In this document: positions 1 to 64,000 of the stretch, one piece after another
How positions within the stretch are numbered: position 1 is the stretch's first letter
Layout: each line of letters opens with the position of its first letter
Assembly: GCA_946612115.1 (NCBI GenBank)
Contig: CAMOEI010000005.1
Span: forward strand, 23,462-87,461
Direction: 5' to 3'
From: an uncultured Bacillales bacterium
Lineage (GTDB): Bacteria > Bacillota_I > Bacilli_A > RFN20 > CAG-826
DNA: 64,000 bases
Translations under genes and position numbers: made by a program
Notes under the pieces: model-generated
Seen by the model: the letters and a program-made list of their open reading frames with translations, nothing else
Database searches by the model: none
Told to the model about the DNA's origin: nothing

Positions 1-1518
1 CAACTGTGATATCGCTCATTTCAGCAGGATTAATCGTAAATGAAACTGTTTTCGTGACAGTTGGATATCCACTTGCTTCAATTTTTACATTGATTGAGTA
101 AGTTCCAGCATCAGTAGGAGCAGGAACTGTACTGCTATATTCAGTTTCACTACCAACTTTATAACCAACAGTGTAGCCGGAAGAAGGTTCAGTGACTGAG
201 ACGGTTAAGGCAACATGTGAGTTTCCATCATAAGTAACTGGGTCAGATGCTGTAACTGTACATTCGATTTTACAGAATTTAATTCTTTTATAATCGCCAT
301 AAGTTGTTGCTGTCGAAGTAGCAGCAATTGTTGCTTGACCGGTTGTTCCTTCATAATTTGTCCAACCATTACCATCATAAGCGTTCTTTAGTTTTCCATT
401 TAACGCTCTGGTCTTGCCATAAGCTAAAAGCAAAGTCACATCGCCTTTTGCATCATAGACAGCTCTGTTTTCGGTGTAATAGCTACTAAGTCCGTAGCTC
501 TTTCCGGAATTAGATGTTCCTCCAACAGCGGTGATTTTACCACTATTGAAAGTACATGTTCCATAGACCATTATTCCAGCCGATTCAAGACCTCCATTAG
601 AGGTACCACCAGTAGCGTTAACTACTGAATTATTAAATATAATATCTTGTCCATGTATTCCAATAGAGCCTCTTGGATTTTCGTCGCTACTACTTGCTGT
701 TGTTGTTCCACCAGTAGAAGTAATCGTGCTATTTGTAAATGTTGCTCTACTGGATGAAGAATTATAGACCTGCATACCGCAAGAATAATGGTCCGCAGTT
801 CCTCCAGTAGCAATAATCGTTGAGTTGGTGACTGTTGTATTATAAAAAACTTCCAGTCCATTTGATTCGGAATTTACTGTTTTTACCACTTCGCCACCAG
901 CAAATGTAACTTTACTATCGATAATTGAAAGAGATCCAAAAACATATAAACCAGTGCTTTTATATGCTGCCTGAGATGCAGAAAATGACACTTCGCAGCC
1001 ATTGACTGTTACGTCTCCGTTGGCGTAGCATCCATAGGCTCCACCATGATTAGTAATAGGTGAAGCTGATGTGAATGAAAGTTTAGTGTTTTCTGGAGCA
1101 TTTTCGGCTTTTGTAAATTCTACAGGATTATTAAATACCGCTCCGGCAACATCTCGATAATTATCCGAACTAAACAAATATCCCCTAATAGAGTTTACTC
1201 CTTTAAGTTTAACAACGAGTTTTTCAAAGCCTTCGGAATATAAGCTCGTATCATAATTTCCTGCATAAACTTGAGCTTGATGACCAGAATTACTATTGTA
1301 GACGAAATTATCCAAAGTTAATGTCTTGCTACTACTATCGTATGTCGCCGTACCACTAGAGCCTGTACAAACAGGATTAGTGAGCATGTTTTGCTCGCCG
1401 ATAAATAAAGCTTCCGCTGCGTATGCAGGTTTAACATCGCCTTGATGTGCACTCGCTAACGCTCCACCAACGGGTAACGATAACGCACCAGCAATTAATA
1501 ATATATTAATTTTTTTCA
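1..1518 (-). CDS. Secreted cell-surface repeat protein, N-terminal part (gene runs off window at pos 1). Signal peptide MKKINILLIAGALSLPVGGALA; repeated Gly/Thr/Ser-rich NSxITxTGGT segments; then MBG/YDG-type domains (…VTYDGNSHVALTVSV…, …GTYSINVKIEASGYPTVTKTVSFTINPA…).
   Basis: Continuous minus-strand reading frame from ATG at 1518-1516 (preceded by GGAGAAAATAT) to window edge. Missing from ORF track because it has no in-window stop. Motifs read directly from the translation. Confidence 0.6.
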
Positions 1519-1785
1519 TATATTTTCTCCTATACATAATATATGCATATATATCATATACTCGCGAGTGTCACAAAAGTGCCACACTTTTTATATATAA
1601 AATAGTGTCATCCACTCTTAGTCGATCTCAAGTTCGCCAAAAATAAAATATCCTCTAGATAACTCTATGGGATATTTGGGGTGGTTTACCTTATTTGATA
1701 CAATTTTCCCCTATTTGAGTTTTTGTCCCATATCGAAGAACACATTTATTATTTTTCACCAATTTTAATAGAATTAATCAGTTTT

Positions 1786-2119
1786 TTTCATCATCAAAGT
1801 CGTCATAATCACCAACCATTCCTTCACGGTGGTAAACAACACCATTTTGTTCGTTTTTTAAACAATCCAATAATTCTTCAAGCCCATATCTTTTGATAAA
1901 AAGCGTAAATCCATAAGGTTTGATCTTTGACAATAATCTTTTTCATCATTTTTTATTACATTAAAAACAATGTGAATAATTATTTTCAATAGAATATTTT
2001 CTATTTTCACACCATGCTTTATCTGGACAGTCGCCGGAATTGCAACCACTGCATTGGTCGTTTTCACTGTATAAGCAGCGTGCTAATCCGCATCTAGCAA
2101 TTCCGACTTCTCTATTCAT
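1786..2119 (-). pseudogene. Probable degraded DUF3795-like Cys-rich (zinc-ribbon) gene. A 53-aa ORF MNREVGIARCGLARCLYSENDQCSGCNSGDCPDKAWCENRKYSIENNYSHCF* (1961..2119) continues in two other frames (1858..2067, then 1786..1857).
   Basis: Hand translation of the minus strand. The CGLxC…CxGC…C…WCE pattern resembles DUF3795 N-termini. The C-terminal part is reachable only through two frame changes at A/T homopolymers; there is no convincing SD before the ATG. Confidence 0.3.
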
Positions 2120-2140
2120 TGCCATTATACTTTAATTTAG

Positions 2141-2755
2141 TTAGTATCTCTCTTCTTCCGATATTGGGTAAAAATACATTGCTTTATCGTTTAATTCTTC
2201 GATATCAACCGGATCATCAAACTCTGAATATTTCTTAATATCAAAATTCCAAGGTTTATATATTCCTCTTTCTTCATCTTCTCCATCGAAGTCTTTATCT
2301 ATCTCACCTTCTAAATAAGCATATAAGGATCTTATATTATCTTCCCAAATGCCCATGCCTTTTGCATCCAGCACAAAACCAGTTGGAATATCTTCATCAT
2401 CTTCAAATTCTTTTGTCACGATGGTTTTATATATTTTGCAATCAAAATCCCAACCATCACCTGTATCATAGACAAAAATGAACTTTTCAGGCAAATCTTT
2501 GATAGTTTTGTCTTTGAATGGCTCATTTCTAGAACTACCAAAACTATCCCATTGTTCCATCCACGATGAAGGAATATACGCTTTCTCTTTTGTGTGATAC
2601 ATAAAGAAATGTTCCATAGTGCCACCAAATACGTCGACCATTAATTCACCTAACTCTCCTAGGCCAATATCTTCTTTTACTAAAAATATGCGATAGAATC
2701 TACCTTTTGTTGCATATTTGAAATCCGCTCTAATTTTTAAATAATTCATCTTCAT
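2141..2755 (-). CDS. pRiA4b ORF-3-like family protein (PF07929-like)
   Basis: N-terminal YLKIRADFKYATKGRFYRIFLVKEDIGLGELGELMVDVFGG and central FIFVYDTGDGWDFDCKIYKTIV match the family's YxLKIxL…IWRRI… / F.YxYDFGDxWxHxI signature. 16 bp after the upstream gene, so same operon. Confidence 0.55.
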   Translation of the reverse strand: MKMNYLKIRADFKYATKGRFYRIFLVKEDIGLGELGELMVDVFGGTMEHFFMYHTKEKAYIPSSWMEQWDSFGSSRNEPFKDKTIKDLPEKFIFVYDTGDGWDFDCKIYKTIVTKEFEDDEDIPTGFVLDAKGMGIWEDNIRSLYAYLEGEIDKDFDGEDEERGIYKPWNFDIKKYSEFDDPVDIEELNDKAMYFYPISEEERY

Positions 2756-2770
2756 AATAATATTTGATTC

Positions 2771-4114
2771 TTATTTGATAACTTTCCAGTACCCTTTTTT
2801 GTTTGTTCCAACTCTTTGGATATACCCTTTTTCAACCAAAGACTCAAACACTCTCGATACCGTTCTTCTCGATATTTTAAGTTCCACTACTAAAGTGTCG
2901 TATGGAATACTTGGGTTATTTATAAGCTCTAACAACACCCTCTTTTCATTCTCGGTTAAGTCGTTGTTAAAAAGATTTTTGCCATCATTTTTGCCATCAT
3001 TTTTGCCACCTGTAATTTGACTGGCTACATCTTTGCTAAAAGGAATTATAACATTGATATATGTATCATGAATGTCAAAAGCCTCTTTTCCATATTTACC
3101 AATAATCTTAGGAATACCATGACCTGTATGTTCGACAATTCCAAGTTTTAAAAAGATTCTCATCAATACTGAATTTCTAGGGTGGCTAACACCATTAAAG
3201 AAATCATTCATCGTTATCTCTTTTGGAATACCACCATGAGAAGTAATTTCTAATCTATCTTTGTAAAAAGATACTAATGGCTCAGAAATAGTCCAATCGT
3301 TATGAACATATGCATTTACCAAAGCTTCATTAACACAGTCAATATCATATAAATATTTATCTACTCTTGGTCTCACTGTGGTATCGGTAACACATATGTT
3401 TTCAGCAATCAATCTATCTTTCAATCTTTGAAGACCTAATAAAATACTTTGATCACCATAATCACTTCTTTGAGAAATTGATGTTTTATCAGTTCCATCA
3501 AACTTAACGAAGATAACCGGCACCATATTTTTGTCAGATAATAATTCCGCCATCAAATTGTAAGAGCCATCTTTTCTTAATAAGTTAAAACTTTGTTCAA
3601 AGGATAACTCGTTAATATGGTATCCTCTGCTTGTTAAAAGAATCTTCATCATGTCAAAGGACAAAGGAGAATAATGGGCAGGTGCTTCTAAAATGAAATC
3701 ATTATCAATAAAATTTTTAGAATAACGATATTCAATTTCTTCTGAGCTCATTTCTTTACAAGTCGTGCCTACCCTAATAAGGCACCCTTTAGATGAATAA
3801 CCATATTTCTTAATACAGTAAATAGGTTTATATCCTTTAGGTACTGATATTTTTATTATTCTTTTGCCATCTTCACTTAATAAAGCGGTCGATATTTCGT
3901 TTTGTGGATTAGGTTCGATTTGCATTGTAATGATATCTGATATCTTTCTTTGAGTTTCATCTAAATCTTTATCTAAAATACCTAAGACATTACCCCAGTC
4001 AGTTACTCCAACAAAGATATCTCCACCATTCGCATTTAGGAAGGCAACAATATCTCTAACAATTGCATCAACATATTTTTCTTTTAATTCAACAATTTCT
4101 GATTCACGATACAT
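2771..4114 (-). CDS. Schlafen/AlbA_2-like divergent AAA domain + HATPase_c_4-like + C-terminal winged-HTH protein. Usually annotated 'putative transcriptional regulator / RecG C-terminal domain-like ATPase'.
   Basis: Translation MYRESEIVELKEKYVD…IVAFLNANGGDIFVGV (AlbA_2 start) … C-terminal ISRRTVSRVFESLVEKGYIQRVG (HTH). Start chosen at the internal ATG 4114 because GAGGCGAAAAT-ATG gives a good SD. The ORF-track start at 4174 lies in the promoter region. Confidence 0.6.
   Translation of the reverse strand: MYRESEIVELKEKYVDAIVRDIVAFLNANGGDIFVGVTDWGNVLGILDKDLDETQRKISDIITMQIEPNPQNEISTALLSEDGKRIIKISVPKGYKPIYCIKKYGYSSKGCLIRVGTTCKEMSSEEIEYRYSKNFIDNDFILEAPAHYSPLSFDMMKILLTSRGYHINELSFEQSFNLLRKDGSYNLMAELLSDKNMVPVIFVKFDGTDKTSISQRSDYGDQSILLGLQRLKDRLIAENICVTDTTVRPRVDKYLYDIDCVNEALVNAYVHNDWTISEPLVSFYKDRLEITSHGGIPKEITMNDFFNGVSHPRNSVLMRIFLKLGIVEHTGHGIPKIIGKYGKEAFDIHDTYINVIIPFSKDVASQITGGKNDGKNDGKNLFNNDLTENEKRVLLELINNPSIPYDTLVVELKISRRTVSRVFESLVEKGYIQRVGTNKKGYWKVIK
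2975..3010. repeat. 12-bp tandem repeat x3 (ATTTTTGCCATC x2 + ATTTTTGCCACC) inside the CDS, encoding GKNDGKNDGKN
   Basis: Seen directly in the sequence at 2975-3010. Confidence 0.85.
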
Positions 4115-4295
4115 ATTTTCGCCTCGCATCAAAATGATATCATATTTTTGCCATATTCTCAATATTTTTGCCAATATTTCCTTTTTATTTTTGACAAAAA
4201 TCTATCATGTTAAATCAATGAAGAGTCAAATCACAATAAAAAGTAACTAAAATAGAAAAAATCCCTGACATCAAATCAGGGATTAGAAACGATTC

Positions 4296-4372
4296 TGGGG
4301 CGAACGATGAGAATCGAACTCACGAGTGTCTGGTTCACAGCCAGATGTGTTAACCACTTCACCACGTTCGCC
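4296..4372 (-). tRNA. tRNA-His (anticodon GUG) with the extra 5' G(-1)
   Basis: Minus-strand read GGCGAACGTGGTGAAGTGGTTAACACATCTGGCTGTGAACCAGACACTCGTGAGTTCGATTCTCATCGTTCGCCCCA. Cloverleaf with anticodon loop CU-GUG-AA. Followed on the minus strand by hairpin AATCCCTGA/TCAGGGATT + T-run (4258-4285). Confidence 0.85.
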
Positions 4373-4427
4373 AAAACGCAAGATTTATATTAATAGAAAG
4401 GTATTATTTAATCAAGCGTAAGTTTTA

Positions 4428-5798
4428 TTATTCTGCTTTTAAGAAAGCAATATAACCTTTGTATGCTTCATAGACATCGGCTTTAGAGACGATTTCCATT
4501 GGAGCGTGCATATTTAAAACTGGAATTCCAGCGTCGATAACATTCATGTTGTTATTCGCCATAATGTAGGCAATTGTGCCTCCACCACCTTGGTCAACTT
4601 TACCAAGTTCAGCGTTTTGCCAGTGAACACTAGCTTCATCCATGACTTTTCTAATCCAAGCATAGAATTCTGCACTGGAATCATTACATCCAGATTTTCC
4701 TCTACTACCAGTGTACTTGTTAAAAACAAGACCTTGACCAAAATAGCAGGTATTATTAGCGTCAGCAACAGATGGGAATAATGGGTCAAAAGCAGCAGAA
4801 ACATCTGAAGATAAAACATCAGAATTTTCAATAGACACTCTAGCGGCCCATAATGGATCTTTTTCTCCAACTAATTCCGCTAATTTAGCGACAGCGTTTT
4901 CAAAGAACTTGGAGTGAGCGCCAGTCGCACCAACTGAGCCAATTTCTTCTTTATCAACTAAATAACAAACCGCGGTCTTACTAACGTTTTCAGCTTCCAC
5001 AAACGCCATTAAAGATGTATAGGCGCATGAACGATCATCATGTCCATATCCAGCAATCATTGATTGATCTAAACCATAGTCTCTAGCAGGTCCGGCAGGA
5101 ACGACTTCGATTTCAGCAGAGACTAAATCTTCTTCTTCAAAATCGTATTTATCTTTAAGAATCTTCAAGACATTTTTCTTAACAGCTTCTTTTTCTTCTC
5201 CTTCAAGAGGTTTACTGCCTAAAGTTAAATCTAAGGCTTCGCCTTCGATAACTTTTGAGGCAGGTTTTGTAAGTTGATCCGCACTTAAGTGGATAAGTAA
5301 ATCAGAAATACCAACGACTGGATCTTTTGGATCTTCACCGATATTTACTTCAACGGTTGAACCATCTTTTTTACAAACTACTCCGTGTAAAGCAAGAGGG
5401 ACAGTGACCCATTGATATTTTTTAATTCCACCATAATAGTGGGTATCGCCCATGGCAAAACCATTTTTCTCATAAATTGGATGTTCTTTTAAATCCATTC
5501 TTGGGGAATCTAAGTGAGCGCCTAACACTCTTAAACCTTCTTTAACTGGTCTAGAGCCAACTATAAAGGCCACAACACTTTTTCCTCTATTAACAAAATA
5601 GAGTCTATCTCCAACTTTCGCGGAGCTAACTTCTTCTGCTTTCTTAAATCCTTTGGATTCAAGAGTTTTGATAACTTCTTTAACCGCTAATCTCTCAGTC
5701 TTCGCGGTAGAAATAAACTTTTTATATCCTTCTGCGAATTTATAGACTTCTTTTTCTTCTGAAGCACTATAATCTTTCCAAGCATTTTTTCGATACAT
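4428..5798 (-). CDS. M18-family aminopeptidase (aspartyl aminopeptidase-like)
   Basis: 456-aa ORF. Motifs GAHLDSPRMDL, GYGHDDRSCAYTS and a C-terminal GGGGT…HAPMEIVSK pattern typical of M18/M42 aminopeptidases. Confidence 0.7.
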   Translation of the reverse strand: MYRKNAWKDYSASEEKEVYKFAEGYKKFISTAKTERLAVKEVIKTLESKGFKKAEEVSSAKVGDRLYFVNRGKSVVAFIVGSRPVKEGLRVLGAHLDSPRMDLKEHPIYEKNGFAMGDTHYYGGIKKYQWVTVPLALHGVVCKKDGSTVEVNIGEDPKDPVVGISDLLIHLSADQLTKPASKVIEGEALDLTLGSKPLEGEEKEAVKKNVLKILKDKYDFEEEDLVSAEIEVVPAGPARDYGLDQSMIAGYGHDDRSCAYTSLMAFVEAENVSKTAVCYLVDKEEIGSVGATGAHSKFFENAVAKLAELVGEKDPLWAARVSIENSDVLSSDVSAAFDPLFPSVADANNTCYFGQGLVFNKYTGSRGKSGCNDSSAEFYAWIRKVMDEASVHWQNAELGKVDQGGGGTIAYIMANNNMNVIDAGIPVLNMHAPMEIVSKADVYEAYKGYIAFLKAE

Positions 5799-5866
5799 AA
5801 TTCTACCTCCTTCTCAAGTAGTCAAATATCATAGCAAATTTTTCATCAAAAGATAAAACAATATGC

Positions 5867-7078
5867 TTAATCTTTTAATATTTCTGCTAGTCCACCAAGA
5901 CTAGTTTCTTTATATCGAGGGTTCATGTCTAACCCTGTTTTATACATCGTTTTAATCGAATCATCATAGCTGACATGAATATCATCATCAGGGATGACAA
6001 TCGCTAATTTAACAGCGTTAATTGCCTTAATGGCAAATAAAGCGCATCTTTCAATACAAGGGATTTGTACATATCCATCAACCGGATCACAAGTTAGCCC
6101 TAAAGAATGTTCTAGAGCAATCTCTGCAGATTGAACAACATCCACTGGATCTTTTCCAAAGCAGAAGGCAATCATCGCTGCTCCCATTGAGCAGGCTACT
6201 CCAATTTCAGCTTGGCAGCCACATTCCGCTCCACTAACTGAAGCGTTTGTTTTACAAACAATACCAAATAAACCAGCCACCATTAATCCTCTAATGATGT
6301 TTTCATCACTAACGCCTTTCATTCTAAGATATTTAATACATCCAGGAATGACTCCAGCGCTTCCACAAGTAGGAGCGGTAACAATAATTCCTCCAGCAGC
6401 GTTTTCTTCAGCGACTGCAAATGAGTGAATTGCGACATTCATCGCGACATCATTTTCTCCTAAGGCAGTTTCTTCCATCGCATCATACATCGCTTTGGCT
6501 TTTCTTTTGACTTTAAGTTTGCCTGGTAATAGACCAGTCGTGTTAAGTCCTCTTTCTACTGCCTCGTCCATCACCTTTAAGACACTAGCGAAATAATCAT
6601 GGATATCACTATCTTCGTGTTCGACAACATAGTCATAGAAAGAAAGGTTGTTCTTTCCAATATATTTCACGATTTCAGACATATGTTGCTCTTTATAGAT
6701 TTCTTTGGTAACTAAAGAATCAATGTTATCAACAGTGACAATACTCCCTCCACCTATAGAGACGACATTCTCACTATAAGTTCTTCCACCTTCACAGTGC
6801 ACTTTAAACGTCATCGTATTTGGATGTTTCTTTTTGGTGTGGTTATTGAAATTGATTTTATGAGGAATATCATTTAACGCTTTTCCAATAATAAAGTCAG
6901 TCAAGTGACCTTTACCAGTTAACGCTAAAGAACCGAATAAAGTGACATCAACCTCTTTGATGTTTTTATCCTTATATTTTTTTAAAATATATTGCGACGC
7001 AAAATATGGACCAATCGTATGTGATGAACTCGGTCCATGACCTGTAATAAAGATTTCTTTTATTGAACGTAATCCCAT
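5867..7078 (-). CDS. sdaA: L-serine dehydratase, iron-sulfur dependent (single chain)
   Basis: N-terminal GHGPSSSHTIGP motif and Cys-containing C-terminal half (TAPTCGSAG…SGAECGCQAEIG). Start taken at MGLRSIKEIF (ATG 7078), 1 nt after the upstream stop; the longer ORF-track start overlaps the lipoprotein gene. Confidence 0.75.
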   Translation of the reverse strand: MGLRSIKEIFITGHGPSSSHTIGPYFASQYILKKYKDKNIKEVDVTLFGSLALTGKGHLTDFIIGKALNDIPHKINFNNHTKKKHPNTMTFKVHCEGGRTYSENVVSIGGGSIVTVDNIDSLVTKEIYKEQHMSEIVKYIGKNNLSFYDYVVEHEDSDIHDYFASVLKVMDEAVERGLNTTGLLPGKLKVKRKAKAMYDAMEETALGENDVAMNVAIHSFAVAEENAAGGIIVTAPTCGSAGVIPGCIKYLRMKGVSDENIIRGLMVAGLFGIVCKTNASVSGAECGCQAEIGVACSMGAAMIAFCFGKDPVDVVQSAEIALEHSLGLTCDPVDGYVQIPCIERCALFAIKAINAVKLAIVIPDDDIHVSYDDSIKTMYKTGLDMNPRYKETSLGGLAEILKD

Positions 7079-7079
7079 A

Positions 7080-9566
7080 TTAATCCTGATAATAAACAAC
7101 CATCGATGTAATTTTGATATAGTCAGTGTTGCCTGTTGAATAAACCCCAACTTCTTCTTCGATTACTGTTGTTTCATATGTTGAAAACACTAAAGTTGTG
7201 TAATCTTTAAACGAACGATAATAACTATAATTCAAGCTTGTAAAATAACCAAATCCAGAAAAAGATGCAGTATAGAAAGTAACTCCGACGATTGGTTTAG
7301 CATAACTAATAGAGAATTTAGTTTTGTCTTTTAATTTGAGATAATTGACATCTCTTTCAATTGTGCCTTTGCTTGTAGATTCATTTCTAACAGTAATTCC
7401 GTTTTGGCTCCACTGTTGATAAACGCCATCTTCTCTAGTACATGTTGCCACATCTGTATCAAAGGTAATCGTTTCTTTTTTAGCGTTATAAAAACCAGTG
7501 GAATACACTAAATCTTCAAAGACATTAACTCTCCACATATTCTTACCGTCAACATTATCTAAATACGCCAAAGTGAAATAGACTGTAAACTTACATTCTT
7601 TTACTTCCTCTTCAGTTTCACAAAGATTAATTAACAAGGCATCAAAGACTTGTTTGTAGTCTAAGTTTTCGTTGAAGACACCTAAGGCATTATGATTTGC
7701 AGCGTTAACTTGACTGCTACCAGTTGTGTAGCATTTGCTAGAAGCATCATAGTAATAAGAACTGCTAAGCGTATATTTATTTAAAGCGTATTGAGAAACA
7801 TACACTTCTGCTTCATAAACAGTGAGTTCGCTTTTCTTATATGATTCACCTGAATGAGTGGAAATTTGATAAAAACTCGATAAATTTTCCACTTTTGTTG
7901 GTAAATTCATGAAATCATAGATCGTTGGCTCATCAACTGAATTCTCAATTACTTTAAGAATTCTTAATGATGGTCTACCTTTATACATCGACTCAAATCC
8001 GATGATGTCATAGACTTGATCCTTCACTAAATTTGATCTAGCGTTATCATCAAGGGAATATACAGGAACAATCTTGCTATCGCTACCTAAAAATAGATAA
8101 CTACCTGCGGAATTATATTTATTAAAGTAGGTTAGTCCTGTCATCTTGACAATCTTGCTTGTACCATAACCTTTTGAGTTTGTTTTAGTGGACTCTAAAT
8201 CTGCTAATAATTCGCTTTGAGAACTGATGGTTTTTTCCACTAATGCGTCAACATTAACATTAACTTCTAAGGCAGAATTATATTTATAAGAATCGACTTT
8301 GATTTCAACAACATCATTTAAGAAAGCAATCTTACCTTCGACTTCGTAGCAAGATCCACTATTCATATATTTCTTCGCTGCAGCGTATAAGCTAACTGGA
8401 TTATTAGATGAAGTGCTGCTAGAAACTAGGATTGCTCCTGTTTCATCTGCGCATAAAACTTTTCCTCTAGCGTTAGCGTCATAGCCTGCTGTTGTATCTG
8501 CTGAATCAATACAATCGATAGCTTTAACTTGTAATTTAACAGTAGTGTCAGTCAAATACCATCCCACATTGTTAGGAGTGTATGAATATCCTTGAATTGA
8601 TTCGTAAACTTGTGCGACAGTGCTCACTCCATCGGTTGAAGGAATAATCTTTTCGCACTTGACACCTTTAACATCGATGTCTGTAAATCTAATCTGATCA
8701 TTAGCAATGAATTTCACTGTCTTAGCTTCGCCTGTCCATACATATTCGGTTTCGTCAGAGTTATAACCGACTGACCCGCTGTCTGCAGAAACAGTGCCTT
8801 TATTAGAACCCGATAGAAGAATAAATGAGAGTCTCTTCAGTGTGATGCTTTCACTGGACACTGTAAGTGAAGTATTTGCGTAGAAACGAACATGCCAACC
8901 ATTTTTGTTATAAACTGATGGACCAATATTTGCGCTTTCCTTTTTGAAAGTATATTTAATTTGATCACTTGTGACAGTGATATTATCCATATTTTGTCCG
9001 CTGTAATCTTTCATATTATCGGCAACCGAGAATGTATATTCCACTGCAGTGTATTTATAGCCATCATCTTCAATATCAATATCACCCATATAGAAGGCAT
9101 ATTCATCATATGTTTCATATTTGATAACTGTGTTATTTCCAATTGATTTATAAGCGACGGTAAAAACCACTTTGTTGCTCGCATCTTTATAAACGGAAGT
9201 ATCCGAACCATAAAGCGAATAATTTAGTTTTGTTGCAGCTTGTTTATATAAAGAAGAAATATCTCCTTGAATTACCAATTCAAAATAAGAATACTCAAAC
9301 TCTTTGATTGAATAATCAAGAATCAATGATGAATTAACTTTATATTCTGGAATTACGACTCCTGTGACACCTTTATCTTCATAGAAAGCTAGGATTTCAT
9401 CAGTTGGGAACACCTTAGTGTCCACTGGATCATCTCCACCCGGAGTGTCTCCTCCTTCTCCAGGATCAGTTTCTCCTGGATTACTAGGAGCACTACTTTC
9501 TTTTGGAGTGAATGCACATCCCGCTAATAGGAAAATAGAAAATAAAATTGGTAATAACTTTTTCAT
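7080..9566 (-). CDS. Large acidic surface lipoprotein (lipobox LLAGC). Flexible PGETDPGEGGDTPGGDDP linker after the Cys. Function unknown.
   Basis: 828-aa ORF. Signal peptide + LAGC lipobox. Its stop overlaps the sdaA start and its start overlaps the cysE stop (ATGA). Confidence 0.6.
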   Translation of the reverse strand: MKKLLPILFSIFLLAGCAFTPKESSAPSNPGETDPGEGGDTPGGDDPVDTKVFPTDEILAFYEDKGVTGVVIPEYKVNSSLILDYSIKEFEYSYFELVIQGDISSLYKQAATKLNYSLYGSDTSVYKDASNKVVFTVAYKSIGNNTVIKYETYDEYAFYMGDIDIEDDGYKYTAVEYTFSVADNMKDYSGQNMDNITVTSDQIKYTFKKESANIGPSVYNKNGWHVRFYANTSLTVSSESITLKRLSFILLSGSNKGTVSADSGSVGYNSDETEYVWTGEAKTVKFIANDQIRFTDIDVKGVKCEKIIPSTDGVSTVAQVYESIQGYSYTPNNVGWYLTDTTVKLQVKAIDCIDSADTTAGYDANARGKVLCADETGAILVSSSTSSNNPVSLYAAAKKYMNSGSCYEVEGKIAFLNDVVEIKVDSYKYNSALEVNVNVDALVEKTISSQSELLADLESTKTNSKGYGTSKIVKMTGLTYFNKYNSAGSYLFLGSDSKIVPVYSLDDNARSNLVKDQVYDIIGFESMYKGRPSLRILKVIENSVDEPTIYDFMNLPTKVENLSSFYQISTHSGESYKKSELTVYEAEVYVSQYALNKYTLSSSYYYDASSKCYTTGSSQVNAANHNALGVFNENLDYKQVFDALLINLCETEEEVKECKFTVYFTLAYLDNVDGKNMWRVNVFEDLVYSTGFYNAKKETITFDTDVATCTREDGVYQQWSQNGITVRNESTSKGTIERDVNYLKLKDKTKFSISYAKPIVGVTFYTASFSGFGYFTSLNYSYYRSFKDYTTLVFSTYETTVIEEEVGVYSTGNTDYIKITSMVVYYQD

Positions 9567-10321
9567 TTTTGCCTCTTTGAAATAATTGAATCTTTTGTGT
9601 TATAAACAGTCTCACCTTTTAAAACAGAGTTAACAATAAAGACGTTAGAGCCAATAGTCGCTCCTTCTTCAATAATTGTTTCTCCTCCTAAAATAGATGC
9701 ACCTGCGTAGATTGTGACATTATCTTTAATTGTTGGATGTCTTTTCTTGTTAAATAAATCTCTACCCTCTTTCAGAGAAAGAGCGCCGAGAGTGACTCCG
9801 TGATAAATCTTCACATAGTTACCAATTTCACTAGTTTCGCCAATAACGATTCCGGTGCCGTGATCGATAAAGAATGGGCAACCTATTTTACAGGCTGGAT
9901 GAATATCAATACCGGTTTTGCTATGAGCAATCTCAGTAATTAGTCTAGGAACATAAGGAACCCCTAATAAATAAATCTCATGAGCGATTCTATAGAAAGT
10001 AATCGCAAATAAACCAGGATAAGTAATGATGATTTCATCTTTAGATTCACTGGCAGGATCTCCTTCATAAGTAAAATCAACATCCTTAGTTAATTTTTCT
10101 TTTAATTCAGGAAGCTTTTCTAAAAATAATTCACTAGTGGATTTACAGATTGCCTTTTTATATAAAGATTGAATAATCTTTTTCTTTCTTTTTAAATAGG
10201 ATTCTTCATTTCCCTTAAGCTTTTCAAAATAGCCCGGAAATAGATAGTCTCTAACTTCATAAACAAATTTAGCGACATCTTTTCTTTTAGGAAATGTTTC
10301 AAAACAAGTTTCTTTTCTCAT
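9563..10321 (-). CDS. cysE: Serine O-acetyltransferase
   Basis: Hexapeptide-repeat C-terminus (IDIHPACKIGCPFFIDHGTGIVIGETSEIGNYVKIYHGVTLG) and SAT N-terminal helices. Confidence 0.8.
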   Translation of the reverse strand: MRKETCFETFPKRKDVAKFVYEVRDYLFPGYFEKLKGNEESYLKRKKKIIQSLYKKAICKSTSELFLEKLPELKEKLTKDVDFTYEGDPASESKDEIIITYPGLFAITFYRIAHEIYLLGVPYVPRLITEIAHSKTGIDIHPACKIGCPFFIDHGTGIVIGETSEIGNYVKIYHGVTLGALSLKEGRDLFNKKRHPTIKDNVTIYAGASILGGETIIEEGATIGSNVFIVNSVLKGETVYNTKDSIISKRQK

Positions 10322-10420
10322 ATGTGTATTCTCGCACGTACATATACATTATGCGAAGAAATTATATTTTTATCAAATAATAAAACTTAAAAAGTATTAT
10401 AATGAATTCGAGGTATACAT

Positions 10421-11323
10421 ATGTCAAAACAAAACATCATTGTCCAATCTAAAGATGGATATCAATTATCTTGTGCTTTATTTGAAGCCAGTAAACCAAA
10501 AGCCGTCATTCAAGTAGTCCACGGCATGGAAGAACATAAAGAAAGATATGACGCCTTTGCGGAATATCTTGCTAAAAACGGATTCACTGTTTTAACTAGT
10601 GATTTAAGAGGGCACGGAGAAAACGCTCCACTATTAAGTCATATCGCCGATAAAAAGGGTGACGAATTATTAATTAGTGACCAACAAGAAATCTTAAAAT
10701 ATATCAAAAACACCTATAAAGGTGTCCCAGTATATTTATTCGGTCACTCCATGGGAACAATCATTTCTAGAGTCTTACTTCAAAAAGAAGCTAAAGAATA
10801 TGAAAAAGTTGCCCTATCTGGATATGTTAATCCTAATCCAGCCGGAGGAGCGGGTATTGTTCTAGGTAACTTAATCGCTTTATTTAAAGGTAAAAAAGGA
10901 AATTCCAAATTCATTACCAACTTAGTGGTTGGAGGATTTAATAAATCAATTGAAAATCCAAGAACTCCACTTGACTGGTTAAGCTATAACGAAGATAACG
11001 TTAACGCTTATATCGCTGACCCACTTTCAGGAAAAGAATTTACTTTAGGAAGTTATAACGCTTTATTTAAACTCCTCGTTCAAATGGGTAAAGCGAAAAA
11101 ATATCAACCAATTAATGAAAACTTAAAGTTCCTTCTCATCGCAGGTAAAGATGACCCTTGTACCGGATTTGAAAAAGGAAGAGAAGCCAGTAAAAAATTA
11201 CTTGAAAAAGCAGGCTATAAAAATATTTCTGTCATCACTCTTGATAACATGAGACACGAAATCTTAAATGAGACAGAAAAAGAAAAAGTCTACGAAGATC
11301 TCCTTAAATATTTCGAAGAATAA
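10421..11323 (+). CDS. Alpha/beta hydrolase (lysophospholipase / monoacylglycerol lipase-like)
   Basis: GHSMG nucleophile elbow; HG oxyanion motif (VVHGMEEH); ~300 aa; SD GAGGT 8 nt before ATG. Confidence 0.7.
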   Translation: MSKQNIIVQSKDGYQLSCALFEASKPKAVIQVVHGMEEHKERYDAFAEYLAKNGFTVLTSDLRGHGENAPLLSHIADKKGDELLISDQQEILKYIKNTYKGVPVYLFGHSMGTIISRVLLQKEAKEYEKVALSGYVNPNPAGGAGIVLGNLIALFKGKKGNSKFITNLVVGGFNKSIENPRTPLDWLSYNEDNVNAYIADPLSGKEFTLGSYNALFKLLVQMGKAKKYQPINENLKFLLIAGKDDPCTGFEKGREASKKLLEKAGYKNISVITLDNMRHEILNETEKEKVYEDLLKYFEE

Positions 11324-11326
11324 AAG

Positions 11327-11352
11327 AAAGACCCTTTGGGTCTTTTCTTTTT
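11327..11352. terminator. Bidirectional rho-independent terminator AAAGACCC-TTT-GGGTCTTT between convergent genes
   Basis: Perfect 8-bp stem with A-run upstream and T-run downstream. Confidence 0.8.
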
Positions 11353-12480
11353 CTATTCAATAATTCCAATTTCTTTTTTAAATGTTTGTCTTCTTTGACG
11401 GATACTTTTTTCAAAGCCTTTCCAGGTTTGAAGCATCTTACTATTCGTGGTTAAGACAGGATCCATCCAAATATCAGTAATCTTTCCTTTTTTGAAGTTT
11501 TTCACAAAGCGGTCAATGACTAATGCGTGCACCCCATGGTTACGATATTGTGGGTCCACTCCAATTAAAGCGAGTTCAATGGCTTTTGGTCTCATGATAT
11601 TCCAAACAATTGGAATCGCCGCGAATAACATTCTTCCTTTCGCTCTTCTTATGGAGTTACCGATATGAGGTAAGCCAACTCCAAAGGCAACGACTTGATT
11701 TTCTTTATTTACAATAACTGAAAAATATTTGCGATTAATAATCGTGGCGAATTGATCTAAGACTGCTTGTTTCATATCTCCAGTTAATGGAATGAAATTA
11801 TCTAATTGAGAATAGGCTTTATTATAGCAATCAAAGAAACTATCTCCATATTCTTTAACGATTTGTTTAACTGACATCGTTTCTGTTAATTCGCGATATC
11901 CATCTTCTCTAATTTTATTGGCGATACTTTCAAATCGAGGATCGACATGAGAGATATCAAAAGAGAATTCAATCCATTCGGATTCTTTTTCAAATCCTAA
12001 TTCATTCATATATCTAGCGTAATATGGATAAGAGTAGGCAGTCGCGTAATTAGAAAGTTGATCATAACCTTCGGTTAACATCCCTTCTCTATCGGTATCA
12101 TCAAATCCCCATGGACCGTGGATCATTGTGCACCCGTTTTCTAAACCGTATTTCATCACCGCGTTCACTAACGCTTTAGCGACCTCATAATCTTCAATGA
12201 AATCAATTCGAGATAATCTGATATTCTTAACTTTGTTAAGTTCGTTAGACTTATGATTGATAATTCCACAGACTCTACCAACGAGTTTGCCGTCCTTATA
12301 GGCTAAGAATGCTTTACAATCGCTAGTCCCTTTAGATAAGTTCTTTTTTGAATCTAAAATAGTAGCCTCATCACTAACGAAAGATGGAACATAATATTTA
12401 CATTTTCGATATAGTTTAATTGGAAAAGTAGCAAATGCAAGCATTTGCTTTTTAGTAGTAGCTTCAATTATTTCAATCAT
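11353..12480 (-). CDS. GNAT-fold acetyltransferase-like protein (375 aa); specific function unknown
   Basis: Central/C-terminal GVDPQYRNHGVHALVIDRF resembles the GNAT acetyl-CoA binding region. Otherwise no recognisable signature. Confidence 0.4.
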   Translation of the reverse strand: MIEIIEATTKKQMLAFATFPIKLYRKCKYYVPSFVSDEATILDSKKNLSKGTSDCKAFLAYKDGKLVGRVCGIINHKSNELNKVKNIRLSRIDFIEDYEVAKALVNAVMKYGLENGCTMIHGPWGFDDTDREGMLTEGYDQLSNYATAYSYPYYARYMNELGFEKESEWIEFSFDISHVDPRFESIANKIREDGYRELTETMSVKQIVKEYGDSFFDCYNKAYSQLDNFIPLTGDMKQAVLDQFATIINRKYFSVIVNKENQVVAFGVGLPHIGNSIRRAKGRMLFAAIPIVWNIMRPKAIELALIGVDPQYRNHGVHALVIDRFVKNFKKGKITDIWMDPVLTTNSKMLQTWKGFEKSIRQRRQTFKKEIGIIE

Positions 12481-12592
12481 TATTTTTACCTAACGCTATA
12501 CATAATTATACATAAAGTATAAAAATTAAATAGTGTTTTTTATTTAATAAACAAAATTGAAAATTATCTAATAAATCTATATAGTAAGTAAA

Positions 12593-13042
12593 GTGATTAT
12601 GGAAAACGAAAAGAAATCTAACAAGATATTAAAGTTATTACTAGAAGCATTTTATATTCTTTCTCCTGCCGCTATTGAGGTGGGTGTATTTGAATTATTA
12701 TTAATTTGGATTAAAGAACCATCCAAATGGTTTATTGCCTATCTACTCTGTATGACCGTAAGTGTCTTATACACTTTGCTCGTCATTAGAAAACATACCT
12801 ATGAAGATAAGACCAATAAATTAACTATTGGGATTGCCTTAGCAATCTATTACGCTTTATTTATTGGAATTGCCACTCCAATATGCCAATTAGTATTTAT
12901 CAATAAATACGGTATGAGTGGAAGAGTTCTTGAACTCATCTTATTAGCGATTAATTTAGTCATTGAAAATTTATATCACCACATCATCTTAGCTAAACTA
13001 GGTAAAGATAATAATGAAAGAAAAGAAGCCTCCGTTAACTAA
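12593..13042 (+). CDS. Small polytopic membrane protein (possibly GtrA-like)
   Basis: Hydrophobic 149-aa ORF; overlaps the next gene by 29 nt. Confidence 0.35.
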   Translation: MIMENEKKSNKILKLLLEAFYILSPAAIEVGVFELLLIWIKEPSKWFIAYLLCMTVSVLYTLLVIRKHTYEDKTNKLTIGIALAIYYALFIGIATPICQLVFINKYGMSGRVLELILLAINLVIENLYHHIILAKLGKDNNERKEASVN

Positions 13043-13499
13043 AATAGAGAAGAAAGCGGAGACTTGGAGAATAGTTAAATTTGTCTTATTCTCTATAAGC
13101 GCTGGAGCGATCCAAATCATTTCATTCTCCTTGCTTGAATTAATTCCGTATTGCAAAGATAACTACTGGTTACCAGCAACAATCTCCTTAATCTTATCTG
13201 TAGTATGGAACTTTACCTTCAATAGAAGATTTACCTTCCAAAGCGCAAATAATGTTCCAATTGCGATGCTTAAAACCCTTGCCTACTATGTAGTCTTTGG
13301 TCCACTATCGATTGCCTTTGGACATATGTATCTAGTTGTTACATTAAAATGGAATGACTTCTTAGTTGAAGGGGTGTTAATGTTAGTCAATCTTATTACT
13401 GAGTTTTTATATCAAAGATACTTTGTCTTTAATAAAAGCTTAGACACTAACGACCTTGCTAAGAAAAAAATAGAGCAAAATGAAAAGACACACGAATAA
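13014..13499 (+). CDS. GtrA family membrane protein (polysaccharide synthesis / flippase accessory)
   Basis: Motif VWNFTFNRRFTF (GtrA N[YF]xxNRxxTF signature), 4 predicted TM segments. Confidence 0.65.
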   Translation: MKEKKPPLTKIEKKAETWRIVKFVLFSISAGAIQIISFSLLELIPYCKDNYWLPATISLILSVVWNFTFNRRFTFQSANNVPIAMLKTLAYYVVFGPLSIAFGHMYLVVTLKWNDFLVEGVLMLVNLITEFLYQRYFVFNKSLDTNDLAKKKIEQNEKTHE

Positions 13500-13517
13500 A
13501 CGTGTGTCTCTTTTTTA
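13485..13517 (+). terminator. Rho-independent terminator GACACACG-aataaa-CGTGTGTC + T6
   Basis: Seen in sequence immediately after the stop codon. Confidence 0.8.
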
Positions 13518-13532
13518 ATTAAATAAATTTAA

Positions 13533-15881
13533 TTAATCTCTATATTCGTAGAGTTGAATAGCGGCTTGTTTAGTCTTATAATCTGAGAATCTTGGATTAC
13601 CAGTATTATATTGAATTGACCATTCACTACTAGCGTGATTAGCAACTTTAACATTACCATCGGTAAAGGTGAGATCCCAATAAGAAGAACTACTAGCGGT
13701 AGAGACAAATTCGAGCTTGTTGTTGCTTGTAGATTTTAAGTTGAGATAACCATCATCACTTAAGAAGGTGTATCCAGTTGAAGCACTACCACCTAATTCT
13801 AAAGACATAATGCCATCAACAGTCTCAAAGTAATATTCAGAAATTGTTACATCAACAGGGCTTAAATATCCACTAGTTAATGCACCGGCAGCCTTATTCT
13901 TACCTTCTTCTTCATGAACGAAAGTATAGGAATTTCCAACAGTTAATTCTTCATCAGTATTAATCTTGTACCAACCTGGCACAACATTTTTAACTGTAAC
14001 CGCTAAGACTTTTTCAAAGACTTGAGAATCTCTATTATCAGTAACTGTAACAGTGATGTTCGCGGTTGTTCCTTCTTCGACTTCACTTCCAACAGTAACT
14101 TTTCCTTCAGAATCAACTGCGACTTTAACATTATCAGATGAATAAGAAACATCATAGTTATAAATCATTGTGGTTGAAACTTCGATTTGGAACTCTCCAC
14201 CTTGTTTAATATTAACTGCTTCTTTATTTAAAGAAATGCCTCTTGTGTGAGCTTCTCCACTACCTTTGCTGACACTTAATTGGAAGGTATTGCGATCTGT
14301 GAAGAATTGAAGGGCAACCTTACCTTCGGCGTCTTCAGCAGCATAGCCAGCATCAGCGTAGCCAGAATCATCGACGTACATTGGAATATTCTTTAAAGCG
14401 TTAACAAAGAGGTCTTCATTAGAATCAGTTCCAACTTTAGTATCTAAATCTTTTGAATAGACATAAATAGCTTCGACTTCTTGAGCAGTAGCAGGATCTT
14501 CTTCTCCCTCTCTAAGTAAGGAATAATCTTCATAATCCTCTTCTTCCTCTTCTTCGGCGTATTGAACTTGCCATTTGAAATCGCCAGTTAATGAAGGGAC
14601 TTCAACACCATAGGTGTCTTCAATTAATTGAGCAGGGAATTCTCCAAACTCAGAGAAACTTTCTTCAACATTCGCAAAAGTAACAGTAAATGTTGTTTCA
14701 TCTTCTTCTTCGGCGCGTTGAGCAAATAAATCTTCCCAATCAAGTGGTTCTTCGTAATCAACAACAATAGCTTTGGTTTCTGCCCAGTTATAGGAAGTCC
14801 AGATTAACATGCCGAAATAATACAATGTTGGATTATAATTACCGGTAATACCTTGATCACCGCTAGCATAAATACTATCGATGGCGTCCCAAGCATCTTC
14901 TTCGGTGAAATCACCAAAGATTTGAACGCTAACTTGTCCTTTAAAGACTGAGTAAGCATATGTAAATCCTTCACCAGTAACTGGAGTAAATGATAATCCA
15001 CTATCTAGTAAGAAAGCATCGGTTAATGTAGTTGGCCAAGAAGTGGTTTCATTAACTTTTAGAGAAATAGTACCAGTAATTGTATTACCAAGGAATTCAC
15101 TATATGAGACATATAACTGAATCTTATTTCCATCAGTGTCATAATTTTGCTCATAGCAACCTAATTCTTGGTTATAGCTATAACCATCGGCTTCTAACAA
15201 TTGATCATAACTAGATAGAAGATTTTGATAATAACTGTCAGCGATTTGGAATTGCATTCCATCTTCAGAGATAACACCTTCATAATCGCTTCCAAGTTGA
15301 ACAAATGGAACTAGATCTTCAAAATTAGAATCTGTAAAGAGATCTCCCCAGCTTGTATCTTCGGTTTTAGTATTCACTAAACTCCATGAATCAAATTCAA
15401 TAGTGTTACCGCCATAGTAATTATCGAAATAGTATGAGGTACAATACACTAATAATGAATCGCTAGCGGACTTTTTATAGTTGTAACAAACTAAATCGCC
15501 ATATTCATCTTCAAAGAAGATTTCTCCATCTTCTTCTCCAACAGTCCAACCTGCTGTCGCTAAAGATTGATAATAATTCTCAATAGTAAAAACTTCAGAA
15601 TCATCATAAATCATTGGAGGATATTCGCCTTCTCTTTCTTGAACGGTATAGTTATCAAGAATACCAGTCGCATAAGGAAGGACTTCTCCAACTTCAGTTT
15701 GCATAACAGCCTTAGCTGAACTATTCCATTCTTTAGTGGTTGGTTGGCCTCCTCCGCCACCTCCGCCACTTCCGCCACCGCCGGAGCCGCCTCCGCCAGA
15801 AGGAACTAAAGAACCTTTACCTGTACAGCCTACTAACGAAGCTGCAACAAGTAAGGTAAACATCATTTTAGAAAATTTCAT
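13533..15881 (-). CDS. Large acidic surface lipoprotein (lipobox LVGC) with (GGGGS)n linker GGGGSGGGGSGGGGGGG. Function unknown.
   Basis: 782-aa ORF; signal peptide + lipobox; D/E/Y-rich body. Same architecture as the 7080..9566 and 16028..16561 proteins. Confidence 0.6.
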   Translation of the reverse strand: MKFSKMMFTLLVAASLVGCTGKGSLVPSGGGGSGGGGSGGGGGGGQPTTKEWNSSAKAVMQTEVGEVLPYATGILDNYTVQEREGEYPPMIYDDSEVFTIENYYQSLATAGWTVGEEDGEIFFEDEYGDLVCYNYKKSASDSLLVYCTSYYFDNYYGGNTIEFDSWSLVNTKTEDTSWGDLFTDSNFEDLVPFVQLGSDYEGVISEDGMQFQIADSYYQNLLSSYDQLLEADGYSYNQELGCYEQNYDTDGNKIQLYVSYSEFLGNTITGTISLKVNETTSWPTTLTDAFLLDSGLSFTPVTGEGFTYAYSVFKGQVSVQIFGDFTEEDAWDAIDSIYASGDQGITGNYNPTLYYFGMLIWTSYNWAETKAIVVDYEEPLDWEDLFAQRAEEEDETTFTVTFANVEESFSEFGEFPAQLIEDTYGVEVPSLTGDFKWQVQYAEEEEEEDYEDYSLLREGEEDPATAQEVEAIYVYSKDLDTKVGTDSNEDLFVNALKNIPMYVDDSGYADAGYAAEDAEGKVALQFFTDRNTFQLSVSKGSGEAHTRGISLNKEAVNIKQGGEFQIEVSTTMIYNYDVSYSSDNVKVAVDSEGKVTVGSEVEEGTTANITVTVTDNRDSQVFEKVLAVTVKNVVPGWYKINTDEELTVGNSYTFVHEEEGKNKAAGALTSGYLSPVDVTISEYYFETVDGIMSLELGGSASTGYTFLSDDGYLNLKSTSNNKLEFVSTASSSSYWDLTFTDGNVKVANHASSEWSIQYNTGNPRFSDYKTKQAAIQLYEYRD

Positions 15882-15982
15882 ATAATTTTCTCCTTTCTTA
15901 ATAAGGATTTATTTAATTATAAATTAAAAGCTTTCTAAATCATAATGATTTAATAAATACAATTATTAAATTATGTGAAACA

Positions 15983-16010
15983 AAAAGAAAAGACCCCCAA
16001 AGGGGTCTAA
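15983..16010 (-). terminator. Terminator AGACCCC-caaa-GGGGTCT for the 16028..16561 gene
   Basis: Hairpin + T-run on the minus strand. Confidence 0.75.
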
Positions 16011-16027
16011 TCATATTTGATGATTTA

Positions 16028-16561
16028 CTATGCGTAATAGGTAATTGTCATTGAAACTGGTTTGACTTGGCCAACACTGGCTGTGAAAACAAGTGAAGTC
16101 TCTTGTCCATCCCAAGTTCCGTTTTTGCCAGAAGAAGTGTATGTTCCAGTTGATGCTGTCCATCCATCAGGACCGCCTTTTGATCCAGCATTATTTGCAC
16201 AAGTTAAATCAATATGAGTAATTGTTGCTCCGGTAATTGTGAATGTTTGATCTTTGTAAACCCTTACTTCGTTGTTATTGTCATAATGATAAAACGCACC
16301 ATTCCAAGTAAATGTTAAAGCGCCGACTGTTTTAGTAAAATCTTTCGGTCCGGCTTCTGTTGTAGTACCGAATTGAGAAATAACTTCAACAGTTGTAGGT
16401 GTTCCAGAAGGGGTTCCGCCTCCACCGCCAGATCCACCACCGGATCCACCGCCAGATCCACTACCGGATCCTCCGCCGGATGCTGCTCCACCTTTACTAG
16501 CACAAGCAGCCAATGATAAAAGCATTAAAGCTCCAATAGATAAAAATCTAATCTTTTTCAT
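16028..16561 (-). CDS. Small lipoprotein (lipobox LAAC) with GGGSGSGSGGGSGGGSGGGGG linker
   Basis: 177-aa ORF; signal peptide + lipobox + Gly/Ser linker. Confidence 0.55.
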   Translation of the reverse strand: MKKIRFLSIGALMLLSLAACASKGGAASGGGSGSGSGGGSGGGSGGGGGTPSGTPTTVEVISQFGTTTEAGPKDFTKTVGALTFTWNGAFYHYDNNNEVRVYKDQTFTITGATITHIDLTCANNAGSKGGPDGWTASTGTYTSSGKNGTWDGQETSLVFTASVGQVKPVSMTITYYA

Positions 16562-16653
16562 TTTTTAAAATCTCCTTGATGTATTTATTCTATTACTTTT
16601 AATGTAATAATACAAAAAAGAAATAATGTTATTATTTATTCAATTACTATCTA

Positions 16654-16682
16654 AACAAAAAAAGACCCTAATGGGTCTTTAA
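16654..16682 (-). terminator. Terminator AAAGACCC-taat-GGGTCTTT for the 16699..17223 gene
   Basis: Hairpin + T-run on the minus strand. Confidence 0.75.
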
Positions 16683-16698
16683 TTGAATAAATTAATTC

Positions 16699-17223
16699 TT
16701 ACTCTTCTGCAGCAGCAATATCGATGATTTCAACTTCGATATTAACTACAATCGCTTCGTCTTGGGCGTCATTAATTGCGAAATATTCAAGCGCTAAGTA
16801 CTCAGTACCTTTAAGTTGAATACCATAAACAGCACCATATGCTGGAATTGTGTGAGCTTGGTCGAACCAATATGCAGAAGGACAAGAAAGCATAACCATG
16901 TTGTATTTTTCTTTTAAGGCATCAAACAGACCTGCTTTTTCATCTGTTCCATGCATTAAATAGAATACATCGGTGTAGTTATCAGTAACTCCGTCATCCC
17001 ATCCAAGGATAAGTTGAGAAGCAACAGCCTTGCTCTCATCTTCTTCATCATATTCGAATTCAGTATATTCATAAGCAACTTGAAGTCCGAAGACTGCTGC
17101 TCCTGCTTCATACGCTAATTCTTGAACAGATGGTGCTTTGACTTTTGCACTGTTTGTTGATTTACATCCCACTAAGCCTACCATCGAAGCAAATGTGACG
17201 AGTGTTAACAATCCTTTTTTCAT
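16699..17223 (-). CDS. Lipoprotein (lipobox LVGC), acidic, function unknown
   Basis: 174-aa ORF with signal peptide + lipobox. Confidence 0.5.
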   Translation of the reverse strand: MKKGLLTLVTFASMVGLVGCKSTNSAKVKAPSVQELAYEAGAAVFGLQVAYEYTEFEYDEEDESKAVASQLILGWDDGVTDNYTDVFYLMHGTDEKAGLFDALKEKYNMVMLSCPSAYWFDQAHTIPAYGAVYGIQLKGTEYLALEYFAINDAQDEAIVVNIEVEIIDIAAAEE

Positions 17224-17328
17224 GTGTAATTTCTCCTTTCGTGAAAAATTTTATGTTTGGTGAAAATATACCACTTTTCAAAAAAGCAATACAACATTTT
17301 TTTAATAATAATATATATTTACACGCCC

Positions 17329-17922
17329 TTACGCGTTAGCAACTTCGTCAGGTTTTTTGAAATAAGATGTATATCTTAATGCTTGGAAAATTGCAGGAGA
17401 TAACATCGAAGTCAATACTACTTCAATGATGAAATTAATATATATCGCAGCTAATAAACCAATAAAGGCTGCGTCTGGTAATGCATCTCCTTTGAAAAAT
17501 AGTAGATAGAAGATGACAAAGATTCCAGTATTTAATAATGGAATCGAAATAGAAGAAATCATCGCTCCTAAAAAAGTGTGTTTCCCGTTTTTGAATGGAA
17601 GCATGATTAATCCCGCAACAACTCCTGCCACTGTGGTTTTAGATAAGCAAGTTAAAACAGTGGCCCAAGGATTAACCGCCATAAAGGTTTGAATTGTTGA
17701 TGGAGCGATTAAAACCATCACTCCGCAAACTAAACCTAAAAAACCACCATAGATTGGTCCTAACACTACCGCTCCAATAGCGATAGGTAATAAAGACAAG
17801 TTAATACTAGCTAAAGAAGGAACGATGTAATTACCCACAACTTGAAGAAGTAAAATAATCGCAGTTAATATTCCAGTTAAGGCGATCTTTTTTGTTGTGA
17901 AGAATTTTTCTTTTTGTTCCAT
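17329..17922 (-). CDS. ECF-transporter S-component-like membrane protein (substrate unknown)
   Basis: 197 aa, 5-6 TM helices, N-terminal KKIALTGILTAIILLLQVVG typical of ECF S components. No riboswitch is visible in the 90-bp upstream region. Confidence 0.4.
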   Translation of the reverse strand: MEQKEKFFTTKKIALTGILTAIILLLQVVGNYIVPSLASINLSLLPIAIGAVVLGPIYGGFLGLVCGVMVLIAPSTIQTFMAVNPWATVLTCLSKTTVAGVVAGLIMLPFKNGKHTFLGAMISSISIPLLNTGIFVIFYLLFFKGDALPDAAFIGLLAAIYINFIIEVVLTSMLSPAIFQALRYTSYFKKPDEVANA

Positions 17923-18015
17923 TTTTGTTGCCCGAGATAATAGTATGTATAAAATAAATCATTTATTCAAGAATAAAAGTGAAAAATCTTTTATACTAGA
18001 TATGAGGTAAAAATT

Positions 18016-19053
18016 ATGATTAAGATCGCGTTTTATGACACTAAGCCATATGATATCCCGGCTTTTGAAGAATATGGAAAGCAAAAAGGAATTGAATTTA
18101 AGTATTTTGAATCTAGACTTTCAGAAGATACAGCATATCTTGCAAAAGGTTTTGATGGAGTTTGTGTTTTTGTTAATGATGTCGTCGATAAAAAAGTTAT
18201 CGATATCCTTTATTCCTTAGGCATCAAATTACTTCTATTAAGATGCGCTGGATTTAATAATGTCGATGTTAAAGCAGCCTTTGGAAAGATTCACATCTAT
18301 CGAGTTCCAGCCTATTCTCCTTACTCTGTCGCGGAACACGCCATTAGTCTACTTTGTACATGCAATAGAAGAATTCATAAAGCCTACAATAGAACAAGAG
18401 ATTATAATTTCTCCCTTAATGAATTAACTGGATATGATTTACACGATAAATATATTGGAGTTGTTGGAACAGGTAAAATCGGTAAAATATTCATCAAAAT
18501 CTGTCAAGGTTTTGGAATGCATGTTTTAGCTTATGATAAATATCCAGATTATAACCTATCAGATGTCGAATATGTTGAATTAGATGAGCTCTTCAAAAGA
18601 AGTGATTTCATTTCATTACATTGTCCATTAACTGAAGAAAACAAACATATGATTGATAAAAGAAGTATCGACTTAATGAAAAAAGGCGTTGGAATCATCA
18701 ATACCTCCAGAGGAGCGTTAATTAACGCTACAGATTTATTAAAGGGTATAAAAACTAGAAAAATTGGTTTTGTTTGTTTAGATGTCTATGAAGAAGAAGG
18801 CGATATTTTCTATAGCGATAAATCAGGCCATATTTTAGATGATGATACTTTAAGAAACTTATTATCCATGCCAAATGTTTTGCTCACTTCTCACCAAGCG
18901 TTTTTAACCCATGAAGCGCTTAATAATATCGCCGACACCACTACTAATAATATTATTTCTTTCTTTAATAATGATGTTTTAGATACTGAAGTCTGCTATC
19001 GATGTGGAAATCAAGAAAACTGCAAGAAAAAAAGAAAAGAAAAATGTTTCTAA
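18016..19053 (+). CDS. ldhA: D-isomer-specific 2-hydroxyacid dehydrogenase (D-lactate dehydrogenase-like) with a Cys-rich C-terminal tail (CYRCGNQENCKKKRKEKCF)
   Basis: NAD-binding GVVGTGKIGK; catalytic R/E/H positions in 2-hydroxyacid-DH spacing; SD AGGTAAAAATT-ATG. Confidence 0.7.
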   Translation: MIKIAFYDTKPYDIPAFEEYGKQKGIEFKYFESRLSEDTAYLAKGFDGVCVFVNDVVDKKVIDILYSLGIKLLLLRCAGFNNVDVKAAFGKIHIYRVPAYSPYSVAEHAISLLCTCNRRIHKAYNRTRDYNFSLNELTGYDLHDKYIGVVGTGKIGKIFIKICQGFGMHVLAYDKYPDYNLSDVEYVELDELFKRSDFISLHCPLTEENKHMIDKRSIDLMKKGVGIINTSRGALINATDLLKGIKTRKIGFVCLDVYEEEGDIFYSDKSGHILDDDTLRNLLSMPNVLLTSHQAFLTHEALNNIADTTTNNIISFFNNDVLDTEVCYRCGNQENCKKKRKEKCF

Positions 19054-19115
19054 ATTAGTTATTGAAAATAAAAAATAGATTGTATACAATTTAATTATGA
19101 AAGAAGGTAATTAAT

Positions 19116-19589
19116 ATGTCAGTCTATGAATTTAAAGTCTTAAGCCAAAAAGGCGAAGAAATCTCATTAGAGCAATATAAAGGAAAAGTTCTTTTAATTG
19201 TTAATACCGCGACTGGATGTGGTTTCACTCCACAATATAAAGGATTAGAAGAATTATACGAGAAATATCGTGGAGAAGGATTTGAAATCCTTGATTTCCC
19301 ATGCAATCAATTCTTCCGTCAAGCACCCGGAAGCGACGAAGAAATCAATAACTTCTGCTCCTTAAGATATAACACTCAATTCCCAAGATTTAAAAAAGTC
19401 GAAGTTAATGGTAAAAACGCTAGTCCACTCTTTGTGAATTTATGCACAGTTAATGGAAAATATAAGAAAGTGAAATGGAATTTCACTAAATTTTTAGTGG
19501 GTAAAGATGGGGAATTAATTGCTAGATTTGAACCAACCGTCAAGCCAGAAGATTTTGAAAGCGAAATCAAAAAAGCTTTAGGAAAATAA
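19116..19589 (+). CDS. gpx: Glutathione peroxidase
   Basis: Motifs LIVNTATGCGFT, PCNQF, WNFTKFLV. Confidence 0.85.
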   Translation: MSVYEFKVLSQKGEEISLEQYKGKVLLIVNTATGCGFTPQYKGLEELYEKYRGEGFEILDFPCNQFFRQAPGSDEEINNFCSLRYNTQFPRFKKVEVNGKNASPLFVNLCTVNGKYKKVKWNFTKFLVGKDGELIARFEPTVKPEDFESEIKKALGK

Positions 19590-19590
19590 A

Positions 19591-20037
19591 ATGTCTAATT
19601 ACGGAGATGATATTTTAAAATTATCTAACCAAATTTGTTTCCCTTTATATGCGAGCGGGAAAGAAATAGTTAGAAGATACACTCCATATTTAAATGAGCT
19701 AGATCTCACCTATACCCAATATCTTGTTTTAATGGTGTTGTGGGAAAAAGATTCTATCTCAGTTAAAGAGATTGGAGAAAAGCTCTATCTCGATAGCGGC
19801 ACTCTCACTCCTTTAATAAATAAATTAATAAATAAAGGATTAATCAAAAAAAGTGTTTCCTCTAATGACGCTAGAGAGTTAGTCATCTTTTTAACTAGTA
19901 AAGGAATTAAATTAAAGGAGAGAGCAAAAAGTATTCCTCCTTTAATCGCTGGTAAAGTAAAATTATCTCAGGAAGAAGCAATACAATTATATAGTTTACT
20001 ATATAAAGTATTAGATGGATTTAAAGATGAAAGATAA
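19591..20037 (+). CDS. MarR-family regulator, OhrR-like (conserved N-terminal Cys in ICFPLY)
   Basis: 148-aa wHTH MarR architecture. 2 nt after the gpx stop and overlaps the CDF gene start. Confidence 0.7.
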   Translation: MSNYGDDILKLSNQICFPLYASGKEIVRRYTPYLNELDLTYTQYLVLMVLWEKDSISVKEIGEKLYLDSGTLTPLINKLINKGLIKKSVSSNDARELVIFLTSKGIKLKERAKSIPPLIAGKVKLSQEEAIQLYSLLYKVLDGFKDER

Positions 20038-21145
20038 GAATATTGTCCAAAGAGAAAAAAAGATTGTTCGAACTAGTTTAATCGGAATATTCGGTAATAT
20101 CGGACTAGTCGCTATTAAGATGGTTGTCGGATTAATCGCTGGAGCGGTTTCGATCGTTTTAGATGCAGTTAATAACTTAACAGATGCCTTAAGTAGTCTT
20201 ATCACTATTATTGGAACTAAGCTTGCAGGTAAAAAACCAGACAAGAAACACCCATATGGACACGGAAAAATTGAATATCTAACTTCAATGTTAATTGGAG
20301 TTATCGTCCTTGTTGCGGGTGGTACATCAATATATGAATCCATCATGTCTTTAATTAAACATGATGTCGCAACTTACTCTAATTTATCTTTAATCTTAAT
20401 CTCCGTTGCTATTTTAGTAAAAGTGGCCTTAGGTTTATATTTTAGAAAAGTTGCAAAAGAGACTAATAGTGACGCTTTAAAAGGGAGCGGAATTGATGCT
20501 TTATTTGATGCAATATTATCTACTTCCACTTTAGTGGGCGCAATTGTTTCTAGATATGCTGGAGTGTCTATTGAAGGATATCTAGGTATCTTAATCGGTT
20601 TATTCATTTTAAAAAGTGGTTTTGAAATCTTACGCGATTCCGTTAGTCAAATCATTGGTCAAAGACCATCAAATGAAATCTCTATTGGAATTAAACAACT
20701 AGTGAATTCTCATAAAGAAGTCATTGGAGCCTATGACCTCATCTTAAATAACTATGGTCCAAATAAATCAATCGGTTCAATTCATATTGAAGTTGATGAT
20801 GATGTGACCGCTAAAGAACTCCACCACTTAACTAGACAAATTTCTACAGAGGTCTATGAAAAATTTGGGGTTATCTTAACTGTTGGAATTTACGCTGCTA
20901 ATAAGAGCAATCCAGAAATTAAAGAACTAAGATCATATATTTATGATTTAGTGAAAACAAATGAAGATATCACTCAAGTGCACGGCTTTTATGTCGATGA
21001 AGAAAAATCTCTTGTCACCTTTGATATCATCGTCGATTACTCTAAAGATAGTGAAACGATTAAAAATGAATTAATCGAAAACTTAAAAACTAAGTTCCCA
21101 AAATATAATTATTATATTGTTATTGATAACGATTTCGCAGATTAA
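20015..21145 (+). CDS. Cation diffusion facilitator (CDF) family metal efflux transporter
   Basis: Six TM N-terminal domain with a conserved HxxxD motif (HDVATY) plus C-terminal cytoplasmic domain. Confidence 0.8.
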   Translation: MDLKMKDKNIVQREKKIVRTSLIGIFGNIGLVAIKMVVGLIAGAVSIVLDAVNNLTDALSSLITIIGTKLAGKKPDKKHPYGHGKIEYLTSMLIGVIVLVAGGTSIYESIMSLIKHDVATYSNLSLILISVAILVKVALGLYFRKVAKETNSDALKGSGIDALFDAILSTSTLVGAIVSRYAGVSIEGYLGILIGLFILKSGFEILRDSVSQIIGQRPSNEISIGIKQLVNSHKEVIGAYDLILNNYGPNKSIGSIHIEVDDDVTAKELHHLTRQISTEVYEKFGVILTVGIYAANKSNPEIKELRSYIYDLVKTNEDITQVHGFYVDEEKSLVTFDIIVDYSKDSETIKNELIENLKTKFPKYNYYIVIDNDFAD

Positions 21146-21147
21146 AA

Positions 21148-21176
21148 AACTCCACGACTTGTGGAGTTTTCTTTAT
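21148..21176 (+). terminator. Terminator ACTCCAC-gactt-GTGGAGT + T-run after the CDF gene
   Basis: Seen in sequence. Confidence 0.8.
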
Positions 21177-21206
21177 AAAAGAAAAGCCGAATTAATCTTC
21201 GGCTTT
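21175..21206 (-). terminator. Terminator AAGCCGAA-gattaa-TTCGGCTT for the 21192..21551 gene; hairpin contains its stop codon
   Basis: Seen in sequence; T-run on the minus strand. Confidence 0.7.
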
Positions 21207-21551
21207 TACTTCACTAACTTCAGCGTCAACAACTGTTTCAGTTGGTTTTTTAAGTCTAGCGGCTCTTCTTTGAGATTTTTCAAATTCACGATCAGATTTC
21301 TTAGCCGTGACTAACAAAGTAACTACACTAACAACGACCGCAATACCAAGAACTAAAAGTCCTTGCCATAAAAAGCCCATTTGACCTGTGGTGGCTTTAA
21401 GATGTAAATCAGCTTTATATAAATCTGATTCGTGAGCGATAAAGCTACACGCCATACCTAAAGCTAAATATGTCAATCCCCATAGGCCCATTAAGCCTGA
21501 AAGGATATAAACAACTAATTCAAAAATTGTGACGGGAAGTTTCTTTTTCAT
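21192..21551 (-). CDS. Small membrane protein with basic C-terminal tail, function unknown
   Basis: 119 aa, 3 hydrophobic segments; 15 bp downstream of the 281-aa gene (operon). Confidence 0.4.
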   Translation of the reverse strand: MKKKLPVTIFELVVYILSGLMGLWGLTYLALGMACSFIAHESDLYKADLHLKATTGQMGFLWQGLLVLGIAVVVSVVTLLVTAKKSDREFEKSQRRAARLKKPTETVVDAEVSEVKAED

Positions 21552-21565
21552 TGAAGTTCTCCTTA

Positions 21566-22411
21566 TTAAGCTTGCGCTCCACCATTAGCTTTTCTAATGT
21601 CAGCGAGCATTTCTTGTAAGGCTTTATTGAAGAGCTCTTGCCATTTTGGTGCATTTGCTTGGACTCTGGTATTTAAACCATCAATTGCTTCTTTGAATAA
21701 ATCTGGGAAGTTTTTGTTGTCTCTTCTTTCTCTTCTACCTTCACTCATCTCAACGACTTGCAAGCATTTGTCTAAAGCATCTAATGAATCGTTATCGATG
21801 AAGTGGTTGTGCTCTCTGATGCTTCTAAGCATTTTCGCGTAAACACTTAATTCGTTTTGAACGATATAGTTAGATTGTGGAGTTGGTTTTCCTTGGCTTT
21901 CAGACATGACCTTTTGGAATTCAAAGAAAGATTTTTCAAAATCTTGCATGATTAAAAGAGTCGAGAATAAACGGTAGTGACGATCATCAACAGGCATTAA
22001 GTCTTCGATGATTGGTTCAGCTTCGTTATGTTGTCTAGCTAAATTGACATGGAAATAGATGATATCTCTAAGAGGTTCCATGATTTCGGTGACATATTGA
22101 TAAATCTTTAAATGTTGAGAGTGATCGACACGGATTTTTCCTTCAGCGGTTTTCACTAAGATTGTGGAATTATCTCCGTAGAGTTCATCTAACATCTCAC
22201 GATATTTCTCCATCATTTCAGTAAATTTATCTTTGTTGGCTTCTAAAAATTTACCAAGTGGAGTTTCAACTTCTAAACCTTTGGTTAAAACTTGTTTTCT
22301 TTGTTCAAATAATTTGGCGTCATGTTCACGAGGTAAAACATATTCAAGAGTGTCTCTTAAATGGGTAGCGACGTGAATAATGTCAAAATTGTATTGATTA
22401 ATGTTTTTCAT
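21566..22411 (-). CDS. Hypothetical protein with internal two-fold repeat (IIHVATHLRDTLEY / IYFHVNLARQHNEA); possibly DUF2935-like
   Basis: 281-aa ORF; strong SD GAAGGAGGACAATT-ATG; TGtgTATAAT extended -10 upstream; structured 5'UTR. Confidence 0.4.
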   Translation of the reverse strand: MKNINQYNFDIIHVATHLRDTLEYVLPREHDAKLFEQRKQVLTKGLEVETPLGKFLEANKDKFTEMMEKYREMLDELYGDNSTILVKTAEGKIRVDHSQHLKIYQYVTEIMEPLRDIIYFHVNLARQHNEAEPIIEDLMPVDDRHYRLFSTLLIMQDFEKSFFEFQKVMSESQGKPTPQSNYIVQNELSVYAKMLRSIREHNHFIDNDSLDALDKCLQVVEMSEGRRERRDNKNFPDLFKEAIDGLNTRVQANAPKWQELFNKALQEMLADIRKANGGAQA

Positions 22412-22542
22412 AATTGTCCTCCTTCAATACATTTAGGGTTTTCTTCACCCACGGATAGGACTCTAAATGTGTGGACTGGTATATATTATACACAAGTAAG
22501 GGTGTCTTGTATAAAAATATTTTTTATATAAGCAGCTAATAG

Positions 22543-22573
22543 TCAAAAGAAAAGGCGGGAATAAATCCCGCCA
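22543..22573 (-). terminator. Terminator GGCGGGA-ataaa-TCCCGCC for hpf
   Basis: Hairpin + T-run on the minus strand. Confidence 0.8.
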
Positions 22574-22589
22574 CAATAATTAAAGTTGA

Positions 22590-23141
22590 TTATTTGATTG
22601 GGTTTTCAGCTTGGATAACACCGTATCCACCGTCATTTCTAACATAGACAGTAGAGATGCGGTCATCTTCTTCATCTAAATACATGAAGAATGGATGTCC
22701 AAGAGCTTCCATACGAGTAATGGCTTCTTCAATAGTCATTGGTTGAAGGTAATAAGATTTTAATCTTACAACGACATCTTGTTCCTCGTTTCTTTCCTCT
22801 TCTTCAACTAAGTCAAAGTCGATGGCTTTTCCTAAGTGGAGTTTATTGTTACTGCGATCCATTCTGGTCTTGATTTTTCTCATCTGACCTTCAAGCTTAT
22901 CAATCACTAAATCGATTGCGGCGTATAGATCGCTAGATTCTACTTCTGCTCTAAGTGGCATAGATGGTAAGAAGATTGTAACTTCTACTTTTTGGACTAA
23001 GTTATGAGCGCTAACGACGCAGCGGCATTCCACATCATCTTTGATGAGGAAATACTTGTCCATCTTTGATAATTTGTTTTGCAAAGCGTTTGAGATACCT
23101 TCGGTGACCTCAATGTTTTTGCCAATAATTTGGTATTTCAT
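22590..23141 (-). CDS. hpf: Ribosome hibernation promoting factor, long form
   Basis: N-terminal MKYQIIGKNIEVTEGI… (YfiA/HPF domain) plus C-terminal dimerisation domain; 183 aa. Confidence 0.85.
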   Translation of the reverse strand: MKYQIIGKNIEVTEGISNALQNKLSKMDKYFLIKDDVECRCVVSAHNLVQKVEVTIFLPSMPLRAEVESSDLYAAIDLVIDKLEGQMRKIKTRMDRSNNKLHLGKAIDFDLVEEEERNEEQDVVVRLKSYYLQPMTIEEAITRMEALGHPFFMYLDEEDDRISTVYVRNDGGYGVIQAENPIK

Positions 23142-23234
23142 GATATGTACTCCTTTCCAAATTACCTAGAATAGGATTTATTCACATTTTTATTATAGTT
23201 TATCGTTCATCGTTTTTAAATAAAAACGCATCGA

Positions 23235-24404
23235 TTATTCTTCTAAAAGCTTTTTAATTTCGTTAACTTTGTCGAGTCTTTCCCAAGGTAGACTAACATC
23301 TGGTCGTCCAAAGTGACCATAGTTAGAGATATCTTGATATCTAAATGAAGGTGTCTTTAAACCAAAGTTTTTAATAATCATTCCGGGTCTACAATCAAAA
23401 ACAGTCTTGATGATGTGAAGTAACTTATCATCGCTATATTTAGAGCTATTAAAAGTATCGATGGCGATACTAATTGGATAATTAATTCCAATGGCGTAAC
23501 TAAGTTGAACTTCCACTCTTTCACTTGCGCCAGCGGCCACTAAGTTTTTAGCGATATATCTAGCCATATACGTTCCTGAGCGATCAACTTTAGAAGGATC
23601 TTTTCCTGAGAAAGCTCCTCCACCGTGATGAGCGCTGCCTCCATAAGTATCGACAATAATTTTTCTTCCAGTTAATCCAGTATCTCCAGCAGGTCCACCT
23701 AAAACAAATCTTCCAGTTGGATTGACTAAATATTTAAAATCATCGTTAAATCCGTACTTTTTTGCGATTTTTTTCATGATTTTTTCATGGATATATTCTT
23801 TGAATTTATCTAAATCAACATCCTCGTCGTGTTGAACTGACATCAAGATTGTATCTAGTTTTGGATTAGCTTTATCGGAATAATCAATCGTGACTTGAGC
23901 CTTCATATCTGGTCGAGCACCTTTAAAGACTCCACTTTTTCTTTGATTGGTGGCTTCTCTAACTAGATTATGCGCAATTGAAATTGGTAAAGGCATATAT
24001 CCTTCAGTTTCATTAGTAGCGTAGCCAAACATCATACCTTGGTCTCCCGCTCCTTGATCTTCTGGATTAGTTTGATTCACTCCTTGATTGATGTCCCCTG
24101 ATTGTTGTTGAATTTTATTAACGATTTGAATCGTGTGATAATCACAGCCATATTCAGGTTTATCATAACCAATCTCTTTTAAAACATTTCTAACAATTGG
24201 TTCGATGTCAATCTTGCCTTTGCAGGTGATTTCTCCTCCCACTAAAACATAGTTTGTGGTTGCAAAACATTCGCAGGCCACATGACTATTTGGATCGACT
24301 TTTAAACACGCGTCTAAAACCGCGTCACTAATTTGATCGCAGACTTTGTCTGGATGTCCTTCACTTACGGACTCTGATGTAAATAAGATTTTTTCTTTTG
24401 CCAT
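23235..24404 (-). CDS. metK: S-adenosylmethionine synthetase
   Basis: FTSESVSEGHPDKVCDQISDAVLDA, GGGAFSGKD motifs. Confidence 0.9.
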   Translation of the reverse strand: MAKEKILFTSESVSEGHPDKVCDQISDAVLDACLKVDPNSHVACECFATTNYVLVGGEITCKGKIDIEPIVRNVLKEIGYDKPEYGCDYHTIQIVNKIQQQSGDINQGVNQTNPEDQGAGDQGMMFGYATNETEGYMPLPISIAHNLVREATNQRKSGVFKGARPDMKAQVTIDYSDKANPKLDTILMSVQHDEDVDLDKFKEYIHEKIMKKIAKKYGFNDDFKYLVNPTGRFVLGGPAGDTGLTGRKIIVDTYGGSAHHGGGAFSGKDPSKVDRSGTYMARYIAKNLVAAGASERVEVQLSYAIGINYPISIAIDTFNSSKYSDDKLLHIIKTVFDCRPGMIIKNFGLKTPSFRYQDISNYGHFGRPDVSLPWERLDKVNEIKKLLEE

Positions 24405-24612
24405 AACTTTATTCCTATAAAAAACTTCCCCCAGAATTGGGAGAAGCTAATATATTCTTCTCGTCTTATCGTTCAAGGTTCTGGGGCCTTGCTAAGGAAG
24501 AGCACTTACTCTTTCGAGAGTTGCTACTGTGTTTTTACATTCCTTATTACACAGTTCTGGATAAGTGTGTTTATTATAAATAAATGATTTAGTAATATCA
24601 AGAGGATAAATT
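24405..24612 (-). promoter_or_regulatory. metK leader. Sigma-A-like promoter (TTGATA-17-TATAAT), ~150-nt structured leader with a P1-like pairing CUUAUC…GAUAAG, an antiterminator (CCCCAGAA) and an intrinsic terminator (CTTCTCCCaattcTGGGGGAAG+T6) ending 12 nt before the SD. Riboswitch-like attenuator, class unassigned.
   Basis: Hairpins read directly on the minus strand. No GGAGGGA / GGCAACC SAM-I core motifs found. Confidence 0.5.
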
Positions 24613-24619
24613 AATCAAG

Positions 24620-24647
24620 AAACAAAAAATCAGGACGAGCCTGATTA
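24620..24647 (-). terminator. Terminator AATCAGG-acgag-CCTGATT + T6, overlapping the stop of the 83-aa gene
   Basis: Seen in sequence. Confidence 0.75.
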
Positions 24648-24896
24648 TTGTTTTGCTAAATGTTTTTTGATTCCTTTAGCGAGTTGATCTGGACAGCTAG
24701 TTCCATTACGACATTGAATTCCTTCTAGTCTTTTAACCGCTTCTTCTAGAGTCATTCCAACCAATAGGGCTGCTAAGCCTTGAGTGTTACCGCGACATCC
24801 ACGGACAATATTTACTTTTTTAATAATTCCGTCTTCATGTTCCACAGTCATTTCAACAGAGCAAACATTCTGAGGATAAAAATGGATTGTTTCCAT
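24645..24896 (-). CDS. Small 4-Cys protein (TIGR03905-like: CSVEM…GCRGNTQG…CRNGTSCPDQ)
   Basis: 83-aa ORF, start overlapping the upstream PduL-like stop (ATGA-type coupling). Confidence 0.45.
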   Translation of the reverse strand: METIHFYPQNVCSVEMTVEHEDGIIKKVNIVRGCRGNTQGLAALLVGMTLEEAVKRLEGIQCRNGTSCPDQLAKGIKKHLAKQ

Positions 24897-25468
24897 TATT
24901 TAACAATTCTTCCGTAAACAGTTCCAGAGCATCCAGCAGCGTTACTCTCATCAGTGTCGATGTGCATTGCTAAAGCAAAGTCTTCTCTAACTCTAACGAC
25001 AACATCACCAAAGATTAAGCTTCTTTCTGGGGTGTTGACTTCAACTTTGACAATTTCACCATTTTTAACACCGAATTCTTCTGCATCGGCAGGAGTCATA
25101 TGGATATGTCTTTTAGCAACGATACATCCTTCGCTTAATTCGAGTTCTCCAGCAGGACCCACTAATTTGATTGGAGCACTACCAGCGATATCTCCACTTT
25201 CTCTAATGACTGCAGGAACACCAAGTGTTCTAGCATCGGTGGCGGAGACTTCAACTTGAGCAGCTTTTCTAAATGGTCCAAGGATGGAGACATTTGGAAT
25301 GGATCTTTTAGGTCCTACTACTTCTAATCTAGAAGTTGAGACATATTGTCCAGGTTGAGATAAAGGTGCTCTAACTTCGATTTTGGCATCTTCACCAAAT
25401 AAGATTTTGAATTGCTCTTCAGTGACGTGAATATGACGCGCACTTGTTTCTACTAAAATATCTTTCAT
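24896..25468 (-). CDS. pduL: PduL/EutD-type phosphate acyltransferase
   Basis: Duplicated motifs SARHIHV…GPKRSIP and AKRHIHM…GVKNG characteristic of PduL; ~190 aa. Confidence 0.7.
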   Translation of the reverse strand: MKDILVETSARHIHVTEEQFKILFGEDAKIEVRAPLSQPGQYVSTSRLEVVGPKRSIPNVSILGPFRKAAQVEVSATDARTLGVPAVIRESGDIAGSAPIKLVGPAGELELSEGCIVAKRHIHMTPADAEEFGVKNGEIVKVEVNTPERSLIFGDVVVRVREDFALAMHIDTDESNAAGCSGTVYGRIVK

Positions 25469-25581
25469 TTTCTTTTCCTTCTTTTAATCGCCTTGATATT
25501 TTATCAAATTGATTTAGAAAAATCATTATACTCTTGTCTTTTATTCCTATTTTTCTTAAAATAATCAAGCAACTTGGAAAT

Positions 25582-25666
25582 GCGCAGGTGGCGGAACTGG
25601 TAGACGCGTACGTTTGAGGGGCGTATATCGCAAGATGTGTGAGTTCGATTCTCATCCCGCGCACCA
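25582..25666 (+). tRNA. tRNA-Leu (anticodon GAG), long variable arm
   Basis: GCGCAGGTGGCGGAACTGGTAGACGCG…loop UU-GAG-GG…GAGTTCGATTCTCATCCCGCGCACCA; 85 nt, encoded CCA. Confidence 0.8.
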
Positions 25667-25673
25667 AATTGAA

Positions 25674-25707
25674 AAAAAATACAAGGATTTATCCTTGTTT
25701 TTTTTAT
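25674..25707. terminator. Bidirectional terminator ACAAGGA-ttt-ATCCTTGT flanked by A8/T8
   Basis: Seen in sequence; serves tRNA-Leu (+) and the acyltransferase gene (-). Confidence 0.8.
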
Positions 25708-26780
25708 GCTTGTGGTAACTCCTCTTTCTTTTTACGTTTGAATTTATCAAATAACAAGAACAATGGGGTTTCTAATGCGTATTTTCTAAATATATCGATG
25801 ATTAAGCAAAGAGTAAAAACAATCGCTACCGACATTACTAAATGCCAAAGCATATTCGCTGAACTACAATAATCTTGAGTCCTAAAAAGAACTTTCCAAT
25901 AATAATTTCTTAAAGAATCATTATCGTGAATCAAATAAATTCCTAAAGTGAATCCTGCAATAAAGTTAATAGGCTTTGAATATATTGGCTTTGCCATAGA
26001 TAAAAGCATCATTAAGCCAAACACCATTAAAATCATAAATACACTATGTCTAGAGATAAACCAGTTAATCATATACGCCATATCGAGATGACTAATCGAG
26101 ATTAACGACATGATTAATTGGAAGACAAAGATTATTCCAAGATTAATAAATAGCATTAATAATCCAGTTTTCTTATTGAACCATTTTTGCCCACTTTCTT
26201 TTGATAATCTTAAAAATGCTCCATAGCAATATAAACAGAATAACGATAAGAATCTATTTAGATAAAATGTCCCTGCAGTGATAGAAGGAACAATCGACCA
26301 GACTACTGTAATAATAATCATGAACTTAAAAGCCAAAGAGTAATTTTCTAGTTTAAATAGCTTATTTATAAACGGATGAAACAAATAGACTAATAGATAC
26401 GCAGAAACAAACCAACTTCTTTCAAAGAAGAGGCCAAAGATAGTTTTCAAGAACTCGTCCGAATCAAATTGCTTCCCATCCACTAGAACAAAGGATAACC
26501 CATAAAACAATAAGATATAAAAGTAATATTCAAGGACTAGTTTTACGATGTGAAATACATTTACCTTTTCCGATTTCCAAAGGAAAAATTCAGAAATCAT
26601 CATGAACATCGCTACCCCCATGTCTCCAAGAGATAAATTATTCGCTAGGATCAAATTAGCGGTAGAGATATTTGCATTATCTTTTGTCCCCATCATGTAA
26701 TGGGAAATAATAATAAAAACAATTGCGACAATTCTTAATATTTCAAAAGTTGAGTTTCTAATTTTATTCTCACTTGCCAT
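25704..26780 (-). CDS. Acyltransferase family 3 (OatA-like) integral membrane protein
   Basis: N-terminal FEILRIVAIVFIIISHY motif; ~10 TM helices; 358 aa. Confidence 0.7.
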   Translation of the reverse strand: MASENKIRNSTFEILRIVAIVFIIISHYMMGTKDNANISTANLILANNLSLGDMGVAMFMMISEFFLWKSEKVNVFHIVKLVLEYYFYILLFYGLSFVLVDGKQFDSDEFLKTIFGLFFERSWFVSAYLLVYLFHPFINKLFKLENYSLAFKFMIIITVVWSIVPSITAGTFYLNRFLSLFCLYCYGAFLRLSKESGQKWFNKKTGLLMLFINLGIIFVFQLIMSLISISHLDMAYMINWFISRHSVFMILMVFGLMMLLSMAKPIYSKPINFIAGFTLGIYLIHDNDSLRNYYWKVLFRTQDYCSSANMLWHLVMSVAIVFTLCLIIDIFRKYALETPLFLLFDKFKRKKKEELPQA

Positions 26781-26927
26781 TACTTAAGTTGATTGTATAA
26801 AAAAATGAACATAATTTAAATAGCGTCTAGCTTTTTAATTTATTTTTAGTTTTACTAAATGTTTATTATTTGTGAAAGGAGTATTTGAATAATGAAAAAA
26901 TTCTTCACAGTGACATACTCCCACCAC

Positions 26928-28085
26928 TTATAGAAGTAGGGGCTTCTTGCTCGATGACTCTAATGAGCCAAGCATAAACAAGCTATCCGGATGTGTCCCA
27001 TCCTTAGTAAGCATTTCAATTCCCTTACGTAGAATATTTTTAGCTGCGTTTATATCTCGATCATGGACTGAGCCACATTGAGGGCATGTCCATTTTCTTA
27101 CTCTTAAATCTTTAGTGAGAGGATTTTGATAATTGCAGTAACTACATAATTGACTACTTGGATAATTAGTAGGAACCTTAACAATAACGTTCCCATACCA
27201 ATTAGCCTTATAAATAAGCATAGAAACAAATTTAGACCAACTCGCATCAGAAATGCTTCTAGCGAGTTTAGTGTTTCTAGTCATATTTTTTACTTTCAGG
27301 TCTTCAATACAAATGATTTGGTTTTCATCAATGATAATTCGAGAAAGTTTATGTAAATAGTCATTACGTTGATTCTCTATTTTCTTATGAATTCTAGCAA
27401 CTTTAATTCTTTGCTTGTTACGGTTATTACTACCCTTTTTCATAAGAGATAGTTTTCTTTGTTCTCTAGCGAGTTTATTTTGTGATTTGGTTAAGTATTT
27501 ATGGTTTTTATATTTATTCCCGTTAGAGTCAATAATTAGCTCTTTAATCCCTAAGTCTAATCCAATCGCATTATCTAAAAATTTAATAGATTCAGAATTC
27601 TCCTCAACAAGCAAAGAAATATAATACTTCTCATCCGTAGTCTTACTAACAGTTACAGATTTAATTTCACCTATAAAGTCACGATGCTTCTTTATTCTAA
27701 TACGAGGACATTTAGGAATAGATATATATCGGTCGTTAGAGGAGAACTTCACACTTCCCTGGTTATTTGTGGTATAGCTTTGATCATTCCTTTTAGATTT
27801 ATATTCAGGAAAACCATTTTGCTTTTTATAAAACGATTTAAAAGCCGCGTTTCTTGCTAATTGTGCGTTACATAAGGCTAAAGAATCAACATCTTTTAAA
27901 AATGGATAATCCTTTTTATATCTAGCGGGAGTGATATTTTCATTTTTACCAGTAGATTTATATATCTCACACATATCTGAAAGAGACTTATTATAGAAAA
28001 ACCTTACACATCCAAAAACTCTAGAGAAGTATTCCTTCTGACTAGCGTTAGGATAGATGCGATATTTATAAGCTTTTCTAATCAT
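26928..28085 (-). CDS. tnpB: IS605 OrfB/TnpB (RuvC-like nuclease + C-terminal Zn finger CSYC…CPQCG); RNA-guided (OMEGA) nuclease family
   Basis: MIRKAYKYRIYPN… N-terminus; GLDLGIKE RuvC-I; CxxC…CxxC near the C-terminus. Confidence 0.85.
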   Translation of the reverse strand: MIRKAYKYRIYPNASQKEYFSRVFGCVRFFYNKSLSDMCEIYKSTGKNENITPARYKKDYPFLKDVDSLALCNAQLARNAAFKSFYKKQNGFPEYKSKRNDQSYTTNNQGSVKFSSNDRYISIPKCPRIRIKKHRDFIGEIKSVTVSKTTDEKYYISLLVEENSESIKFLDNAIGLDLGIKELIIDSNGNKYKNHKYLTKSQNKLAREQRKLSLMKKGSNNRNKQRIKVARIHKKIENQRNDYLHKLSRIIIDENQIICIEDLKVKNMTRNTKLARSISDASWSKFVSMLIYKANWYGNVIVKVPTNYPSSQLCSYCNYQNPLTKDLRVRKWTCPQCGSVHDRDINAAKNILRKGIEMLTKDGTHPDSLFMLGSLESSSKKPLLL

Positions 28086-28117
28086 AAACCTCCTAATTCA
28101 AGGAGTTAGATTAGTTA

Positions 28118-28513
28118 TCATTCTCCCTGAGATTCGATATATTCCTTGATTGTCTCAATATTAGCCACACCTATAGAGATAAGACAGAAAGACTGAGACC
28201 AGAATGCTTCTTTATATAATCTAGATCTAATAGAAGGAAATTCTTTCTTTATTAGTCTAGAAGAAGCAGACTTATAAGCATTGATGAACTTAGAGATATT
28301 AGAATTTGGTTCACTTCTAAATAAAATGTGAACACGATCCAAATCATGGTTCCATTCTTCAAGAGCAATATTATAATTACCCTCAATATTCCTAAATATC
28401 CCTTTTAACCTTTCAGATATTTCATCATTTATCACCTTTTTACGATATTTAACTACCAAGATTAGATGAAAATGAATCGCGAATACTGAATGGTTATTAC
28501 TCCTCAATTCCAC
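28118..28513 (-). CDS. tnpA: IS200/IS605 Y1 (HUH) transposase TnpA
   Basis: HFHLIL (HuH) motif and a Tyr-containing helix near the C-terminus (RLYKEAFWSQS); 131 aa. Confidence 0.85.
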   Translation of the reverse strand: MELRSNNHSVFAIHFHLILVVKYRKKVINDEISERLKGIFRNIEGNYNIALEEWNHDLDRVHILFRSEPNSNISKFINAYKSASSRLIKKEFPSIRSRLYKEAFWSQSFCLISIGVANIETIKEYIESQGE

Positions 28514-28658
28514 ATCTATATTATATCATTATTTATAATTATATAAAAGGATATAGTGACTTATTTTTGTACTTATTACGACTGAATGTAATAATTTCAA
28601 TTCATCCCCCACCTATAGAGGTATCCATCAATTTAACAAATTACTGTGGGGGACTTAC

Positions 28659-29192
28659 TTGAATATGTTAAAGAACATTTTACTATGTGTGGCAACCTTC
28701 TTAGCCGTCTTAGTGTTTGTCTTCTCATTCTTAGTGGCCTTAAAGCTCACTGGTGATTCTACTTCTATCACTTTCTATGGAATCATTTGGGGAAGCAATA
28801 AATCAGTAGAGACAATTGGAAGCGTATCCCATACAGACACCTATGATCCAGCTCTTCACGCTGCAGCTCTTCCATTAGTTGGAGCTATCTTAGTCTTAGT
28901 TGGCGGATTAGCAGCTTGCTTATTTGGCTTTGTTCTTAAAGACAAGAAATGGGCAAAATATGCTGTCATCGTTTCAGCAAGCTTAATGGTTCTTGGAGGA
29001 GTCTTCTTTTTCTTCACATATCCAGCATTCTGTCAATCCTACGCTGAATTCGCAGGTGGTAGCACAACTGCTGCTGATATTAAAGATCTCTGGAAAGATT
29101 CACATCCAAATGTTGCTTTAGCAGTTGTCGCTGGCATCTTATCCATCCTTGGTGGTTTATCTGCTTGCGGTTCACAATTACTTAAAAAATAA
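28659..29192 (+). CDS. Hypothetical 4-TM membrane protein
   Basis: 177-aa hydrophobic ORF immediately downstream of the IS left end. Confidence 0.4.
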   Translation: MNMLKNILLCVATFLAVLVFVFSFLVALKLTGDSTSITFYGIIWGSNKSVETIGSVSHTDTYDPALHAAALPLVGAILVLVGGLAACLFGFVLKDKKWAKYAVIVSASLMVLGGVFFFFTYPAFCQSYAEFAGGSTTAADIKDLWKDSHPNVALAVVAGILSILGGLSACGSQLLKK

Positions 29193-29213
29193 GTAAAACA
29201 CTATTCAAATATT

Positions 29214-29240
29214 AGAGGCTCCTTCGAGTCTCTTTTATTT
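29214..29240 (+). terminator. Terminator AGAGGCTC-cttc-GAGTCTCT + T-run
   Basis: Seen in sequence. Confidence 0.7.
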
Positions 29241-29461
29241 AATTAATCGTTGATTCACAGTTTCCTATTTGTTTTAATTATCGTATCGGCAGATATACCT
29301 GCGTAAGTGGAGTTCATCGCCGATTTTTTTATTGCAAATCAAATATGCATTTGGTTAAATAATCCTAGATGATTTGCAGGAGCTAGTTCTCCAGTGTCCA
29401 GAAGTCGAAGAAATTCGATCGACAGAATCATCTTTTTTTGTACAATTTAACTACTTAAACA

Positions 29462-29490
29462 AAGAAAAAGACCTACAAAGTAGGTCTCTT
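29462..29490 (-). terminator. Terminator GACCTAC-aaag-GTAGGTC for pepF
   Basis: Seen in sequence. Confidence 0.75.
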
Positions 29491-29505
29491 ATTTTAGTGC
29501 TTCAA

Positions 29506-31218
29506 TTAGAACTTAGAGGTATCGAATTCCTTAAGAACCTTGAGTAATGGTCTAATGTTTTTAGCGACATTGCCGTCTTCAAATGGGTTTCTTAAGTGAA
29601 CTTTCTCTAATAATCCAGTAAATGGAAGAGTTCCACCTAACTTACAAAGTTTGACATATTTCTTCCATGCCTTTTCATGATTCTTTAAATCTTCTGCAAG
29701 GAATTGGAAGGCGACAACTTGTGCAAGGGTGTAATCAATATAATAGAACGGAGTACCAAAGACGTGAGATTGTCTCATCCATCTAGTTCCTTTAGCGGCG
29801 ACAGGGCAATCGTCATATTTACGATTTGGTAAATTGGCTTCTTCGATTTCTTTATATTTAGCGCATCTTTCTTCGTGAGTAGCGTTTGGATGTTCATAGA
29901 CCCAGTGTTGGAATTCATCGATGGTGATACCATAAGGTAAGAATTCAATAGAATCAGTTAAGTGAGAATATTTATATTTTTCTGCGTCTTTACCAAAGAA
30001 TTTATCCATGTATGGCCAGGCAAAGAATTCCATGCTCATGGAGTGGATTTCACAGCTCTCTAAGGTTGGATTTTGTAATTCTGGGATTTTAATGTTTCTA
30101 CTTAAGTAGGCTTGGAAAGCGTGTCCGCCTTCGTGACATAAAACATTAACATCGTGTTCAGTTCCATTAAAGTTAGAGAAGATGAATGGCGCTTTATAAA
30201 CAGGGAAATATGTGCAATATCCACCTGGAGCTTTTCCAGCGCGAGCGTCTAAATCTAATAATTGATGGTCGATCATGAAGTTGATAAACTCTGCACTTTC
30301 ACTACTCATATCCTCATACATCTTTTTAGCGATAGAGGTTAAAACTTTGCTATCGCCAACAGGGACTGGATTTCCAGATTTAAATCTTAAATTGTAGTCA
30401 TATGTTTGTGGGTTTTTAATTCCGAGCTCTTTCATTTGTTTTTTGAAAAGTTTTTGAGCGAGTGGAACGACTTCTTCTTTGATTTGTTCACGGTATCCTT
30501 TTACTTTCTTACTGTCATAGTCAGTTCTTCCAAGTAAGCAATAACCTAAATCAATGAAATTTTTATAGCCAAGTTTTTTGGCCATGCCATCTCTTAAATG
30601 GACTAATTTATCATAGATATCTGCGATTTCTTTTTCGTGTTCGCCTAACCAGTTATCCATAGCGATCGCTGCTTCTTTTCTGGTTTCTCGATCTGGATCA
30701 GCGACAAATTTTCCTAATTGAGAAAGATTATAAATCTCTCCTCTAAATTTGATTTGCGCGCCACCCATGATTTGATCATATTGAGAAGTTAATTTATTTT
30801 CTTGGATTAAATCAGGGATAATCTTTTCATCAAAGCTCTTTTGATTATTCTCAAAAATCTTAAAAAGATATTTGCCATAAATCTTTTCTAAGTCTTTACG
30901 GTATTTAGCCTTTAATAAGACTTTTTCATATTTCACTCCATAGGAGGAGATAAGTGGAGAAATCTCGTCGACTTTCTCTTGAGCGTTTTTATAAACGCGA
31001 TTTCTAGTATCTAAAGTATATCTGACTTCGATAACACCCATATCAGTGCTTAATTCGTTCATGAATTTGTGATAATGCTTAACCGCGGTTTTTGCAGTTA
31101 AAGCGCTTCCACATTCTTCGATTTCAGATAATAAACTTTGTAACTTATTTACTGTTCTTTTTTCAGTAGGAACATGAAGGGGATAATCTTCAAATTTTAA
31201 ATCTAATTCTTCTTTCAT
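29506..31218 (-). CDS. pepF: Oligoendopeptidase F (M3 family)
   Basis: HEGGHAFQ (HExxH) zinc motif; 570 aa. Confidence 0.85.
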   Translation of the reverse strand: MKEELDLKFEDYPLHVPTEKRTVNKLQSLLSEIEECGSALTAKTAVKHYHKFMNELSTDMGVIEVRYTLDTRNRVYKNAQEKVDEISPLISSYGVKYEKVLLKAKYRKDLEKIYGKYLFKIFENNQKSFDEKIIPDLIQENKLTSQYDQIMGGAQIKFRGEIYNLSQLGKFVADPDRETRKEAAIAMDNWLGEHEKEIADIYDKLVHLRDGMAKKLGYKNFIDLGYCLLGRTDYDSKKVKGYREQIKEEVVPLAQKLFKKQMKELGIKNPQTYDYNLRFKSGNPVPVGDSKVLTSIAKKMYEDMSSESAEFINFMIDHQLLDLDARAGKAPGGYCTYFPVYKAPFIFSNFNGTEHDVNVLCHEGGHAFQAYLSRNIKIPELQNPTLESCEIHSMSMEFFAWPYMDKFFGKDAEKYKYSHLTDSIEFLPYGITIDEFQHWVYEHPNATHEERCAKYKEIEEANLPNRKYDDCPVAAKGTRWMRQSHVFGTPFYYIDYTLAQVVAFQFLAEDLKNHEKAWKKYVKLCKLGGTLPFTGLLEKVHLRNPFEDGNVAKNIRPLLKVLKEFDTSKF

Positions 31219-31469
31219 TTTGTCTCTCCTTTTAGTGATGATAATAGTTCTTGCTTTTTATAAATAAAGGTAGAAATAATTACCGAGTGAATTAATTATA
31301 AAAGAAAATTAATTTTCTTACAAAGCAATATGACTAAAAATAATATTTCAGTGTTTTTTCATTGATATTTTCAACTGATTTGTGTTAGTTTCAGTAGGGT
31401 AATTTTATGCCTGAATAATCTAATTGCCTATATTTTCTAATCGTGATAAACTAATCACGAGGTATTAAT

Positions 31470-32303
31470 ATGGGTAAACCAATTGTTGCTATCATGTACG
31501 ATTTCGATAAAACCTTATCCACGACCGATATGCAAAATTATGAATTCATCCCAAGACTTGGAATGACTCCTGAGGAATTCTGGGGCGCAACCGGTGAATT
31601 CTCTAAGCGTACTGGCTGTGAAAGAATTTTATCTTATATGTATGTGATGATTGAAAAAGCTCGTGAGAAAAATATCAAACTCACTAGAGAGTTTTTAAGA
31701 GAATGTGGTAAAGCTGTTAAATACCATCCTGGCGTCACTACATGGTTCGAACGTATTAACAAATACGGCGAAGAACATGGTGTCACTATCGAACACTACT
31801 TGGTGTCTAGTGGCACAAAAGAAATCCTAGAAGGGACAAGCATTTACAACTGCTTCACTGGAGTTTATGGTTGTGAATTCCTTTATAACGATGAAGGTGA
31901 ACCAGTTTGGCCTAAACTAGCGATTAACTACACACAAAAAACACAATTCTTCTTCAGAATCGCTAAAGGAGTAAAATCACTCGCAGATGATGATTCTGTT
32001 AACAAAAAGAATGTTGACGGATTAAGAGTTCCTTATGAAAACATCGTCTATATCGGAGATGGGATGACCGATGTTGCTTGTATGACCTTAGTCAACAAGA
32101 ATCGTGGCTACTCCATCGGAGTGTTTACTGAAAAGAACAAAGATTCAGTCGCGCAAATTAGACAAGATAAGAGATGCCGCTATATCGCTCCTGCTGATTA
32201 TTCAGCTGGAAAAGGAATGGAGCAAATCCTTCACCTAATTATCGACCGCGTCCATAACCAAGACGTCTTAGATAAAAAAGAAAAAGCACTCGCTGAAAAA
32301 TAA
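31470..32303 (+). CDS. HAD-superfamily hydrolase-like protein
   Basis: Motif I MYDFDKTL (DxDxT) and motif IV IGDGMTD. Confidence 0.55.
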   Translation: MGKPIVAIMYDFDKTLSTTDMQNYEFIPRLGMTPEEFWGATGEFSKRTGCERILSYMYVMIEKAREKNIKLTREFLRECGKAVKYHPGVTTWFERINKYGEEHGVTIEHYLVSSGTKEILEGTSIYNCFTGVYGCEFLYNDEGEPVWPKLAINYTQKTQFFFRIAKGVKSLADDDSVNKKNVDGLRVPYENIVYIGDGMTDVACMTLVNKNRGYSIGVFTEKNKDSVAQIRQDKRCRYIAPADYSAGKGMEQILHLIIDRVHNQDVLDKKEKALAEK

Positions 32304-32379
32304 TCAAAAATGAAGTCCTTTTTGATAAAGTGACTTCTTTTTTTATACATTTGATGTAAAAGGTGGTAAATTAATTTAC

Positions 32380-32757
32380 ATGGAAATTCAAGTTGGTGAC
32401 ATTTTAATTGGAAAAGTAAATCAAGTTAGACCTTACGCTTTATTTTTATCTTTTGATAATGGAGCGGTTGGTTTATTACACATTTCCGAATTATCTGATC
32501 AATTTATTCGCGATATCGAAAGTTTTGGCACTGTTGGAGATGAAATCAAAGTTAAGGTTTTATCTATCGATCCAAATAATGGTTTTTTAAGAGTTTCTTA
32601 TAAAGCTATCCCAGAAAAAGATCGATATAGCACTCATGACGCTAATAAAAAAAGCATTCCAGCTTTTGATGTAGCAGATTTTAAAGATATCGAGGAAATG
32701 CTTCCTACTTGGATTGAAAACACAATGAAAGAAATTAAAGGTAAGAAAAATGATTAA
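32380..32757 (+). CDS. S1 RNA-binding domain protein (YugI/GSP13-like)
   Basis: GDILIGKVNQVRPYALFLSF…GLLHISEL S1 fold signature. Confidence 0.7.
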   Translation: MEIQVGDILIGKVNQVRPYALFLSFDNGAVGLLHISELSDQFIRDIESFGTVGDEIKVKVLSIDPNNGFLRVSYKAIPEKDRYSTHDANKKSIPAFDVADFKDIEEMLPTWIENTMKEIKGKKND

Positions 32758-34030
32758 AGTCGATGTAAGTAATGTGATTAGTGAATCCGAGATCGCTAAG
32801 TATAGCGATAAGGTCACTAAAATCAATAAAATGATCAATGAGAAAACCGGAGCGGGTAATGATTACCTCGGTTGGGTTGATTGGCCAGTTGAATACGATA
32901 AAGAAGAACTAGAAAGATTATTAAAAGATGCTAAATACGTTAGAGATAATTTCGATGTTCTTGTGGTCGCTGGAATTGGAGGAAGCTATTTAGGCGCTAA
33001 AAGTGCTCTAGATGCTTTAAAAGGACTTAAAGGAAAAGATAAACCAGAAATTATCTTCATCGGTCAAACCTTCTCCCCTAACTACACCGCTCAAGTTTTA
33101 AAATATCTCGAAGATAAAAAGTTTGCGATTAATGTTATTTCAAAAAGCGGCACCACTACTGAAACCTCTATCGCTTTTAGATTAGTGAAAGATTTACTCG
33201 AAAGAAAAGTTGGTAAAGAAGCTTCCAAGAAGATGATCTTTGCTGTTACTGATAAAGAAAAAGGTGCACTTAAAACTTTATGTAATAAAGAAGGATATTC
33301 AACTTATGTTCTTCCTGGTAATATTGGAGGAAGATATTCTGTTCTTACTCCAGTTGGTTTATTCCCTCTTGCTGCCGCCGGAGTGGATGTTAAAGCGATG
33401 CTATTAGGTGCAAAAGAAGCTAGAGAAGAATTTGATAATGATGATCTTAAAAACAATAAATGTTACCGCTATGCGGTAAGTAGAGACTACATGTACCGCC
33501 ACTCTCATCCAGTAGAAATGTTTGTCACTTATGAACCTCAAATGAGTCAATTATCTGAATGGCTTAAACAACTCTTTGGAGAAAGTGAAGGAAAAGAGAA
33601 GAAAGGTTTATTACCAACAAGCGCTACTTTCTCTACTGATTTACATAGCCTTGGTCAATTCATTCAAGATGGTTCTCCAATTTTATTTGAAACAATTCTC
33701 AATGTCTTAAATCCAAACGAAGATGTTTCTATTCCTAGCGATGAATTAGATTTAGATGGTTTAAATTATTTAGCAGGTAAGAAAATGAGCTATGTCAATC
33801 AGATGGCCTATCAAGGAACATTAAAGGCTCACGAAGAAGATGGAGGGGTTCCTTGTAACATCATCACATTAGAGAAAATGGACGCTAAAACACTTGGCTA
33901 TCTCTACTATTTCTTTATGAGAGCATGTGCGATGAGTGCTTATTTACTAGAAATAAATCCATTTAACCAACCTGGAGTGGAAATTTATAAGAAAAATATG
34001 TTCCATCTCTTAGGCAAAAAAGGATATTAA
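32750..34030 (+). CDS. pgi: Glucose-6-phosphate isomerase (short Firmicutes type)
   Basis: VVAGIGGSYLGAKSA, FGESEGKEKKGLLP motifs; 426 aa. Confidence 0.85.
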   Translation: MIKVDVSNVISESEIAKYSDKVTKINKMINEKTGAGNDYLGWVDWPVEYDKEELERLLKDAKYVRDNFDVLVVAGIGGSYLGAKSALDALKGLKGKDKPEIIFIGQTFSPNYTAQVLKYLEDKKFAINVISKSGTTTETSIAFRLVKDLLERKVGKEASKKMIFAVTDKEKGALKTLCNKEGYSTYVLPGNIGGRYSVLTPVGLFPLAAAGVDVKAMLLGAKEAREEFDNDDLKNNKCYRYAVSRDYMYRHSHPVEMFVTYEPQMSQLSEWLKQLFGESEGKEKKGLLPTSATFSTDLHSLGQFIQDGSPILFETILNVLNPNEDVSIPSDELDLDGLNYLAGKKMSYVNQMAYQGTLKAHEEDGGVPCNIITLEKMDAKTLGYLYYFFMRACAMSAYLLEINPFNQPGVEIYKKNMFHLLGKKGY

Positions 34031-34057
34031 CTATATTTATATAGTTTAAAATAAGAA

Positions 34058-34090
34058 AAAGTCGCTAAAAAATTGGCGATTTTTTTATTG
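34058..34090 (+). terminator. Terminator after pgi (AGTCGC-taaaaaattg-GCGATT + T7)
   Basis: Seen in sequence. Confidence 0.65.
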
Positions 34091-34138
34091 ATTTATAATA
34101 TACATAATGATATATTATCAAAGCGTATCTGCAAAAGC

Positions 34139-34214
34139 GGATGCTTAGCTCAGCTGGGAGAGCATCGCCTTTACACGGCGGAGGTCGGCGGTTCGATCCC
34201 GTCAGCATCCACCA
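34139..34214 (+). tRNA. tRNA-Val (UAC)
   Basis: GGATGCTTAGCTCAGCTGGGAGAGCATCGCC-TTTACAC-GGCGG…CCA; 76 nt; TTGATT-17-TATATT promoter ~50 bp upstream. Confidence 0.85.
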
Positions 34215-34238
34215 AGTAAATTACGCAGATATAGTTAT

Positions 34239-34322
34239 GGAGGGGTAGCGAAGAGGCTAAACGCGGCTGACTGTAAATCAGCTCCTTCGGGTTCGGCGGT
34301 TCGAATCTGCCCCCCTCCACCA
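34239..34322 (+). tRNA. tRNA-Tyr (GUA), long variable arm
   Basis: GGAGGGGTAGCGAAGAGGCTAAACGCGGCTGA-CTGTAAA-TCAGC…CCA; 84 nt. Confidence 0.85.
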
Positions 34323-34349
34323 ACTTGCTTCTAGTTTGGGGCAAGAGAT

Positions 34350-34424
34350 TGGGGTGTAGCCAAGAGGTAAGGCATCAGACTTTGACTCTGACATTCAGTG
34401 GTTCGATCCCACTCACCCCAGCCA
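34350..34424 (+). tRNA. tRNA-Gln (UUG)
   Basis: TGGGGTGTAGCCAAGAGGTAAGGCATCAGA-CTTTGAC-TCTGA…CCCCAGCCA; 75 nt. Confidence 0.8.
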
Positions 34425-34430
34425 TTAGTT

Positions 34431-34506
34431 GACTCGCTAGCTCAGTCGGTAGAGCACTTGACTTTTAATCAAGGGGTCCGGAGTTCGAATCTCCGGCGAG
34501 TCACCA
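34431..34506 (+). tRNA. tRNA-Lys (UUU)
   Basis: GACTCGCTAGCTCAGTCGGTAGAGCACTTGA-CTTTTAA-TCAAG…GCGAGTCACCA; 76 nt. Confidence 0.85.
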
Positions 34507-34521
34507 CTCAACTGACTATTT

Positions 34522-34608
34522 GCCCAGGTGGCGGAATAGGTAGACGCACAAGACTTAAAATCTTGCGAGGTTAAACTCGTACCGGTTCGATTCCGGTCCC
34601 GGGCACCA
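34522..34608 (+). tRNA. tRNA-Leu (UAA), long variable arm
   Basis: GCCCAGGTGGCGGAATAGGTAGACGCACAAGA-CTTAAAA-TCTTG…CCCGGGCACCA; 87 nt. Confidence 0.85.
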
Positions 34609-34617
34609 GTTGAAAAT

Positions 34618-34648
34618 TAAAATCCCCTGAAGGGGATTTTTCTTTTAC
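34618..34648. terminator. Bidirectional terminator AATCCCCT-gaa-GGGGATT + T-run after the tRNA cluster / ABC gene
   Basis: Seen in sequence. Confidence 0.8.
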
Positions 34649-36384
34649 TCTTCACTAGTTTGAAGTTTATATAAATTGTAATAATAGCCTTTTTTATCAA
34701 GTAGTTCTTGATGGGTTCCGCTTTCAATGATTTCTCCATGTGATAAAACGAAAATGTTATCGCTATCTTTGATTGTGGATAATCTATGAGCGACCACTAA
34801 AGTGGTTCCAATAGTTTTTATTTTATTTAAAGAATCTTGAATGACTTTTTCTGTTTCAACATCAATGTTCGCTGTCGCTTCATCTAAAATCATAATCTGC
34901 GGTTTATGAATGATTGTTCTAGCAAAAGAAAGTAATTGTCTTTGACCAGTAGAGAAGTTTTCTCCTCTTTGGACAACTTGAGTGTCTAACCCATCCTCTA
35001 ATTTATCGATAAACCTATCTAAAGAAACATATTTCACAGAGTGATTTATTTCTTGATCGGTAAACTTATCGTCAAATAAGGTGATGTTATCTTTAATTGA
35101 ACCGGTGAATAAGAAGACATCTTGAAGCATTTGCCCAATAGATCTTCTTAGAGAAGATAGAGAAATCTTTTTAATGTCGATATCATCGATTAAGATTTGT
35201 CCTTTTTGAACCTCGAAATTTCTTACGATTAAATTTAAGATTGTTGTCTTTCCACTTCCAGTATCACCAACAAACGCCACTGTGTCTTTTGGATTAACCA
35301 CAAAAGAGACATCTTTTAAAATCCAATTCTCTTCTTCATAAGCAAAATAGACATTTTTAAATTCAATCTTTCCTTTAAATTCCTTAATATCAATTGTGTT
35401 CTCATCAAGAACTTCTGGTTTGATATCTAATAAATCAAATAATCTTTCAATCGCACTTACTGCTCGAGAAATCTTATTTAATGAGTCGGCGAGTTGTTGA
35501 ACTGGTTCAAAGAAATAATCTAAGAACAAATAGAAGGTGACAATTATTCCAGCGGATAAGCCTAGTCTAACCCCCATATAAATAATTAAAGCAATTGATA
35601 GGATATATATAAGAGACACTAAAGGACGATAGATTGAGAAAGATAAAATGACTTGATAACGAGTTTTAAAATATTCAGCATTTTTATCTTTGAATGTTCT
35701 CATAAATCTATTTTCTTGTCTAAATAGTTGAATGATTTTCATTCCCGCTAAAGCTTCATTTAAGAAAGAGTTAAGTTCAGAGATTTGTTTCCTTTCTTTA
35801 GCGAAGATTTTGTGAACTTTCTTAGAAAATATATAGGAAATGATGAAGATAACGATAATTACACCAAATAAAATTAGACCTAATTTCCAAGATAAAACAA
35901 GCATCCAAATATAGACGATGATGACAGTTAATAAATCTCTAATAATCTTCACTAAAGTGTTTGTGAAGAATTCAGTTAGTTGAGAAGTATAATTACAAAC
36001 AACAGTGACTAAAGAGCCAACAGACATATCGTTAAACTGATTTTGTGAAAGATTTTCAACGTGCTCAAAAACTTCCATTCTTAGTTTATAAACAATTCTT
36101 TGTCCCGCTTTAGTTAAAATCATCGTTTGAGTATAAACAAATGACTGGGCAACTACGTTAAGAACAAAGGCCATGATCGCCAAAAAGATAATTGTTTTTA
36201 AAGTAGGATTATCGCTAGCGATATGGTCGGTGAAATATCCAGTTACGCGAGGTAAAAGTACTCCAACAGCCGCATTAGCCAAAATCAAGAATAAAGAAAT
36301 GATGAACCACTTCTTTTCTTTGGCGACATATTTTAATGTTCTTTTAATTAGAGAGGAGAAAGGTACTTTGCTATTATTTTCCAT
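34645..36384 (-). CDS. ABC exporter, fused permease + ATPase (type I exporter half-transporter), subunit 2 of a heterodimer
   Basis: 6-TM domain then Walker A GDTGSGKTT, signature FSTGQRQLL, Walker B ILDEAT. Confidence 0.8.
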   Translation of the reverse strand: MENNSKVPFSSLIKRTLKYVAKEKKWFIISLFLILANAAVGVLLPRVTGYFTDHIASDNPTLKTIIFLAIMAFVLNVVAQSFVYTQTMILTKAGQRIVYKLRMEVFEHVENLSQNQFNDMSVGSLVTVVCNYTSQLTEFFTNTLVKIIRDLLTVIIVYIWMLVLSWKLGLILFGVIIVIFIISYIFSKKVHKIFAKERKQISELNSFLNEALAGMKIIQLFRQENRFMRTFKDKNAEYFKTRYQVILSFSIYRPLVSLIYILSIALIIYMGVRLGLSAGIIVTFYLFLDYFFEPVQQLADSLNKISRAVSAIERLFDLLDIKPEVLDENTIDIKEFKGKIEFKNVYFAYEEENWILKDVSFVVNPKDTVAFVGDTGSGKTTILNLIVRNFEVQKGQILIDDIDIKKISLSSLRRSIGQMLQDVFLFTGSIKDNITLFDDKFTDQEINHSVKYVSLDRFIDKLEDGLDTQVVQRGENFSTGQRQLLSFARTIIHKPQIMILDEATANIDVETEKVIQDSLNKIKTIGTTLVVAHRLSTIKDSDNIFVLSHGEIIESGTHQELLDKKGYYYNLYKLQTSEE

Positions 36385-38179
36385 AGCTTTCTCCTTTCTT
36401 ATTTTCTAATTGTTGAAGTAGATACATTCTTTGGAATGTCTCACTTGTCTTTAGTAAGTTTTCTGGGGTATCAAACGCTTCGAGTTTTCCTTTTTTAAGA
36501 ACAATAATCTTATCAGCGTTAAGTAATGTAGACACTCTAGAGGCAACAATAATTGTTGTTTTATCTTTTCTGACTTCTCTTAATTGAGAAAGAATGTTAT
36601 CTTCGGTTTTTAAATCAACAGCGCTAACGACATCATCTAAAATCAAGACACTAGAGTTAGTCATATAAGCTCTTACTAAAGAGATTCTTTGTTTTTGTCC
36701 ACCAGAAATAGTGACTCCACCTTCGGCGATTTCGGTATTGTATTGATCTTTAAAATCAACGATATCTTTATCGATATCCGCGTATTTAGCGTTTTTAATA
36801 ATCTCTTCTTCGCTTGCCTCTATATTGCTAAAGGCAATATTCTCTTTAATGTTTCCTTGGAATAAGAAGTTATCTTGAGGTGCGATGTTCACATTTTTTC
36901 TTAAGCTTTCAATTTGGATATGTTGAACATCTACGCTATCGATGAAGACTTGTCCTTCGTTGATGTTATATAGGTGTAATAAAGAATTCACTAAAGTAGA
37001 TTTACCACTACCAACAGAGCCCACTACTCCAATTAATTCGCCTTTATTAATCTTTAAGGAGATATTGTCTAAAGCAGGTTTATTTTCTCCAGGATAATTA
37101 AATGAGAAGTGATTGAACTCAATATTTCCCTGAATATCAAATTCCATCGCTCCAGGAAGATCATAAATGTCAGTTGGGGTATCTAAGAATCTAGCGATAC
37201 GTTTATAACTTGTACGCGCTTTAGATAAATTGGTGATGACTTGACCAAGAGCGATCATCGGCCAAATAAGTGAGAAGAAATATCCTAAAAATGTCACTAA
37301 TGGGCCGGCTTCTAAAGTAATAGGCTGTCCGAATATATGAAGTGGACTACCAATTACTGTGTAATAAACAAATGTTCCACCAAAGCCAATAATAATCGCT
37401 GCAACTAGTCCAATAATGATTTCAATAGAGGCTTCAAAAATAACTGAAATTCTAGTGAATTTAATATTTATATCCTTGTTTTTACGGGCAATTTTACTAA
37501 AAGCGCGAATTTGTTGAACTTCTTTTACAAACGCTTTTATCACTCTGATTCCAGTAAAACTTTCTCTAGTAAATTCATATAGTGAATCGTTCGATTCTTG
37601 TCTAAGCTTCCAATATCTTCCCATCGCTCCTTCGCAAAGCATTCCAACTACGGCGATTAATAAAATCGGAATTAAAGATACCGCCGCTAAATATACTGAG
37701 ACACCAAACATCTTTATAAGAGCAAACAATGTTAAGAAGATTCCATCAACGATTTGAAGAGTGCCCCATCCTAAAAATTCCTCTAATGTTTCAATGTCAT
37801 CAGTGGCCCATGACATAATATTTCCTAAGTTATTGTTGTGGTAATAAGTAACGTCAAGAGATTCCGCTTTGGCAAACATTTCATTTCTGATGTTCATTTC
37901 TATTTTCTTTGAGGCATAGAATAAGGTAAGTCTCCACAATATTCTTCCAACAAACATGATGATCGCAACAAATATCGCCATGGTCATCGTATTTCTAAAG
38001 AAAACAGAACCTAAATCAATAGAGCCATTAGTTTTGATTTCAGTAACTAAACTTCCTAATAGTTCTGGAATCTTTAATTGAAACCAGTCGACTGCTAATA
38101 AAGAAAGGATTCCTACAATAACAAAAGGAAGATAACGTAAATAATATTTATTTAAGTGTTTTCCCCAGAGCAAAAACAT
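36374..38179 (-). CDS. ABC exporter, fused permease + ATPase, subunit 1 of the heterodimer
   Basis: Walker A GSVGSGKST, signature ISGGQKQRISL; overlaps the partner gene by 11 nt. Confidence 0.8.
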   Translation of the reverse strand: MFLLWGKHLNKYYLRYLPFVIVGILSLLAVDWFQLKIPELLGSLVTEIKTNGSIDLGSVFFRNTMTMAIFVAIIMFVGRILWRLTLFYASKKIEMNIRNEMFAKAESLDVTYYHNNNLGNIMSWATDDIETLEEFLGWGTLQIVDGIFLTLFALIKMFGVSVYLAAVSLIPILLIAVVGMLCEGAMGRYWKLRQESNDSLYEFTRESFTGIRVIKAFVKEVQQIRAFSKIARKNKDINIKFTRISVIFEASIEIIIGLVAAIIIGFGGTFVYYTVIGSPLHIFGQPITLEAGPLVTFLGYFFSLIWPMIALGQVITNLSKARTSYKRIARFLDTPTDIYDLPGAMEFDIQGNIEFNHFSFNYPGENKPALDNISLKINKGELIGVVGSVGSGKSTLVNSLLHLYNINEGQVFIDSVDVQHIQIESLRKNVNIAPQDNFLFQGNIKENIAFSNIEASEEEIIKNAKYADIDKDIVDFKDQYNTEIAEGGVTISGGQKQRISLVRAYMTNSSVLILDDVVSAVDLKTEDNILSQLREVRKDKTTIIVASRVSTLLNADKIIVLKKGKLEAFDTPENLLKTSETFQRMYLLQQLENKKGESYGK

Positions 38180-38725
38180 TTAATTCTGCTCCTTTTTCTT
38201 CTTTGAAGAAATAACAATGAGATATATTCCAAAACAAATAAGAGTGAAGGTCGTGAATCCCGCAAAGTCAATCAAGATATCAGTTAATAAGCCATATCTG
38301 CCTGGAACAAAATATTGAATTAGCTCAGAAACTGTCGCCAATAACAATCCAGACACTAATGAAATTAAAAGTAGATATCTCTTGTTGTTTTTAGATTCGT
38401 ATGTGAAGAAAAGCGATATAGATGTTAAGGTTCCGCTAAGACCAAATAATAGAAAATGACCAACTAGTTTTCTTATAACTGCATGTAATTCTTGATGGTC
38501 TACTTGAATAGATGGATTGATAGTTTCAATGATTTCGATAACACTTTCAGTAAAACTAATAGACTGAGAAGCGCTATTTGCCTCACCGATAAACGATTCT
38601 ACAATAATCAAAATATTAACAATAAGAGTTAATAATCCGAATATTGAAAAAAGAATTTTTAATCTTTTCATAACACGGAATAATTTTATATGAAAATTAT
38701 AGAATAGTGATATAATTAGTTTCAT
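38180..38725 (-). CDS. VanZ-family membrane protein
   Basis: RKLVGHFLLFGLSG motif; 4 TM; likely true start at MKRLKILF. Immediately downstream of the ABC pair (1-nt spacing). Confidence 0.5.
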   Translation of the reverse strand: MKLIISLFYNFHIKLFRVMKRLKILFSIFGLLTLIVNILIIVESFIGEANSASQSISFTESVIEIIETINPSIQVDHQELHAVIRKLVGHFLLFGLSGTLTSISLFFTYESKNNKRYLLLISLVSGLLLATVSELIQYFVPGRYGLLTDILIDFAGFTTFTLICFGIYLIVISSKKKKEQN

Positions 38726-39839
38726 GATTAATGAAAAAGTTAAAGAAATTCTTAAAAATACACTAGGCGAAGATTACGTTATCGAACACGAAGTTCAAGG
38801 TGGAATGATGAACGTTTCTTATCTAATTAGATCTGGAGATAAGAGATATATTTTGTATCTTCCAACTGAACAAGCTAACGAAATGGTAAACCGTGAATAT
38901 GAAAAAGAACATCAATTAATCGTTAGAGCTTTAGGCATCACATCAAAAAATGTTTATTTCGATGTTAAAAGCGGAATTAAAATCAATGAATATATTGAAG
39001 GTACTTCAATAGATAAAACCGCTGATATCGATTTAAAGAAAATCGCAAAGCTTTTTCATACACTTCACTCTTCTATGCTTATTAGCAAAGAAGACTATAA
39101 TCCATTTGATAGATTTATTAATATCTATGAGAAGGAGTCTCATTCTTTTGATTATGATTTCCCTCAACTATATAAAGATATCCGAGAATTTGTTATTAAA
39201 CATCGCGAGTATTTAGAAAACCAAAGAAAAGTTTTATGTCACAACGATTCTCAAAGAAGTAACATTATTAAATGCGATGACGGATATTACTATTTCATCG
39301 ATTTTGAATTCATGGGAAATAACGATCCAATTTATGATGTTGCCGCCTTTGGTAATGGAGATGTTAAAGACGGACGTGAATTATTAGATGTATATTGCAA
39401 TAATTCTCCTTCAGACGAAGAGATTAAAAGATTCTACTTATGGAGAATGTTTATTTCGTTACAGTGGTATAACGTCGCTATCACAAAGCACTTTAGAGGA
39501 GAAGGCGAAAAACATAACTTCAACTTTTTAGATGTTGCTTCTCATTTCTTAACTAACGCCAAAACAGCATTTGATGGATATCACTTAGAAATTAATGATG
39601 ATGAAGTTCATGATGACACAGTTAAATTAATTGTTATGACTTTAGACAAGATCAGACACTTCCTTAGAAAAGATGGAGGAGACTGTGAATTCATCAGCTT
39701 CAAAGATGGTGTTGTCAACGTTAAAATGTTTGGAGCGTGCCAGGATTGTTCTTATGCATATACCGACATCAAAGAATTGGTAGAGGTTATTTTACAAGAA
39801 GAAGTTCCTGGAGTAAAAGAGGTTAAATTAGCAGAATAA
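38724..39839 (+). CDS. Fusion protein: N-terminal choline/ethanolamine-kinase / aminoglycoside-phosphotransferase-like domain + C-terminal NifU_C (Nfu-type Fe-S scaffold) domain
   Basis: Kinase motifs LCHNDSQRSN (HxDxxxxN) and FIDFEF. C-terminus LRKDGGDCEFISFKDGVVNVKMFGACQDCS…VKEV matches NifU_C (GACxxC). Confidence 0.6.
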   Translation: MINEKVKEILKNTLGEDYVIEHEVQGGMMNVSYLIRSGDKRYILYLPTEQANEMVNREYEKEHQLIVRALGITSKNVYFDVKSGIKINEYIEGTSIDKTADIDLKKIAKLFHTLHSSMLISKEDYNPFDRFINIYEKESHSFDYDFPQLYKDIREFVIKHREYLENQRKVLCHNDSQRSNIIKCDDGYYYFIDFEFMGNNDPIYDVAAFGNGDVKDGRELLDVYCNNSPSDEEIKRFYLWRMFISLQWYNVAITKHFRGEGEKHNFNFLDVASHFLTNAKTAFDGYHLEINDDEVHDDTVKLIVMTLDKIRHFLRKDGGDCEFISFKDGVVNVKMFGACQDCSYAYTDIKELVEVILQEEVPGVKEVKLAE

Positions 39840-39844
39840 ATTCT

Positions 39845-39920
39845 TGGGGTATAGCCAAGCGGTAAGGCATCGGCCTCTGACTCCGAGATTTCCTTGGTTC
39901 GAATCCAAGTACCCCAGCCA
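39845..39920 (+). tRNA. tRNA-Gln (CUG)
   Basis: TGGGGTATAGCCAAGCGGTAAGGCATCGGC-CTCTGAC-TCCGA…CCCCAGCCA; one mismatch in the anticodon stem. Confidence 0.75.
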
Positions 39921-39932
39921 AATTATTAATAC

Positions 39933-39960
39933 TTGAGAGGAAGTTGCCTCTCTTTTTTTA
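39933..39960 (+). terminator. Terminator GAGAGG-aagttg-CCTCTC + T7
   Basis: Seen in sequence. Confidence 0.8.
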
Positions 39961-40010
39961 TCAACAAAAAAACACCATTTAGGTGCATTTTTGCGTAAAA
40001 TATCCGATTT

Positions 40011-40808
40011 TTACTTTAATAAATTCTCTTTTCTATTAACGACGATATAGCCATTACGATTATAAACATCTTCGCGGTTATATCTAATTTCTTTTCCACT
40101 TGGCTCAACGAATATTCCACCAGCTTCAGTGACAACTATTTGACAAGCAGCGGTGTCCCATTCCTTTGTATTTGGAGAACTTCTGAAGGTTATCTCCGCT
40201 AATCCATGAGCAATCGCACATGGTTTTAAAGAGCTGCCTCTTTTCATCACATGTTTGATCTTATCTTGATGACGATCGATAAATTCTTGTTCGTCCTTTG
40301 TGAAATGGAAAACACTAGTAAGCATTGTTAAGTCCTCAACTTTATCATTAACATGGATTCTAACTGCTTCGCTATTACCTTTTTTGAAATAGCTTCCATT
40401 ACCTTTGCTAGCGTAATAGATTTCATCAAGGGCAGGAGCAATAACCACTCCCACTACTAATTCATGTTTATAGGCTAAAGCAATATTTGTGGTAAATTGA
40501 TCATCTTTAGCAACAAAATCTTTAGTGCCATCAACTGGATCAACAATCCAAACAAAATCATTGTTAAGTCTATTTAAATCATCAGTGCTTTCTTCAGTTA
40601 GAAAAGCGTGAGTTGGAAACATTTCATGAAGATATTCTCTAATGATTTTATCGGCGGTCTTATCTGCAATGGTCACTGGAGAATTATCTTCTTTAATTTC
40701 GACTTCAAATTTTTGATGATAAATCTCAAGAATTTTTTCTTTTGCTTTTAAGCCAGCTTCAATCGCTGCAGAGAGTTCTTTTTCCCACATAATTATTTCT
40801 TCTCCCAC
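40011..40808 (-). CDS. Inositol-monophosphatase-family phosphatase (CysQ / 3'(2'),5'-bisphosphate nucleotidase-like)
   Basis: WIVDPVDGT and TEESTDD motifs; overlaps nrnA by 16 nt. Confidence 0.65.
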   Translation of the reverse strand: MGEEIIMWEKELSAAIEAGLKAKEKILEIYHQKFEVEIKEDNSPVTIADKTADKIIREYLHEMFPTHAFLTEESTDDLNRLNNDFVWIVDPVDGTKDFVAKDDQFTTNIALAYKHELVVGVVIAPALDEIYYASKGNGSYFKKGNSEAVRIHVNDKVEDLTMLTSVFHFTKDEQEFIDRHQDKIKHVMKRGSSLKPCAIAHGLAEITFRSSPNTKEWDTAACQIVVTEAGGIFVEPSGKEIRYNREDVYNRNGYIVVNRKENLLK

Positions 40809-41749
40809 TCTTCCACTAAGTCATCAAGTCTATCGACGAGCTTTTCAATGAATTTATAGTCTAATTTTTTTAAAGGCGCACCACTTGCTTGAGAGTGTCC
40901 GCCTCCACCAATACTAGCAGCAATTGGTTGAACAGCAGGGCCGTTGCTACGGAATTCGCAGCGAACTTTCCCATCTTCATATTCAGCAAAACTTGCCCAG
41001 ATTGGGTATCCTTCTACATTTGCTAACATATTGATTAGATTAGAGGCGTGATTAGTGCTAACTCTTAAGTGTTTAAGAGTTCTCTTATCTAAAATGATGT
41101 AAAGGACGTGATTCTTTTTACTCTTTTTATAATGAGAAAGAACATATCCTTTAACAGCGAGAGTCTTTTCATTTGTCTTTGATAACTTATCATAGACAGT
41201 TTTTATATCTCCGCCTTTTTCTACTAAATATTTAGCACGCTCAAATGTTTGAGGATAGTTTGTGACAAATTGGAATCTAGCGCTATCAGAAACAATACCA
41301 AGAAGTAAAGCGGTTGCTCCTACTTTAGTAATTTTTAAATCGTTATCCATCACTAATCCAGCGATAATATCGCATGCTGAATTTGCGTTGGTGTCTACAA
41401 TATATGGACCTTCTTTAAAAGTTCCTGTATCGATGTGATGATCAATCTTTGCCCAATCTGCACAATTATAGATACGAGAATCTTCCATTCTAGAAAGATC
41501 GTTCGCATCCACTAAAATTCCTAGAGACTTTTTAAATACGTCATCAGCGATTTCATCAACAGGGTAAAGCAAATCAAAAACATATGGAATGCCTGAACCT
41601 GCTAATAAAACTGTTTTATTTGGGTATCTTGAAAGAATAATTTCTTTCATTCCAACTTGCGCGCCAAAGCAGTCGCAGTCTGGATTGAGATGACCAAAAA
41701 TAATTATTGAGTCGTATTTTTCAATCTTCTCAAGAATTTGTTTAAACAT
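40793..41749 (-). CDS. nrnA: DHH/DHHA1 phosphoesterase NrnA (nanoRNase / pAp phosphatase)
   Basis: DCDCFGA, KIDHH, GGGGH motifs. Confidence 0.75.
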   Translation of the reverse strand: MFKQILEKIEKYDSIIIFGHLNPDCDCFGAQVGMKEIILSRYPNKTVLLAGSGIPYVFDLLYPVDEIADDVFKKSLGILVDANDLSRMEDSRIYNCADWAKIDHHIDTGTFKEGPYIVDTNANSACDIIAGLVMDNDLKITKVGATALLLGIVSDSARFQFVTNYPQTFERAKYLVEKGGDIKTVYDKLSKTNEKTLAVKGYVLSHYKKSKKNHVLYIILDKRTLKHLRVSTNHASNLINMLANVEGYPIWASFAEYEDGKVRCEFRSNGPAVQPIAASIGGGGHSQASGAPLKKLDYKFIEKLVDRLDDLVEEWEKK

Positions 41750-41751
41750 GA

Positions 41752-42150
41752 TTAGAATTCTCTTTCTTCAGATTCCTCTTCGGATTCTTCATCTTCTAAT
41801 TCTTCTTTGTCGGAATCTTCAGATGATTTATCTTCTTCATATTCTAAATCTTCTTGATCTAATCCTTCAGTGTCATCATCGGAAGTTTGAACGTCTTTAT
41901 AGACATCTTTCATATCGATGTGAACTTTATCAAAGGTGTGTCTTTCTCTTAAGTCCCATTCGTTTTCTCCAAGAGTAACAAATCTTCCATCTAATAAGAT
42001 GTTAGTGAAGAATTGACCAGCTTTTGCGTTAGCGTCTTTTTCGCTTAATCCACTTTCGGCTTTAACATAAGCCCAAATGTCTGCAAAATTGACTGGATCT
42101 TTGCTCTTTGAGACAAACTCATAAGCATATTCAATTAATGATTTAGCCAT
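41752..42150 (-). CDS. rpoE: RNA polymerase delta subunit
   Basis: N-terminal HARE-HTH-like domain + poly-acidic C-terminal tail. Confidence 0.8.
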   Translation of the reverse strand: MAKSLIEYAYEFVSKSKDPVNFADIWAYVKAESGLSEKDANAKAGQFFTNILLDGRFVTLGENEWDLRERHTFDKVHIDMKDVYKDVQTSDDDTEGLDQEDLEYEEDKSSEDSDKEELEDEESEEESEEREF

Positions 42151-42167
42151 AATGTTTCTCCTTTTTC

Positions 42168-43787
42168 TTACATATGGTCTGGTGCAGAAACACCAAGAAG
42201 TTTAAGTGCGTTACTTAAAACAATTTTACTCGCTAGGCATAAGCCTAATCGAGAAGAAGTAACCGATAAATTACTTCTATCTATAACTCGACATTCAGTG
42301 TAGAAGCTATGAACTTGTTCGGCAACTTCATGAATGTAGTTAGCAATTTTATATGGTGCTCTTTCTTTAGAGGCCACCTTGACAACATCAGGGAATTTAG
42401 CAAGAGTCTTGATTAAATCAAGCTCACTCTTTTTACTTAATTCATTTCCTAATTTATCAATAGTGATATCACTAGCACTTTCTAATACGCTTGCTAATCG
42501 TGCATGTGCATATTGAGCGTAATAGACGGGATTATCACTACTTTGTTTAACAGCAAGATCTAAATCAAAATCTAAATGTCCACTGGCAGCTCTTGTAACA
42601 AAGAAGAATCTAGCAGCATCCACTCCAACATCTTCGCAGAGTTCTCTAAGAGTGTAACCGTTTCCAGTTCTTTTAGAGAGTTTAAATTCTGCCCCGTCTT
42701 TCATCATTCTCACCATTTGAATGAGTTCGATTTCCAAGACGTCTTTAGAATAGCCATGCATCATCAAAGCGCTCTTCATACGGTTAATATAACCGTGATG
42801 GTCTGCTCCAAGGACATCGATTAATAAATCGTACCCTCTAGATAATTTGTTAACGTGATAAACAATGTCTGGTAAGAAATATGTATAATCTCCATTACCT
42901 TTAACAATGACACGGTCTTTATCATCTAGATAATCAGTAGTTTTAAGGACTAAAGCACCTTCATCTTTATAGATATGCTTATCCAGATAAGCAATTTCTT
43001 TTTCTACTGCGTTATTACTTCTAATTTTTCTTTCGCTAGAATATATATCAAATTTGATGCGATAATTCGCTAAATCTTCTCTAATCTTATCTAGTTCAAT
43101 TTCCATTCCTCTTTCTTTGAAGAATTCTAATGGATTTTCATAAGTTAGAGCTTTATCGCCAACTTCTTCATAAATCTTTCTAGCGACAGCTTTAACATCT
43201 TCCCCGTGATATCCATCTTCAGGAAATTCGCAAGGAACACCAAGGATTTCTTTATATCTAGCTTCAATCGATTTGGCTAAGTTATTGATTTGATTACCAG
43301 CGTCATTAATGTAATATTCACGAGTAACATCATATCCATCAAATTCTAAAATTCTAGAGATTGAATCTCCAATTGCTGCCCCTCTAGCGTGACCAACATG
43401 GAGATCTCCGGTTGGATTAGCAGAAACAAATTCAACATTTACTTTGAAGTTTTTCTTTTCGCCTCGTCCATAGTTTTCTTTTTCATCAATGATTTTGCTA
43501 ACGACATTGGTTAGAGAGTCTTGTTTCATAAAGAAATTGATAAATCCAGGTCCAGCAACTTCAATATGATCGATAGAGGCTTTATCAAGATTTTCAATAA
43601 TCAAAGAGGCAACATCTCTAGGAGATTTGCCAAAATTACGCGCACTCTTAAGAGCAATATTTGTAGCGTAATCACCATGGGCAGGATCTTTAGAATCTTC
43701 AATGACGATTTCGTTAACGTCTAAATCCACTCCTAAGGCTTTAAGAGCGTTTTTGATATTAAGTTTTAAGCTTTCTTTAATATCCAT
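42168..43787 (-). CDS. argS: Arginine--tRNA ligase
   Basis: HVGHARGAAIGD (HIGH) and KMSKR-like LSKRTG motifs. Confidence 0.9.
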   Translation of the reverse strand: MDIKESLKLNIKNALKALGVDLDVNEIVIEDSKDPAHGDYATNIALKSARNFGKSPRDVASLIIENLDKASIDHIEVAGPGFINFFMKQDSLTNVVSKIIDEKENYGRGEKKNFKVNVEFVSANPTGDLHVGHARGAAIGDSISRILEFDGYDVTREYYINDAGNQINNLAKSIEARYKEILGVPCEFPEDGYHGEDVKAVARKIYEEVGDKALTYENPLEFFKERGMEIELDKIREDLANYRIKFDIYSSERKIRSNNAVEKEIAYLDKHIYKDEGALVLKTTDYLDDKDRVIVKGNGDYTYFLPDIVYHVNKLSRGYDLLIDVLGADHHGYINRMKSALMMHGYSKDVLEIELIQMVRMMKDGAEFKLSKRTGNGYTLRELCEDVGVDAARFFFVTRAASGHLDFDLDLAVKQSSDNPVYYAQYAHARLASVLESASDITIDKLGNELSKKSELDLIKTLAKFPDVVKVASKERAPYKIANYIHEVAEQVHSFYTECRVIDRSNLSVTSSRLGLCLASKIVLSNALKLLGVSAPDHM

Positions 43788-43829
43788 AAATCATTTCATT
43801 ATACTTATTACTAATAAATTAGCAATAAA

Positions 43830-44306
43830 TTATTTACTTTCTAATAGGACAATAGAGGTCGCTTCAATCGCTTCTCCTTTTCCTACTTCTCCACATCCTT
43901 CATTAGTTCCAGCTTTAATCGAAACATTTGAAATTTCGGTATTTAATAATCTAGCAACATTGCTTCTCATATGAGGAATGTAGTCTTTTAATTTTGGTTT
44001 CTCCAAAGAGACAAAGATATCAGCGTTAACAACTTTATATCCTTTTTCATCCATCATCTTCACTACTTTAGAAACAATGATTTCACTATTCATGTCTTTG
44101 GTTTCACTAGAAGTATCTGGGAAATGAGTTCCTAAATCTCCTAATGCAAGAGCACCCAAAATAGATTCCGCTAAAGCGTGATATAAAACATCTCCATCAC
44201 TATGAGCGAATTCTCCTTTTTCAAAAGGAACAACAACTCCTCCAATGATGAGTTTTCTATTTTCCACTAATCGATGAATATCTTTACTAAAACCAATTCG
44301 ATTCAT
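43830..44306 (-). CDS. ispF: 2-C-methyl-D-erythritol 2,4-cyclodiphosphate synthase
   Basis: IGFSKDIHRL…HSDGDVLYHAL motifs. Confidence 0.85.
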   Translation of the reverse strand: MNRIGFSKDIHRLVENRKLIIGGVVVPFEKGEFAHSDGDVLYHALAESILGALALGDLGTHFPDTSSETKDMNSEIIVSKVVKMMDEKGYKVVNADIFVSLEKPKLKDYIPHMRSNVARLLNTEISNVSIKAGTNEGCGEVGKGEAIEATSIVLLESK

Positions 44307-45421
44307 TATTTTTTACCAGAGACATTGAATTTGAAGAACATGATATCTCCATCTTTTGGGAAATATCCTTTTCCTTCAGTACGTAATTTACCAGCTTCTT
44401 TAACCGCCACTTCACTGCCTAATTCATGAATAGCATCATAATGATACACTTCAGCGCAGATAAATCCTTTTTCAAAATCGGTATGGATAATACCAGCGCA
44501 ATTAGGGGCGCTCATCCCGTTAGTGAATGTCCAGGCTCGACATTCATCAGGACCCACTGTAAAGAAAGTTGATAAATTTAATAATTTATAAGTAGCCTTA
44601 ATTAATCTAGAAAGACCACTATCAGAGATTCCTAATTCTTGAAGGAATTCTTTTCTTTCTTCCTTAGGAAGTTCTGAGAGTTGAGATTCAATTTCACAGC
44701 TAACTGGAATAACTTCATTTCCTTCTTTAGAAGCGTATTCTTTAACTTGGTTATATAATTCGCAGCTATCGATATCTAATAAATCTTCTTCAGACACATT
44801 AGCGACATAGATGATACTTTTTTTAGTAAGAAGATGATAATTTTTAACCACTTCTTCTTGCTCACTAGTTAAAGATACAGTTCTAGCAGGATTGCCTAAC
44901 TCTAATGCTTCTTTAATAGGAGTTAATGCGGACATTTCTAAAACAGACTCTTTATCTTTTAAGATACGGGCTTTATTTTCAATCTTCTCAATTCTTTTAT
45001 TAACAGTGTCTAAATCTGCCATAACGAGTTCAAGATTAATAACCTCGATATCTCTAATTGGATCAACACTGCCTTCGACGTGGATGATGTCAGAATTATT
45101 AAAACATCTAACAACTTCGACAATCGCGTCACATTCTCTAATATGTGAAAGGAATTGGTTGCCTAATCCTTCTCCTTTAGACGCCCCTCTTACTAATCCA
45201 GCGATGTCATAAAATTCAACAGTAGCAGGAATAGTTCTTTCTGGTTTAAAAATATTCACTAAAAAGTCGAGTCTTTCATCAGGAACTCCAACCACTCTAG
45301 TGTTAGGATTGATGGTCGCAAAAGGATAATTAGCGGCCTCAACGTGCGAGTTTGTAATCGCATTAAATAACGTTGATTTTCCAACGTTCGGTAGTCCAAC
45401 AATTCCTGCTTTTAATCCCAT
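44306..45421 (-). CDS. ychF: Ribosome-binding ATPase YchF
   Basis: GIVGLPNVGKSTLFNAIT P-loop; TGS domain at the C-terminus. Confidence 0.9.
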   Translation of the reverse strand: MGLKAGIVGLPNVGKSTLFNAITNSHVEAANYPFATINPNTRVVGVPDERLDFLVNIFKPERTIPATVEFYDIAGLVRGASKGEGLGNQFLSHIRECDAIVEVVRCFNNSDIIHVEGSVDPIRDIEVINLELVMADLDTVNKRIEKIENKARILKDKESVLEMSALTPIKEALELGNPARTVSLTSEQEEVVKNYHLLTKKSIIYVANVSEEDLLDIDSCELYNQVKEYASKEGNEVIPVSCEIESQLSELPKEERKEFLQELGISDSGLSRLIKATYKLLNLSTFFTVGPDECRAWTFTNGMSAPNCAGIIHTDFEKGFICAEVYHYDAIHELGSEVAVKEAGKLRTEGKGYFPKDGDIMFFKFNVSGKK

Positions 45422-45514
45422 GATGATAACCCTTCTATAATACTTTTCGCATTGAATATTATATTCAACAAAATAATATTTACCAAGAAATTGTAAAATA
45501 ATTACAATATTGTT

Positions 45515-46267
45515 ATGAGAATTTTTGCAAATATTGTCACTTTATTTGTTATCGGATCACTATTTGGTTGGATTCTTGAAGTGTTCTTTAGGCGTTTCTT
45601 TTCTCAAAAAAGATGGATGAATCCAGGCTTTTTACAAGGTCCTTATCTTCCTATTTATGGGTTTGGAGTCTTGGGAATGTATGGATTAAGCGAAATCTTT
45701 AAAATCATCACCGCGAGTTGGACGATTCCAAACTGGATTTCTATTATCATTCAAATCTTAGTTATTGGAATTTCTTTAATCGTTATCGAATTCATCGCCG
45801 GACTTATTTTTATAAAAGGAATGGGTCTTAAGCTCTGGGACTATTCTGATAGATGGGGAAATACGATGGGCATTATCTGTCCATTATTCGATGTCTTATG
45901 GACCGCGGCAGGAGCGATTTATTATTTCTTTATCCATCCTTATCTTAAAGAAGGTATCGAGTGGCTCGCTTTAGAATCACATAATGTCTATTACCTTCTT
46001 ATTGGAATTGTTCTCGGTATGATGTTAGTGGACACCGCTTACTCAGTCCACTTAGCGACAAGGTTATCGAAGTTCGCTAAGGAAAACAAAGTTGTTCTTT
46101 CTTTGAAAGATTTACAACTTAAGGTCAAGGAAGCAAGAGACGATTTTAAAGAGAAACATCACTTCTATATCACCCCTAGTGATTTGAAGAGATTTATCGA
46201 CTCTAAGATAAGCAACTTAAAGGATCAAGAGAAGAAACCTTCTTCACCAGAAATAGAGAAGAAATAA
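45515..46267 (+). CDS. Polytopic membrane protein (DUF1113 / putative ABC-transporter type IV-like) with Lys-rich tail
   Basis: Hydrophobic profile. 3' end overlaps the convergent ABC/FtsX gene by ~65 nt. Confidence 0.4.
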   Translation: MRIFANIVTLFVIGSLFGWILEVFFRRFFSQKRWMNPGFLQGPYLPIYGFGVLGMYGLSEIFKIITASWTIPNWISIIIQILVIGISLIVIEFIAGLIFIKGMGLKLWDYSDRWGNTMGIICPLFDVLWTAAGAIYYFFIHPYLKEGIEWLALESHNVYYLLIGIVLGMMLVDTAYSVHLATRLSKFAKENKVVLSLKDLQLKVKEARDDFKEKHHFYITPSDLKRFIDSKISNLKDQEKKPSSPEIEKK

Positions 46268-48995
46268 CACTAATCAGTAGCGATAATCCAAGCATTAAAA
46301 ATAAGGAGATTGGATTAAACACAAACATTGATTCGATATATAGAGCCTTTGCCAAAGCTTTTGATAAGATAAAAGCCACAAGTAAAAGTTCTATACTAGA
46401 TAAGATAAAAGCTATCAAAGTCATGACAATAGAATGAGAAAAAATAAACTTATAGCTTTCAAACTTACTAACACCAAGGCATCGGATTAAACCGATGTCT
46501 TTTTTTGTCTCAATAAAATGAAGATAGTTACAAATAAATAAGATGAGTGAGGCAATAACTACACTAGCAATAGAGCAAATAAGCATGATTGTTTCGATAT
46601 AACCACATATTGTGAGAACACTACTTTTCACATCGTTTAATGGTGAAGAAAATTTATAATCCGGAAAAGCTTTTTCTAATAGTTTAATCACTGCTATCTC
46701 TTTATCTTTATCAATTTGTAGAGCGATATTTTCAACACTCAAATCAAAAGTCGATATTCCTAGCGAACATTGAAAAAACAAAATCGACCATTCTTCATTA
46801 TGTGATAGGGAATATCTTCCGCTATCAGAAACACCCACTATTTTCAAAGGGACATTGACGAAATCTCTAGATAAATATCCTTTTGGATTTAAATCTTCTC
46901 TAACTGGGAAAGAAAAATAGATAGTTTGATTAATTGAATTATCCATACCTAATTTTTTTAATAAAGAATTAGATACCACTATTTCTTGATAATTAATAGG
47001 TTTCCTGCCGGCCACTAATTTATAGTTAGGCTCAAATGTCAATCCTTCAGTTTTTGTTTTAGTGAAATGACCTTCCACCATGTTTTTAGGTAGGGTTATA
47101 TTGTTTGAGTCTTCATATTTGATATAACTCATTAAATCAACGATGTCATCTATGTCATTTAAACTCTTAGACAAGAAGGTGTGCCTAGCAAATCCACTCA
47201 TCAAACTTTGATCATATATGGCGTATCCATTAGATGAACCATATATAACGGATTTAACATTTTTTGAAACTTTTGGGGCATTTTTGCCGATAAATGATGG
47301 AGTTATGTCCTTATTTTCTCTATTAATTGGTATCACTCTATTACATTCGAAAGTATCTTTATGCTCACATCTAGTTTGATAATATTTCTTGTCCAAAATT
47401 TCATAATCAATTTCGATACTTGAGAATTTATTTTCAATTAAAAATTCATCTCTATTTTCACTAAATTCAAGATAATAACATTTCTTTAAATCCCACGGGT
47501 TAGCAGTGTTTTGGTTGATAATGTTTGTTGTTGGTAAACTCATTACATCTTCAAAGATGAATTCGTTCCACAATCTGTCAGTTTGATATATCAAATTAGT
47601 GCTAGATAAAATAAAACCAACAATATTGATTTCAAATTCAACCGCATAGCTCCATCTATCGTTTGCAAATTCAAATATCGTAGTGACAAAGTCATTCTCT
47701 TCAATATATTTGCTTAAGGAATCAATGGTTCTTGGAATTTGAAGTTGATAACATAACTCACTAATTTGAAGCATTGATAAAGAAATCACTACTTCGTTTG
47801 GATAAAGCTCTATTGGCCTAGATGGATAGATGTCTCCTCTATATTCATCTAGCATTTCAAATTCGTTAATCGAACTAGCGGACAAATTACAAAAGCTTTT
47901 CTTATAACCAGTTCTTTTTAGATAAATAGAGTTAAATGTTGGGAAGAAATTATCTAAGTTATTGAAATAAAACACTCCAATATCAGATATATTTTCATAT
48001 CGATTCTTGTAATCAAACGCATCAAGATAATTAATTGAAGTCACTGTATCTTTTTTGATATTAGGATTTTCATTTGAAACAATGATTTTATCATCGTCTA
48101 AAATAGAGGAATAACTCCTATATAAATTCGAAGAAACGACTTCACTTAATAAACCCGCTAAACCAATTCCGACTAAGCCTAAAGAAGTTGCCATAATTGA
48201 AAATAGATTTCTCCACTTTCGTTGTTTTATTGAATTAAATGTATGTGATAAAAGAAATCCAAACGGAAGTTTTTGTTTATCATTCCTATAAGAGAGTCTA
48301 ATCAAAGGTAAAACTGTTTCCTTCTTTTCTTTTTCTATTAATTTATTAGAAATGATTTCTCCATCTTTCATTTCCACGATTTGAGTTCCATATTCTTTGG
48401 CGATTGATGGGTCGTGAGTCACCATAATGACCAATGATTTTTTACTAATTTTATTTAATATCTCCATGACAATTTTGGAGTTAGCCTCATCTAAATTACC
48501 GGTTGGCTCATCCGCTAAAATAATTTTAGGTGAGTTTGCTAACGCTCTAGCGATCGCGACTCTTTGTTTTTCTCCACCACTAAGATTTTGAACTAATTGA
48601 TTTTTGTATTCCGATAGACCGACAAGTTTTAATAAATCATCCACTCTTCTTTCTTTTCGAGAATTTAAATCGATAGAGGATATATCCATTGCCAATAGAA
48701 TATTTTTCCTAACAGATTCAAATTCAAAAAGTTTAAAGTCTTGAAAAATAAAGCCGATCTTTTGATTCCGAATCATGTCTTTTTCTTTATTAGACATTTT
48801 TGAATATCTTTTGCCGTCTAAAAGTATTTCTCCATCAAATGGTAATAAAGAAGAAATAACATTTAATAATGTGGTTTTACCACATCCAGATGGTCCTTTA
48901 ATGATAACTAGCCCTGTTCTTTGAAAAGATATAGAGACATTATTTAATGCAAGTTCGTTATTAAATCTTTTAGTGACATTTTTAATTTCAATCAT
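46203..48995 (-). CDS. Fused ABC ATPase + large extracytoplasmic domain + FtsX-like permease (MacB-like), paralogue 2
   Basis: Walker A GPSGCGKTT, signature LSGGEKQRVAIARAL, C-terminal 4-TM FtsX-type region; 930 aa. Confidence 0.7.
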   Translation of the reverse strand: MIEIKNVTKRFNNELALNNVSISFQRTGLVIIKGPSGCGKTTLLNVISSLLPFDGEILLDGKRYSKMSNKEKDMIRNQKIGFIFQDFKLFEFESVRKNILLAMDISSIDLNSRKERRVDDLLKLVGLSEYKNQLVQNLSGGEKQRVAIARALANSPKIILADEPTGNLDEANSKIVMEILNKISKKSLVIMVTHDPSIAKEYGTQIVEMKDGEIISNKLIEKEKKETVLPLIRLSYRNDKQKLPFGFLLSHTFNSIKQRKWRNLFSIMATSLGLVGIGLAGLLSEVVSSNLYRSYSSILDDDKIIVSNENPNIKKDTVTSINYLDAFDYKNRYENISDIGVFYFNNLDNFFPTFNSIYLKRTGYKKSFCNLSASSINEFEMLDEYRGDIYPSRPIELYPNEVVISLSMLQISELCYQLQIPRTIDSLSKYIEENDFVTTIFEFANDRWSYAVEFEINIVGFILSSTNLIYQTDRLWNEFIFEDVMSLPTTNIINQNTANPWDLKKCYYLEFSENRDEFLIENKFSSIEIDYEILDKKYYQTRCEHKDTFECNRVIPINRENKDITPSFIGKNAPKVSKNVKSVIYGSSNGYAIYDQSLMSGFARHTFLSKSLNDIDDIVDLMSYIKYEDSNNITLPKNMVEGHFTKTKTEGLTFEPNYKLVAGRKPINYQEIVVSNSLLKKLGMDNSINQTIYFSFPVREDLNPKGYLSRDFVNVPLKIVGVSDSGRYSLSHNEEWSILFFQCSLGISTFDLSVENIALQIDKDKEIAVIKLLEKAFPDYKFSSPLNDVKSSVLTICGYIETIMLICSIASVVIASLILFICNYLHFIETKKDIGLIRCLGVSKFESYKFIFSHSIVMTLIAFILSSIELLLVAFILSKALAKALYIESMFVFNPISLFLMLGLSLLISVISSLFLVKKVSSLDPLSCLS

Positions 48996-51088
48996 AAGCT
49001 TTGTAACTCCTCTTTAACGTTTTTAAATTTTGAAAACAAGATTGGAATAGAAGTCGCTAAAAAGACCACAATAACCACAAAAAGCAATAAAAGGATTGGG
49101 AATATGAACTTAATTCCAAAAAGCGAGATAAAAGGAATCTGTATTAAATTAGATAACTCAATGTTTTTATGAATGATTAGATTGATAATCTTTTCTAGCA
49201 ATATGCTGAAAACAATTGAAAGCACTAACGAAATTAATCCGTTAATAAAAGACTCACCGAGATAAATATCTAAAATGTCTTTATCTCTTGAACCCAGAAA
49301 AGTTAATATCGCACTAGTTTTTCGATCTTCTGAATAACTAACAAAGGACATTATTCCTAAAATTAATACTGACCCGACAAAAGAAATAATTGTAAACAAG
49401 ATTATTCCATATTCCGCAACATCGACAAAGTCTTTTAAGGAATTAGTAAGCAATAAACTTTCAGAAGAAAAAGAAAGCGAATTCCCAAAATCTATATCCT
49501 TTACAAGAGTGTCTCTAAACCTATAGTCTTTTAAAAATAAATTATAGGAATAAGAGGTAATAATAGAGATATCAGGAGAATTAATTACGTAGTCAAACCA
49601 TGAGATATCATAGCCGTTGTAGGTTGATAGATTAAACATAATAGAACTATGAAAATAATCCTCTAACGCTAAGTGGGAGAAATATATTTTCTCGCTAGAA
49701 AGATAATTGAGTTCTTTAACAACTCCAACAATTCTTACCGACTGTTCAAAGTTAAAAATGTCAGTGATATATTCTTCATCCTCAGTCACATAATTATTGG
49801 TAAATTTGCTCTTGATAGTTAGATATTCACCAACCGGTTCTTTACCTATCTTCTTTTTAATCAACTCCTTTGCGAATTGATTGATTACCACTTCTTTTAA
49901 TGAGTCAGCTTTAGGAATATATCCATCTATTATTAATGAGCTATCGACATAATCATTTTTAAAAGAATAAATCGGTTTATAATCTAATTCATTGATTGGT
50001 TGTTCATCGTAACAAATAGTCAAATTTTGATAAAGAATTGTCGAGAAATTAGGACAAATCTCGAATAAATTGGTAATTTTTTTATTATTCCTCAACTCAT
50101 TAATTGTTGGTCTAATTGACTTAGTTAAATTTAGCATCCCTGTGCCAGACACTTTTTCTTCCTTGCTAATCGAGCCACTACCATAATTAAACTGCCTGTA
50201 GCAGGTATTTGAGATAGATTTATCTTTTCCATTTATAAATCCAGACACCAATATAAACATTGAAAAAGAGATCACTAAACAAAAGGAAGTAAACAGATTT
50301 CTTTTAAATCGCTTTTTAAAATTGGATAAAAAGAAATCTTTGGTCCATTTTGAGTTATTTTTAGAAATTGAAGACGGTTCTATATCAATTTCTTTAAGCT
50401 TATGTCGACCATCAATTTTAGTTACTTCACCATTAGATAAATAAATAATTTTATCCGAATATTCTTTAACTAAAAGTAGGTTGTGTGATACCAGGATTAC
50501 TAATCTTTCCTTACTAATACCCTTTAATATATCCATAACTTTTATAGAATTAGATATATCAAGGTGTCCAGTTGGTTCATCGCATAATAAAATCTTAGGT
50601 TTTGAAACGATTGCTCGAGCAATTCCTACTCTTTGCTGTTCACCTCCTGATAGTTCACTAGTTAATTTAGAAAATTGGTCTACTTTAATTCCAACTTTAT
50701 CTAGAGCCTTAATGGCGAGTTCTTCTGCTTTATTCTTTTTTATCCCTTTTATTAATAATGGAAGAGTGACGTTATATAAAACAGTCTTCTCTTGTATCAG
50801 ATTAAAGTTTTGAAAAACAATGCCAATTTCATTTTGATAAAAAGATGGTTTTTCTTTTCTCTTAAATGAAGAATAACTCCTTCCCATATAATAGAGTTCT
50901 CCTTCACTTGGCGAATCTAACATTGCAATTAGATTTAAAAGTGTTGATTTACCGCTTCCACTTTTGCCGACAATCGACACTAATCCATTATTCGGAAAAT
51001 CTAGATTAATGTTCTTTAAAGCGTAGAATTTCTTTTTGTTTTTTGTTTGATAGATTTTTGAGACATTTGAGATTTTTAAGGTATTCAA
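48992..51088 (-). CDS. Fused ABC ATPase + extracytoplasmic domain + FtsX-like permease (MacB-like), paralogue 1; probable TTG start
   Basis: Walker A GKSGSGKSTL, signature LSGGEQQRVGIARAI; SD AAAGGGGGA 8 nt before the TTG; overlaps the downstream paralogue by 4 nt. Confidence 0.65.
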   Translation of the reverse strand: MNTLKISNVSKIYQTKNKKKFYALKNINLDFPNNGLVSIVGKSGSGKSTLLNLIAMLDSPSEGELYYMGRSYSSFKRKEKPSFYQNEIGIVFQNFNLIQEKTVLYNVTLPLLIKGIKKNKAEELAIKALDKVGIKVDQFSKLTSELSGGEQQRVGIARAIVSKPKILLCDEPTGHLDISNSIKVMDILKGISKERLVILVSHNLLLVKEYSDKIIYLSNGEVTKIDGRHKLKEIDIEPSSISKNNSKWTKDFFLSNFKKRFKRNLFTSFCLVISFSMFILVSGFINGKDKSISNTCYRQFNYGSGSISKEEKVSGTGMLNLTKSIRPTINELRNNKKITNLFEICPNFSTILYQNLTICYDEQPINELDYKPIYSFKNDYVDSSLIIDGYIPKADSLKEVVINQFAKELIKKKIGKEPVGEYLTIKSKFTNNYVTEDEEYITDIFNFEQSVRIVGVVKELNYLSSEKIYFSHLALEDYFHSSIMFNLSTYNGYDISWFDYVINSPDISIITSYSYNLFLKDYRFRDTLVKDIDFGNSLSFSSESLLLTNSLKDFVDVAEYGIILFTIISFVGSVLILGIMSFVSYSEDRKTSAILTFLGSRDKDILDIYLGESFINGLISLVLSIVFSILLEKIINLIIHKNIELSNLIQIPFISLFGIKFIFPILLLLFVVIVVFLATSIPILFSKFKNVKEELQSL

Positions 51089-51093
51089 AATAA

Positions 51094-51123
51094 AATCCCC
51101 CTTTATTATTTAATAGGGAGATT
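51094..51123 (-). terminator. Hairpin ATCTCCCT-attaaataataa-AGGGGGAT after fhs; also contains the SD of the downstream ABC gene
   Basis: Seen in sequence. Confidence 0.55.
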
Positions 51124-51160
51124 TTTCGGAATTTTTAAAAAATTTCTTAAACTTTTTTTA
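51104..51160. repeat. Copy A of a ~55-bp AT-rich repeated intergenic element (core TTTTTCGGAATTTTTAAAAAATTTCTTAAA); contains a GGAATTTTT/AAAAATTTC imperfect palindrome
   Basis: ~90% identical to 59036..59092. Confidence 0.8.
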
Positions 51161-52780
51161 TTTTTCTTGCATTTTGACCGCTGCCGGAACCTTTGGAAGA
51201 CCCGGCATAGTCATAATCGAACCAGTTAAAGCAACCAAGAATCCAGCACCTGCGGATAATCTAACTTCTCTAATGGTAACCGTGAAATCATCTGGGGCAT
51301 TAAGCACTTTAGCGTTATCAGTAAATGATAACGGTGTTTTAGCAATACATACTGGAAGATCTTTATAACCAAGCTTTTCATACTTTTCTAATTGCTCTAA
51401 AGCAACATCAGTATATTCCACCTTTCCTGCTCGATAGATTTCTTTACAAATAGTTTCGATCTTCTCTTGGTAAGATTTCTTCAAATCGTAAAGTGGATGA
51501 TACTTGCTTTCTTTAGTTTCTAAGGTCTTCATGACAAGTTTAGCAAGCTCCACCGCTCCTTTAGCGCCTTTAGAGAAAGCATCACTATAAGCAACCTCAT
51601 AATTATTTTCTTTGCAGAATTCTTCTAACGCTTTAGTTTCGTTAACTGTATCGCTTTCAAAATGATTAATACAAATAACAACAGGGACATCATATTTCTT
51701 AATGTTTTCTAAGTGACGTTTTAAATTAGCGACACCAATTTTTAAAGCCTCAACATTTTCATTTTCAAGCTCTTCAAATTTCACTCCTCCATGGAGTTTG
51801 AGCGCTCTAATGGTGGCGACCATCACAACTGCATCTGGGTGAAGTCCACCAATTCTAGATTTAATATCTAGAAATTTCTCAGCTCCTAAATCAGCACCGA
51901 ATCCTGCCTCAGTAACAACAATTGGAGTGAGTTTTAAGGCTAATTTTGTGGCGATTAATGAATTACAGCCGTGCGCGATATTAGCGAATGGTCCACCATG
52001 AATGATGCAAGGGTTGCCTTCTAAAGTTTGAACAAGGTTAGGATTTAAAGCAACTCTCATCAATTTATAAATCGCATTAGAGATTCTTAAGTCTTTAATA
52101 GTCACTGGTTTATCATCAAATGTATATGCAACAACAATTCTTTCAACTCTATCGATGAAATCGTCTTTATCTTTTGCTAAACACATTACCGCCATCATTT
52201 CACTAGCGACAGTGATAACAAATTCTTCATGATGCGGAATAGCCTTTTTATCATCTAGATTAATCGTAATGCTTCTTAAAGCGCGGTCATTCATATCAAG
52301 GGCTCTTTTCCAAATAATTTTATTTGGATCGATTCCTAATTCATTTCCTTGATAGATGTGATTATCAATAACTGCGGAAATCAAATTAATCGAACTAGTT
52401 AACGCATGCATATCGCCTGTAAAGTGAAGATTAATTTCTTCACTAGGAATGACTGAAGCTTTTCCTCCACCAGTTGCTCCCCCTTTTAAGCCAAATACTG
52501 GCCCTAAAGATGGCTCTCTAAGGCAAAGAAGGGAGTTAACGCCTATTTCATTAAGTCCATCAGTTAAAGCGATAGAACAAGTTGTTTTGCCTTCTCCTGC
52601 TTTAGTAGGAGTAATCGCTGTTACTAACACTAATTTGCCGTCTTTATGAGACTTGACTTCATCCATTAAGGATAAATCAATTTTTCCTTTGTCTAGTCCA
52701 AATGGAATAACGTATTTCTTGTCGATATTAATGCTTTTTGCAATTTCGTAAATGTCTTTCATATTATTGCTCCTTAACAT
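51158..52780 (-). CDS. fhs: Formate--tetrahydrofolate ligase
   Basis: PTKAGEGKTT P-loop; 540 aa. Confidence 0.9.
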   Translation of the reverse strand: MLRSNNMKDIYEIAKSINIDKKYVIPFGLDKGKIDLSLMDEVKSHKDGKLVLVTAITPTKAGEGKTTCSIALTDGLNEIGVNSLLCLREPSLGPVFGLKGGATGGGKASVIPSEEINLHFTGDMHALTSSINLISAVIDNHIYQGNELGIDPNKIIWKRALDMNDRALRSITINLDDKKAIPHHEEFVITVASEMMAVMCLAKDKDDFIDRVERIVVAYTFDDKPVTIKDLRISNAIYKLMRVALNPNLVQTLEGNPCIIHGGPFANIAHGCNSLIATKLALKLTPIVVTEAGFGADLGAEKFLDIKSRIGGLHPDAVVMVATIRALKLHGGVKFEELENENVEALKIGVANLKRHLENIKKYDVPVVICINHFESDTVNETKALEEFCKENNYEVAYSDAFSKGAKGAVELAKLVMKTLETKESKYHPLYDLKKSYQEKIETICKEIYRAGKVEYTDVALEQLEKYEKLGYKDLPVCIAKTPLSFTDNAKVLNAPDDFTVTIREVRLSAGAGFLVALTGSIMTMPGLPKVPAAVKMQEK

Positions 52781-53639
52781 AGTTAATTAATTGTTCCACG
52801 GTTTCAAATTTCATTGATTCAAACTGATGAGAGAAGAATGTCACTTGTCTTTTCGCATAGTTTCTAGTTCTTTGTTTTATCAAAGATACACATGAATCAT
52901 AATCTATTTTATTTTCTAACATTTCAATGACTTCTTTATATCCAATGCCTTGTCTAGCGGTCAGTGATAATTCGTTACTTTCATATAGAGATTTAACTTC
53001 TTCCACCAAACCTTGATTCATCATCTCTTCTACTCTTAGATTGATTTTTTCATATAGAAGTTTTCTATCCGGACATAAATAGAGAAATTTTACATCTGGA
53101 TAAATTAGTTTATGCTCTTGTTTATTTAATAGTTCAGTTTTACTAACTCCACTATTTTCAATCATTGAGATTGCTCTAATTAATCTTTTACGGTTATTTT
53201 GATGAATCTTTTTCGATTCTTCATAATCTAATTTTTCTAGTCTTTTGTGAAGTTCTTCATTAGAGTACTTCTCTAAATAGCTGACATCTATTTCATTTTC
53301 TTCATTAAATGAATAGTCGAATAATGTCGCTCTAAGATATAATCCAGTACCTCCAACCATCACTATATCTTTATTTACCTTAAGTAAACTATCCAATTCT
53401 TTTCGACATACCTCTTGAAAATCTTTAACTGAATAAGATACTTTTGGAGAAACAAAATCTAATAAATGATATCTATTATAGTGAGGGTCACTTTTATCTA
53501 ACTTAGAAGTCCCGATATCCATCTTTTGATAGATTTGAAAAGCATCAAAATTAATCGCCGGGCAATCAAGTAAATCAATTAAAGCATTAGCCGCTTTTGT
53601 TTTTCCGCTAGCGGTTGGACCCATTACTACATAAATCAT
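52764..53639 (-). CDS. miaA: tRNA dimethylallyltransferase
   Basis: MGPTASGKT P-loop at the N-terminus. Start taken at MIYVVMGPTASGKT downstream of the ymcA terminator; the ORF-track extension crosses that terminator. Confidence 0.8.
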   Translation of the reverse strand: MIYVVMGPTASGKTKAANALIDLLDCPAINFDAFQIYQKMDIGTSKLDKSDPHYNRYHLLDFVSPKVSYSVKDFQEVCRKELDSLLKVNKDIVMVGGTGLYLRATLFDYSFNEENEIDVSYLEKYSNEELHKRLEKLDYEESKKIHQNNRKRLIRAISMIENSGVSKTELLNKQEHKLIYPDVKFLYLCPDRKLLYEKINLRVEEMMNQGLVEEVKSLYESNELSLTARQGIGYKEVIEMLENKIDYDSCVSLIKQRTRNYAKRQVTFFSHQFESMKFETVEQLINYVKEQ

Positions 53640-53647
53640 GAGATTAT

Positions 53648-53682
53648 TATAAACAAAAAGAAGTGAAAATTTTATCACTTCT
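53648..53682 (-). terminator. Palindromic terminator GAAGTGATAAAATTTTCACTTC after ymcA
   Basis: Seen in sequence. Confidence 0.7.
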
Positions 53683-53690
53683 TCTATTAT

Positions 53691-53975
53691 TTAATCTCGC
53701 TTATTAATTATTTGACTGATCGAAGATAAATATTCGCTTACTTCTAATTCCAATTCTCTTAAATTCACAATGAGTGGATGAGAGTTATATTTATTTAGTA
53801 ATTGATTGTGCTTATCTTTATCTTCGCTTTTAGAAATTCGACAAATTTCATTATGTAATTCTTGTAATTCTTCATTAGAAGACACTAATTCACTAACTCT
53901 TTTATATTCGATAAATAGAGGCAATTCATCAAGTTCTTTTTTAAGTTCTTTAGTTAACTCTATAACATCACTCAT
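53691..53975 (-). CDS. ymcA: YmcA/YlbF-family protein (RicA-like)
   Basis: 94-aa helical protein; position immediately downstream of miaB as in B. subtilis ymcB-ymcA. Confidence 0.55.
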   Translation of the reverse strand: MSDVIELTKELKKELDELPLFIEYKRVSELVSSNEELQELHNEICRISKSEDKDKHNQLLNKYNSHPLIVNLRELELEVSEYLSSISQIINKRD

Positions 53976-55407
53976 TTACTAGCTCTCCAAGTAAAGAATA
54001 GGTGTGACTTTCATTAATTTTCACTTTAACGATTTTGCCCACTAGTGAGCTATCGCCTTTAAAATGAACGAGTTTATTACTCTCGGTGTATCCAGAAAGC
54101 ATGTTTTTATCAGTTTTACTCTCTCCATCCACCAAGACTTTATAAACTCCACCAACATAAGTTAAAGCGTCTTTTTCAATATTAACTTCTAAATGCTTAA
54201 CGAGTTCTTTAAATCTTCTACTCTTATCAGCATAACTGACATTATCAGGAATCTTCGCAGCAGGAGTTCCTCTTCTAGGAGAATAAATAAATGTAAAGGC
54301 CGATTCATATTTAACGATATCCACTAATGAAAGAGTGTCGTTAAATTGCTCTTCGGTTTCGTTTGGGAATCCAACAATGATATCTGTTGATAAAGATAAT
54401 CCAGGGATTTTCTCTCTCATTTCCTTAACTAAAGAAAGATATTTTTCTCGATTGTATCTTCTTCCCATAAGTCTCAAAACTTCATCACTTCCAGATTGAA
54501 CTGGAAGATGGATACATTTCATGATGTTATCGTATTTAGCGATTACTTCAATCATCTTACTTGAGAAATCCCATGGGTGTGAGGTTGTAAATCTAATTCT
54601 TGGAATGCCCATTTTCGCTGCTTCTTCTAGTACATCAGCGAAATCATGACCTTCATCTAGGTCTTTTCCATAAGCATTAACGTTTTGTCCTAAGAAAGTA
54701 ATCTCTTGGTAGTTTTGTTTTTTAAGTTCTCTAACTTCATCCATGATGTCGTTAAATTTGCGGCTTCTTTCTTTTCCTCTAGTGTAAGGAACAATGCAAT
54801 AAGTACAGAACTTATCACATCCATAAATGATATTTACATAAGCTTTGTAATTGTTGTTTCTACTAACTGAGTTATTTTCAATAACTTCGCCTTTTTTAGA
54901 CTCAATAGAGATTAATCTAAAGTCATTATTGATAACTTCATAAACTAAATCAATGAGTTGGTCAATTTCGTGGGTACCGAAATATAAATTAACTTCAGGG
55001 AATCTTTTTTGAAGAATCTCTAATATTTCAGGTTGCTCCACCATACAGCCACAGATTGCCAAAACAAGATTTTTATTTTGCTTTCTTAATCTTTTAAGGT
55101 TACCGATTTCTCCATAAACCTTATCTTCAGCGTTTTCTCTAACTGCACATGTATTGATGATAATTACGCTTGCTTCATCAGGAATATCACTTTGAACATA
55201 TCCAACTGATTCAAGCATTCCTCTCATCGTCTCTTCATCTCTCACATTAGCCTGACATCCATAGGTATGAATATAGTATTTCTTACCTTTAGCGATTTTT
55301 AACATTTGATCAAAATGAGCGATTTTTGCATGAGAAAAAGTAGTTTTTGAGGCACTTCTGTCTCTTGCTTTGATTAAATCAGGATAATTCACTACTTTTG
55401 TTTTCAT
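53968..55407 (-). CDS. miaB: tRNA-i6A37 methylthiotransferase
   Basis: YIHTYGCQANVRDEE (MTTase N-terminal Cys triad), radical-SAM CDKFCTYC, TRAM C-terminus. Confidence 0.85.
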   Translation of the reverse strand: MKTKVVNYPDLIKARDRSASKTTFSHAKIAHFDQMLKIAKGKKYYIHTYGCQANVRDEETMRGMLESVGYVQSDIPDEASVIIINTCAVRENAEDKVYGEIGNLKRLRKQNKNLVLAICGCMVEQPEILEILQKRFPEVNLYFGTHEIDQLIDLVYEVINNDFRLISIESKKGEVIENNSVSRNNNYKAYVNIIYGCDKFCTYCIVPYTRGKERSRKFNDIMDEVRELKKQNYQEITFLGQNVNAYGKDLDEGHDFADVLEEAAKMGIPRIRFTTSHPWDFSSKMIEVIAKYDNIMKCIHLPVQSGSDEVLRLMGRRYNREKYLSLVKEMREKIPGLSLSTDIIVGFPNETEEQFNDTLSLVDIVKYESAFTFIYSPRRGTPAAKIPDNVSYADKSRRFKELVKHLEVNIEKDALTYVGGVYKVLVDGESKTDKNMLSGYTESNKLVHFKGDSSLVGKIVKVKINESHTYSLLGELVNE

Positions 55408-56195
55408 TGTTCTTCTTGATAATAAATTGGGAATATTTCTTTAGCCTTTCCAGTATAGTCATCAACATCGATAACTACCGCGGAAAATAAGCCTCTACCT
55501 TCATTAGGTAAATCAAATCTACTTTGTTCTCCATAGATGATTTTATTCATCACAGTGTTTTTATCAAAGCCAAGCGCTCCATCGGCAAATCCGGTCATTC
55601 CTACATCGCTAATAAAGGCTGTTCCGCCTTCTAAAATTTTTGCGTCTTTAGTTTGAACGTGGGTATGAGTGCCTAATACCGCACTGACTTTGCCATCAAA
55701 GGCATAAGCAAAGCAGATTTTTTCTCCTGTTGCTTCCGCGTGGAAATCAATGATATGAACTACTGCCTCTTCTTCGTCTTCATCATTAAGTAATTCAGAT
55801 AAAGAGACATAGGGGCTATTAACTTCTTCTTTCATCATCGCGCTTCCTAAAATATTAGTGACGCGAACACTGACTCCATTTACATCAAATACCGCACTTC
55901 CTTCTCCAGGGAATGGATGAAGCAAATTAATCGGTCTAATAAGTCGGTCAGTTTGTTCGATATATCTTCTTAAATCGTTTTTAGAATCATAATGGTTTCC
56001 CAAGGTAACAACATCGACTCCAGACTCGATTAGTTCAAAATAATGGTGTCTTAATAAACCTTTGCCATGTGTGACATTTTCCCCGTTAGCGATAACAAAA
56101 TCGATATGGTACTTATCCACAAAAGTTGGTAAATACTGTTTAACCATCCTTCGCCCAACGCGACCGACGATATCTCCAATAAATAAAATTCTCAA
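55404..56195 (-). CDS. ymdB: YmdB-family metallophosphoesterase (2',3'-cyclic-nucleotide phosphodiesterase)
   Basis: MRILFIGDIVG…GNH, GTHTH motifs; directly downstream of rny as in Bacillus. Confidence 0.8.
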   Translation of the reverse strand: MRILFIGDIVGRVGRRMVKQYLPTFVDKYHIDFVIANGENVTHGKGLLRHHYFELIESGVDVVTLGNHYDSKNDLRRYIEQTDRLIRPINLLHPFPGEGSAVFDVNGVSVRVTNILGSAMMKEEVNSPYVSLSELLNDEDEEEAVVHIIDFHAEATGEKICFAYAFDGKVSAVLGTHTHVQTKDAKILEGGTAFISDVGMTGFADGALGFDKNTVMNKIIYGEQSRFDLPNEGRGLFSAVVIDVDDYTGKAKEIFPIYYQEEQ

Positions 56196-56222
56196 AATAA
56201 CTCTTTTCTATGAAGTAACAAA

Positions 56223-57827
56223 TTACTTCGCAGTTTCAATCGCACGATATTCACGAATGACTGAAACTTTAATTTGACCAGGATAGGTCATTTCATTCTC
56301 GATGCGTTCTCTTATTTCTCTAGCAAGTTTGAATGCGCCAACATCATCAATCTTATCAGGGATGACCATGACACGTAATTCTCTACCAGATTGCATCGCA
56401 TAGCTTTGATAAACTCCATCATAGGATTTACAAATCTCTTCGAGTTTTTCAATTCTTTGAATGTAGTTTTCAAGCATTTCACTTCTCGCTCCAGGACGGG
56501 CAGCACTTAAAGTATCTGCCGCCATAACTAAGTGAGAAATGACAAATTTACATGGAACGTCGCCGTGGTGAGATTCAATAGCGTTGATAACAACTTCGCC
56601 TTCACCATATTTTTTAGCAAGTCTAGCGCCAATTTCAACGTGGCTGCCATCAATTTCAAAATCCGCAGCCTTACCGATATCGTGGAGTAATCCCGCTCTT
56701 TTGGCGAGGTTTTGATCTAAGCCGAGTTCTGCTGCCATTGTTCCTGCTAAATAAGCAACTTCAATAGAGTGCTCTAAAGCGTTTTGTCCATAACTAGTAC
56801 GGTATTTTAATCTACCGACATAGTCGAGGAGTTCTTTATTGATTCTTGGTAAACCAAGTTTAAAGGCGACATCTTGACCAGTCTTATGAATTGTTTCTTC
56901 AACTTCTGATTTACATTTTTCAACGATTTCTTCAATTCTTCCTGGTTGAATACGTCCGTCCTTAATCAAGGCTTCAAGAGACATTCTAGCGATTTCTCTT
57001 CTAATTGGGTTAAAACAACTAACAGTGATAACTTCAGGAGTGTCATCGATAATTAAATCAACACCTAAAAGTGTTTCTAAGGTACGAATGTTACGACCTT
57101 CTCTACCGATGATTCTTCCTTTCATCTCATCGTTAGGTAATGCAACAACAGAAACTGTTTTTTCAATTGTTGTTTCTTGAGCGTATTTAGCCATCGCCAT
57201 CGCTAACATTTCTTGAGATTTAGAAGCAACTTGTTCTTTAGCTTCTTCTTCTTTGTTTTTGATGTAACTAGCGATTTCTCTACTAACTTTAGATTCTACT
57301 CTCTTGAAGAGCTCATCTTTAGCTTCTTGAGTGCTCATTTGAGCGACTTTCTCTAACTCAGAAATAATAGAGTCAATTTTTTGTTGAAGAGCTTGTTCTT
57401 TCTTATCGACATCTTTAAGTCTTCTAGTTAAAGTTTCATTTTTTTCGTCGAGGGCATTTTCTTTTTGAATTAACGCAGCATCACGACGATCGATGCTTTG
57501 TTCTCTTTGAGATAATCTGTTTTCTTGAGCGGAGATTTCAACTTTTCTCTCTTTGATTTCTTTGTCCGCTTCAAGCTTCATTTCATTGATTGTTTGTTTA
57601 CCATCTAACTGAGCGTTTTTAACGATATGTTCTGCTTTGATTTCAGCTTCTCTAACAATCTTATTGGCCTTGTTTTGATCTCTTTGCTTTTTGAAAAACG
57701 GAATAAAATAAACCGCTAAAGCGCCGATAGCAAGTCCAGCAACTGCTAAAATAATAGGTAAACCAACTTCAGTAAAACCATTTAATACTACTGACATCTT
57801 GATTGTCCTTTCTAAAATTATAGTCAA
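56223..57827 (-). CDS. rny: Ribonuclease Y
   Basis: N-terminal TM + coiled coil, KH domain ([12 protein letters not shown]), HD domain (HDIGK). Confidence 0.9.
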
Positions 57828-58004
57828 AAGACTATTTACCTAAAAATCATCTTAAAATTATTAATATAAGTGATCTAGTATATGTAACAGGCAATGCCTG
57901 ATAAATCAATTTCTCTATTGAGAATCTATAGGTAAGTACCTTCCGAGGGTACGAGTTAATTATATTGAATTTGATTTCTATATAAAAGAAATTTATATAT
58001 TTTT

Positions 58005-58032
58005 GAAGAAAAAAACTGGAGACAACTCTCCA
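58005..58032 (-). terminator. Terminator CTGGAGA-caac-TCTCCAG + T7 after recA
   Basis: Seen in sequence. Confidence 0.8.
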
Positions 58033-58040
58033 GTAATTTC

Positions 58041-59024
58041 TTAAGCCTTAAGCGCTTCTAGTAATTCTTCTTTTACATCTTCGTTAGAATGAATATATTC
58101 TTTAGCAGCTTCTCTACCTTGAGCGATTTTGCTGCCGTTATATTCAAACCATGCACCACTCTTTTTAATAATGCCTTTTTCAACAGCACGGTCAAGGATT
58201 TCACTTTCCTTAGAAATACCTTGTCCATAGATGATGTCGATTTCGCATTGTTTAAATGGTGGGGAAACTTTGTTCTTGACAACCTTAATTCTACAAGTGT
58301 TTCCAGTAACTTCACTACCAGTCTTAATGGCTTCTGTTCTTCTAATGTCTAATCTAATAGAAGCATAGAATTTTAACGCTCTTCCTCCTGAAGTGGTTTC
58401 AGGATTACCATACATCACACCAACTTTTTCTCTTAATTGGTTAATAAAGATAATTGTGCAGTCGTGCTTATTTAATGTACCAGCGAGTTTTCTCATCGCT
58501 TTGGACATTAATCTAGCTTGTAAACCGACTGAGCTATCACCCATTTCACCATCAAGTTCAGCTTGTGGAACTAAAGCAGCAACGCTATCAACGATGAGAA
58601 GATCAATTCCTCCGCTAGAAGCAAGCATCTCGGTAATTTCAAGAGCCTGTTCTCCACTATCAGGTTGAGAAAGAATTAATTCATCGATATTAACTCCAAG
58701 TTTTTTCGCGTACTCAGGATCAATCGCGTGCTCCGCATCAATAAATGCTGCTGTACCACCAAGTTTTTGACATTCAGCAATCGCGTGAAGAGCTAATGTG
58801 GTTTTACCACTACTTTCAGGGCCAAATATTTCAATAATACGCCCTCTAGGATAACCGCCAACTCCAAGGGCCTCGTCTAAAAGGAGGGATCCAGTTGGAA
58901 TAACGTCGACATCGACATTTGGGCGTTCGCCAAGCTTCATGACGGCGCCTTTTCCATATGTCTTTTGGATTTGTTTTAGAACTTCGTCGAGTTCTTGTTC
59001 ATTGAGTTTTTTGTTTTTTTCCAT
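58041..59024 (-). CDS. recA: Recombinase A
   Basis: GPESSGKTT Walker A, FIDAEHA, L1/L2 loops; 327 aa. Confidence 0.95.
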
Positions 59025-59035
59025 AATTGTGTCCT

Positions 59036-59092
59036 CATTTATTAATAGGGCGTTTTTTCGGAATTTTTAAAAAATTTCTTAAATTATTTTTT
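59036..59092. repeat. Copy B of the ~55-bp AT-rich repeated element, between cinA and recA, ending ~25 nt upstream of the recA ATG
   Basis: Aligned by eye with 51104..51160; core TTTTTCGGAATTTTTAAAAAATTTCTTAAA identical. Confidence 0.8.
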
Positions 59093-59537
59093 CTAAAATT
59101 TCGTAAGCAATATTTATTGCTTGTTTTTGTATCTCTTCTCGAGTTCCTTCTAAGTGATAAGCAAACACTTGGGCTTTATCTTCATAAGCCACTCCGATAT
59201 AAACTTCACCAACTGGTTTACCTTCCATTGCACTAGGTCCAGCATTGCCAGTGAAGGAAACACAGTAATCAACATTTAATAAAGACTTTCCGTGTCCTGC
59301 CATTTGACCAGCAATCTCTTGAGAGACTACTCCATAGGCATCAATATCACTATAAGGAATTCCTAAGATTCTTTGTTTTTCTTCTGTTGCGTATGTTACA
59401 AGTGCACCTTTAAAGAAATGTGACGCTCCACTGACGGAGGTAATTTCACTAGCAAAAAGTCCACCAGTAAAAGATTCAACAGAACCTAATGTTCTTCCTT
59501 TTTCACGAAATAGCTTATTAATTTCTTCTTTTGTCAT
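59079..59537 (-). CDS. cinA: CinA C-terminal-domain protein (PncC-like NMN deamidase), no N-terminal MoCF domain
   Basis: GSVESFTGGLFAS…GALVTYA motif. Start MTKEE 1 nt after the pgsA stop; the ORF-track extension overlaps pgsA. Confidence 0.8.
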   Translation of the reverse strand: MTKEEINKLFREKGRTLGSVESFTGGLFASEITSVSGASHFFKGALVTYATEEKQRILGIPYSDIDAYGVVSQEIAGQMAGHGKSLLNVDYCVSFTGNAGPSAMEGKPVGEVYIGVAYEDKAQVFAYHLEGTREEIQKQAINIAYEILEKII

Positions 59538-59538
59538 A

Positions 59539-60183
59539 TTACTTTTTCTCCGGAAGGAATACTTTCTTATTTTGAATAACATAGATAATACCGCTTATTA
59601 GGCTCACTAACGTAGCCGCATAAACGATAAACATACTAACTGTTAAATATGGATTATTGTTATTTGGATAAATGTAATGGAATGGGAAATCGTTTAATAA
59701 AACCGCTCCAATTGCGACCATTTGTAGGACAGTTTTTAATTTGCCGAAAATATTAGCGGCGATGACCACTCCTTTTTGAGCGGCAATAAATCTAAGGGCA
59801 TCAACCACTGTGTCTCTAGCGACCATGATGATGACACACCAAACTGGGAAAAACACTGATTGTTCATAATTATATGGAGCAAAAAAGGCGGGAGCTGTTA
59901 GGAAAATCGTCATTGTGTTAACTAAAAGTTTATCAGCAACAGGATCTAAAAATTTTCCTAAATCAGTAACCTGATTATTTTTTCTTGCAAGTTTGCCGTC
60001 TAAATGATCGGTATAGGCTGCAACGATAAAAAAGGCAAAGAGAACCAAGAAAATGAGGTTAATTCTAGTGTTGCCTAGTTCAGGAGTTGATAATCCTGGA
60101 ATAACTGATAAAACAAAAAGTGTCACAATAAGAATGACTGTTGCAACAATTCTTGAAAATGTAATTTTTGTCGGTAGATTCAT
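59539..60183 (-). CDS. pgsA: CDP-diacylglycerol--glycerol-3-phosphate 3-phosphatidyltransferase
   Basis: CDP-OH transferase motif DGKLAR…G…DPVADK; SD AAGGAGAATCAAAT-ATG. Confidence 0.85.
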   Translation of the reverse strand: MNLPTKITFSRIVATVILIVTLFVLSVIPGLSTPELGNTRINLIFLVLFAFFIVAAYTDHLDGKLARKNNQVTDLGKFLDPVADKLLVNTMTIFLTAPAFFAPYNYEQSVFFPVWCVIIMVARDTVVDALRFIAAQKGVVIAANIFGKLKTVLQMVAIGAVLLNDFPFHYIYPNNNNPYLTVSMFIVYAATLVSLISGIIYVIQNKKVFLPEKK

Positions 60184-60202
60184 ATTTGATTCTCCTTAAA
60201 TA

Positions 60203-60552
60203 GTGAGTCTTCGATCCTGTAAGCCATGTTTTGTCTAGGATGATAATTTATCTAAGATTAACTTACTCGAGTCAATTCGTTTCTTTATCGAGTCTCCCCT
60301 ACCAAACTTGGGTTTCTCACTTACGGGGTTTACCGCGTTCCACCTTACCCTTTCAGATAAGCTCCGTCACTGTGGCACTTTCAGGAACTTTACCATGGAT
60401 TTCTCTTTAGGTTAGTTTCCGCCGTCACGTACTCCTACGTGCCTAGTGTTATTTTTTCCACTAGCGTAATCACTACAGCCATCACAGACTGTGCGAGCAT
60501 GGACTTTCCTCTAACTAACTAGTAGCCAGCAATCATCCAGACCGAAGGTTTA
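60203..60552 (-). ncRNA. rnpB: RNase P RNA, Bacillus type (type B)
   Basis: Minus-strand GAGGAAAGTCCATGCTCGCAC…GAAAGTGCCACAGTGACG…GGAACGCGGTAAACCCC…GAGAAACCCAA…GGTAGGGGA…ACATGGCTTACAG. P1 pairing CTTCGGTCTGG / CAGGATCGAAG. gpsB–rnpB synteny as in B. subtilis. Confidence 0.8.
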
Positions 60553-60553
60553 A

Positions 60554-60904
60554 TTATTTTATCTCATCGGGATTAATATTCAACTTATCTTTGATATACA
60601 TCTCAAGTTTCCCGATTCTCTTGAGAAGTTCGTAATTATCGATATGAAGGTCTCTTGGGTCTTTGGAAATATATTTCCATCGAGCTTGTTCTTTTTCTAG
60701 TTCATCTTTAAGGCGTTCGATTTCATCATTTAACGCTTTTAAATCTCCTTTAGAATTAGAGACATCTCTAGATTCAATTTCACGATAGTCTTCGATAATC
60801 TTATCTAAGAAAGCATCTACTTCATCTGGGTCATAACCTTTGACGTTACTTTTGAATTGATGATTCAATAACTCACCACTAGAAAAATTTAATTTCTTGT
60901 CCAT
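60554..60904 (-). CDS. gpsB: Cell-cycle protein GpsB (DivIVA-domain)
   Basis: N-terminal DivIVA domain (FKSNVKGYDPDEVDAFLDKIIEDY) + C-terminal coiled coil; 116 aa. Confidence 0.8.
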   Translation of the reverse strand: MDKKLNFSSGELLNHQFKSNVKGYDPDEVDAFLDKIIEDYREIESRDVSNSKGDLKALNDEIERLKDELEKEQARWKYISKDPRDLHIDNYELLKRIGKLEMYIKDKLNINPDEIK

Positions 60905-61016
60905 ATCAATAATATTATCTCTTATATTGAGTTATTTTTCTATGAAAAATTATTACATATAACGAATTTTGTTCTACTTGAAATAGGCTCGCTCATTATA
61001 TAAACTTATTAAGGCT

Positions 61017-61742
61017 ATGAAAAAACTATTAAAAGCATTCAAAGGTTATCACAATTTATTATTCTTAGATTTCGAAGGAACTCAATTCTCTCATGAGATG
61101 ATTGCCTATGGGGCAATTTTTGTGAGCATCGATAAAAACGGAAAAGTCAAAAAGAAAAAAGAAGCAATCAAAAAATATGTAAAGGCCAAAAACCAAGTCG
61201 GAAAATTTGTAGAAAACTTAACTGGCATTTCTGATTTTGATTTAAGAAGATATGGAGTGAGCTTTGCACAAGCTTTAAAAGATTTAAAGAAATATTGTGG
61301 AATCAATTTTAAGAAAACCATCTTTATTACTTTTGGCCCTCATGATATGAGAATTTTAAATCAGTCTCATTCTTATAACCTTGACGCAGATAAAGATATT
61401 CTTAATATTATTAAGAAGAATTATTTAGACTTCCAAGGATTCATCTCTGAATTTATTAAAGACGACAATAATAATCCATTATCTTTGTCCCACTACCTCA
61501 ACATTTTTGGAATTGAATTTGATGGAAAAGTTCACGATCCAAAATATGATGCAATCAACCTAGAAATTCTTTATGAACAATTCATGGAGAAAAAAGATGT
61601 TGTCACTAGTGAATACAACAAAGTTTTAGCGAATAAAAATAATCTTCCTGCTCCAATTGGTAAAGTGGTTAAAAAACTTGCTTCTGGAGAAAACGTTACC
61701 GCGGAAGAATTCCAAACTTATTTAAAGGATTATATTAATTAA
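61017..61742 (+). CDS. DEDDh 3'-5' exonuclease (KapD/DnaQ-like)
   Basis: Exo I LFLDFEGT, Exo III HDPKYDAINL motifs. Confidence 0.65.
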   Translation: MKKLLKAFKGYHNLLFLDFEGTQFSHEMIAYGAIFVSIDKNGKVKKKKEAIKKYVKAKNQVGKFVENLTGISDFDLRRYGVSFAQALKDLKKYCGINFKKTIFITFGPHDMRILNQSHSYNLDADKDILNIIKKNYLDFQGFISEFIKDDNNNPLSLSHYLNIFGIEFDGKVHDPKYDAINLEILYEQFMEKKDVVTSEYNKVLANKNNLPAPIGKVVKKLASGENVTAEEFQTYLKDYIN

Positions 61743-62335
61743 TGCGTTATCCTAACGGAATAGAGTATAAAGAAGTTCTTAAAAAAGAACGTAGTCATAA
61801 AAAAGATTCGAAAGAAATCTCTATTTCGAGTGCGAATAGAGGAATGGATTTAGAACACGATATTAATTTATCTAATGATTATTACCGAGATCACGATATT
61901 TGTTTAATAACCAAAAGACCTACTCCAATCAATGTTGTTAAAGTTGATTACTCAAAAGGTGCGAAAATTACTCATGCCTATTTTGAAGAACAATCCACCA
62001 CTGACTATAACGGAGTGTATAAATCAAAATATATAGATTTTGAAGCTAAGAATACCAAAAACAAAACTTCATTTCCATTAAATAACATTACAAAGCATCA
62101 AATTGAGCATTTAAAAAGAGTCTTATTCCATAAAGGAATTGCTTTCTTTATTATACAATTCGAGCTATTAGATAAAGTTTATTTATTAGACGCTAAATAC
62201 GTTATAGATTTCTATGAAAACGGAGATCGTAAATCAATTCCATTAACTTGTTTTGAAACTAATGGAGTGGAAATAGAAAAAGCCTTTAACCCAAGGCTTA
62301 AATATATCGACGCGATCGATAAGATGTATTTTTAA
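61742..62335 (+). CDS. recU: Holliday-junction resolvase RecU
   Basis: ANRGMDLE…YIDFEAK catalytic motifs; start overlaps the upstream stop (TAATG). Confidence 0.85.
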   Translation: MRYPNGIEYKEVLKKERSHKKDSKEISISSANRGMDLEHDINLSNDYYRDHDICLITKRPTPINVVKVDYSKGAKITHAYFEEQSTTDYNGVYKSKYIDFEAKNTKNKTSFPLNNITKHQIEHLKRVLFHKGIAFFIIQFELLDKVYLLDAKYVIDFYENGDRKSIPLTCFETNGVEIEKAFNPRLKYIDAIDKMYF

Positions 62336-62955
62336 TACTTACAGATATTTCTTAACTGACAAGATTCACACTTTGGATTTTTTGCTGTACAGAAATATCT
62401 ACCAAAATGAATTAATTGGTGATGGGTTTTAATCCATCTGTCTTCCGGAATAATCTTTTTTAATTTTCTTTCAATGTCAATTGGTTCATCTTTGCTATTA
62501 GCTAAACCAAGTCGATTAGAAATTCTAATAATATGAGTGTCTACTGGTAAATCTGGGATTTTAAATACTTCGCATCTAATTACTCCAGCTGATTTATTTC
62601 CAATACCTGGTAACTTCTGTAATTCGTTTTTATCACTAGGGAGTTTGCCGTTAAATTCAGTGAGTAAAATATTCGCTAAATCTTTAATATTTTTCGCTTT
62701 ATTCTTAAAAAGACCGAGGAATTGTATATCATTTTCGATTTTTTTGATATCTCCACTAGCAAAACTTTCTAGAGTTGGAAAATCCTTAAATAGCTTTTCG
62801 GTTGCTTTATTTACTGCTTTATCAGTTGTTTGAGCAGAAAGCATCACCGCAATAGCGAGTTCATAATCTTTTGAATAAAAAAGCTCACATTTCGCATCTG
62901 GAAAAAGTGAGTCAATAAAAGGTAAAGCAATTTCAATTTTTTCTTTAGAAGTCAT
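62332..62955 (-). CDS. nth: Endonuclease III
   Basis: HhH-GPD domain (LPGIGNKSAGVI) + 4Fe-4S loop CTAKNPKCESCQLRNIC. Confidence 0.85.
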   Translation of the reverse strand: MTSKEKIEIALPFIDSLFPDAKCELFYSKDYELAIAVMLSAQTTDKAVNKATEKLFKDFPTLESFASGDIKKIENDIQFLGLFKNKAKNIKDLANILLTEFNGKLPSDKNELQKLPGIGNKSAGVIRCEVFKIPDLPVDTHIIRISNRLGLANSKDEPIDIERKLKKIIPEDRWIKTHHQLIHFGRYFCTAKNPKCESCQLRNICKY

Positions 62956-63608
62956 TATTTATCCTTATCATCATTAAGCCAATCAATCTTGGCAATTCTG
63001 ATAGTTTCTTCCAAATTTTTATCCCATTCACTACTTAAGGAAGTATGACCTTCTTCTTGAAGTTCATCTCTTTGAGACCAGGTTAATAAAATCTTATCAA
63101 CACTTCTAATTGATTTTTTTCCTCTAGATAAAGCATCTTTAAGAGCATCGATAATCATCTTGTCACTATATCCATAGGATATCCATTCATGAATCTTAGA
63201 GATTTCAACTGGGGATAATGTTCTTCCTAAAAGTTTTTCATAGTTTCCAAAGATATTTTCTAGTTCTTCATTAATCTTTTTAGATTTAGCAACTTCCTCT
63301 TCTTTTGATAAAAAGAGTTGGAATTCTTTATATAGCTTATTCTTTAAAGGTTCTAAAGAGGCGACAGTTTGTTTTCTAACAGTCTTATATTCAAAATATC
63401 CTTTAGTGATTAGCTTTGCTAAGATGCGATCGATCTCCTTAACATCTAAAGTCATTTTTAAACTTAATAAGTCAGGAGTAACAAAAGGATTACCTTGACC
63501 AATTAAATGATCAATAACAAAAATAGTCGCTAGCTCATTTTCAGAGAGTTTCATCTTTTTGTAATTTTCGATTAATAAATATCTAAAATCTAATGCTTCG
63601 GTAATCAT
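62955..63608 (-). CDS. dnaD: DnaD-domain replication-initiation / membrane-attachment protein
   Basis: 217 aa; YxxxIxxxW-type C-terminal DDBH2 region (ISKIHEWISYGYSDKMIIDALKDA); dnaD-nth synteny as in Bacillus. Confidence 0.6.
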   Translation of the reverse strand: MITEALDFRYLLIENYKKMKLSENELATIFVIDHLIGQGNPFVTPDLLSLKMTLDVKEIDRILAKLITKGYFEYKTVRKQTVASLEPLKNKLYKEFQLFLSKEEEVAKSKKINEELENIFGNYEKLLGRTLSPVEISKIHEWISYGYSDKMIIDALKDALSRGKKSIRSVDKILLTWSQRDELQEEGHTSLSSEWDKNLEETIRIAKIDWLNDDKDK

Positions 63609-63638
63609 GTTATTAATACTTTATCACATTCATTTAAA

Positions 63639-64000
63639 TCATAAATGAAGAATCTTCATTAATTCATCTTTATGAGACGATTTGTTTATTTCCATCTCAA
63701 TTTTTTGAGGATTAAGTTTCTTTAATAAATCAATATTGCTATTAATGGTCTTTAACAAATTATCTTCAATGGAAAAACCAAACTCTAAAGCGAAGCGATA
63801 AATCCTAATAATTCTAAGAGGATCTTCCTTAATTCTTGTTAATGGATCACCAATCATTCGAATGACTTTTTTATTTAAATCACTAACTCCATTAACAAAA
63901 TCAATTACTTCTAAATCCTTATTTATATATAAAGCGTTAATTGTTAAATCTCTTCTTAAAACATCTTCCTCTAATTTATCAGTGAAGATAATTTTGTTTG
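63639..64000 (-). CDS. cca: CCA-adding tRNA nucleotidyltransferase, C-proximal part of the head/neck region (gene continues beyond window end)
   Basis: Continuous minus-strand frame …RDLTINALYINKDLEVIDFVNGVSDLNKKVIRMIGDPLTRIKEDPLRIIRIYRFALEFGF… (RDxTINA and EDPLRxLRxxRF motifs). Confidence 0.6.
   Translation of the reverse strand, partial: NKIIFTDKLEEDVLRRDLTINALYINKDLEVIDFVNGVSDLNKKVIRMIGDPLTRIKEDPLRIIRIYRFALEFGFSIEDNLLKTINSNIDLLKKLNPQKIEMEINKSSHKDELMKILHL

Follow-up and report, generated by a model that had tools for sequence, protein, structure and literature searches.

Bacterial Schlafen nucleases have been shown to be phage-defence tRNases (PMC13056530; bioRxiv 10.64898/2026.05.29.728809). 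That they act in immunity by cutting tRNA became clear only in 2025-2026. Among the prokaryotic Schlafens (pSlfn), the HisKinase-HTH architecture is the second commonest, at 19.2% (PMC13056530), and the statement in the preliminary description of the present locus that proteins joining AlbA_2, HATPase_c_4 and HTH domains are poorly characterised is outdated. The defence-active pSlfn examples are Ig-like and DUF262 fusions, the HisKinase-HTH class is without a demonstrated phenotype, and the HisKinase-fusion Schlafens tested in E. coli gave no protection against the phage panel used (PMC13056530). According to Kuzmenko et al., most Schlatpase proteins are small and occur with or without a C-terminal HTH, and in the Schlatpase model, which is known only for RzAgo, ATP-driven oligomerisation builds the tRNase (bioRxiv 10.64898/2026.05.29.728809). 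Expression of TrlG, from the Temperature Restricting Locus of Photorhabdus, arrests growth (Hapeshi et al., bioRxiv 10.1101/2020.06.02.129163), and pRiA4b ORF-3-like genes are passengers of ISAzba1-type transposons (PMC3942029). The commonest Schlafen architectures (GHKL with or without HTH) are still without a phenotype, a trigger or a regulatory logic.

Integron cassettes, Acinetobacter pdif modules and tycheposon cargo are short, recombinase-less cassettes with conserved end sites that form arrays at a fixed anchor and are shuffled between genomes, and tycheposons use tRNA genes. The repressor sites of lac (O2 in lacZ) and gal (OI in galE) are located both at the promoter and inside a coding region, an arrangement that permits looping.

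The window (the whole stretch of DNA analysed, 64,000 nucleotides) contains, behind a tRNA-His gene, a discrete low-GC mobile cassette of 2,619 bp without a recombinase of its own. The cassette, its parts and its immediate neighbours are as follows.

4296-4371, minus strand: tRNA-His(gtg), found by ARAGORN; its CCA end is the cassette insertion point
1677-4295, minus strand: the whole mobile cassette, delimited by junction comparison, the terminal element and the GC dip
4260-4284, minus strand: 5′ hairpin with T-run, intrinsic-terminator-like, 11 nt past the tRNA CCA (terminator scan)
4164-4173 and 4144-4153 (together 4144-4173), minus strand: two TGGCAAAAAT boxes, putative operator of the wHTH (10-mer count)
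4134-4162, minus strand: sigma-70-type promoter of the Schlafen gene, TTGAGA-17-(TG)TATCAT, the best-scoring in 1400-4500 with 10/12 matches
2771-4114, minus strand: gene for a prokaryotic Schlafen nuclease with GHKL ATPase, (GKND)3 linker and MarR-like wHTH (Pfam, Foldseek, motifs, literature)
2975-3008, minus strand: three TGGCAAAAAT boxes in frame, spaced by 12 bp; they encode the linker GKNDGKNDGKN (motif search)
2141-2755, minus strand: gene for a PF07929/MM3350-fold protein of 204 aa, a promiscuous second-slot gene
1778-2125, minus strand: pseudogene of a 124-aa Cys-rich DUF3795-like protein (merged translation against intact homologues)
1677-1764, minus strand: terminal element, partly degenerate in the window, with GGGACA boxes, then ATTGTATCAAATAAGGTAAACCACCCCA, and a final CCA as the cassette end (regex and nhmmer)
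1646-1677, minus strand: hairpin with T-run, assigned to the host, directly past the cassette (inverted repeat I25 and direct reading)

The GC content is 0.28-0.35 across 1500-4250 and 0.37-0.42 in the flanks, and junction comparison places the first base of cassette DNA directly after the tRNA-His CCA. A unit had previously been placed at 1786-4290; a real unit lies there, and its true extent is slightly larger. The three minus-strand genes directly 3′ of tRNA-His are confirmed as well; they follow one another in the order Schlafen-GHKL-wHTH gene, PF07929 gene and frameshifted DUF3795-like pseudogene, with intergenic spacers of 15 bp. The cargo appears to consist of a self-repressed defence-like Schlafen gene, the self-repression being predicted from the boxes discussed below, a loosely attached gene and a dead gene. 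The hairpin at 1646-1677 is probably the original terminator of the tRNA-His gene. The neighbouring gene, formerly taken for a surface adhesin, encodes a signal-peptide protein with no match in Pfam.

The Schlafen gene starts at ATG 4114, which is preceded by a GAGG ribosome-binding site, and encodes 447 aa rather than the 467 aa reported earlier; its homologues measure 442-448 aa. The longer version requires a start at TTG 4174, which was rejected because this codon precedes the −35 box in the best promoter. Pfam searches support the earlier domain assignments for both main proteins. In the Schlafen protein, PF04326 SLFN_AlbA_2 matches aa 4-123 (6.6e-19, full-length profile 1-118), PF13749 HATPase_c_4 matches aa 279-343 (9.5e-16) in a GHKL domain of about aa 250-345, and several wHTH families (TrmB, HTH_24, MarR_2) match aa 385-442. 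The whole protein matches 3LMM in Foldseek (E = 7e-16). The nuclease motif, defined as Ex4(E/D)xK in the prokaryotic Schlafen literature (PMC13056530 among sources), is intact as Ex4ExK (E4-S-E-I-V-E9-L-K11). The Schlafen (SAFAN-like) box is present as A24-F-L-N-A-N-G-G31 (AFLNANGG). Across 44 homologues of 60-80% identity, E9, K11, F25, L26, N27, G30 and G31 do not vary, and conservation of E4 is 90% or higher; the GHKL residues E263, N267, H271, D273, G294/295 and G331-H332-G333 vary little or not at all. By analogy with the Bergerat fold, we take E263 and N267 to be the N-box of the ATP site. On its domains and motifs, the first gene is assigned to the "Schlatpase-HTH" or pSlfn HisKinase-HTH class. 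A search of PADLOC-DB v2 for a known defence system found none and gave domain-level matches only: the Schlafen protein had partial matches to a pAgo GHKL segment (4.8e-7) and to the HTH of SoFic, CasR and Csa3, and the PF07929 gene and the third gene had no match.

The product of 2141-2755 on the minus strand matches PF07929 PRiA4_ORF3 (2.6e-9) with 37.5 bits against a cut-off of 26.6; its profile score therefore lies above the gathering score, and it has the MM3350 fold. It carries the subfamily motifs YDTGDGWDF, GxGIWEDN and PWN, and a sequence-profile search found no match for it in the PDB. The third gene is a true pseudogene of the DUF3795 type, as had been suspected. Its fragments, searched separately, have no Pfam match; when its three frames are merged, the translation shares 55-67% identity, across 96% of its length, with 1,553 intact proteins of about 124 aa, which NCBI names "DUF3795 domain-containing". 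Three conserved Cys are missing from the window copy, which also carries at least one frameshift after ...SHCF and is truncated at the C-terminus.

Such cassettes open with a hairpin of the "TGATACAA" family, of which the 5′ hairpin in the window is a divergent example. In the fetched loci, 28 of 35 TGATACA-hairpin matches, of the same hairpin type, are located 10-12 nt past the CCA of a tRNA or a terminal element, and the remaining 7 follow neither. At the other end, a conserved terminal element of about 90 nt reads GGGACA boxes ... ATTGTATCAAA ... CCA. An Rfam scan that covered five related loci matched only tRNAs there and no family at their copies of this element, and RNAalifold on seven copies, including that of the window, gave −2.4 kcal/mol with no compensatory pairs.

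Cassette DNA of 93-98% nucleotide identity occurs behind tRNA-Leu, tRNA-Thr and tRNA-Arg genes with unrelated flanks; the loci compared all come from metagenome contigs or MAGs, in which chimeric assembly at tRNA genes is possible for any single locus. Positions 1789-4288 (2.5 kb) are 93% identical in L092, where they stand behind tRNA-Leu(caa), and the proposal of a horizontally mobile accessory module at a tRNA gene is thereby upheld. L020 and L021 have parts of the cassette behind tRNA-Thr(cgt) and tRNA-Arg(tct), again with unrelated flanks, and a genome of 60% GC carries a copy between two tRNA genes that are elsewhere 10 bp apart. One and the same cassette (protein P0127) was found behind tRNA-Thr(ggt), tRNA-Arg(tct) and the terminal element of another cassette, with five different right flanks. 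Moreover, the short unit, bounded by the same pair of ends, is found at seven or more different tRNA species, and head-to-tail stacks joined at CCA ends are present in L010, L011 and L085. Many different tRNA genes of uncultured bacteria from gut and rumen are followed by cassettes of the same build. These comparisons show the mobility of the cassette and its exact junctions. Relative to L092, the Schlafen protein is 96.6% and the PF07929 protein 97.5% identical, and the DNA is 93.3% identical; protein identity that exceeds DNA identity indicates purifying selection on both genes. No recombinase or integrase was found in the cassette or in the 4-8 kb of flanks fetched, where ORFs were surveyed partly by eye and about 20 by Pfam.

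The promoter of the Schlafen gene is embedded in repeats: the TGGCAAAAAT box at 4164-4173 abuts the −35 box, and the box at 4144-4153 lies inside the promoter spacer. This 10-mer occurs five times in 64 kb, always at the Schlafen gene, where 0.55 copies are expected, and 0 of 100 shuffles reach five. Repeated 8-mers of the promoter region recur at 79-87% of the gene length in 46 of 78 distinct homologous genes, and their density in this segment is 17.5 times that of the gene remainder. Across clades, the motif changes in step at promoter and linker (TGGCAAAAAT, AATGTCGGT, TGGCACCGA, TGGCAATAT, TGGCG(T/C)AATAA). From this pattern we infer that the wHTH binds the promoter boxes, which are a candidate operator, and that the linker boxes may act within the gene as an auxiliary operator, as a substrate for recombination, or as both. 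Gene conversion could also maintain the sharing of motifs, and in L093 a 42-nt stretch is identical at promoter and linker. Box-to-box deletions that remove the nuclease body are recurrent. In L020 and L021, the deletion fuses a promoter box to a linker box, and in L020, L021, L022, L024 and L026 the nuclease body is lost while the wHTH tail and PF07929 remain; the PF07929 gene of L020 itself later gained a stop codon.

We consider the locus to be a recombinase-less mobile cassette inserted at the CCA of tRNA-His, which carries an autorepressed Schlatpase-HTH tRNase and a modular PF07929 gene, and we give this reading a probability of roughly 55%. The 11-nt spacer and the terminator hairpin would insulate the cassette from tRNA read-through. 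Behind them come a sigma-70 promoter of the cassette itself, which two TGGCAAAAAT boxes bracket, the Schlatpase-HTH gene, PF07929 in a variable second slot, the dead DUF3795-like gene and the terminal element. As the co-variation of the motifs suggests, the wHTH would occupy the boxes at the promoter and also, 1.15 kb further downstream, the three copies of the same box in the linker codons; this occupancy may keep the nuclease gene tightly self-repressed, possibly by looping or by a roadblock. Once assembled, the Schlafen active site (E4, E9, K11) would cut tRNA and halt translation, leading to abortive infection or growth arrest; this step is drawn by homology with SLFN-pAgo, pSlfn5/7 and TrlG. 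Because bacterial Schlafen nucleases have been shown elsewhere to be phage-defence tRNases, the defence or abortive-infection role proposed in the preliminary description is plausible. The PF07929 protein would be a modular, non-obligate accessory co-transcribed with the Schlafen protein, and we would guess that it works as a sensor or adaptor, or as an effector in its own right. A recombinase supplied in trans would move the cassette from one tRNA 3′ end to another, and likewise among the CCA ends of cassettes already in place.

The Schlafen and PF07929 genes had been proposed as a pair, and they could in principle form an obligate two-gene defence system of effector and sensor. The order Schlafen then PF07929, with 15-bp spacing or overlaps of 4-17 bp, recurs in the window, L009-L016, L025, L027 and L092, including Schlafen clades of 28-50% identity, and a Schlafen-HTH gene or remnant lies within two genes of PF07929 at about 11 of 62 loci, far above a rough chance estimate of <1%. 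However, PF07929 is downstream in only 2 of 80 Schlafen-GHKL-HTH relatives and is absent from L086 (95% identical) as well as from L087-L091, L001 and L007 (77-81% identical). An AAA_14-DUF4143 ATPase precedes it about equally often (12 of 62 loci), it sometimes stands alone, and the slot behind the Schlafen gene can instead carry DUF3795, lipoprotein or DUF2188 genes. In addition, PF07929 is about 80% identical across cassettes whose Schlafen partners share only 28-50% identity, which indicates that the two proteins have not co-evolved. An obligate system is therefore unlikely: the co-localisation recurs, the pairing is facultative, and the idea that PF07929 is dedicated to the Schlafen gene needs correction. 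A toxin-antitoxin or addiction module, with a Schlafen toxin and either PF07929 or the wHTH tail as an antitoxin that stabilises the cassette, would account for a tightly coupled gene pair behind a presumably autorepressed promoter, for the repeated loss of the nuclease body with tail and PF07929 kept, for the subsequent stop codon in L020 and for the growth arrest by TrlG relatives. We regard it as very unlikely, since most Schlafen-HTH genes are without PF07929, which thus cannot be a required antitoxin; the lack of co-evolution and the association of PF07929 with a different ATPase family also argue against it.

It is distinctly unlikely that the 447-aa protein is a DNA-binding transcription regulator only, with Schlafen and GHKL domains for ligand sensing and no role for the cassette in defence or through a nuclease. 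The wHTH and the operator-like boxes fit such a regulator, as do the database names of relatives ("winged helix-turn-helix transcriptional regulator", "putative DNA binding domain-containing protein") and the failure of the tested HisKinase-class Schlafens to protect against phage (PMC13056530), but the Ex4ExK and ATP-site residues are conserved as described across the 44 homologues, the gene is mobile and sporadic as defence genes are, and the boxes are confined to the Schlafen gene itself, so that no other target is evident in 64 kb. We give the least credence to an inert, eroding remnant of a larger prophage or integrative island that has lost its integrase end, with the tRNA adjacency reflecting classical targeting. 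A pseudogene, a degenerate terminal element and an adjoining tRNA gene are indeed present, and Schlafen relatives occur in phage protein families (phrog_12156, 1e-58). Nevertheless, the two main ORFs remain intact and evolve under purifying selection, the same short two-ended unit occurs at at least seven tRNA species, and the head-to-tail CCA stacks would be unexpected from the decay of a large island. Moreover, PF07929 has no match in phage or plasmid collections, the terminal element has none in IMG/VR, and, in a search of the window from position 1, only the last ~5 nt (CCCCA) at the far end match the tRNA-His end. A classical tRNA-targeting integrase island was rejected because no integrase was found in the cassette or the 4-8 kb flanks surveyed at related loci, and no tRNA 3′ repeat of at least 15 bp at the far end; of the earlier suggestion of an integrated element, the mobile, tRNA-linked cassette stands.

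The autoregulated tRNA-CCA cassette that we favour presents a concrete regulatory design, namely the proposed self-repression through promoter boxes and the gene's own linker codons, and the promoter-linker co-variation across 78 genes could guide work on the whole Schlafen class. The exact-CCA insertion at many tRNA genes and the conserved ends suggest that a site-specific mechanism assembles defence islands in uncultured gut bacteria with reduced genomes. Should this mechanism be confirmed, it would be a new route of accessory-gene capture and exchange and a possible tool for tRNA-anchored integration. More tentatively, and as a possibility rather than an expectation, the locus may join two linked novelties, an integron-like tRNA-CCA cassette platform and an operator/deletion switch built into Schlafen-GHKL-HTH genes. 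An undescribed platform may exist in uncultured, low-GC Bacilli of gut and rumen, in which a trans-acting recombinase inserts cassettes exactly behind the CCA of any tRNA gene or behind the CCA-like end of a resident cassette; the unit may comprise a terminator hairpin, an autoregulated promoter, one to three genes and a GGGACA-box/ATTGTATCAAA...CCA end, and arrays of defence-type genes may be built and shuffled in this way. The linker boxes may combine a looping or roadblock operator with box-to-box deletion, and perhaps restoration, of the toxic nuclease body.

Among the described systems, pSlfn HisKinase-HTH shares with the window the N-terminal Schlafen/AlbA_2 nuclease with Ex4(E/D)xK, the GHKL/HisKinase-like domain, the C-terminal HTH and the sporadic, horizontally moved occurrence in defence-type neighbourhoods, whereas the PF07929 neighbour, the tRNA-CCA cassette context and the reiteration of boxes at promoter and linker are absent from its description (Perez Taboada et al., Nat Microbiol 2026, PMC13056530). 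The "Schlatpase" of SLFN-pAgo (RzAgo) has the same PF04326 and PF13749 supradomain, nuclease motif and SAFAN-like box (Kuzmenko et al., bioRxiv 10.64898/2026.05.29.728809), but the cassette is without an Argonaute sensor, and the PADLOC pAgo model matches the GHKL segment only. TrlG similarly joins AlbA_2 and HATPase_c_4 in a small, sporadic accessory operon (Hapeshi et al., bioRxiv 10.1101/2020.06.02.129163); its locus differs in its partners, a phosphatase of the PHP type and a small HTH protein of its own, and has neither PF07929 nor a tRNA-linked cassette. The PF07929 subfamily of the window differs from MM3350 (PDB 2I1S) and the ISAzba1-type passengers in its motifs and in its position behind Schlafen-HTH or AAA_14-DUF4143 ATPases. 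Arrays and conserved end elements liken cassettes of the window type to integrons, pdif modules and tycheposons, a likeness for which the signature checked was the far-end tRNA repeat only (about 5 nt at most). However, their anchor is the exact CCA end of any of at least ten tRNA species, and their ends are the 5′ TGATACAA hairpin and the 3′ GGGACA-box/ATTGTATCAAA...CCA; unlike typical integron cassettes, each has its own promoter and terminator, with no IntI or integrase seen nearby. In contrast to lac O2 and gal OI, the linker sites are in-frame in the putative repressor's own gene, in the linker before the DNA-binding domain, and across clades they co-vary with the promoter sites and serve as deletion end-points.

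The three-gene module that the preliminary description placed beside tRNA-His is real, and comparison with related loci (handles beginning with L, all of them metagenome assemblies, on which the junctions rest) carries it further in two respects. The module belongs to a family of cassettes that have conserved ends, are anchored at the CCA of tRNAs and yielded no recombinase in our search, and a putative operator motif is reiterated within the linker of the presumed repressor-nuclease itself. In the window, GC content falls to 0.28-0.35 over the region, which is organized as follows:

4296-4371, minus strand: tRNA-His(gtg), first in the order of the locus
2771-4114, minus strand: 447-aa open reading frame, Schlafen-GHKL-wHTH protein (Pfam)
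2141-2755, minus strand: 204-aa open reading frame, PRiA4_ORF3/PF07929 protein (Pfam)
1778-2125, minus strand: broken Cys-rich reading frame, DUF3795-like (three-frame merged translation)
1764..1677, minus strand: window copy of the terminal element (the conserved 3′ end of the cassette), degenerate, ending in CCACCCCA
1646-1677, minus strand: different hairpin terminator after the terminal element, probably the original tRNA-His terminator

The 447-aa protein matches SLFN_AlbA_2 (6.6e-19), HATPase_c_4 (9.5e-16) and several winged-helix families in Pfam, and the 204-aa protein scores 37.5 bits with PRiA4_ORF3/PF07929, above the cut-off of 26.6. The first gene had been thought to start at TTG 4174. 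Because the best promoter of the region, TTGAGA-17-TG-TATCAT (4162..4134), lies downstream of that codon, a GAGG ribosome-binding site precedes ATG 4114, and Schlafen homologues are 442-448 aa long, we place the start at ATG 4114. The suspected decay of the third gene is borne out, and this gene is a genuine pseudogene: its merged translation is 55-67% identical to 1,553 intact proteins of ~124 aa that NCBI names DUF3795 domain-containing, and in the window copy three conserved cysteines are gone, the frame shifts after SHCF and the C-terminus is truncated. The neighbouring "adhesin" gene (window 2-1519, minus strand) encodes a signal peptide and runs off the window edge; its first 506 aa have no Pfam match, and it is thus only a putative adhesin.

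The association of the Schlafen gene with the PF07929 gene was counted from both sides. In 59 genome loci and three look-up loci carrying PF07929, a Schlafen-HTH gene or its remnant lies at most two genes away in about 11 of 62, and an AAA_14-DUF4143 ATPase lies equally near in 12 of 62; the remaining loci have unrelated neighbours. Schlafen genes followed by PF07929 are tightly coupled to it, with a 15-bp spacing or overlaps of 4, 11 or 17 bp. From the Schlafen side, only two of 80 metagenome loci (52-97% identity) have PF07929 downstream, L092 and, partly, L085, and it is missing downstream of a Schlafen gene that is 95% identical (L086). Elsewhere this slot holds a DUF3795 gene (L078), a lipoprotein gene (L001), or DUF2188 and another gene (L007); the 208-aa genes that follow the Schlafen homologues of L001 and L007 were considered as diverged PF07929 members and proved unrelated on alignment. 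Furthermore, PF07929 proteins of 79-83% identity occur in cassettes whose Schlafens match that of the window at only 28-50%, and in L019 a PF07929 protein of 100% identity stands behind an AAA_14-DUF4143 gene. From the two-way counts, the mismatch of identities and the AAA_14-DUF4143 neighbours, we therefore conclude that the adjacency is real and non-random and that PF07929 acts like a modular gene of the second slot rather than like an obligate, co-evolving partner. The proposed pairing recurs, but as a facultative one.

The PF07929 subfamily strongly conserves the motifs YDTGDGWDF, GxGIWEDN and PWN. In the literature, such genes have been noted only as passengers of ISAzba1-type transposons (PMC3942029). 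The window protein has no match at E <= 1e-3 in phage and plasmid collections, and its profile has none in the PDB by sequence. Unlike the window protein, many relatives (290-310 aa) have a helical extension at the C-terminus; 569-aa proteins with an N-terminal PF07929 domain and a long C-terminal extension occur at L068:6001-7710 and L072:6007-7716, and tandem paralogues with 39% and 47% identity to the window protein, followed by a Schlafen-like gene, at L036:5327-6933.

The cassette is mobile and site-specific, as read from metagenome assemblies only. The closest relatives share the module and none of the window's flanks: window 1789-4288 recurs at 93% identity behind tRNA-Leu(caa) (L092), 1789-3008 in a locus that opens with tRNA-Arg(tct) (L021), 2049-3010 with 4144-4288 behind tRNA-Thr(cgt) (L020), and 2060-2774 in another that begins with tRNA-Gly(ccc) (L019). 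In L020, whose genome has ~60% GC, a cassette of ~32% GC separates tRNA-Thr(cgt) from tRNA-Val(gac); in L027, 10 bp lie between these two tRNAs. Eight window-clade Schlafen genes (at least 77% identity) start 174-366 bp after a same-strand tRNA, of seven species (His, Ser-gct, Ile-gat, Leu-gag, Ala-ggc, Ala-cgc and Leu-caa), and in more distant relatives no such linkage is seen. Chance does not account for the linkage, since by our estimate from tRNA calls the stretches up to 400 bp downstream of tRNA clusters make up only ~2.5% of the window. Cassettes are absent from the window's remaining tRNA loci. A look-up with the aminopeptidase returned a single sheep-rumen contig (L084), the only public identical one, which is 100% identical to window 4038-12798 and breaks 76 bp into the Schlafen gene; hence it gave no empty allele of tRNA-His, and its break point is what one would expect of a cassette that, in that sample, is repeated or differs between strains. 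The view of the locus as a mobile, defence-like accessory module was broadly right.

Both ends of the cassette are defined. Cassette DNA starts at the base directly after CCA, with a 10-12-nt spacer, a hairpin with TGATACAA in its 5′ arm and loop, and a T-run. In the fetched loci, 28 of the 35 TGATACA-hairpin matches show this layout behind a tRNA or a terminal element, and the other seven stand behind neither; the window hairpin has diverged, with TGATTTGATG where others carry TGATACAA. The terminal element (~90 nt) consists of up to three GGGACA(A/T) boxes followed by ATTGTATYAAAKAAGNTAAAYYATTCCA, is found behind PF07929, AAA_14 and DUF3795 genes alike, and ends in a CCA directly after which the next cassette or the host flank begins. 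The sequence gattatttac plus AATCCTTGATACAAAACCAAGGATT illustrates this interchange: it stands behind the CCA of tRNA-Thr(ggt) in L009 and of tRNA-Arg(tct) in L014, as well as that of the terminal element of an AAA_14 cassette in L010 and L011, and the cassette that it opens has five different right flanks. An empty tRNA-His site would read CCA directly followed by aatatcccatagag. As read from the sequence, ATTGTATCAAA in the terminal element and TTGATACAAT in the hairpin after it are inverted repeats bracketing the junction. Five related loci gave no Rfam match for the terminal element, and its alignment shows no covarying RNA structure, which leaves a structured or known RNA without support; the element looks like a protein-binding DNA site. 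IMG/VR holds no exact match to it.

Rather than a classical integrase island, the element is a small cassette joined precisely at CCA ends, a point on which the earlier reading of the locus is revised. An integrase att site would call for a tRNA-derived direct repeat, and none is longer than ~5 nt. A search for a recombinase in or near the cassettes came up empty: the downstream ORFs of 11 related loci, inspected by eye, and ~20 neighbouring proteins run through Pfam yielded only genes of cargo type (PDDEXK_4, DUF3800, DUF3990, RhuM, XRE-HTH, AAA_14-DUF4143). A dif/Xer-like reading of the 28-nt end, made by eye, failed on the spacing of the arms, and an origin of the tRNA-CCA junction by reverse transcription or template switching was rejected because the left end of the cassette precedes its own terminator and promoter. 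Our literature search, incomplete and leaving absence unproven, turned up no such arrangement among tRNA-downstream cassette systems.

Other insertions and neighbours were seen at these loci. A tyrosine integrase and PcfJ/PcfK are carried by a further element, at L007:13074-16540, which follows tRNA-Thr(tgt) and lies ~4 kb beyond the downstream end of the Schlafen cassette; therefore, tRNA sites in the same genomes also serve classical integrase elements. At L078:3801-4640, a gene for a 222-aa hexapeptide-repeat (acetyltransferase-like) protein occupies the interval from tRNA-Pro(cgg) to tRNA-Arg(cct), which measures 7 bp in L027, starting 13 nt after the first tRNA and ending 2 nt before the next. 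With neither hairpin nor terminal element, it represents another type of insertion into a tRNA cluster. RhuM-family genes (L025:6949-7980, L026:965-1447), DUF3800 (L023), DUF3990 (L019) and a PDDEXK_4 nuclease (L021) adjoin PF07929 cassettes and are of the kind that defence and mobile islands typically carry.

Five copies of the 10-mer TGGCAAAAAT lie in the 64-kb window, where 0.55 would be expected, and 0 of 100 shuffles reach this count. Two copies bracket the promoter, one abutting the -35 box and one within the spacer, and three at 12-bp spacing encode the (GKND)3 linker directly before the wHTH. This arrangement is a general one: among 78 distinct homologous genes, 46 have 8-mers repeated in the 170 nt upstream that recur at least twice at 79-87% of the gene, where the density of such 8-mers is 17.5 times that of the rest. 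Between clades, the motif changes in concert at promoter and linker:

TGGCAAAAAT: linker GKND
AATGTCGGT: linker NVG(I/L)
TGGCACCGA: linker GTD
TGGCAATAT
TGGCGTAATAA at the promoter, TGGCGCAATAAG in the linker

This co-variation leads us to read the boxes as probable operators of the wHTH. The promoter cluster would serve autorepression, and the linker boxes could form an auxiliary intragenic cluster, 1.15 kb away, for looping by an oligomeric protein, or a roadblock in front of the sequences that encode the HTH and PF07929. Ongoing gene conversion from one array to the other could act instead or in addition, and L093, with a 42-nt stretch identical at promoter and linker, speaks for it. In other cassettes, two or three direct-repeat boxes surround the promoters of AAA_14-DUF4143 and distant Schlafen-HTH genes (TACGGAAT, TTGGAAAAACC and TGGACAA; L010:290-350, L008:230-290, L027:3415-3460), and the AAA_14 genes contain no intragenic copies of their own promoter boxes.

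The boxes are also recombination end-points. In L020 and L021 a promoter box is joined to a linker box with loss of the Schlafen-GHKL body, which leaves the boxes, the wHTH tail and PF07929; L020 later acquired a stop codon in PF07929. In L078 the boxes and wHTH tail are followed directly by the DUF3795 gene, and L022, L024 and L026 keep only the wHTH tail ahead of PF07929, with differing junctions where these were compared. The repeated disappearance of the nuclease body is consistent with an effector that is costly or toxic.

The window Schlafen protein retains the catalytic Ex4ExK (E4, E9, K11) and the Schlafen box AFLNANGG. These positions, together with E263, N267, H271, D273 and the Gly motifs, which we take to be the GHKL ATP site, are invariant or nearly so in 44 homologues. 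Its AF2 model is only moderate (pLDDT 69) and was used for domain-level matches alone; 3LMM is its whole-protein fold match (E = 7e-16). An exact-protein look-up gave zero matches. The whole protein matches phrog_12156 (PHROGs, "DNA helicase"; 1e-58), and JGI labels its homologues "ATP-dependent DNA helicase RecG"; both names look like inherited mis-annotations, because the protein has no helicase domain.

The first gene, described as poorly characterised, belongs to a class that is now known and very common. The "Schlatpase" supradomain (AlbA_2 + PF13749) occurs in 60,692 prokaryotic proteins, mostly small, with an optional C-terminal HTH (bioRxiv 10.64898/2026.05.29.728809), and an independent survey named the AlbA_2 + PF13749 + HTH architecture pSlfn "HisKinase-HTH", at 19.2% of 5,930 prokaryotic Schlafens (PMC13056530). 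Phage defence by other bacterial Schlafens works via tRNA cutting (PMC13056530). Two findings speak against a plain defence label for the window protein: PADLOC recognized no system at its locus, and the HisKinase-class Schlafens tried in E. coli did not protect against the phages of the panel (PMC13056530). By homology only, we therefore infer that the window protein may be a defence or growth-arrest tRNase. In SLFN-pAgo, ATP bound by the GHKL domain leads to a tetramer in which the nuclease is built (bioRxiv 10.64898/2026.05.29.728809). Photorhabdus TrlG, which causes growth arrest at 37 C, likewise has AlbA_2 and GHKL domains (bioRxiv 10.1101/2020.06.02.129163), and these two domains are common to TrlG and the window Schlafen protein.

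Follow-up and report, generated by a model that had tools for sequence, protein, structure and literature searches.

The leader of metK in the analysed window, by which we mean the whole stretch of 64,000 nucleotides, is best read as a SAM-responsive transcription-attenuation riboswitch that is descended from SAM-I and would use the loop of its P4 helix for the readout (probability about 0.8). The leader is real and conserved, and the design of its expression platform is unusual. Judged by alignment and fold, it is a member of the SAM-I (S-box) lineage and clan and not a new SAM class.

The metK gene is encoded on the minus strand, and the leader was therefore read as the reverse complement of positions 24405-24612. 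MetK homologues carry the S-AdoMet_synt N, M and C domains (Pfam). The sigma-A promoter claimed in the original prediction is present (TTGATA/TATAAT) and matches the consensus at 11 of 12 positions; from it we infer a transcription start around 24566, 1-3 nt ahead of P1. Relatives have an equivalent promoter, which also places the start just ahead of P1. Between promoter and metK the leader measures approximately 160 nt, where ~150 nt had been predicted, and the P1-like CUUAUC…GAUAAG helix and the internal hairpins predicted with it all occur on the minus strand. The features are listed in Table 1.

Table 1. Position of the features of the metK leader in the window and the observations associated with them.
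Feature	Position	Strand	Observation
metK (S-adenosylmethionine synthetase), regulated gene	23235-24404	minus	ATG at 24404
Shine-Dalgarno (SD) AGGA of metK	24416-24413	minus	
Intrinsic terminator	24419-24448	minus	stem 24448-24438 with 24433-24423, 11 pairs, 5 G-C; loop AUUC 24437-24434; U6 24424-24419
UUCUGGGG, 3' strand of antiterminator helix AT1	24429-24436	minus	three terminator-loop nt and first five of terminator 3' strand
GAGAAG, possible second antiterminator strand AT2	24457-24462	minus	6-bp complement CUUCUC 24446-24441
Aptamer, SAM-I-type four-way junction without kink-turn	24462-24568	minus	RF00162 38.7 bits; own model R1 109.5 bits; P1-P4 by RNAalifold
P1 3' strand GAUAAG	24465-24470	minus	A100, A103 and G104 invariant although the strand was outside the search pattern
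P4	24471-24492	minus	stem CAAGG/CCUUG 24491-24487 with 24478-24474; 8-nt loop; G-C closing pair 24492/24471; 4/5 pairs compensatory
P4 loop CCCCAGAA, 5' strand of AT1	24479-24486	minus	8/8 Watson-Crick with 24429-24436
Pseudoknot 3' strand UUCCUU in J3/4	24494-24499	minus	covariation
P3, SAM-pocket motif AGCAAC…GUGCU	24501-24525	minus	bulged A, 3' UA bulge; RF00162 alignment; distal pairs covary
P2	24526-24555	minus	7-bp stem 24555-24549 with 24532-24526; 16-nt A-rich loop; 6/7 pairs compensatory
Pseudoknot 5' strand AAGGAA in P2 loop	24540-24545	minus	all 6 pairs with 24494-24499 change on both sides
J1/2 CAGA	24556-24559	minus	aligned to RF00162 consensus aAGA
P1 5' strand CUUAUC	24560-24565	minus	pairs with 24465-24470; 99.8 % of cells paired (103 sequences), strand partly fixed by the search pattern
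Sigma-70/sigma-A-type promoter	24573-24601	minus	-35 TTGATA 24601-24596, 17-nt spacer, -10 TATAAT 24578-24573

Several other elements were noticed in the surroundings. A symmetric terminator-like hairpin, AATCAGGCTCGTCCTGATT (24628-24646, scored on both strands), lies in the gap that separates the TSCPD stop from the metK promoter. A tRNA gene on the opposite strand (25582-25663, plus, 43.6 bits) immediately precedes the PduL-TSCPD-metK block, and relatives L083, L087 and L097 have a tRNA at the equivalent position. The ORF at 26928-28085 (minus), 2.5 kb upstream of the metK block, displays HTH_OrfB_IS605, OrfB_IS605 and Cas12f1-like TNB domains and represents a TnpB / IS605-family element. 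Downstream of hpf, a 281-aa ORF (21566-22411, minus) had no Pfam match; its position is conserved in relatives, where ORFs of 279-284 aa were found (L081-L090). The class B RNase P RNA (60215-60544, minus, 269.8 bits) and a cluster of five tRNAs (34139-34605, plus) are consistent with a Bacillota/Bacilli-type host.

The relationship to SAM-I is visible in Rfam searches of the leader itself. The scan of the whole window at gathering score resulted in no SAM family, only RNase P class B and tRNAs, and the scan of 451 nt at E<=10 gave no SAM-family match. In the search with 121 nt, RF00162 aligned end to end (model positions 1-108 to 24567-24463) with 38.7 bits and an E value of 6e-8. The larger scans miss this match because their filters remove it, and the filters are laxer with 121 nt. 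The gathering cut-off of RF00162 is 44.4 bits and the window leader is below it. A confident Rfam hit to SAM-I, named in the original prediction as evidence against it, thus exists by its significant E value; the gathering score is not reached, and ordinary scans do not see the match. In the alignment, P1, the AGA of J1/2, P2a, P3, J3/4 …UCC, P4 and the P1 3' strand all correspond, and P3 is matched in GCAAC…GUGC, the bulged A and the two-nucleotide bulge on the 3' side. The canonical kink-turn/P2b segment GGAGGGAcuGGCCCuaUGAA (with GGAGGGA and CCC…UGAA) is replaced in the window leader by UAAUAAGGAAUGUAAAA. The leader had been predicted to lack two SAM-I hallmarks. The GGAGGGA kink-turn is indeed missing; the literal 7-mer GGCAACC is missing only in that it reads UAGCAACU, and the functional core GCAAC…GUGC is present. 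Within the SAM clan RF00162 was the best match, and no match at E<=10 was obtained to SAM-II, III, IV, V, VI or T-box.

We built our own covariance model, R1, from the variant aptamer. R1 has a single match in the window and also recognizes metK leaders of canonical SAM-I type from other Firmicutes (25-63 bits), so that the homology is confirmed in the reverse direction as well. The statement that the leader does not match SAM-I is contradicted by this result together with the full-length RF00162 alignment, and so is a different SAM-binding class, one of the two explanations offered at that time; the other, a divergent SAM-I, agrees with both lines of evidence. The dedicated covariance model recovers the variant at 54-117 bits. 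When 20 family members were scanned with Rfam, one (L121, of the short type described below) scored above the RF00162 cut-off with 49.7 bits, and three more had RF00162 matches below it (35.8-42.7 bits). Two kink-turn-less relatives, L001 and L121, pass the Rfam cut-off, and kink-turn-less sequences are probably already contained, unremarked, in the Rfam full alignments. The window leader has the junction, the pocket and the pseudoknot of SAM-I, and it lacks the kink-turn and stays below the Rfam cut-off.

The nearest relative among the listed species-representative genome matches is a Thomasclavelia MAG with a MetK 62 % identical. The leader of this MAG passes RF00162 at 54.7 bits and aligns by eye with the window leader. 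Relatives with MetK identity of 62 % or lower (species-representative collection, among the matches listed) served as canonical SAM-I comparators and were also of use for L001, and the window leader matches the canonical metK leaders position by position. MetK homologues 73-91 % identical were found in rumen and gut metagenome assemblies and 'Bacilli bacterium' MAGs, and these share the synteny PduL(PTAC)-TSCPD-metK-hpf and the same leader. A gene-agnostic pattern (CTTATYNAGAA…AGCAACYC…TAAGTGCY) run on metagenome contigs matched at least 120 further contigs, and at least 116 distinct homologous leaders were collected. Among the matches listed, a MetK ORF is located downstream in 119 of 134. 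Thirteen of the other 15 have no readable ORF, most likely due to contig ends, and two gave non-MetK ORF calls that we judged to be mis-picked frames; with these two counted so, the readable downstream gene is always metK. In the metagenome set, CUUAU, AGAA, AGCAAC and UAAGUGC do not vary because the search pattern demanded them, and their conservation there is partly circular; the same motifs are also invariant in the seven distinct leaders found via MetK. R1 run on 100 related contigs (L094-L193, 718 kb) gave exactly one match per contig, always at metK, and neither a second copy of the variant nor a canonical SAM-I was found by it in these 718 kb, which points to an S-box regulon that these organisms have reduced to metK. 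The kink-turn-less family includes a minority of short type (L099, L112, L121, L139, L161, L188, L208 and L213), in which P4 is very small and a classical antiterminator (GAUAAGGAAAGU with ACUUUCCUU) overlaps the 3' strand of P1.

The alignment of the family (A1) contains 103 sequences, and the structure tested on it consisted of the aptamer, the pseudoknot and the terminator. In A1, 89.2 % of cells are paired versus 79.3 % in shuffles, and the covariation score is 0.356 versus 0.168, with none of 500 shuffles reaching the score of the alignment. With the partners slid by 1-3 columns, pairing drops to 38-46 %. Conservation and covariation of the leader among relatives, to which the original prediction had tied itself, are both supported by these shuffles and by the at least 116 leaders. 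Compensatory changes were observed in 6/7 pairs of P2, 6/6 of the pseudoknot and 4/5 of P4, and the distal P3 covaries, while P1 and the proximal P3 are invariant. The pseudoknot is paired in 87 % of cells, for example as AAGGA/UCCUU versus AGAGA/UCUCU. RNAalifold returned the same four helices, P1-P4, with no structure supplied. From one subgroup to another, the MAFFT columns of terminator and AT2 do not line up, with the terminator helix only 59 % paired, and both were hence scored by per-sequence folding.

The nucleotides of the SAM pocket are retained, namely AGA, GCAAC…GUGC and the A-U/U-A pairs of P1, the latter equivalent to the SAM-contacting A6-U88 and U7-A87. J1/2 contains the conserved G that corresponds to G11 in the T. 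tengcongensis structure, and its motif is invariant in the MetK-derived relatives, a set independent of the search pattern. The outer motif of P3 is fixed by the pattern and also invariant in the MetK-derived set; beside the pocket, P3 has a U-A in place of the canonical C-G pair. In P4, fragment positions G77, C78 and C98 do not vary, although the pattern did not impose them. P2 contains neither P2b nor a kink-turn, its loop is 15-17 nt long in 89/103 sequences, and the 3' half of the loop is conserved (AUGAAAAA). A residual P2b or kink-turn within the P2 loop was rejected, as its pairing (36 % of cells, 103 sequences) was no better than that of slid controls. Folding gave z = -2.3 versus shuffles for the aptamer alone and z = -2.7 for the full leader, and the minimum-free-energy fold of the aptamer alone consists of the CUUAUC/GAUAAG closing helix and three hairpins.

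The terminator was correctly predicted, but its distance from the SD was not. Instead of 12 nt, its U-run ends 3 nt and its stem approximately 10 nt ahead of the SD. The terminator is part of the minimum-free-energy structure, and the region contains 5 terminator-like sites versus 0.4 expected. As in intrinsic-terminator attenuators, the 11-bp stem with U6 is combined with a mutually exclusive pairing backed by covariation, and the description of the metK leader as a riboswitch-type attenuator is consistent with this combination. The complementarity claimed between an antiterminator strand and the terminator was confirmed as a perfect 8-nt match of CCCCAGAA and UUCUGGGG that covaries in relatives. 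The AT1 helix is 85 % paired in A1 versus 38-50 % when slid. At the pair equivalent to G24481:C24434, 62 sequences have C-G, 17 have U-A, 15 have G-C and 2 have another combination, and the helix occurs in versions such as CCCAGAA/UUCUGGG, CCCAUAA/UUAUGGG and CCCACAA/UUGUGGG. The longest contiguous complementarity between P4 loop and terminator has a mean of 6.36 nt (92 sequences), versus 3.58 nt for shuffled loops and 4.76 nt for swapped partners. In 56/92 relatives the AT1 complement takes in 2 nt or more of the terminator loop. The terminator itself leaves these loop nucleotides unconstrained. These comparisons establish, at the level of sequence, that the P4 loop has been selected to be complementary to the terminator, and the P4 loop appears to be the antiterminator strand.

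Regarding the second strand, the complementarity of AT2 in the family has a mean of 5.0 nt versus 4.0 nt shuffled and 4.5 nt swapped, and AT2 is a weak candidate for a second antiterminator helix. A complement of the P1 3' strand was not found downstream in the window type, which we refer to as the P4-loop type. By the nearest-neighbour model for the ligand-free RNA, the forced antiterminator state has -33.4 kcal/mol versus -38 to -39 kcal/mol for the aptamer-plus-terminator state. The latter is thus favoured by 5-6 kcal/mol even without ligand, and the antiterminator would therefore have to act kinetically. The 3' strand of AT1 is transcribed after the 5' strand of the terminator, an order that hardly suits an antiterminator. 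A closed P4 should sterically exclude the full 8-bp AT1, since the helices would cross with zero-length linkers.

We also noticed that CCAGAA at J1/2 (24555-24560, minus) is an exact copy of CCAGAA in the P4 loop (24479-24484, minus). In RNAfold of the 140-nt nascent transcript, the J1/2 copy pairs with UUCUGG of the terminator. This pairing is not conserved in the family, with C at that J1/2 position in only ~15/103 relatives; it was rejected and is probably incidental.

The kink-turn between P2a and P2b of SAM-I is described as conserved, and it lets the P2 loop reach its pseudoknot partner (PMC2258182, PMC3651934). The window leader shares with SAM-I (RF00162) the P1-P4 junction, the CUUAUC/GAUAAG P1, J1/2 AGA, the P3 motif GCAAC…GUGC with the bulged A, the pseudoknot between P2 loop and J3/4, the position upstream of metK and the terminator/antiterminator platform. 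It differs from SAM-I by the lack of kink-turn and P2b, with a single P2 stem and an A-rich loop of 15-17 nt, by the score below the Rfam cut-off, by the G-C junction-closing pair directly beside P4, and by an antiterminator strand that would be located in the terminal loop of P4 and not in the P1 3' strand. With SAM-I/IV (RF01725) the leader has in common the core of the SAM clan, a P2 not split into P2a and P2b, and the presence of P4. SAM-I/IV, however, has no pseudoknot between P2 loop and J3/4 (PK-1), and its PK-2 joins the P3 loop and the 3' tail (PMC6890682), whereas the window leader has a covarying PK-1 and a short, variable P3 loop with no conserved partner. The SAM-I/IV architecture was rejected on these two features and on RF00162 being the best clan match. 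SAM-IV (RF00634) resembles the leader in the pocket, in PK-1 and in having a non-canonical turn where SAM-I has its kink-turn, but it has no P4 in the junction and carries P5 and PK-2 downstream of P1 (PMC6890682). A canonical, covarying P4 closes the four-way junction of the window leader, and the SAM-IV architecture was rejected for this reason. The element fits none of SAM-I/IV, SAM-IV and the spermidine class considered below. A functional analogy only can be drawn to the cobalamin riboswitch, where a terminal loop of the aptamer also pairs outside the core and sets the regulatory outcome through the pairing of loop and expression platform described in PMC2258182. There the loop pairs with ligand bound and expression is off, whereas in the window the pairing would take place in the ligand-free state and prevent termination; the sequences are unrelated. 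A limited literature search (SAM-I kink-turn variants, SAM clan, SAM-I antiterminators with P4 loops) yielded no account of a SAM-I that naturally lacks the kink-turn, nor of an antiterminator formed by the P4 loop.

Based on these data, the leader could work as follows. In the aptamer, the 16-nt A-rich loop stands in place of the collapsed P2b and kink-turn and extends directly to J3/4. At high SAM, binding would lock P1 and the coaxially stacked 5-bp P4 and constrain the P4 loop, the 3' strand of the terminator would pair with its 5' strand, and transcription would stop ahead of metK. At low SAM, P1 and P4 would be unlocked and the P4 loop would pair with the 3' strand of AT1; the GAGAAG that follows P1 may keep the 5' strand of the terminator occupied, termination would fail and metK would be transcribed. 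SAM would be the ligand because of the identity of the pocket and the exclusive association with metK. The P4-loop pairing presumably belongs to the ligand-free state and would be disfavoured by the ligand in the way outlined. The coupling of SAM binding to the availability of the P4 loop is our conjecture, because the P1 3' strand has no downstream complement in the P4-loop type. Disruption of the kink-turn was reported to lower the SAM affinity (PMC3651934), and with the loss of the kink-turn SAM binding may be weak or altered.

It seems unlikely that the leader is an ordinary SAM-I whose switching relies on the P1 3' strand or on the neighbouring GAGAAG, with the complementarity of the P4 loop being a by-product, for example if this loop were copied from the 5' strand of the terminator. 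The short-type relatives do have an antiterminator of the classical kind that overlaps P1, many relatives have a P4 loop similar to the 5' strand of the terminator, and the thermodynamic preference for the terminator state also fits such an explanation. However, the P1 3' strand of the window type has no complement downstream to switch with, and the weakly supported GAGAAG/CUUCUC helix does not overlap P1. A by-product is also difficult to reconcile with P4-loop nucleotides that covary with nucleotides of the terminator loop, on which the terminator itself places no constraint. In canonical SAM-I the P4 loop varies, unlike the P4 loop here, which is conserved. Readout through the P4 loop remains our preferred reading.

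A changed ligand, such as spermidine, SAH or another relative of SAM, is very improbable for this SAM-I-derived aptamer, despite its sub-threshold Rfam score and altered periphery. There is a precedent, since SAM-I variants sensing spermidine are known, with one validated example on a metK gene (Salvail et al. 2023, PMC10853860), and the spermidine riboswitch resembles the window leader in its four-stem aptamer derived from SAM-I, in its transcription terminator and, for one representative, in metK. The spermidine variants alter the pocket, with AAUAG instead of AAGAG in J1/2 and GGCAAACC…GGGGCC in P3 (internal loop GCAAACC…GGGGCC), keep the kink-turn region (GAGACGAGGGGUCGAAGA) and are associated with polyamine genes (PMC10853860). 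The window leader shows the opposite, an unchanged pocket with a changed periphery: neither the window nor any relative has lost AGA, GCAAC or GUGC, changes occur only in the peripheral P2, and the association is exclusively with metK. The diagnostic pocket changes are absent from the window leader, and its identity as a spermidine riboswitch was rejected. A SAM riboswitch class distinct from SAM-I, or another kind of leader such as a T-box or a protein-bound attenuator, could account for the absence of Rfam matches at gathering score and at E<=10 in the 451-nt scan. We consider it practically negligible given the significant full-length alignment to RF00162, the reciprocal matches of the models, the position-by-position agreement with canonical metK leaders and the lack of matches to SAM-II, III, IV, V, VI and T-box at E<=10.

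The metK leader thus reveals neither a new ligand nor a new riboswitch class. At somewhat less than even odds, and hence only tentatively, it may represent a distinct subclass within the SAM-I clan that is restricted to metK and widespread among uncultured Bacilli from gut, rumen and digesters, with a pseudoknot but no kink-turn, and with the ligand read out by a P4 loop that competes with the terminator 5' strand, and not by the P1 3' strand. If so, it would deserve its own model alongside SAM-I/IV and SAM-IV. The variant is invisible to standard Rfam annotation, and as a consequence metK in a whole group of uncultured Bacilli would be scored as having no SAM riboswitch. A natural lineage that has the pseudoknot and lacks the kink-turn and P2b offers a ready test of whether the kink-turn is necessary. 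The covariation between P4 loop and terminator points to an expression platform that would use a peripheral loop of the aptamer instead of P1, which is uncommon for SAM-I.

Follow-up and report, generated by a model that had tools for sequence, protein, structure and literature searches.

The transposase of IS200/IS605-family insertion sequences, TnpA, is a Y1 HUH enzyme that recognises subterminal hairpins and excises and inserts one DNA strand; excision is precise. For an element with the ends of the one described here, TnpA cleaves 3′ of TTTAA at the left and 3′ of GTCAC at the right. TnpB binds an ωRNA that is made from the 3′ end of the tnpB transcript and takes its guide from host DNA adjoining the right end. 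It cuts the 'empty' donor site (TTTAA plus a match to the guide), and recombination then restores the element. IS608 of Helicobacter pylori is the mechanistic model for TnpA, and ISDra2 of Deinococcus radiodurans is the reference element with TnpA, TnpB and ωRNA. IS608 TnpA is inactivated by mutation of H64, H66 or Y127 (PMC3597680), and TTTAA is the experimentally determined TAM of TnpBs related to the one described here (PMC11043419; PMC12908284).

The DNA analysed here, referred to as the window, is a stretch of 64 kb. It carries on its minus strand one copy of an IS200/IS605-family (IS605-group) tnpA–tnpB insertion sequence, an unnamed member of the family (Table 1). Very likely, the copy sits in a membrane-protein gene with a transposase that is probably disabled and a TnpB–ωRNA that is probably functional.

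Table 1. Features of the element and its insertion site, in window coordinates.
Feature	Position	Strand	Details
Whole element	26910..28667	-	1758 bp; starts C-ATATT..., finishes ...AGTATGTCAC
Left end	28514..28667	-	Hairpin arms 28646-28653 and 28605-28612, inner small hairpin
tnpA, Y1 HUH transposase	28118..28513	-	131 aa, uninterrupted, GTG start
Small hairpin in tnpA-tnpB spacer, CTCCTTGAATTAGGAG	28090..28105	-	Terminator-like match; contains tnpB Shine-Dalgarno AGGAGG
tnpB, RNA-guided nuclease	26928..28085	-	385 aa, uninterrupted
Predicted ωRNA scaffold	26910..27030 (approx.)	-	Overlaps last ~34 tnpB codons and right end
Right-end subterminal imperfect palindrome	26920..26942	-	CCCCTACTT-CTAT-AAGTGGTGGG, bulged T
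Predicted ωRNA guide, TGTGAAGAATTTTTTC	26894..26909	-	Host DNA directly 3′ of GTCAC
Target site / predicted TAM, TTTAA	28668..28672	-	Immediately 5′ of left end
Orphaned 5′ fragment of membrane-protein gene	26892..26909	+	ATG and 5 codons, MKKFFT
3′ part of membrane-protein gene	28668..29192	+	LKNILLCVATF...

The boundaries are the points at which similarity to about 50 related copies breaks off, as determined by blastn and by aligning the ends with those of other copies (48 distinct right ends, 14 left flanks). An earlier, sequence-only reading had drawn the element from 26780 to 28660, which overshoots the right end by about 130 nt and stops 7 nt short of the left end. The first base is C, the last bases are GTCAC, and the insertion lies 3′ of 5′-TTTAA-3′. 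Neither terminal inverted repeats nor a target duplication are present at 26910–28667. When the flanks are joined, they give the uninterrupted sequence of a relative (L033) without a gap; each of the three empty sites is collinear with the joined flanks and neither gains nor loses a base. The left junction reads TTTAA/C in 13 of 14 distinct flanks and ATTAA/C in the remaining one, such that every left end follows a pentanucleotide without target-site duplication, as in the IS200/IS605 family. A second model, with TTAAC as the target and an element at 26909–28666 ending in GTCACT, was rejected. The base after GTCAC varies by insertion site (T in about two-thirds of copies; C, A or G in the rest), each of the three empty sites has TTTAA/T and not TTAAC, and published relatives end in UUCAC with a TTTAA TAM (PMC11043419). 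A hybrid model, with cuts after TTAAC and after GTCAC, was also rejected; it adds one base to the empty site and breaks the reading frame.

Members of the family occur commonly in uncultured rumen Erysipelotrichaceae and in related Bacilli. The nearest relatives of the element share only about 93% DNA identity, and phage and plasmid collections contained only distant relatives (≤70% DNA identity). A second copy was not found within the 64-kb window.

The two ends are dissimilar, with subterminal imperfect palindromes that are conserved across copies, and the recognisable hairpins of the sequence-only reading are indeed found at both. The structured string that it quoted, CCCACCACTTATAGAAGTAGGGGC (26920–26943), is real and corresponds to the right-end palindrome. 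An AAGAAG box precedes both hairpins (left end, 28605–28653; right end, 26920–26942). As single-stranded DNA, the left end folds with −11 kcal/mol (z = −2.6). The linker 5′ of its hairpin, near 28657, carries two lesions private to this copy, a 3-nt deletion and a C>T change. At the right end, a private C>T at 26938 creates a G·T mismatch; the stability of the hairpin as single-stranded DNA is −4.0 kcal/mol in this copy versus −7.4 kcal/mol for the consensus. The alignment of copies shows no compensatory changes in the right-end hairpin, so that its support is sequence conservation. A promoter-like TTTATA-16-TATAAT lies at 28547–28520, directly upstream of tnpA. For the small hairpin in the spacer between tnpA and tnpB, we infer a putative regulatory role from its sequence.

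The element splits the gene of a 180-aa membrane protein after codon 6; it does not sit between this gene and an acyltransferase gene, the placement originally proposed. The ribosome-binding site (AAAGGAG, 26875–26881) stays with the orphaned 5′ fragment. At the outer edge of the left end, three bases (28665–28667) form a plus-strand ATG that is an in-frame start for the 3′ part. The uninterrupted orthologue (P0121, 180 aa) is 91% identical and has the N-terminus MKKFFTLKNILLC, as predicted. We suggest that the gene beside the element be annotated as IS-disrupted and tnpA flagged as probably inactive.

Both minus-strand open reading frames are uninterrupted, as had been claimed. The assignment to the IS200/IS605 family, with a Y1 HUH TnpA and with RuvC and a zinc finger in TnpB, is borne out by profile scores and structure alignments. 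TnpA scores 132 bits against Pfam Y1_Tnp (cut-off 23) and 126 bits against NCBIfam transpos_IS200 (cut-off 55), and aligns over its full length with the TnpA structures of IS608 and ISDra2. Its GTG start is common to the whole family. Tyr125 and Gln129 are kept. The complete catalytic set of the family is His-hydrophobic-His, Tyr and Gln (third metal ligand); in this copy the first His is Arg. The HUH motif reads R60-V-H62 owing to H60R (CAT to CGT, codon at 28334–28336). H-V-H is found in 17 of 20 relatives and in the TnpA structures of both IS608 and ISDra2, and H60 is the equivalent of H64 in IS608. The missing histidine concerns the activity of this copy, not its ancestry. Further private changes in the parts that serve transposition are Y92F and K124E, besides the left-end deletion and the right-end C>T. 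Private changes amount to 8 events in 550 nt of left end and tnpA versus 3 in 1158 nt of tnpB. Since a catalytic histidine of its transposase is mutated, the copy is probably stuck, and we regard it as probably non-autonomous, no longer able to move on its own. The Arg60 protein may retain a residual or altered activity. Mobilisation in trans is conceivable if the genome carries another copy beyond the 64-kb window that supplies a TnpA; its efficiency may be lowered by the deletion at the left end and the mismatch at the right.

TnpB scores 448 bits against NCBIfam IS200_TnpB (cut-off 425) and matches Pfam OrfB_IS605, Cas12f1-like_TNB and HTH_OrfB_IS605. The RuvC triad (D in IGLDLG, E in ICIEDL, D in HDRDINAA) and the zinc finger (CxxC...CxxC) are present and conserved. 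Residues 3–356 align with ISDra2 TnpB (8EXA, 8BF8, 8H1J; E = 2e-75), and the catalytic residues match. Only two nearly private substitutions are seen against 119 close homologues, K94E and one at the variable position 250. TnpB and the ωRNA of this copy are probably still functional.

The stop codon of tnpB (TAA) sits in the loop of the right-end hairpin, and the right end is only 18 nt beyond it; the predicted ωRNA scaffold therefore lies inside tnpB, and almost the whole of it is dual-coding. A segment of about 100–120 nt at the tnpB 3′ end and right end is strongly constrained, independently of coding. Nucleotide diversity is 0.03–0.06 across this segment versus about 0.15 elsewhere; at third codon positions it is 0.065 versus 0.22–0.31 elsewhere, and the codon periodicity is lost. 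Helices are predicted at about 27028–27024/27011–27007, 27003–26999/26993–26989 and 26974–26965/26960–26948, followed by the right-end hairpin. In this hand-set structure with a local hairpin, 98.5% of cells are paired and compensatory changes occur at only three pairs; covariation is thin because the segment is nearly invariant. The RNAalifold consensus instead pairs the arms of the right-end hairpin over long range. The single-sequence RNA fold of the right-end region was indistinguishable from shuffles (z = −1.3), and no Rfam family matched any part of the element, whether the gathering threshold or E ≤ 1 was applied. What is said here of the ωRNA and its 5′ end, of the TAM and of cleavage by TnpB is predicted from sequence. 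An ωRNA overlapping the tnpB 3′ end and the right end had been proposed before, and that overlap stands as a prediction; the interval then given, 26790–26940, is about 120 nt too far outward. Since the element ends at 26910, positions 26790–26909 are host DNA.

The position of the guide was set by the right-end boundary and the rule that the guide begins right after the conserved UUCAC (PMC11043419). The predicted guide falls on the opening codons of the disrupted gene. TnpB–ωRNA would cut 5′-TTTAA-TGTGAAGAATTTTTTC-3′, which is the uninterrupted allele. The only perfect match to the guide in the window is the guide site itself; an off-target search of the window gave near-matches at chance level, none of them after TTTAA.

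The sequence-only reading called the element intact and, from its open reading frames, recently active. Strong profile scores, recognisable ends and an unoccupied orthologous site in a close relative would fit a fully intact, autonomous copy. 'Intact' is too strong, however, for a TnpA whose first HUH histidine is Arg, when the equivalent mutation kills the IS608 enzyme (PMC3597680). Nor is the inference of recent activity supported, given the same RVH motif, the private lesions in the left-end linker and right-end hairpin and the window's lack of a second copy. With the nearest relatives so diverged, there is no sign of a recent burst, and an empty site elsewhere cannot date the insertion, because excision is precise in this family. 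We consider an autonomous, recently active element improbable. Such a copy could have been obscured by an assembly or sequencing error at the histidine codon. The change is a single A>G transition, the source resembles a metagenome-assembled genome, the relatives are all MAGs and the protein forms a singleton cluster; given a metagenome-type assembly, a single-base error at 28335 is possible. Against this, the same copy differs privately at other points of the transposition parts too (Y92F, K124E, the deletion at the left end, C>T at the right). HUH substitutions arose independently in two relatives, so that such variants do occur in the family. Of the readings discussed here, an error in an otherwise normal, active copy is the one that we credit least.

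A probably disabled transposase beside a probably functional TnpB raises the question of whether the copy is an immobilised TnpB–ωRNA module kept under selection, for a host or a selfish function, in an early step of domestication rather than in neutral decay. Decay of tnpA does recur: the first HUH histidine is Arg in this copy and Tyr in L065, the second is Arg in L020, L001 has a frameshift and L003/L008 a deletion. Of 27 loci with a full-length tnpB, 11 lack tnpA; tnpB itself is intact in 31 of 32, and the ωRNA segment is close to invariant. However, the known role of TnpB in homing and retention already explains its persistence without tnpA, and the guide is mere flanking DNA, as for any mobile copy. 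As RuvC is intact, the protein is not a TldR-like repressor, and no link of the element to a host phenotype was found. Domestication of this kind is very doubtful. A wider proposal extends it to the whole rumen-Bacilli IS605 lineage. The transposase would have been lost or killed repeatedly (three independent HUH substitutions, frameshifts and deletions, with about 40% of loci lacking tnpA) while tnpB and the near-invariant, dual-coding ωRNA were kept, and the window copy would be a module persisting under selection after immobilisation. Separately, an IS110-type (bridge-RNA-class) element in relatives would specifically target the invariant ωRNA segment. We regard this combination as unlikely; if true, it would be a case of an IS110-type element homing on the guide-RNA gene of another mobile element. 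The reading that we prefer is a new, probably non-autonomous copy of a well-known kind of element.

The value of the locus lies mainly in annotation, for which it now has exact ends, a TTTAA target motif and a predicted guide. Another natural TnpB (385 aa) with TTTAA as its predicted TAM is added to those known; its predicted ωRNA is compact and almost entirely within the reading frame, which could interest those who mine for small genome editors. The understanding of IS200/IS605 or TnpB biology is unchanged by the element, whose kind is already well known.

Among described systems, ISDra2 has the same order of tnpA and tnpB on one strand. Its TnpA aligns with that of the window element at E = 5e-18, and the catalytic D/E/D and zinc finger of the two TnpBs are identical. 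Both elements have subterminal hairpins and insert 3′ of a pentanucleotide (TTGAT, also the TAM, in ISDra2; TTTAA here); the ωRNA overlaps the tnpB 3′ end in ISDra2 and, by prediction, here. Unlike in ISDra2, the tnpB frame reaches to 18 nt from the right end and TnpA is without its first HUH histidine. IS608 TnpA shares the Y1 HUH fold, the motif layout and the Tyr and Gln. In IS608 as in the window element, the hairpins at the ends carry a bulged T and each is preceded on its 5′ side by a short box; by analogy, the AAGAAG boxes could take the role of the IS608 guide tetranucleotide. The two differ in target (TTAC in IS608, TTTAA here) and in the HUH motif (H64-x-H66 versus R60-V-H62). Plasmid elements of Clostridium botulinum, C. 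sporogenes and C. perfringens (e.g. NZ_CP031095.1, 33724–35219) are about 66–69% identical in DNA over parts of tnpA and tnpB. Their ends are those of the window element: TTTAA/C..., the AAGAAG box, the CTAT-loop hairpin and ...TTCAC. About 100 nt separate the clostridial tnpB stop from the right end, so that the ωRNA is mostly non-coding there, whereas in the window element the reading frame extends through the predicted ωRNA. The IS605-type TnpB7 of Sulfolobus islandicus (PMC11043419) and ISAam1 (PMC12908284) use TTTAA as TAM and target; the window element shares the target and, by prediction, the TAM. Their host lineage differs from the rumen Bacilli of the latter, and the comparison covers TAM and ends. 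Elements of the TTTAA type tolerate changes at the −5 position (NTTAA), in line with the 13 TTTAA and one ATTAA flanks of the present family. In these elements, (U/G)UCAC closes the right end and the ωRNA scaffold, and the guide follows directly; the right end of the window element closes alike, and the same is predicted for its ωRNA and guide.

Two consecutive ORFs, tnpA and tnpB, are located on the minus strand of the window. The tnpA product scores 132 bits against Pfam Y1_Tnp and 126 bits against the NCBIfam model 'IS200/IS605 family transposase' (cut-off 55). The tnpB product matches HTH_OrfB_IS605, OrfB_IS605, and Cas12f1-like_TNB and reaches 448 bits against NCBIfam 'IS200/IS605 family element RNA-guided endonuclease TnpB' (cut-off 425). 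Residues 3-356 of TnpB align with the solved ISDra2 TnpB structures 8EXA, 8BF8, and 8H1J (E = 2e-75); the RuvC acidic residues (IGLDLG, ICIEDL, and HDRDINAA) and the CxxC...CxxC zinc finger are kept. These scores and the ISDra2 alignment confirm the core of the sequence-only reading, an IS200/IS605 tnpA and tnpB. A small hairpin in the spacer between the ORFs holds the tnpB Shine-Dalgarno sequence and could couple or limit tnpB translation.

Features of the element, its surroundings, and the IS110-family insertions in related loci (window positions unless a locus is named)
Feature	Position	Strand	Remarks
Element	26910-28667	minus	1758 bp
Target TTTAA	28668-28672	minus	insertion 3' of it, no duplication
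tnpA ORF	28118-28513	minus	131 aa, GTG start
tnpB ORF	26928-28085	minus	385 aa, ATG with AGGAGG ahead
Spacer hairpin CTCCTTGAATTAGGAG	28090-28105	minus	tnpA-tnpB spacer
Hypervariable left-end bases	28662-28666		five bases
Predicted guide TGTGAAGAATTTTTTC	26909 to 26894		16 nt after GTCAC
Element-made ATG	28665-28667	plus	in frame with truncated gene
GGGGGA	28648-28653		11 nt upstream of element-made ATG
Acyltransferase gene	25704-26780
tRNA	25582-25663	plus	Rfam; just downstream of acyltransferase gene
Five-tRNA cluster	34139-34605	plus	Rfam
Class B RNase P RNA	60215-60544	minus	Rfam
IS110-family element	L028:218-1733
IS110-family element	L071:1811-3326
IS110-family element	L057:~1-74

The boundaries were determined by comparing the region with 30 related loci (L-numbers) in blastn; in all of them, similarity breaks off at two constant points. 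TTAAC precedes the left end in every copy, and all share the right terminus ...GGTGGGAGTATGTCAC. A first reading, with TTAAC as the target and an element ending GTCACT, was dropped on four observations that move the boundary over a single nucleotide. Directly 3' of GTCAC, the base depends on the insertion site (among 46 distinct right ends, about two-thirds have T and the others C, A, or G), and the nine bases ahead of it are essentially invariant. Three unoccupied sites were found, counterparts of the window site (L033), of the L098 site (L046, with gapless alignment of both flanks), and of the L025 right flank (L065), and all read TTTAA/T (slash, insertion point) rather than TTAAC. Published TnpB systems of the TTTAA type have an ωRNA that ends in UUCAC, with the guide beginning directly after it, and tolerate NTTAA (PMC11043419); the TAM of ISAam1, the motif beside the target needed by TnpB, is TTTAA (PMC12908284). 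A more distant element on a C. botulinum plasmid has the same layout, TTTAA/C...TTCAC/. The boundaries in the table therefore rest on these four observations. Distinct left flanks carry TTTAA in 13 of 14 cases and ATTAA in one. Directly 3' of the insertion, the host base is T in about two-thirds of ~46 right flanks and in 3/3 empty sites; a target preference extended to TTTAA/T is suggested. At the left end, the invariant first C is followed by five bases that are hypervariable among the window copy and its relatives (ATATT, GTAAG, GTTTT, GTATC, GTATA, GTAAA, TTTTT, and CTAAT) and then by the conserved AAGCAAGAAG box.

The element had been placed between an acyltransferase gene and a membrane-protein gene. 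When joined, the flanks read AAAGGAG-N10-ATG AAA AAA TTC TTC ACA / TTA AAG AAC ATT ... on the plus strand and translate in a single frame as MKKFFT/LKNILLCVATF.... The reconstructed 180-aa protein has an uninterrupted orthologue, P0121 (180 aa, 91% identity), whose N-terminus, MKKFFTLKNILLC, is common to more distant homologues, and the contig of P0121, L033, aligns without gaps over the junction. The element is therefore not intergenic; it splits the gene of a small predicted multi-pass membrane protein after codon 6 and parts it from its promoter and ribosome-binding site. At its left extremity the element happens to read CAT (minus strand) and so supplies an in-frame ATG, with a G-rich stretch ahead of it, from which the disrupted gene might still be translated. 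Transcription out of the right end would head sense-wise to the acyltransferase gene, and no terminator-like site was found between the two. The tRNAs and the class B RNase P RNA fit a genome of Bacillota type.

Only 18 nt separate the tnpB stop codon, itself part of the right-end hairpin loop, from the right end. As 26790-26909 is host DNA, the ωRNA scaffold must reach into the final part of tnpB; that overlap survives from the ωRNA proposed earlier (26790-26940), and the host portion is excluded. Among ten full-length copies, nucleotide diversity is 0.03-0.06 in the final ~130 nt, down from ~0.15, with third-codon-position diversity of 0.065 in codons 356-385 versus 0.22-0.31. Judged by diversity, this drop at the tnpB 3' end marks a second constraint, one that is not due to coding. 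Across 48 distinct right ends, there is hardly any variation from ~27005 to 26910. Three predicted local helices and the right-end hairpin are 98.5% paired, as against 29-46% in slid controls, and compensatory change occurs in three pairs, mainly in helix 26970-26955. Because the control is lenient, the structure being derived from the same sequences, the predicted ωRNA structure is plausible but not proven; the region matches no Rfam family. That the tnpB ORF runs through nearly the whole predicted scaffold is mildly unusual. The predicted target, TTTAA plus the guide sequence, is whole only in the uninterrupted allele and is split by the element in this genome; no other TTTAA-flanked guide match was found within the window.

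Both ORFs are uninterrupted, and to that extent the element is intact as described. However, in alignments to the IS608 and ISDra2 TnpA structures, Arg60 of TnpA sits at the first HUH histidine (DLDRVHIL versus DKDHIHIL and PDHVHLL). Codon 60 is CGT in the window and CAT in the consensus, and H-V-H is found in 17/20 related loci having tnpA. Mutation of H64, H66, or Y127 inactivates IS608 TnpA (PMC3597680). The catalytic Tyr125 and Gln129 are retained, and the whole family shares a GTG start lacking a Shine-Dalgarno sequence, which is not a defect of this copy. Further private TnpA changes are Y92F and K124E, with Val115 in place of the Gly/Glu of relatives. The left end has a private 3-nt deletion and three substitutions, the deletion and one substitution lying in the linker 5' of the hairpin (CAAGTAAG-TCC versus consensus CAAGCAAGAAG-TCC). 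A private C>T in the right-end hairpin stem weakens its ssDNA stability from -7.4 to -4.0 kcal/mol. Private events number 8 in 550 nt (left end and tnpA) versus 3 in 1158 nt (tnpB), ~5x denser (p ~0.007, our own binomial estimate). TnpB has two nearly private residues relative to 119 close homologues, K94E (Arg at the equivalent ISDra2 position) and one at a variable position. Recent activity, formerly deduced from the uninterrupted ORFs, does not follow given H60R and the private changes at both ends; from its sequence, the window copy can probably no longer mobilise itself.

Across the family, tnpB is intact in 31/32 loci, while tnpA decay recurs (L001, L003/L008, L005/L012, L013, L020, L065, and others). 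It takes the form of a frameshift in L001, an 11-aa deletion in L003/L008, H to Y at the window H60R residue in L065, and second His to Arg in L020, the last two being independent; 11/27 full-length tnpB loci lack tnpA altogether. This is mildly unusual, yet agrees with published accounts in which TnpB outlives TnpA. Separately, three different IS605-type copies carry a ~1.5-kb IS110-family element at an identical position in the invariant ωRNA/right-end segment (...CCGGATAG^...^GCTTGTTTATGC, equivalent to window ~26984), in at least two distinct host sites. Its 381-aa product has DEDD_Tnp_IS110 and Transposase_20 domains. From the shared position, one mobile element appears to target the guide-RNA region of another in a sequence-specific way.

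TnpB homologues number in the thousands; the best 120 have 81-100% identity and nearly all are 385 aa. The matching genomes are metagenome-assembled (uncultured Erysipelotrichaceae, 'Bacillales', and Bacilli), many from rumen samples. The window TnpB and TnpA, on a 90-kb contig, each form a singleton cluster, and no second copy of tnpA, tnpB, or either element end was found within the 64-kb window. Y1 TnpA, TnpB, asymmetric hairpin ends, and pentanucleotide-specific insertion without duplication are all present, the HUH motif being the sole defining IS200/IS605 feature missed by this copy. Overall, the sequence-only observation is confirmed in part, and its interpretation likewise has partial support. 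The element is a new, unnamed representative of a well-known kind, and as a feature it is ordinary; its way of working would be that of ISDra2 and the TTTAA-type TnpB elements.
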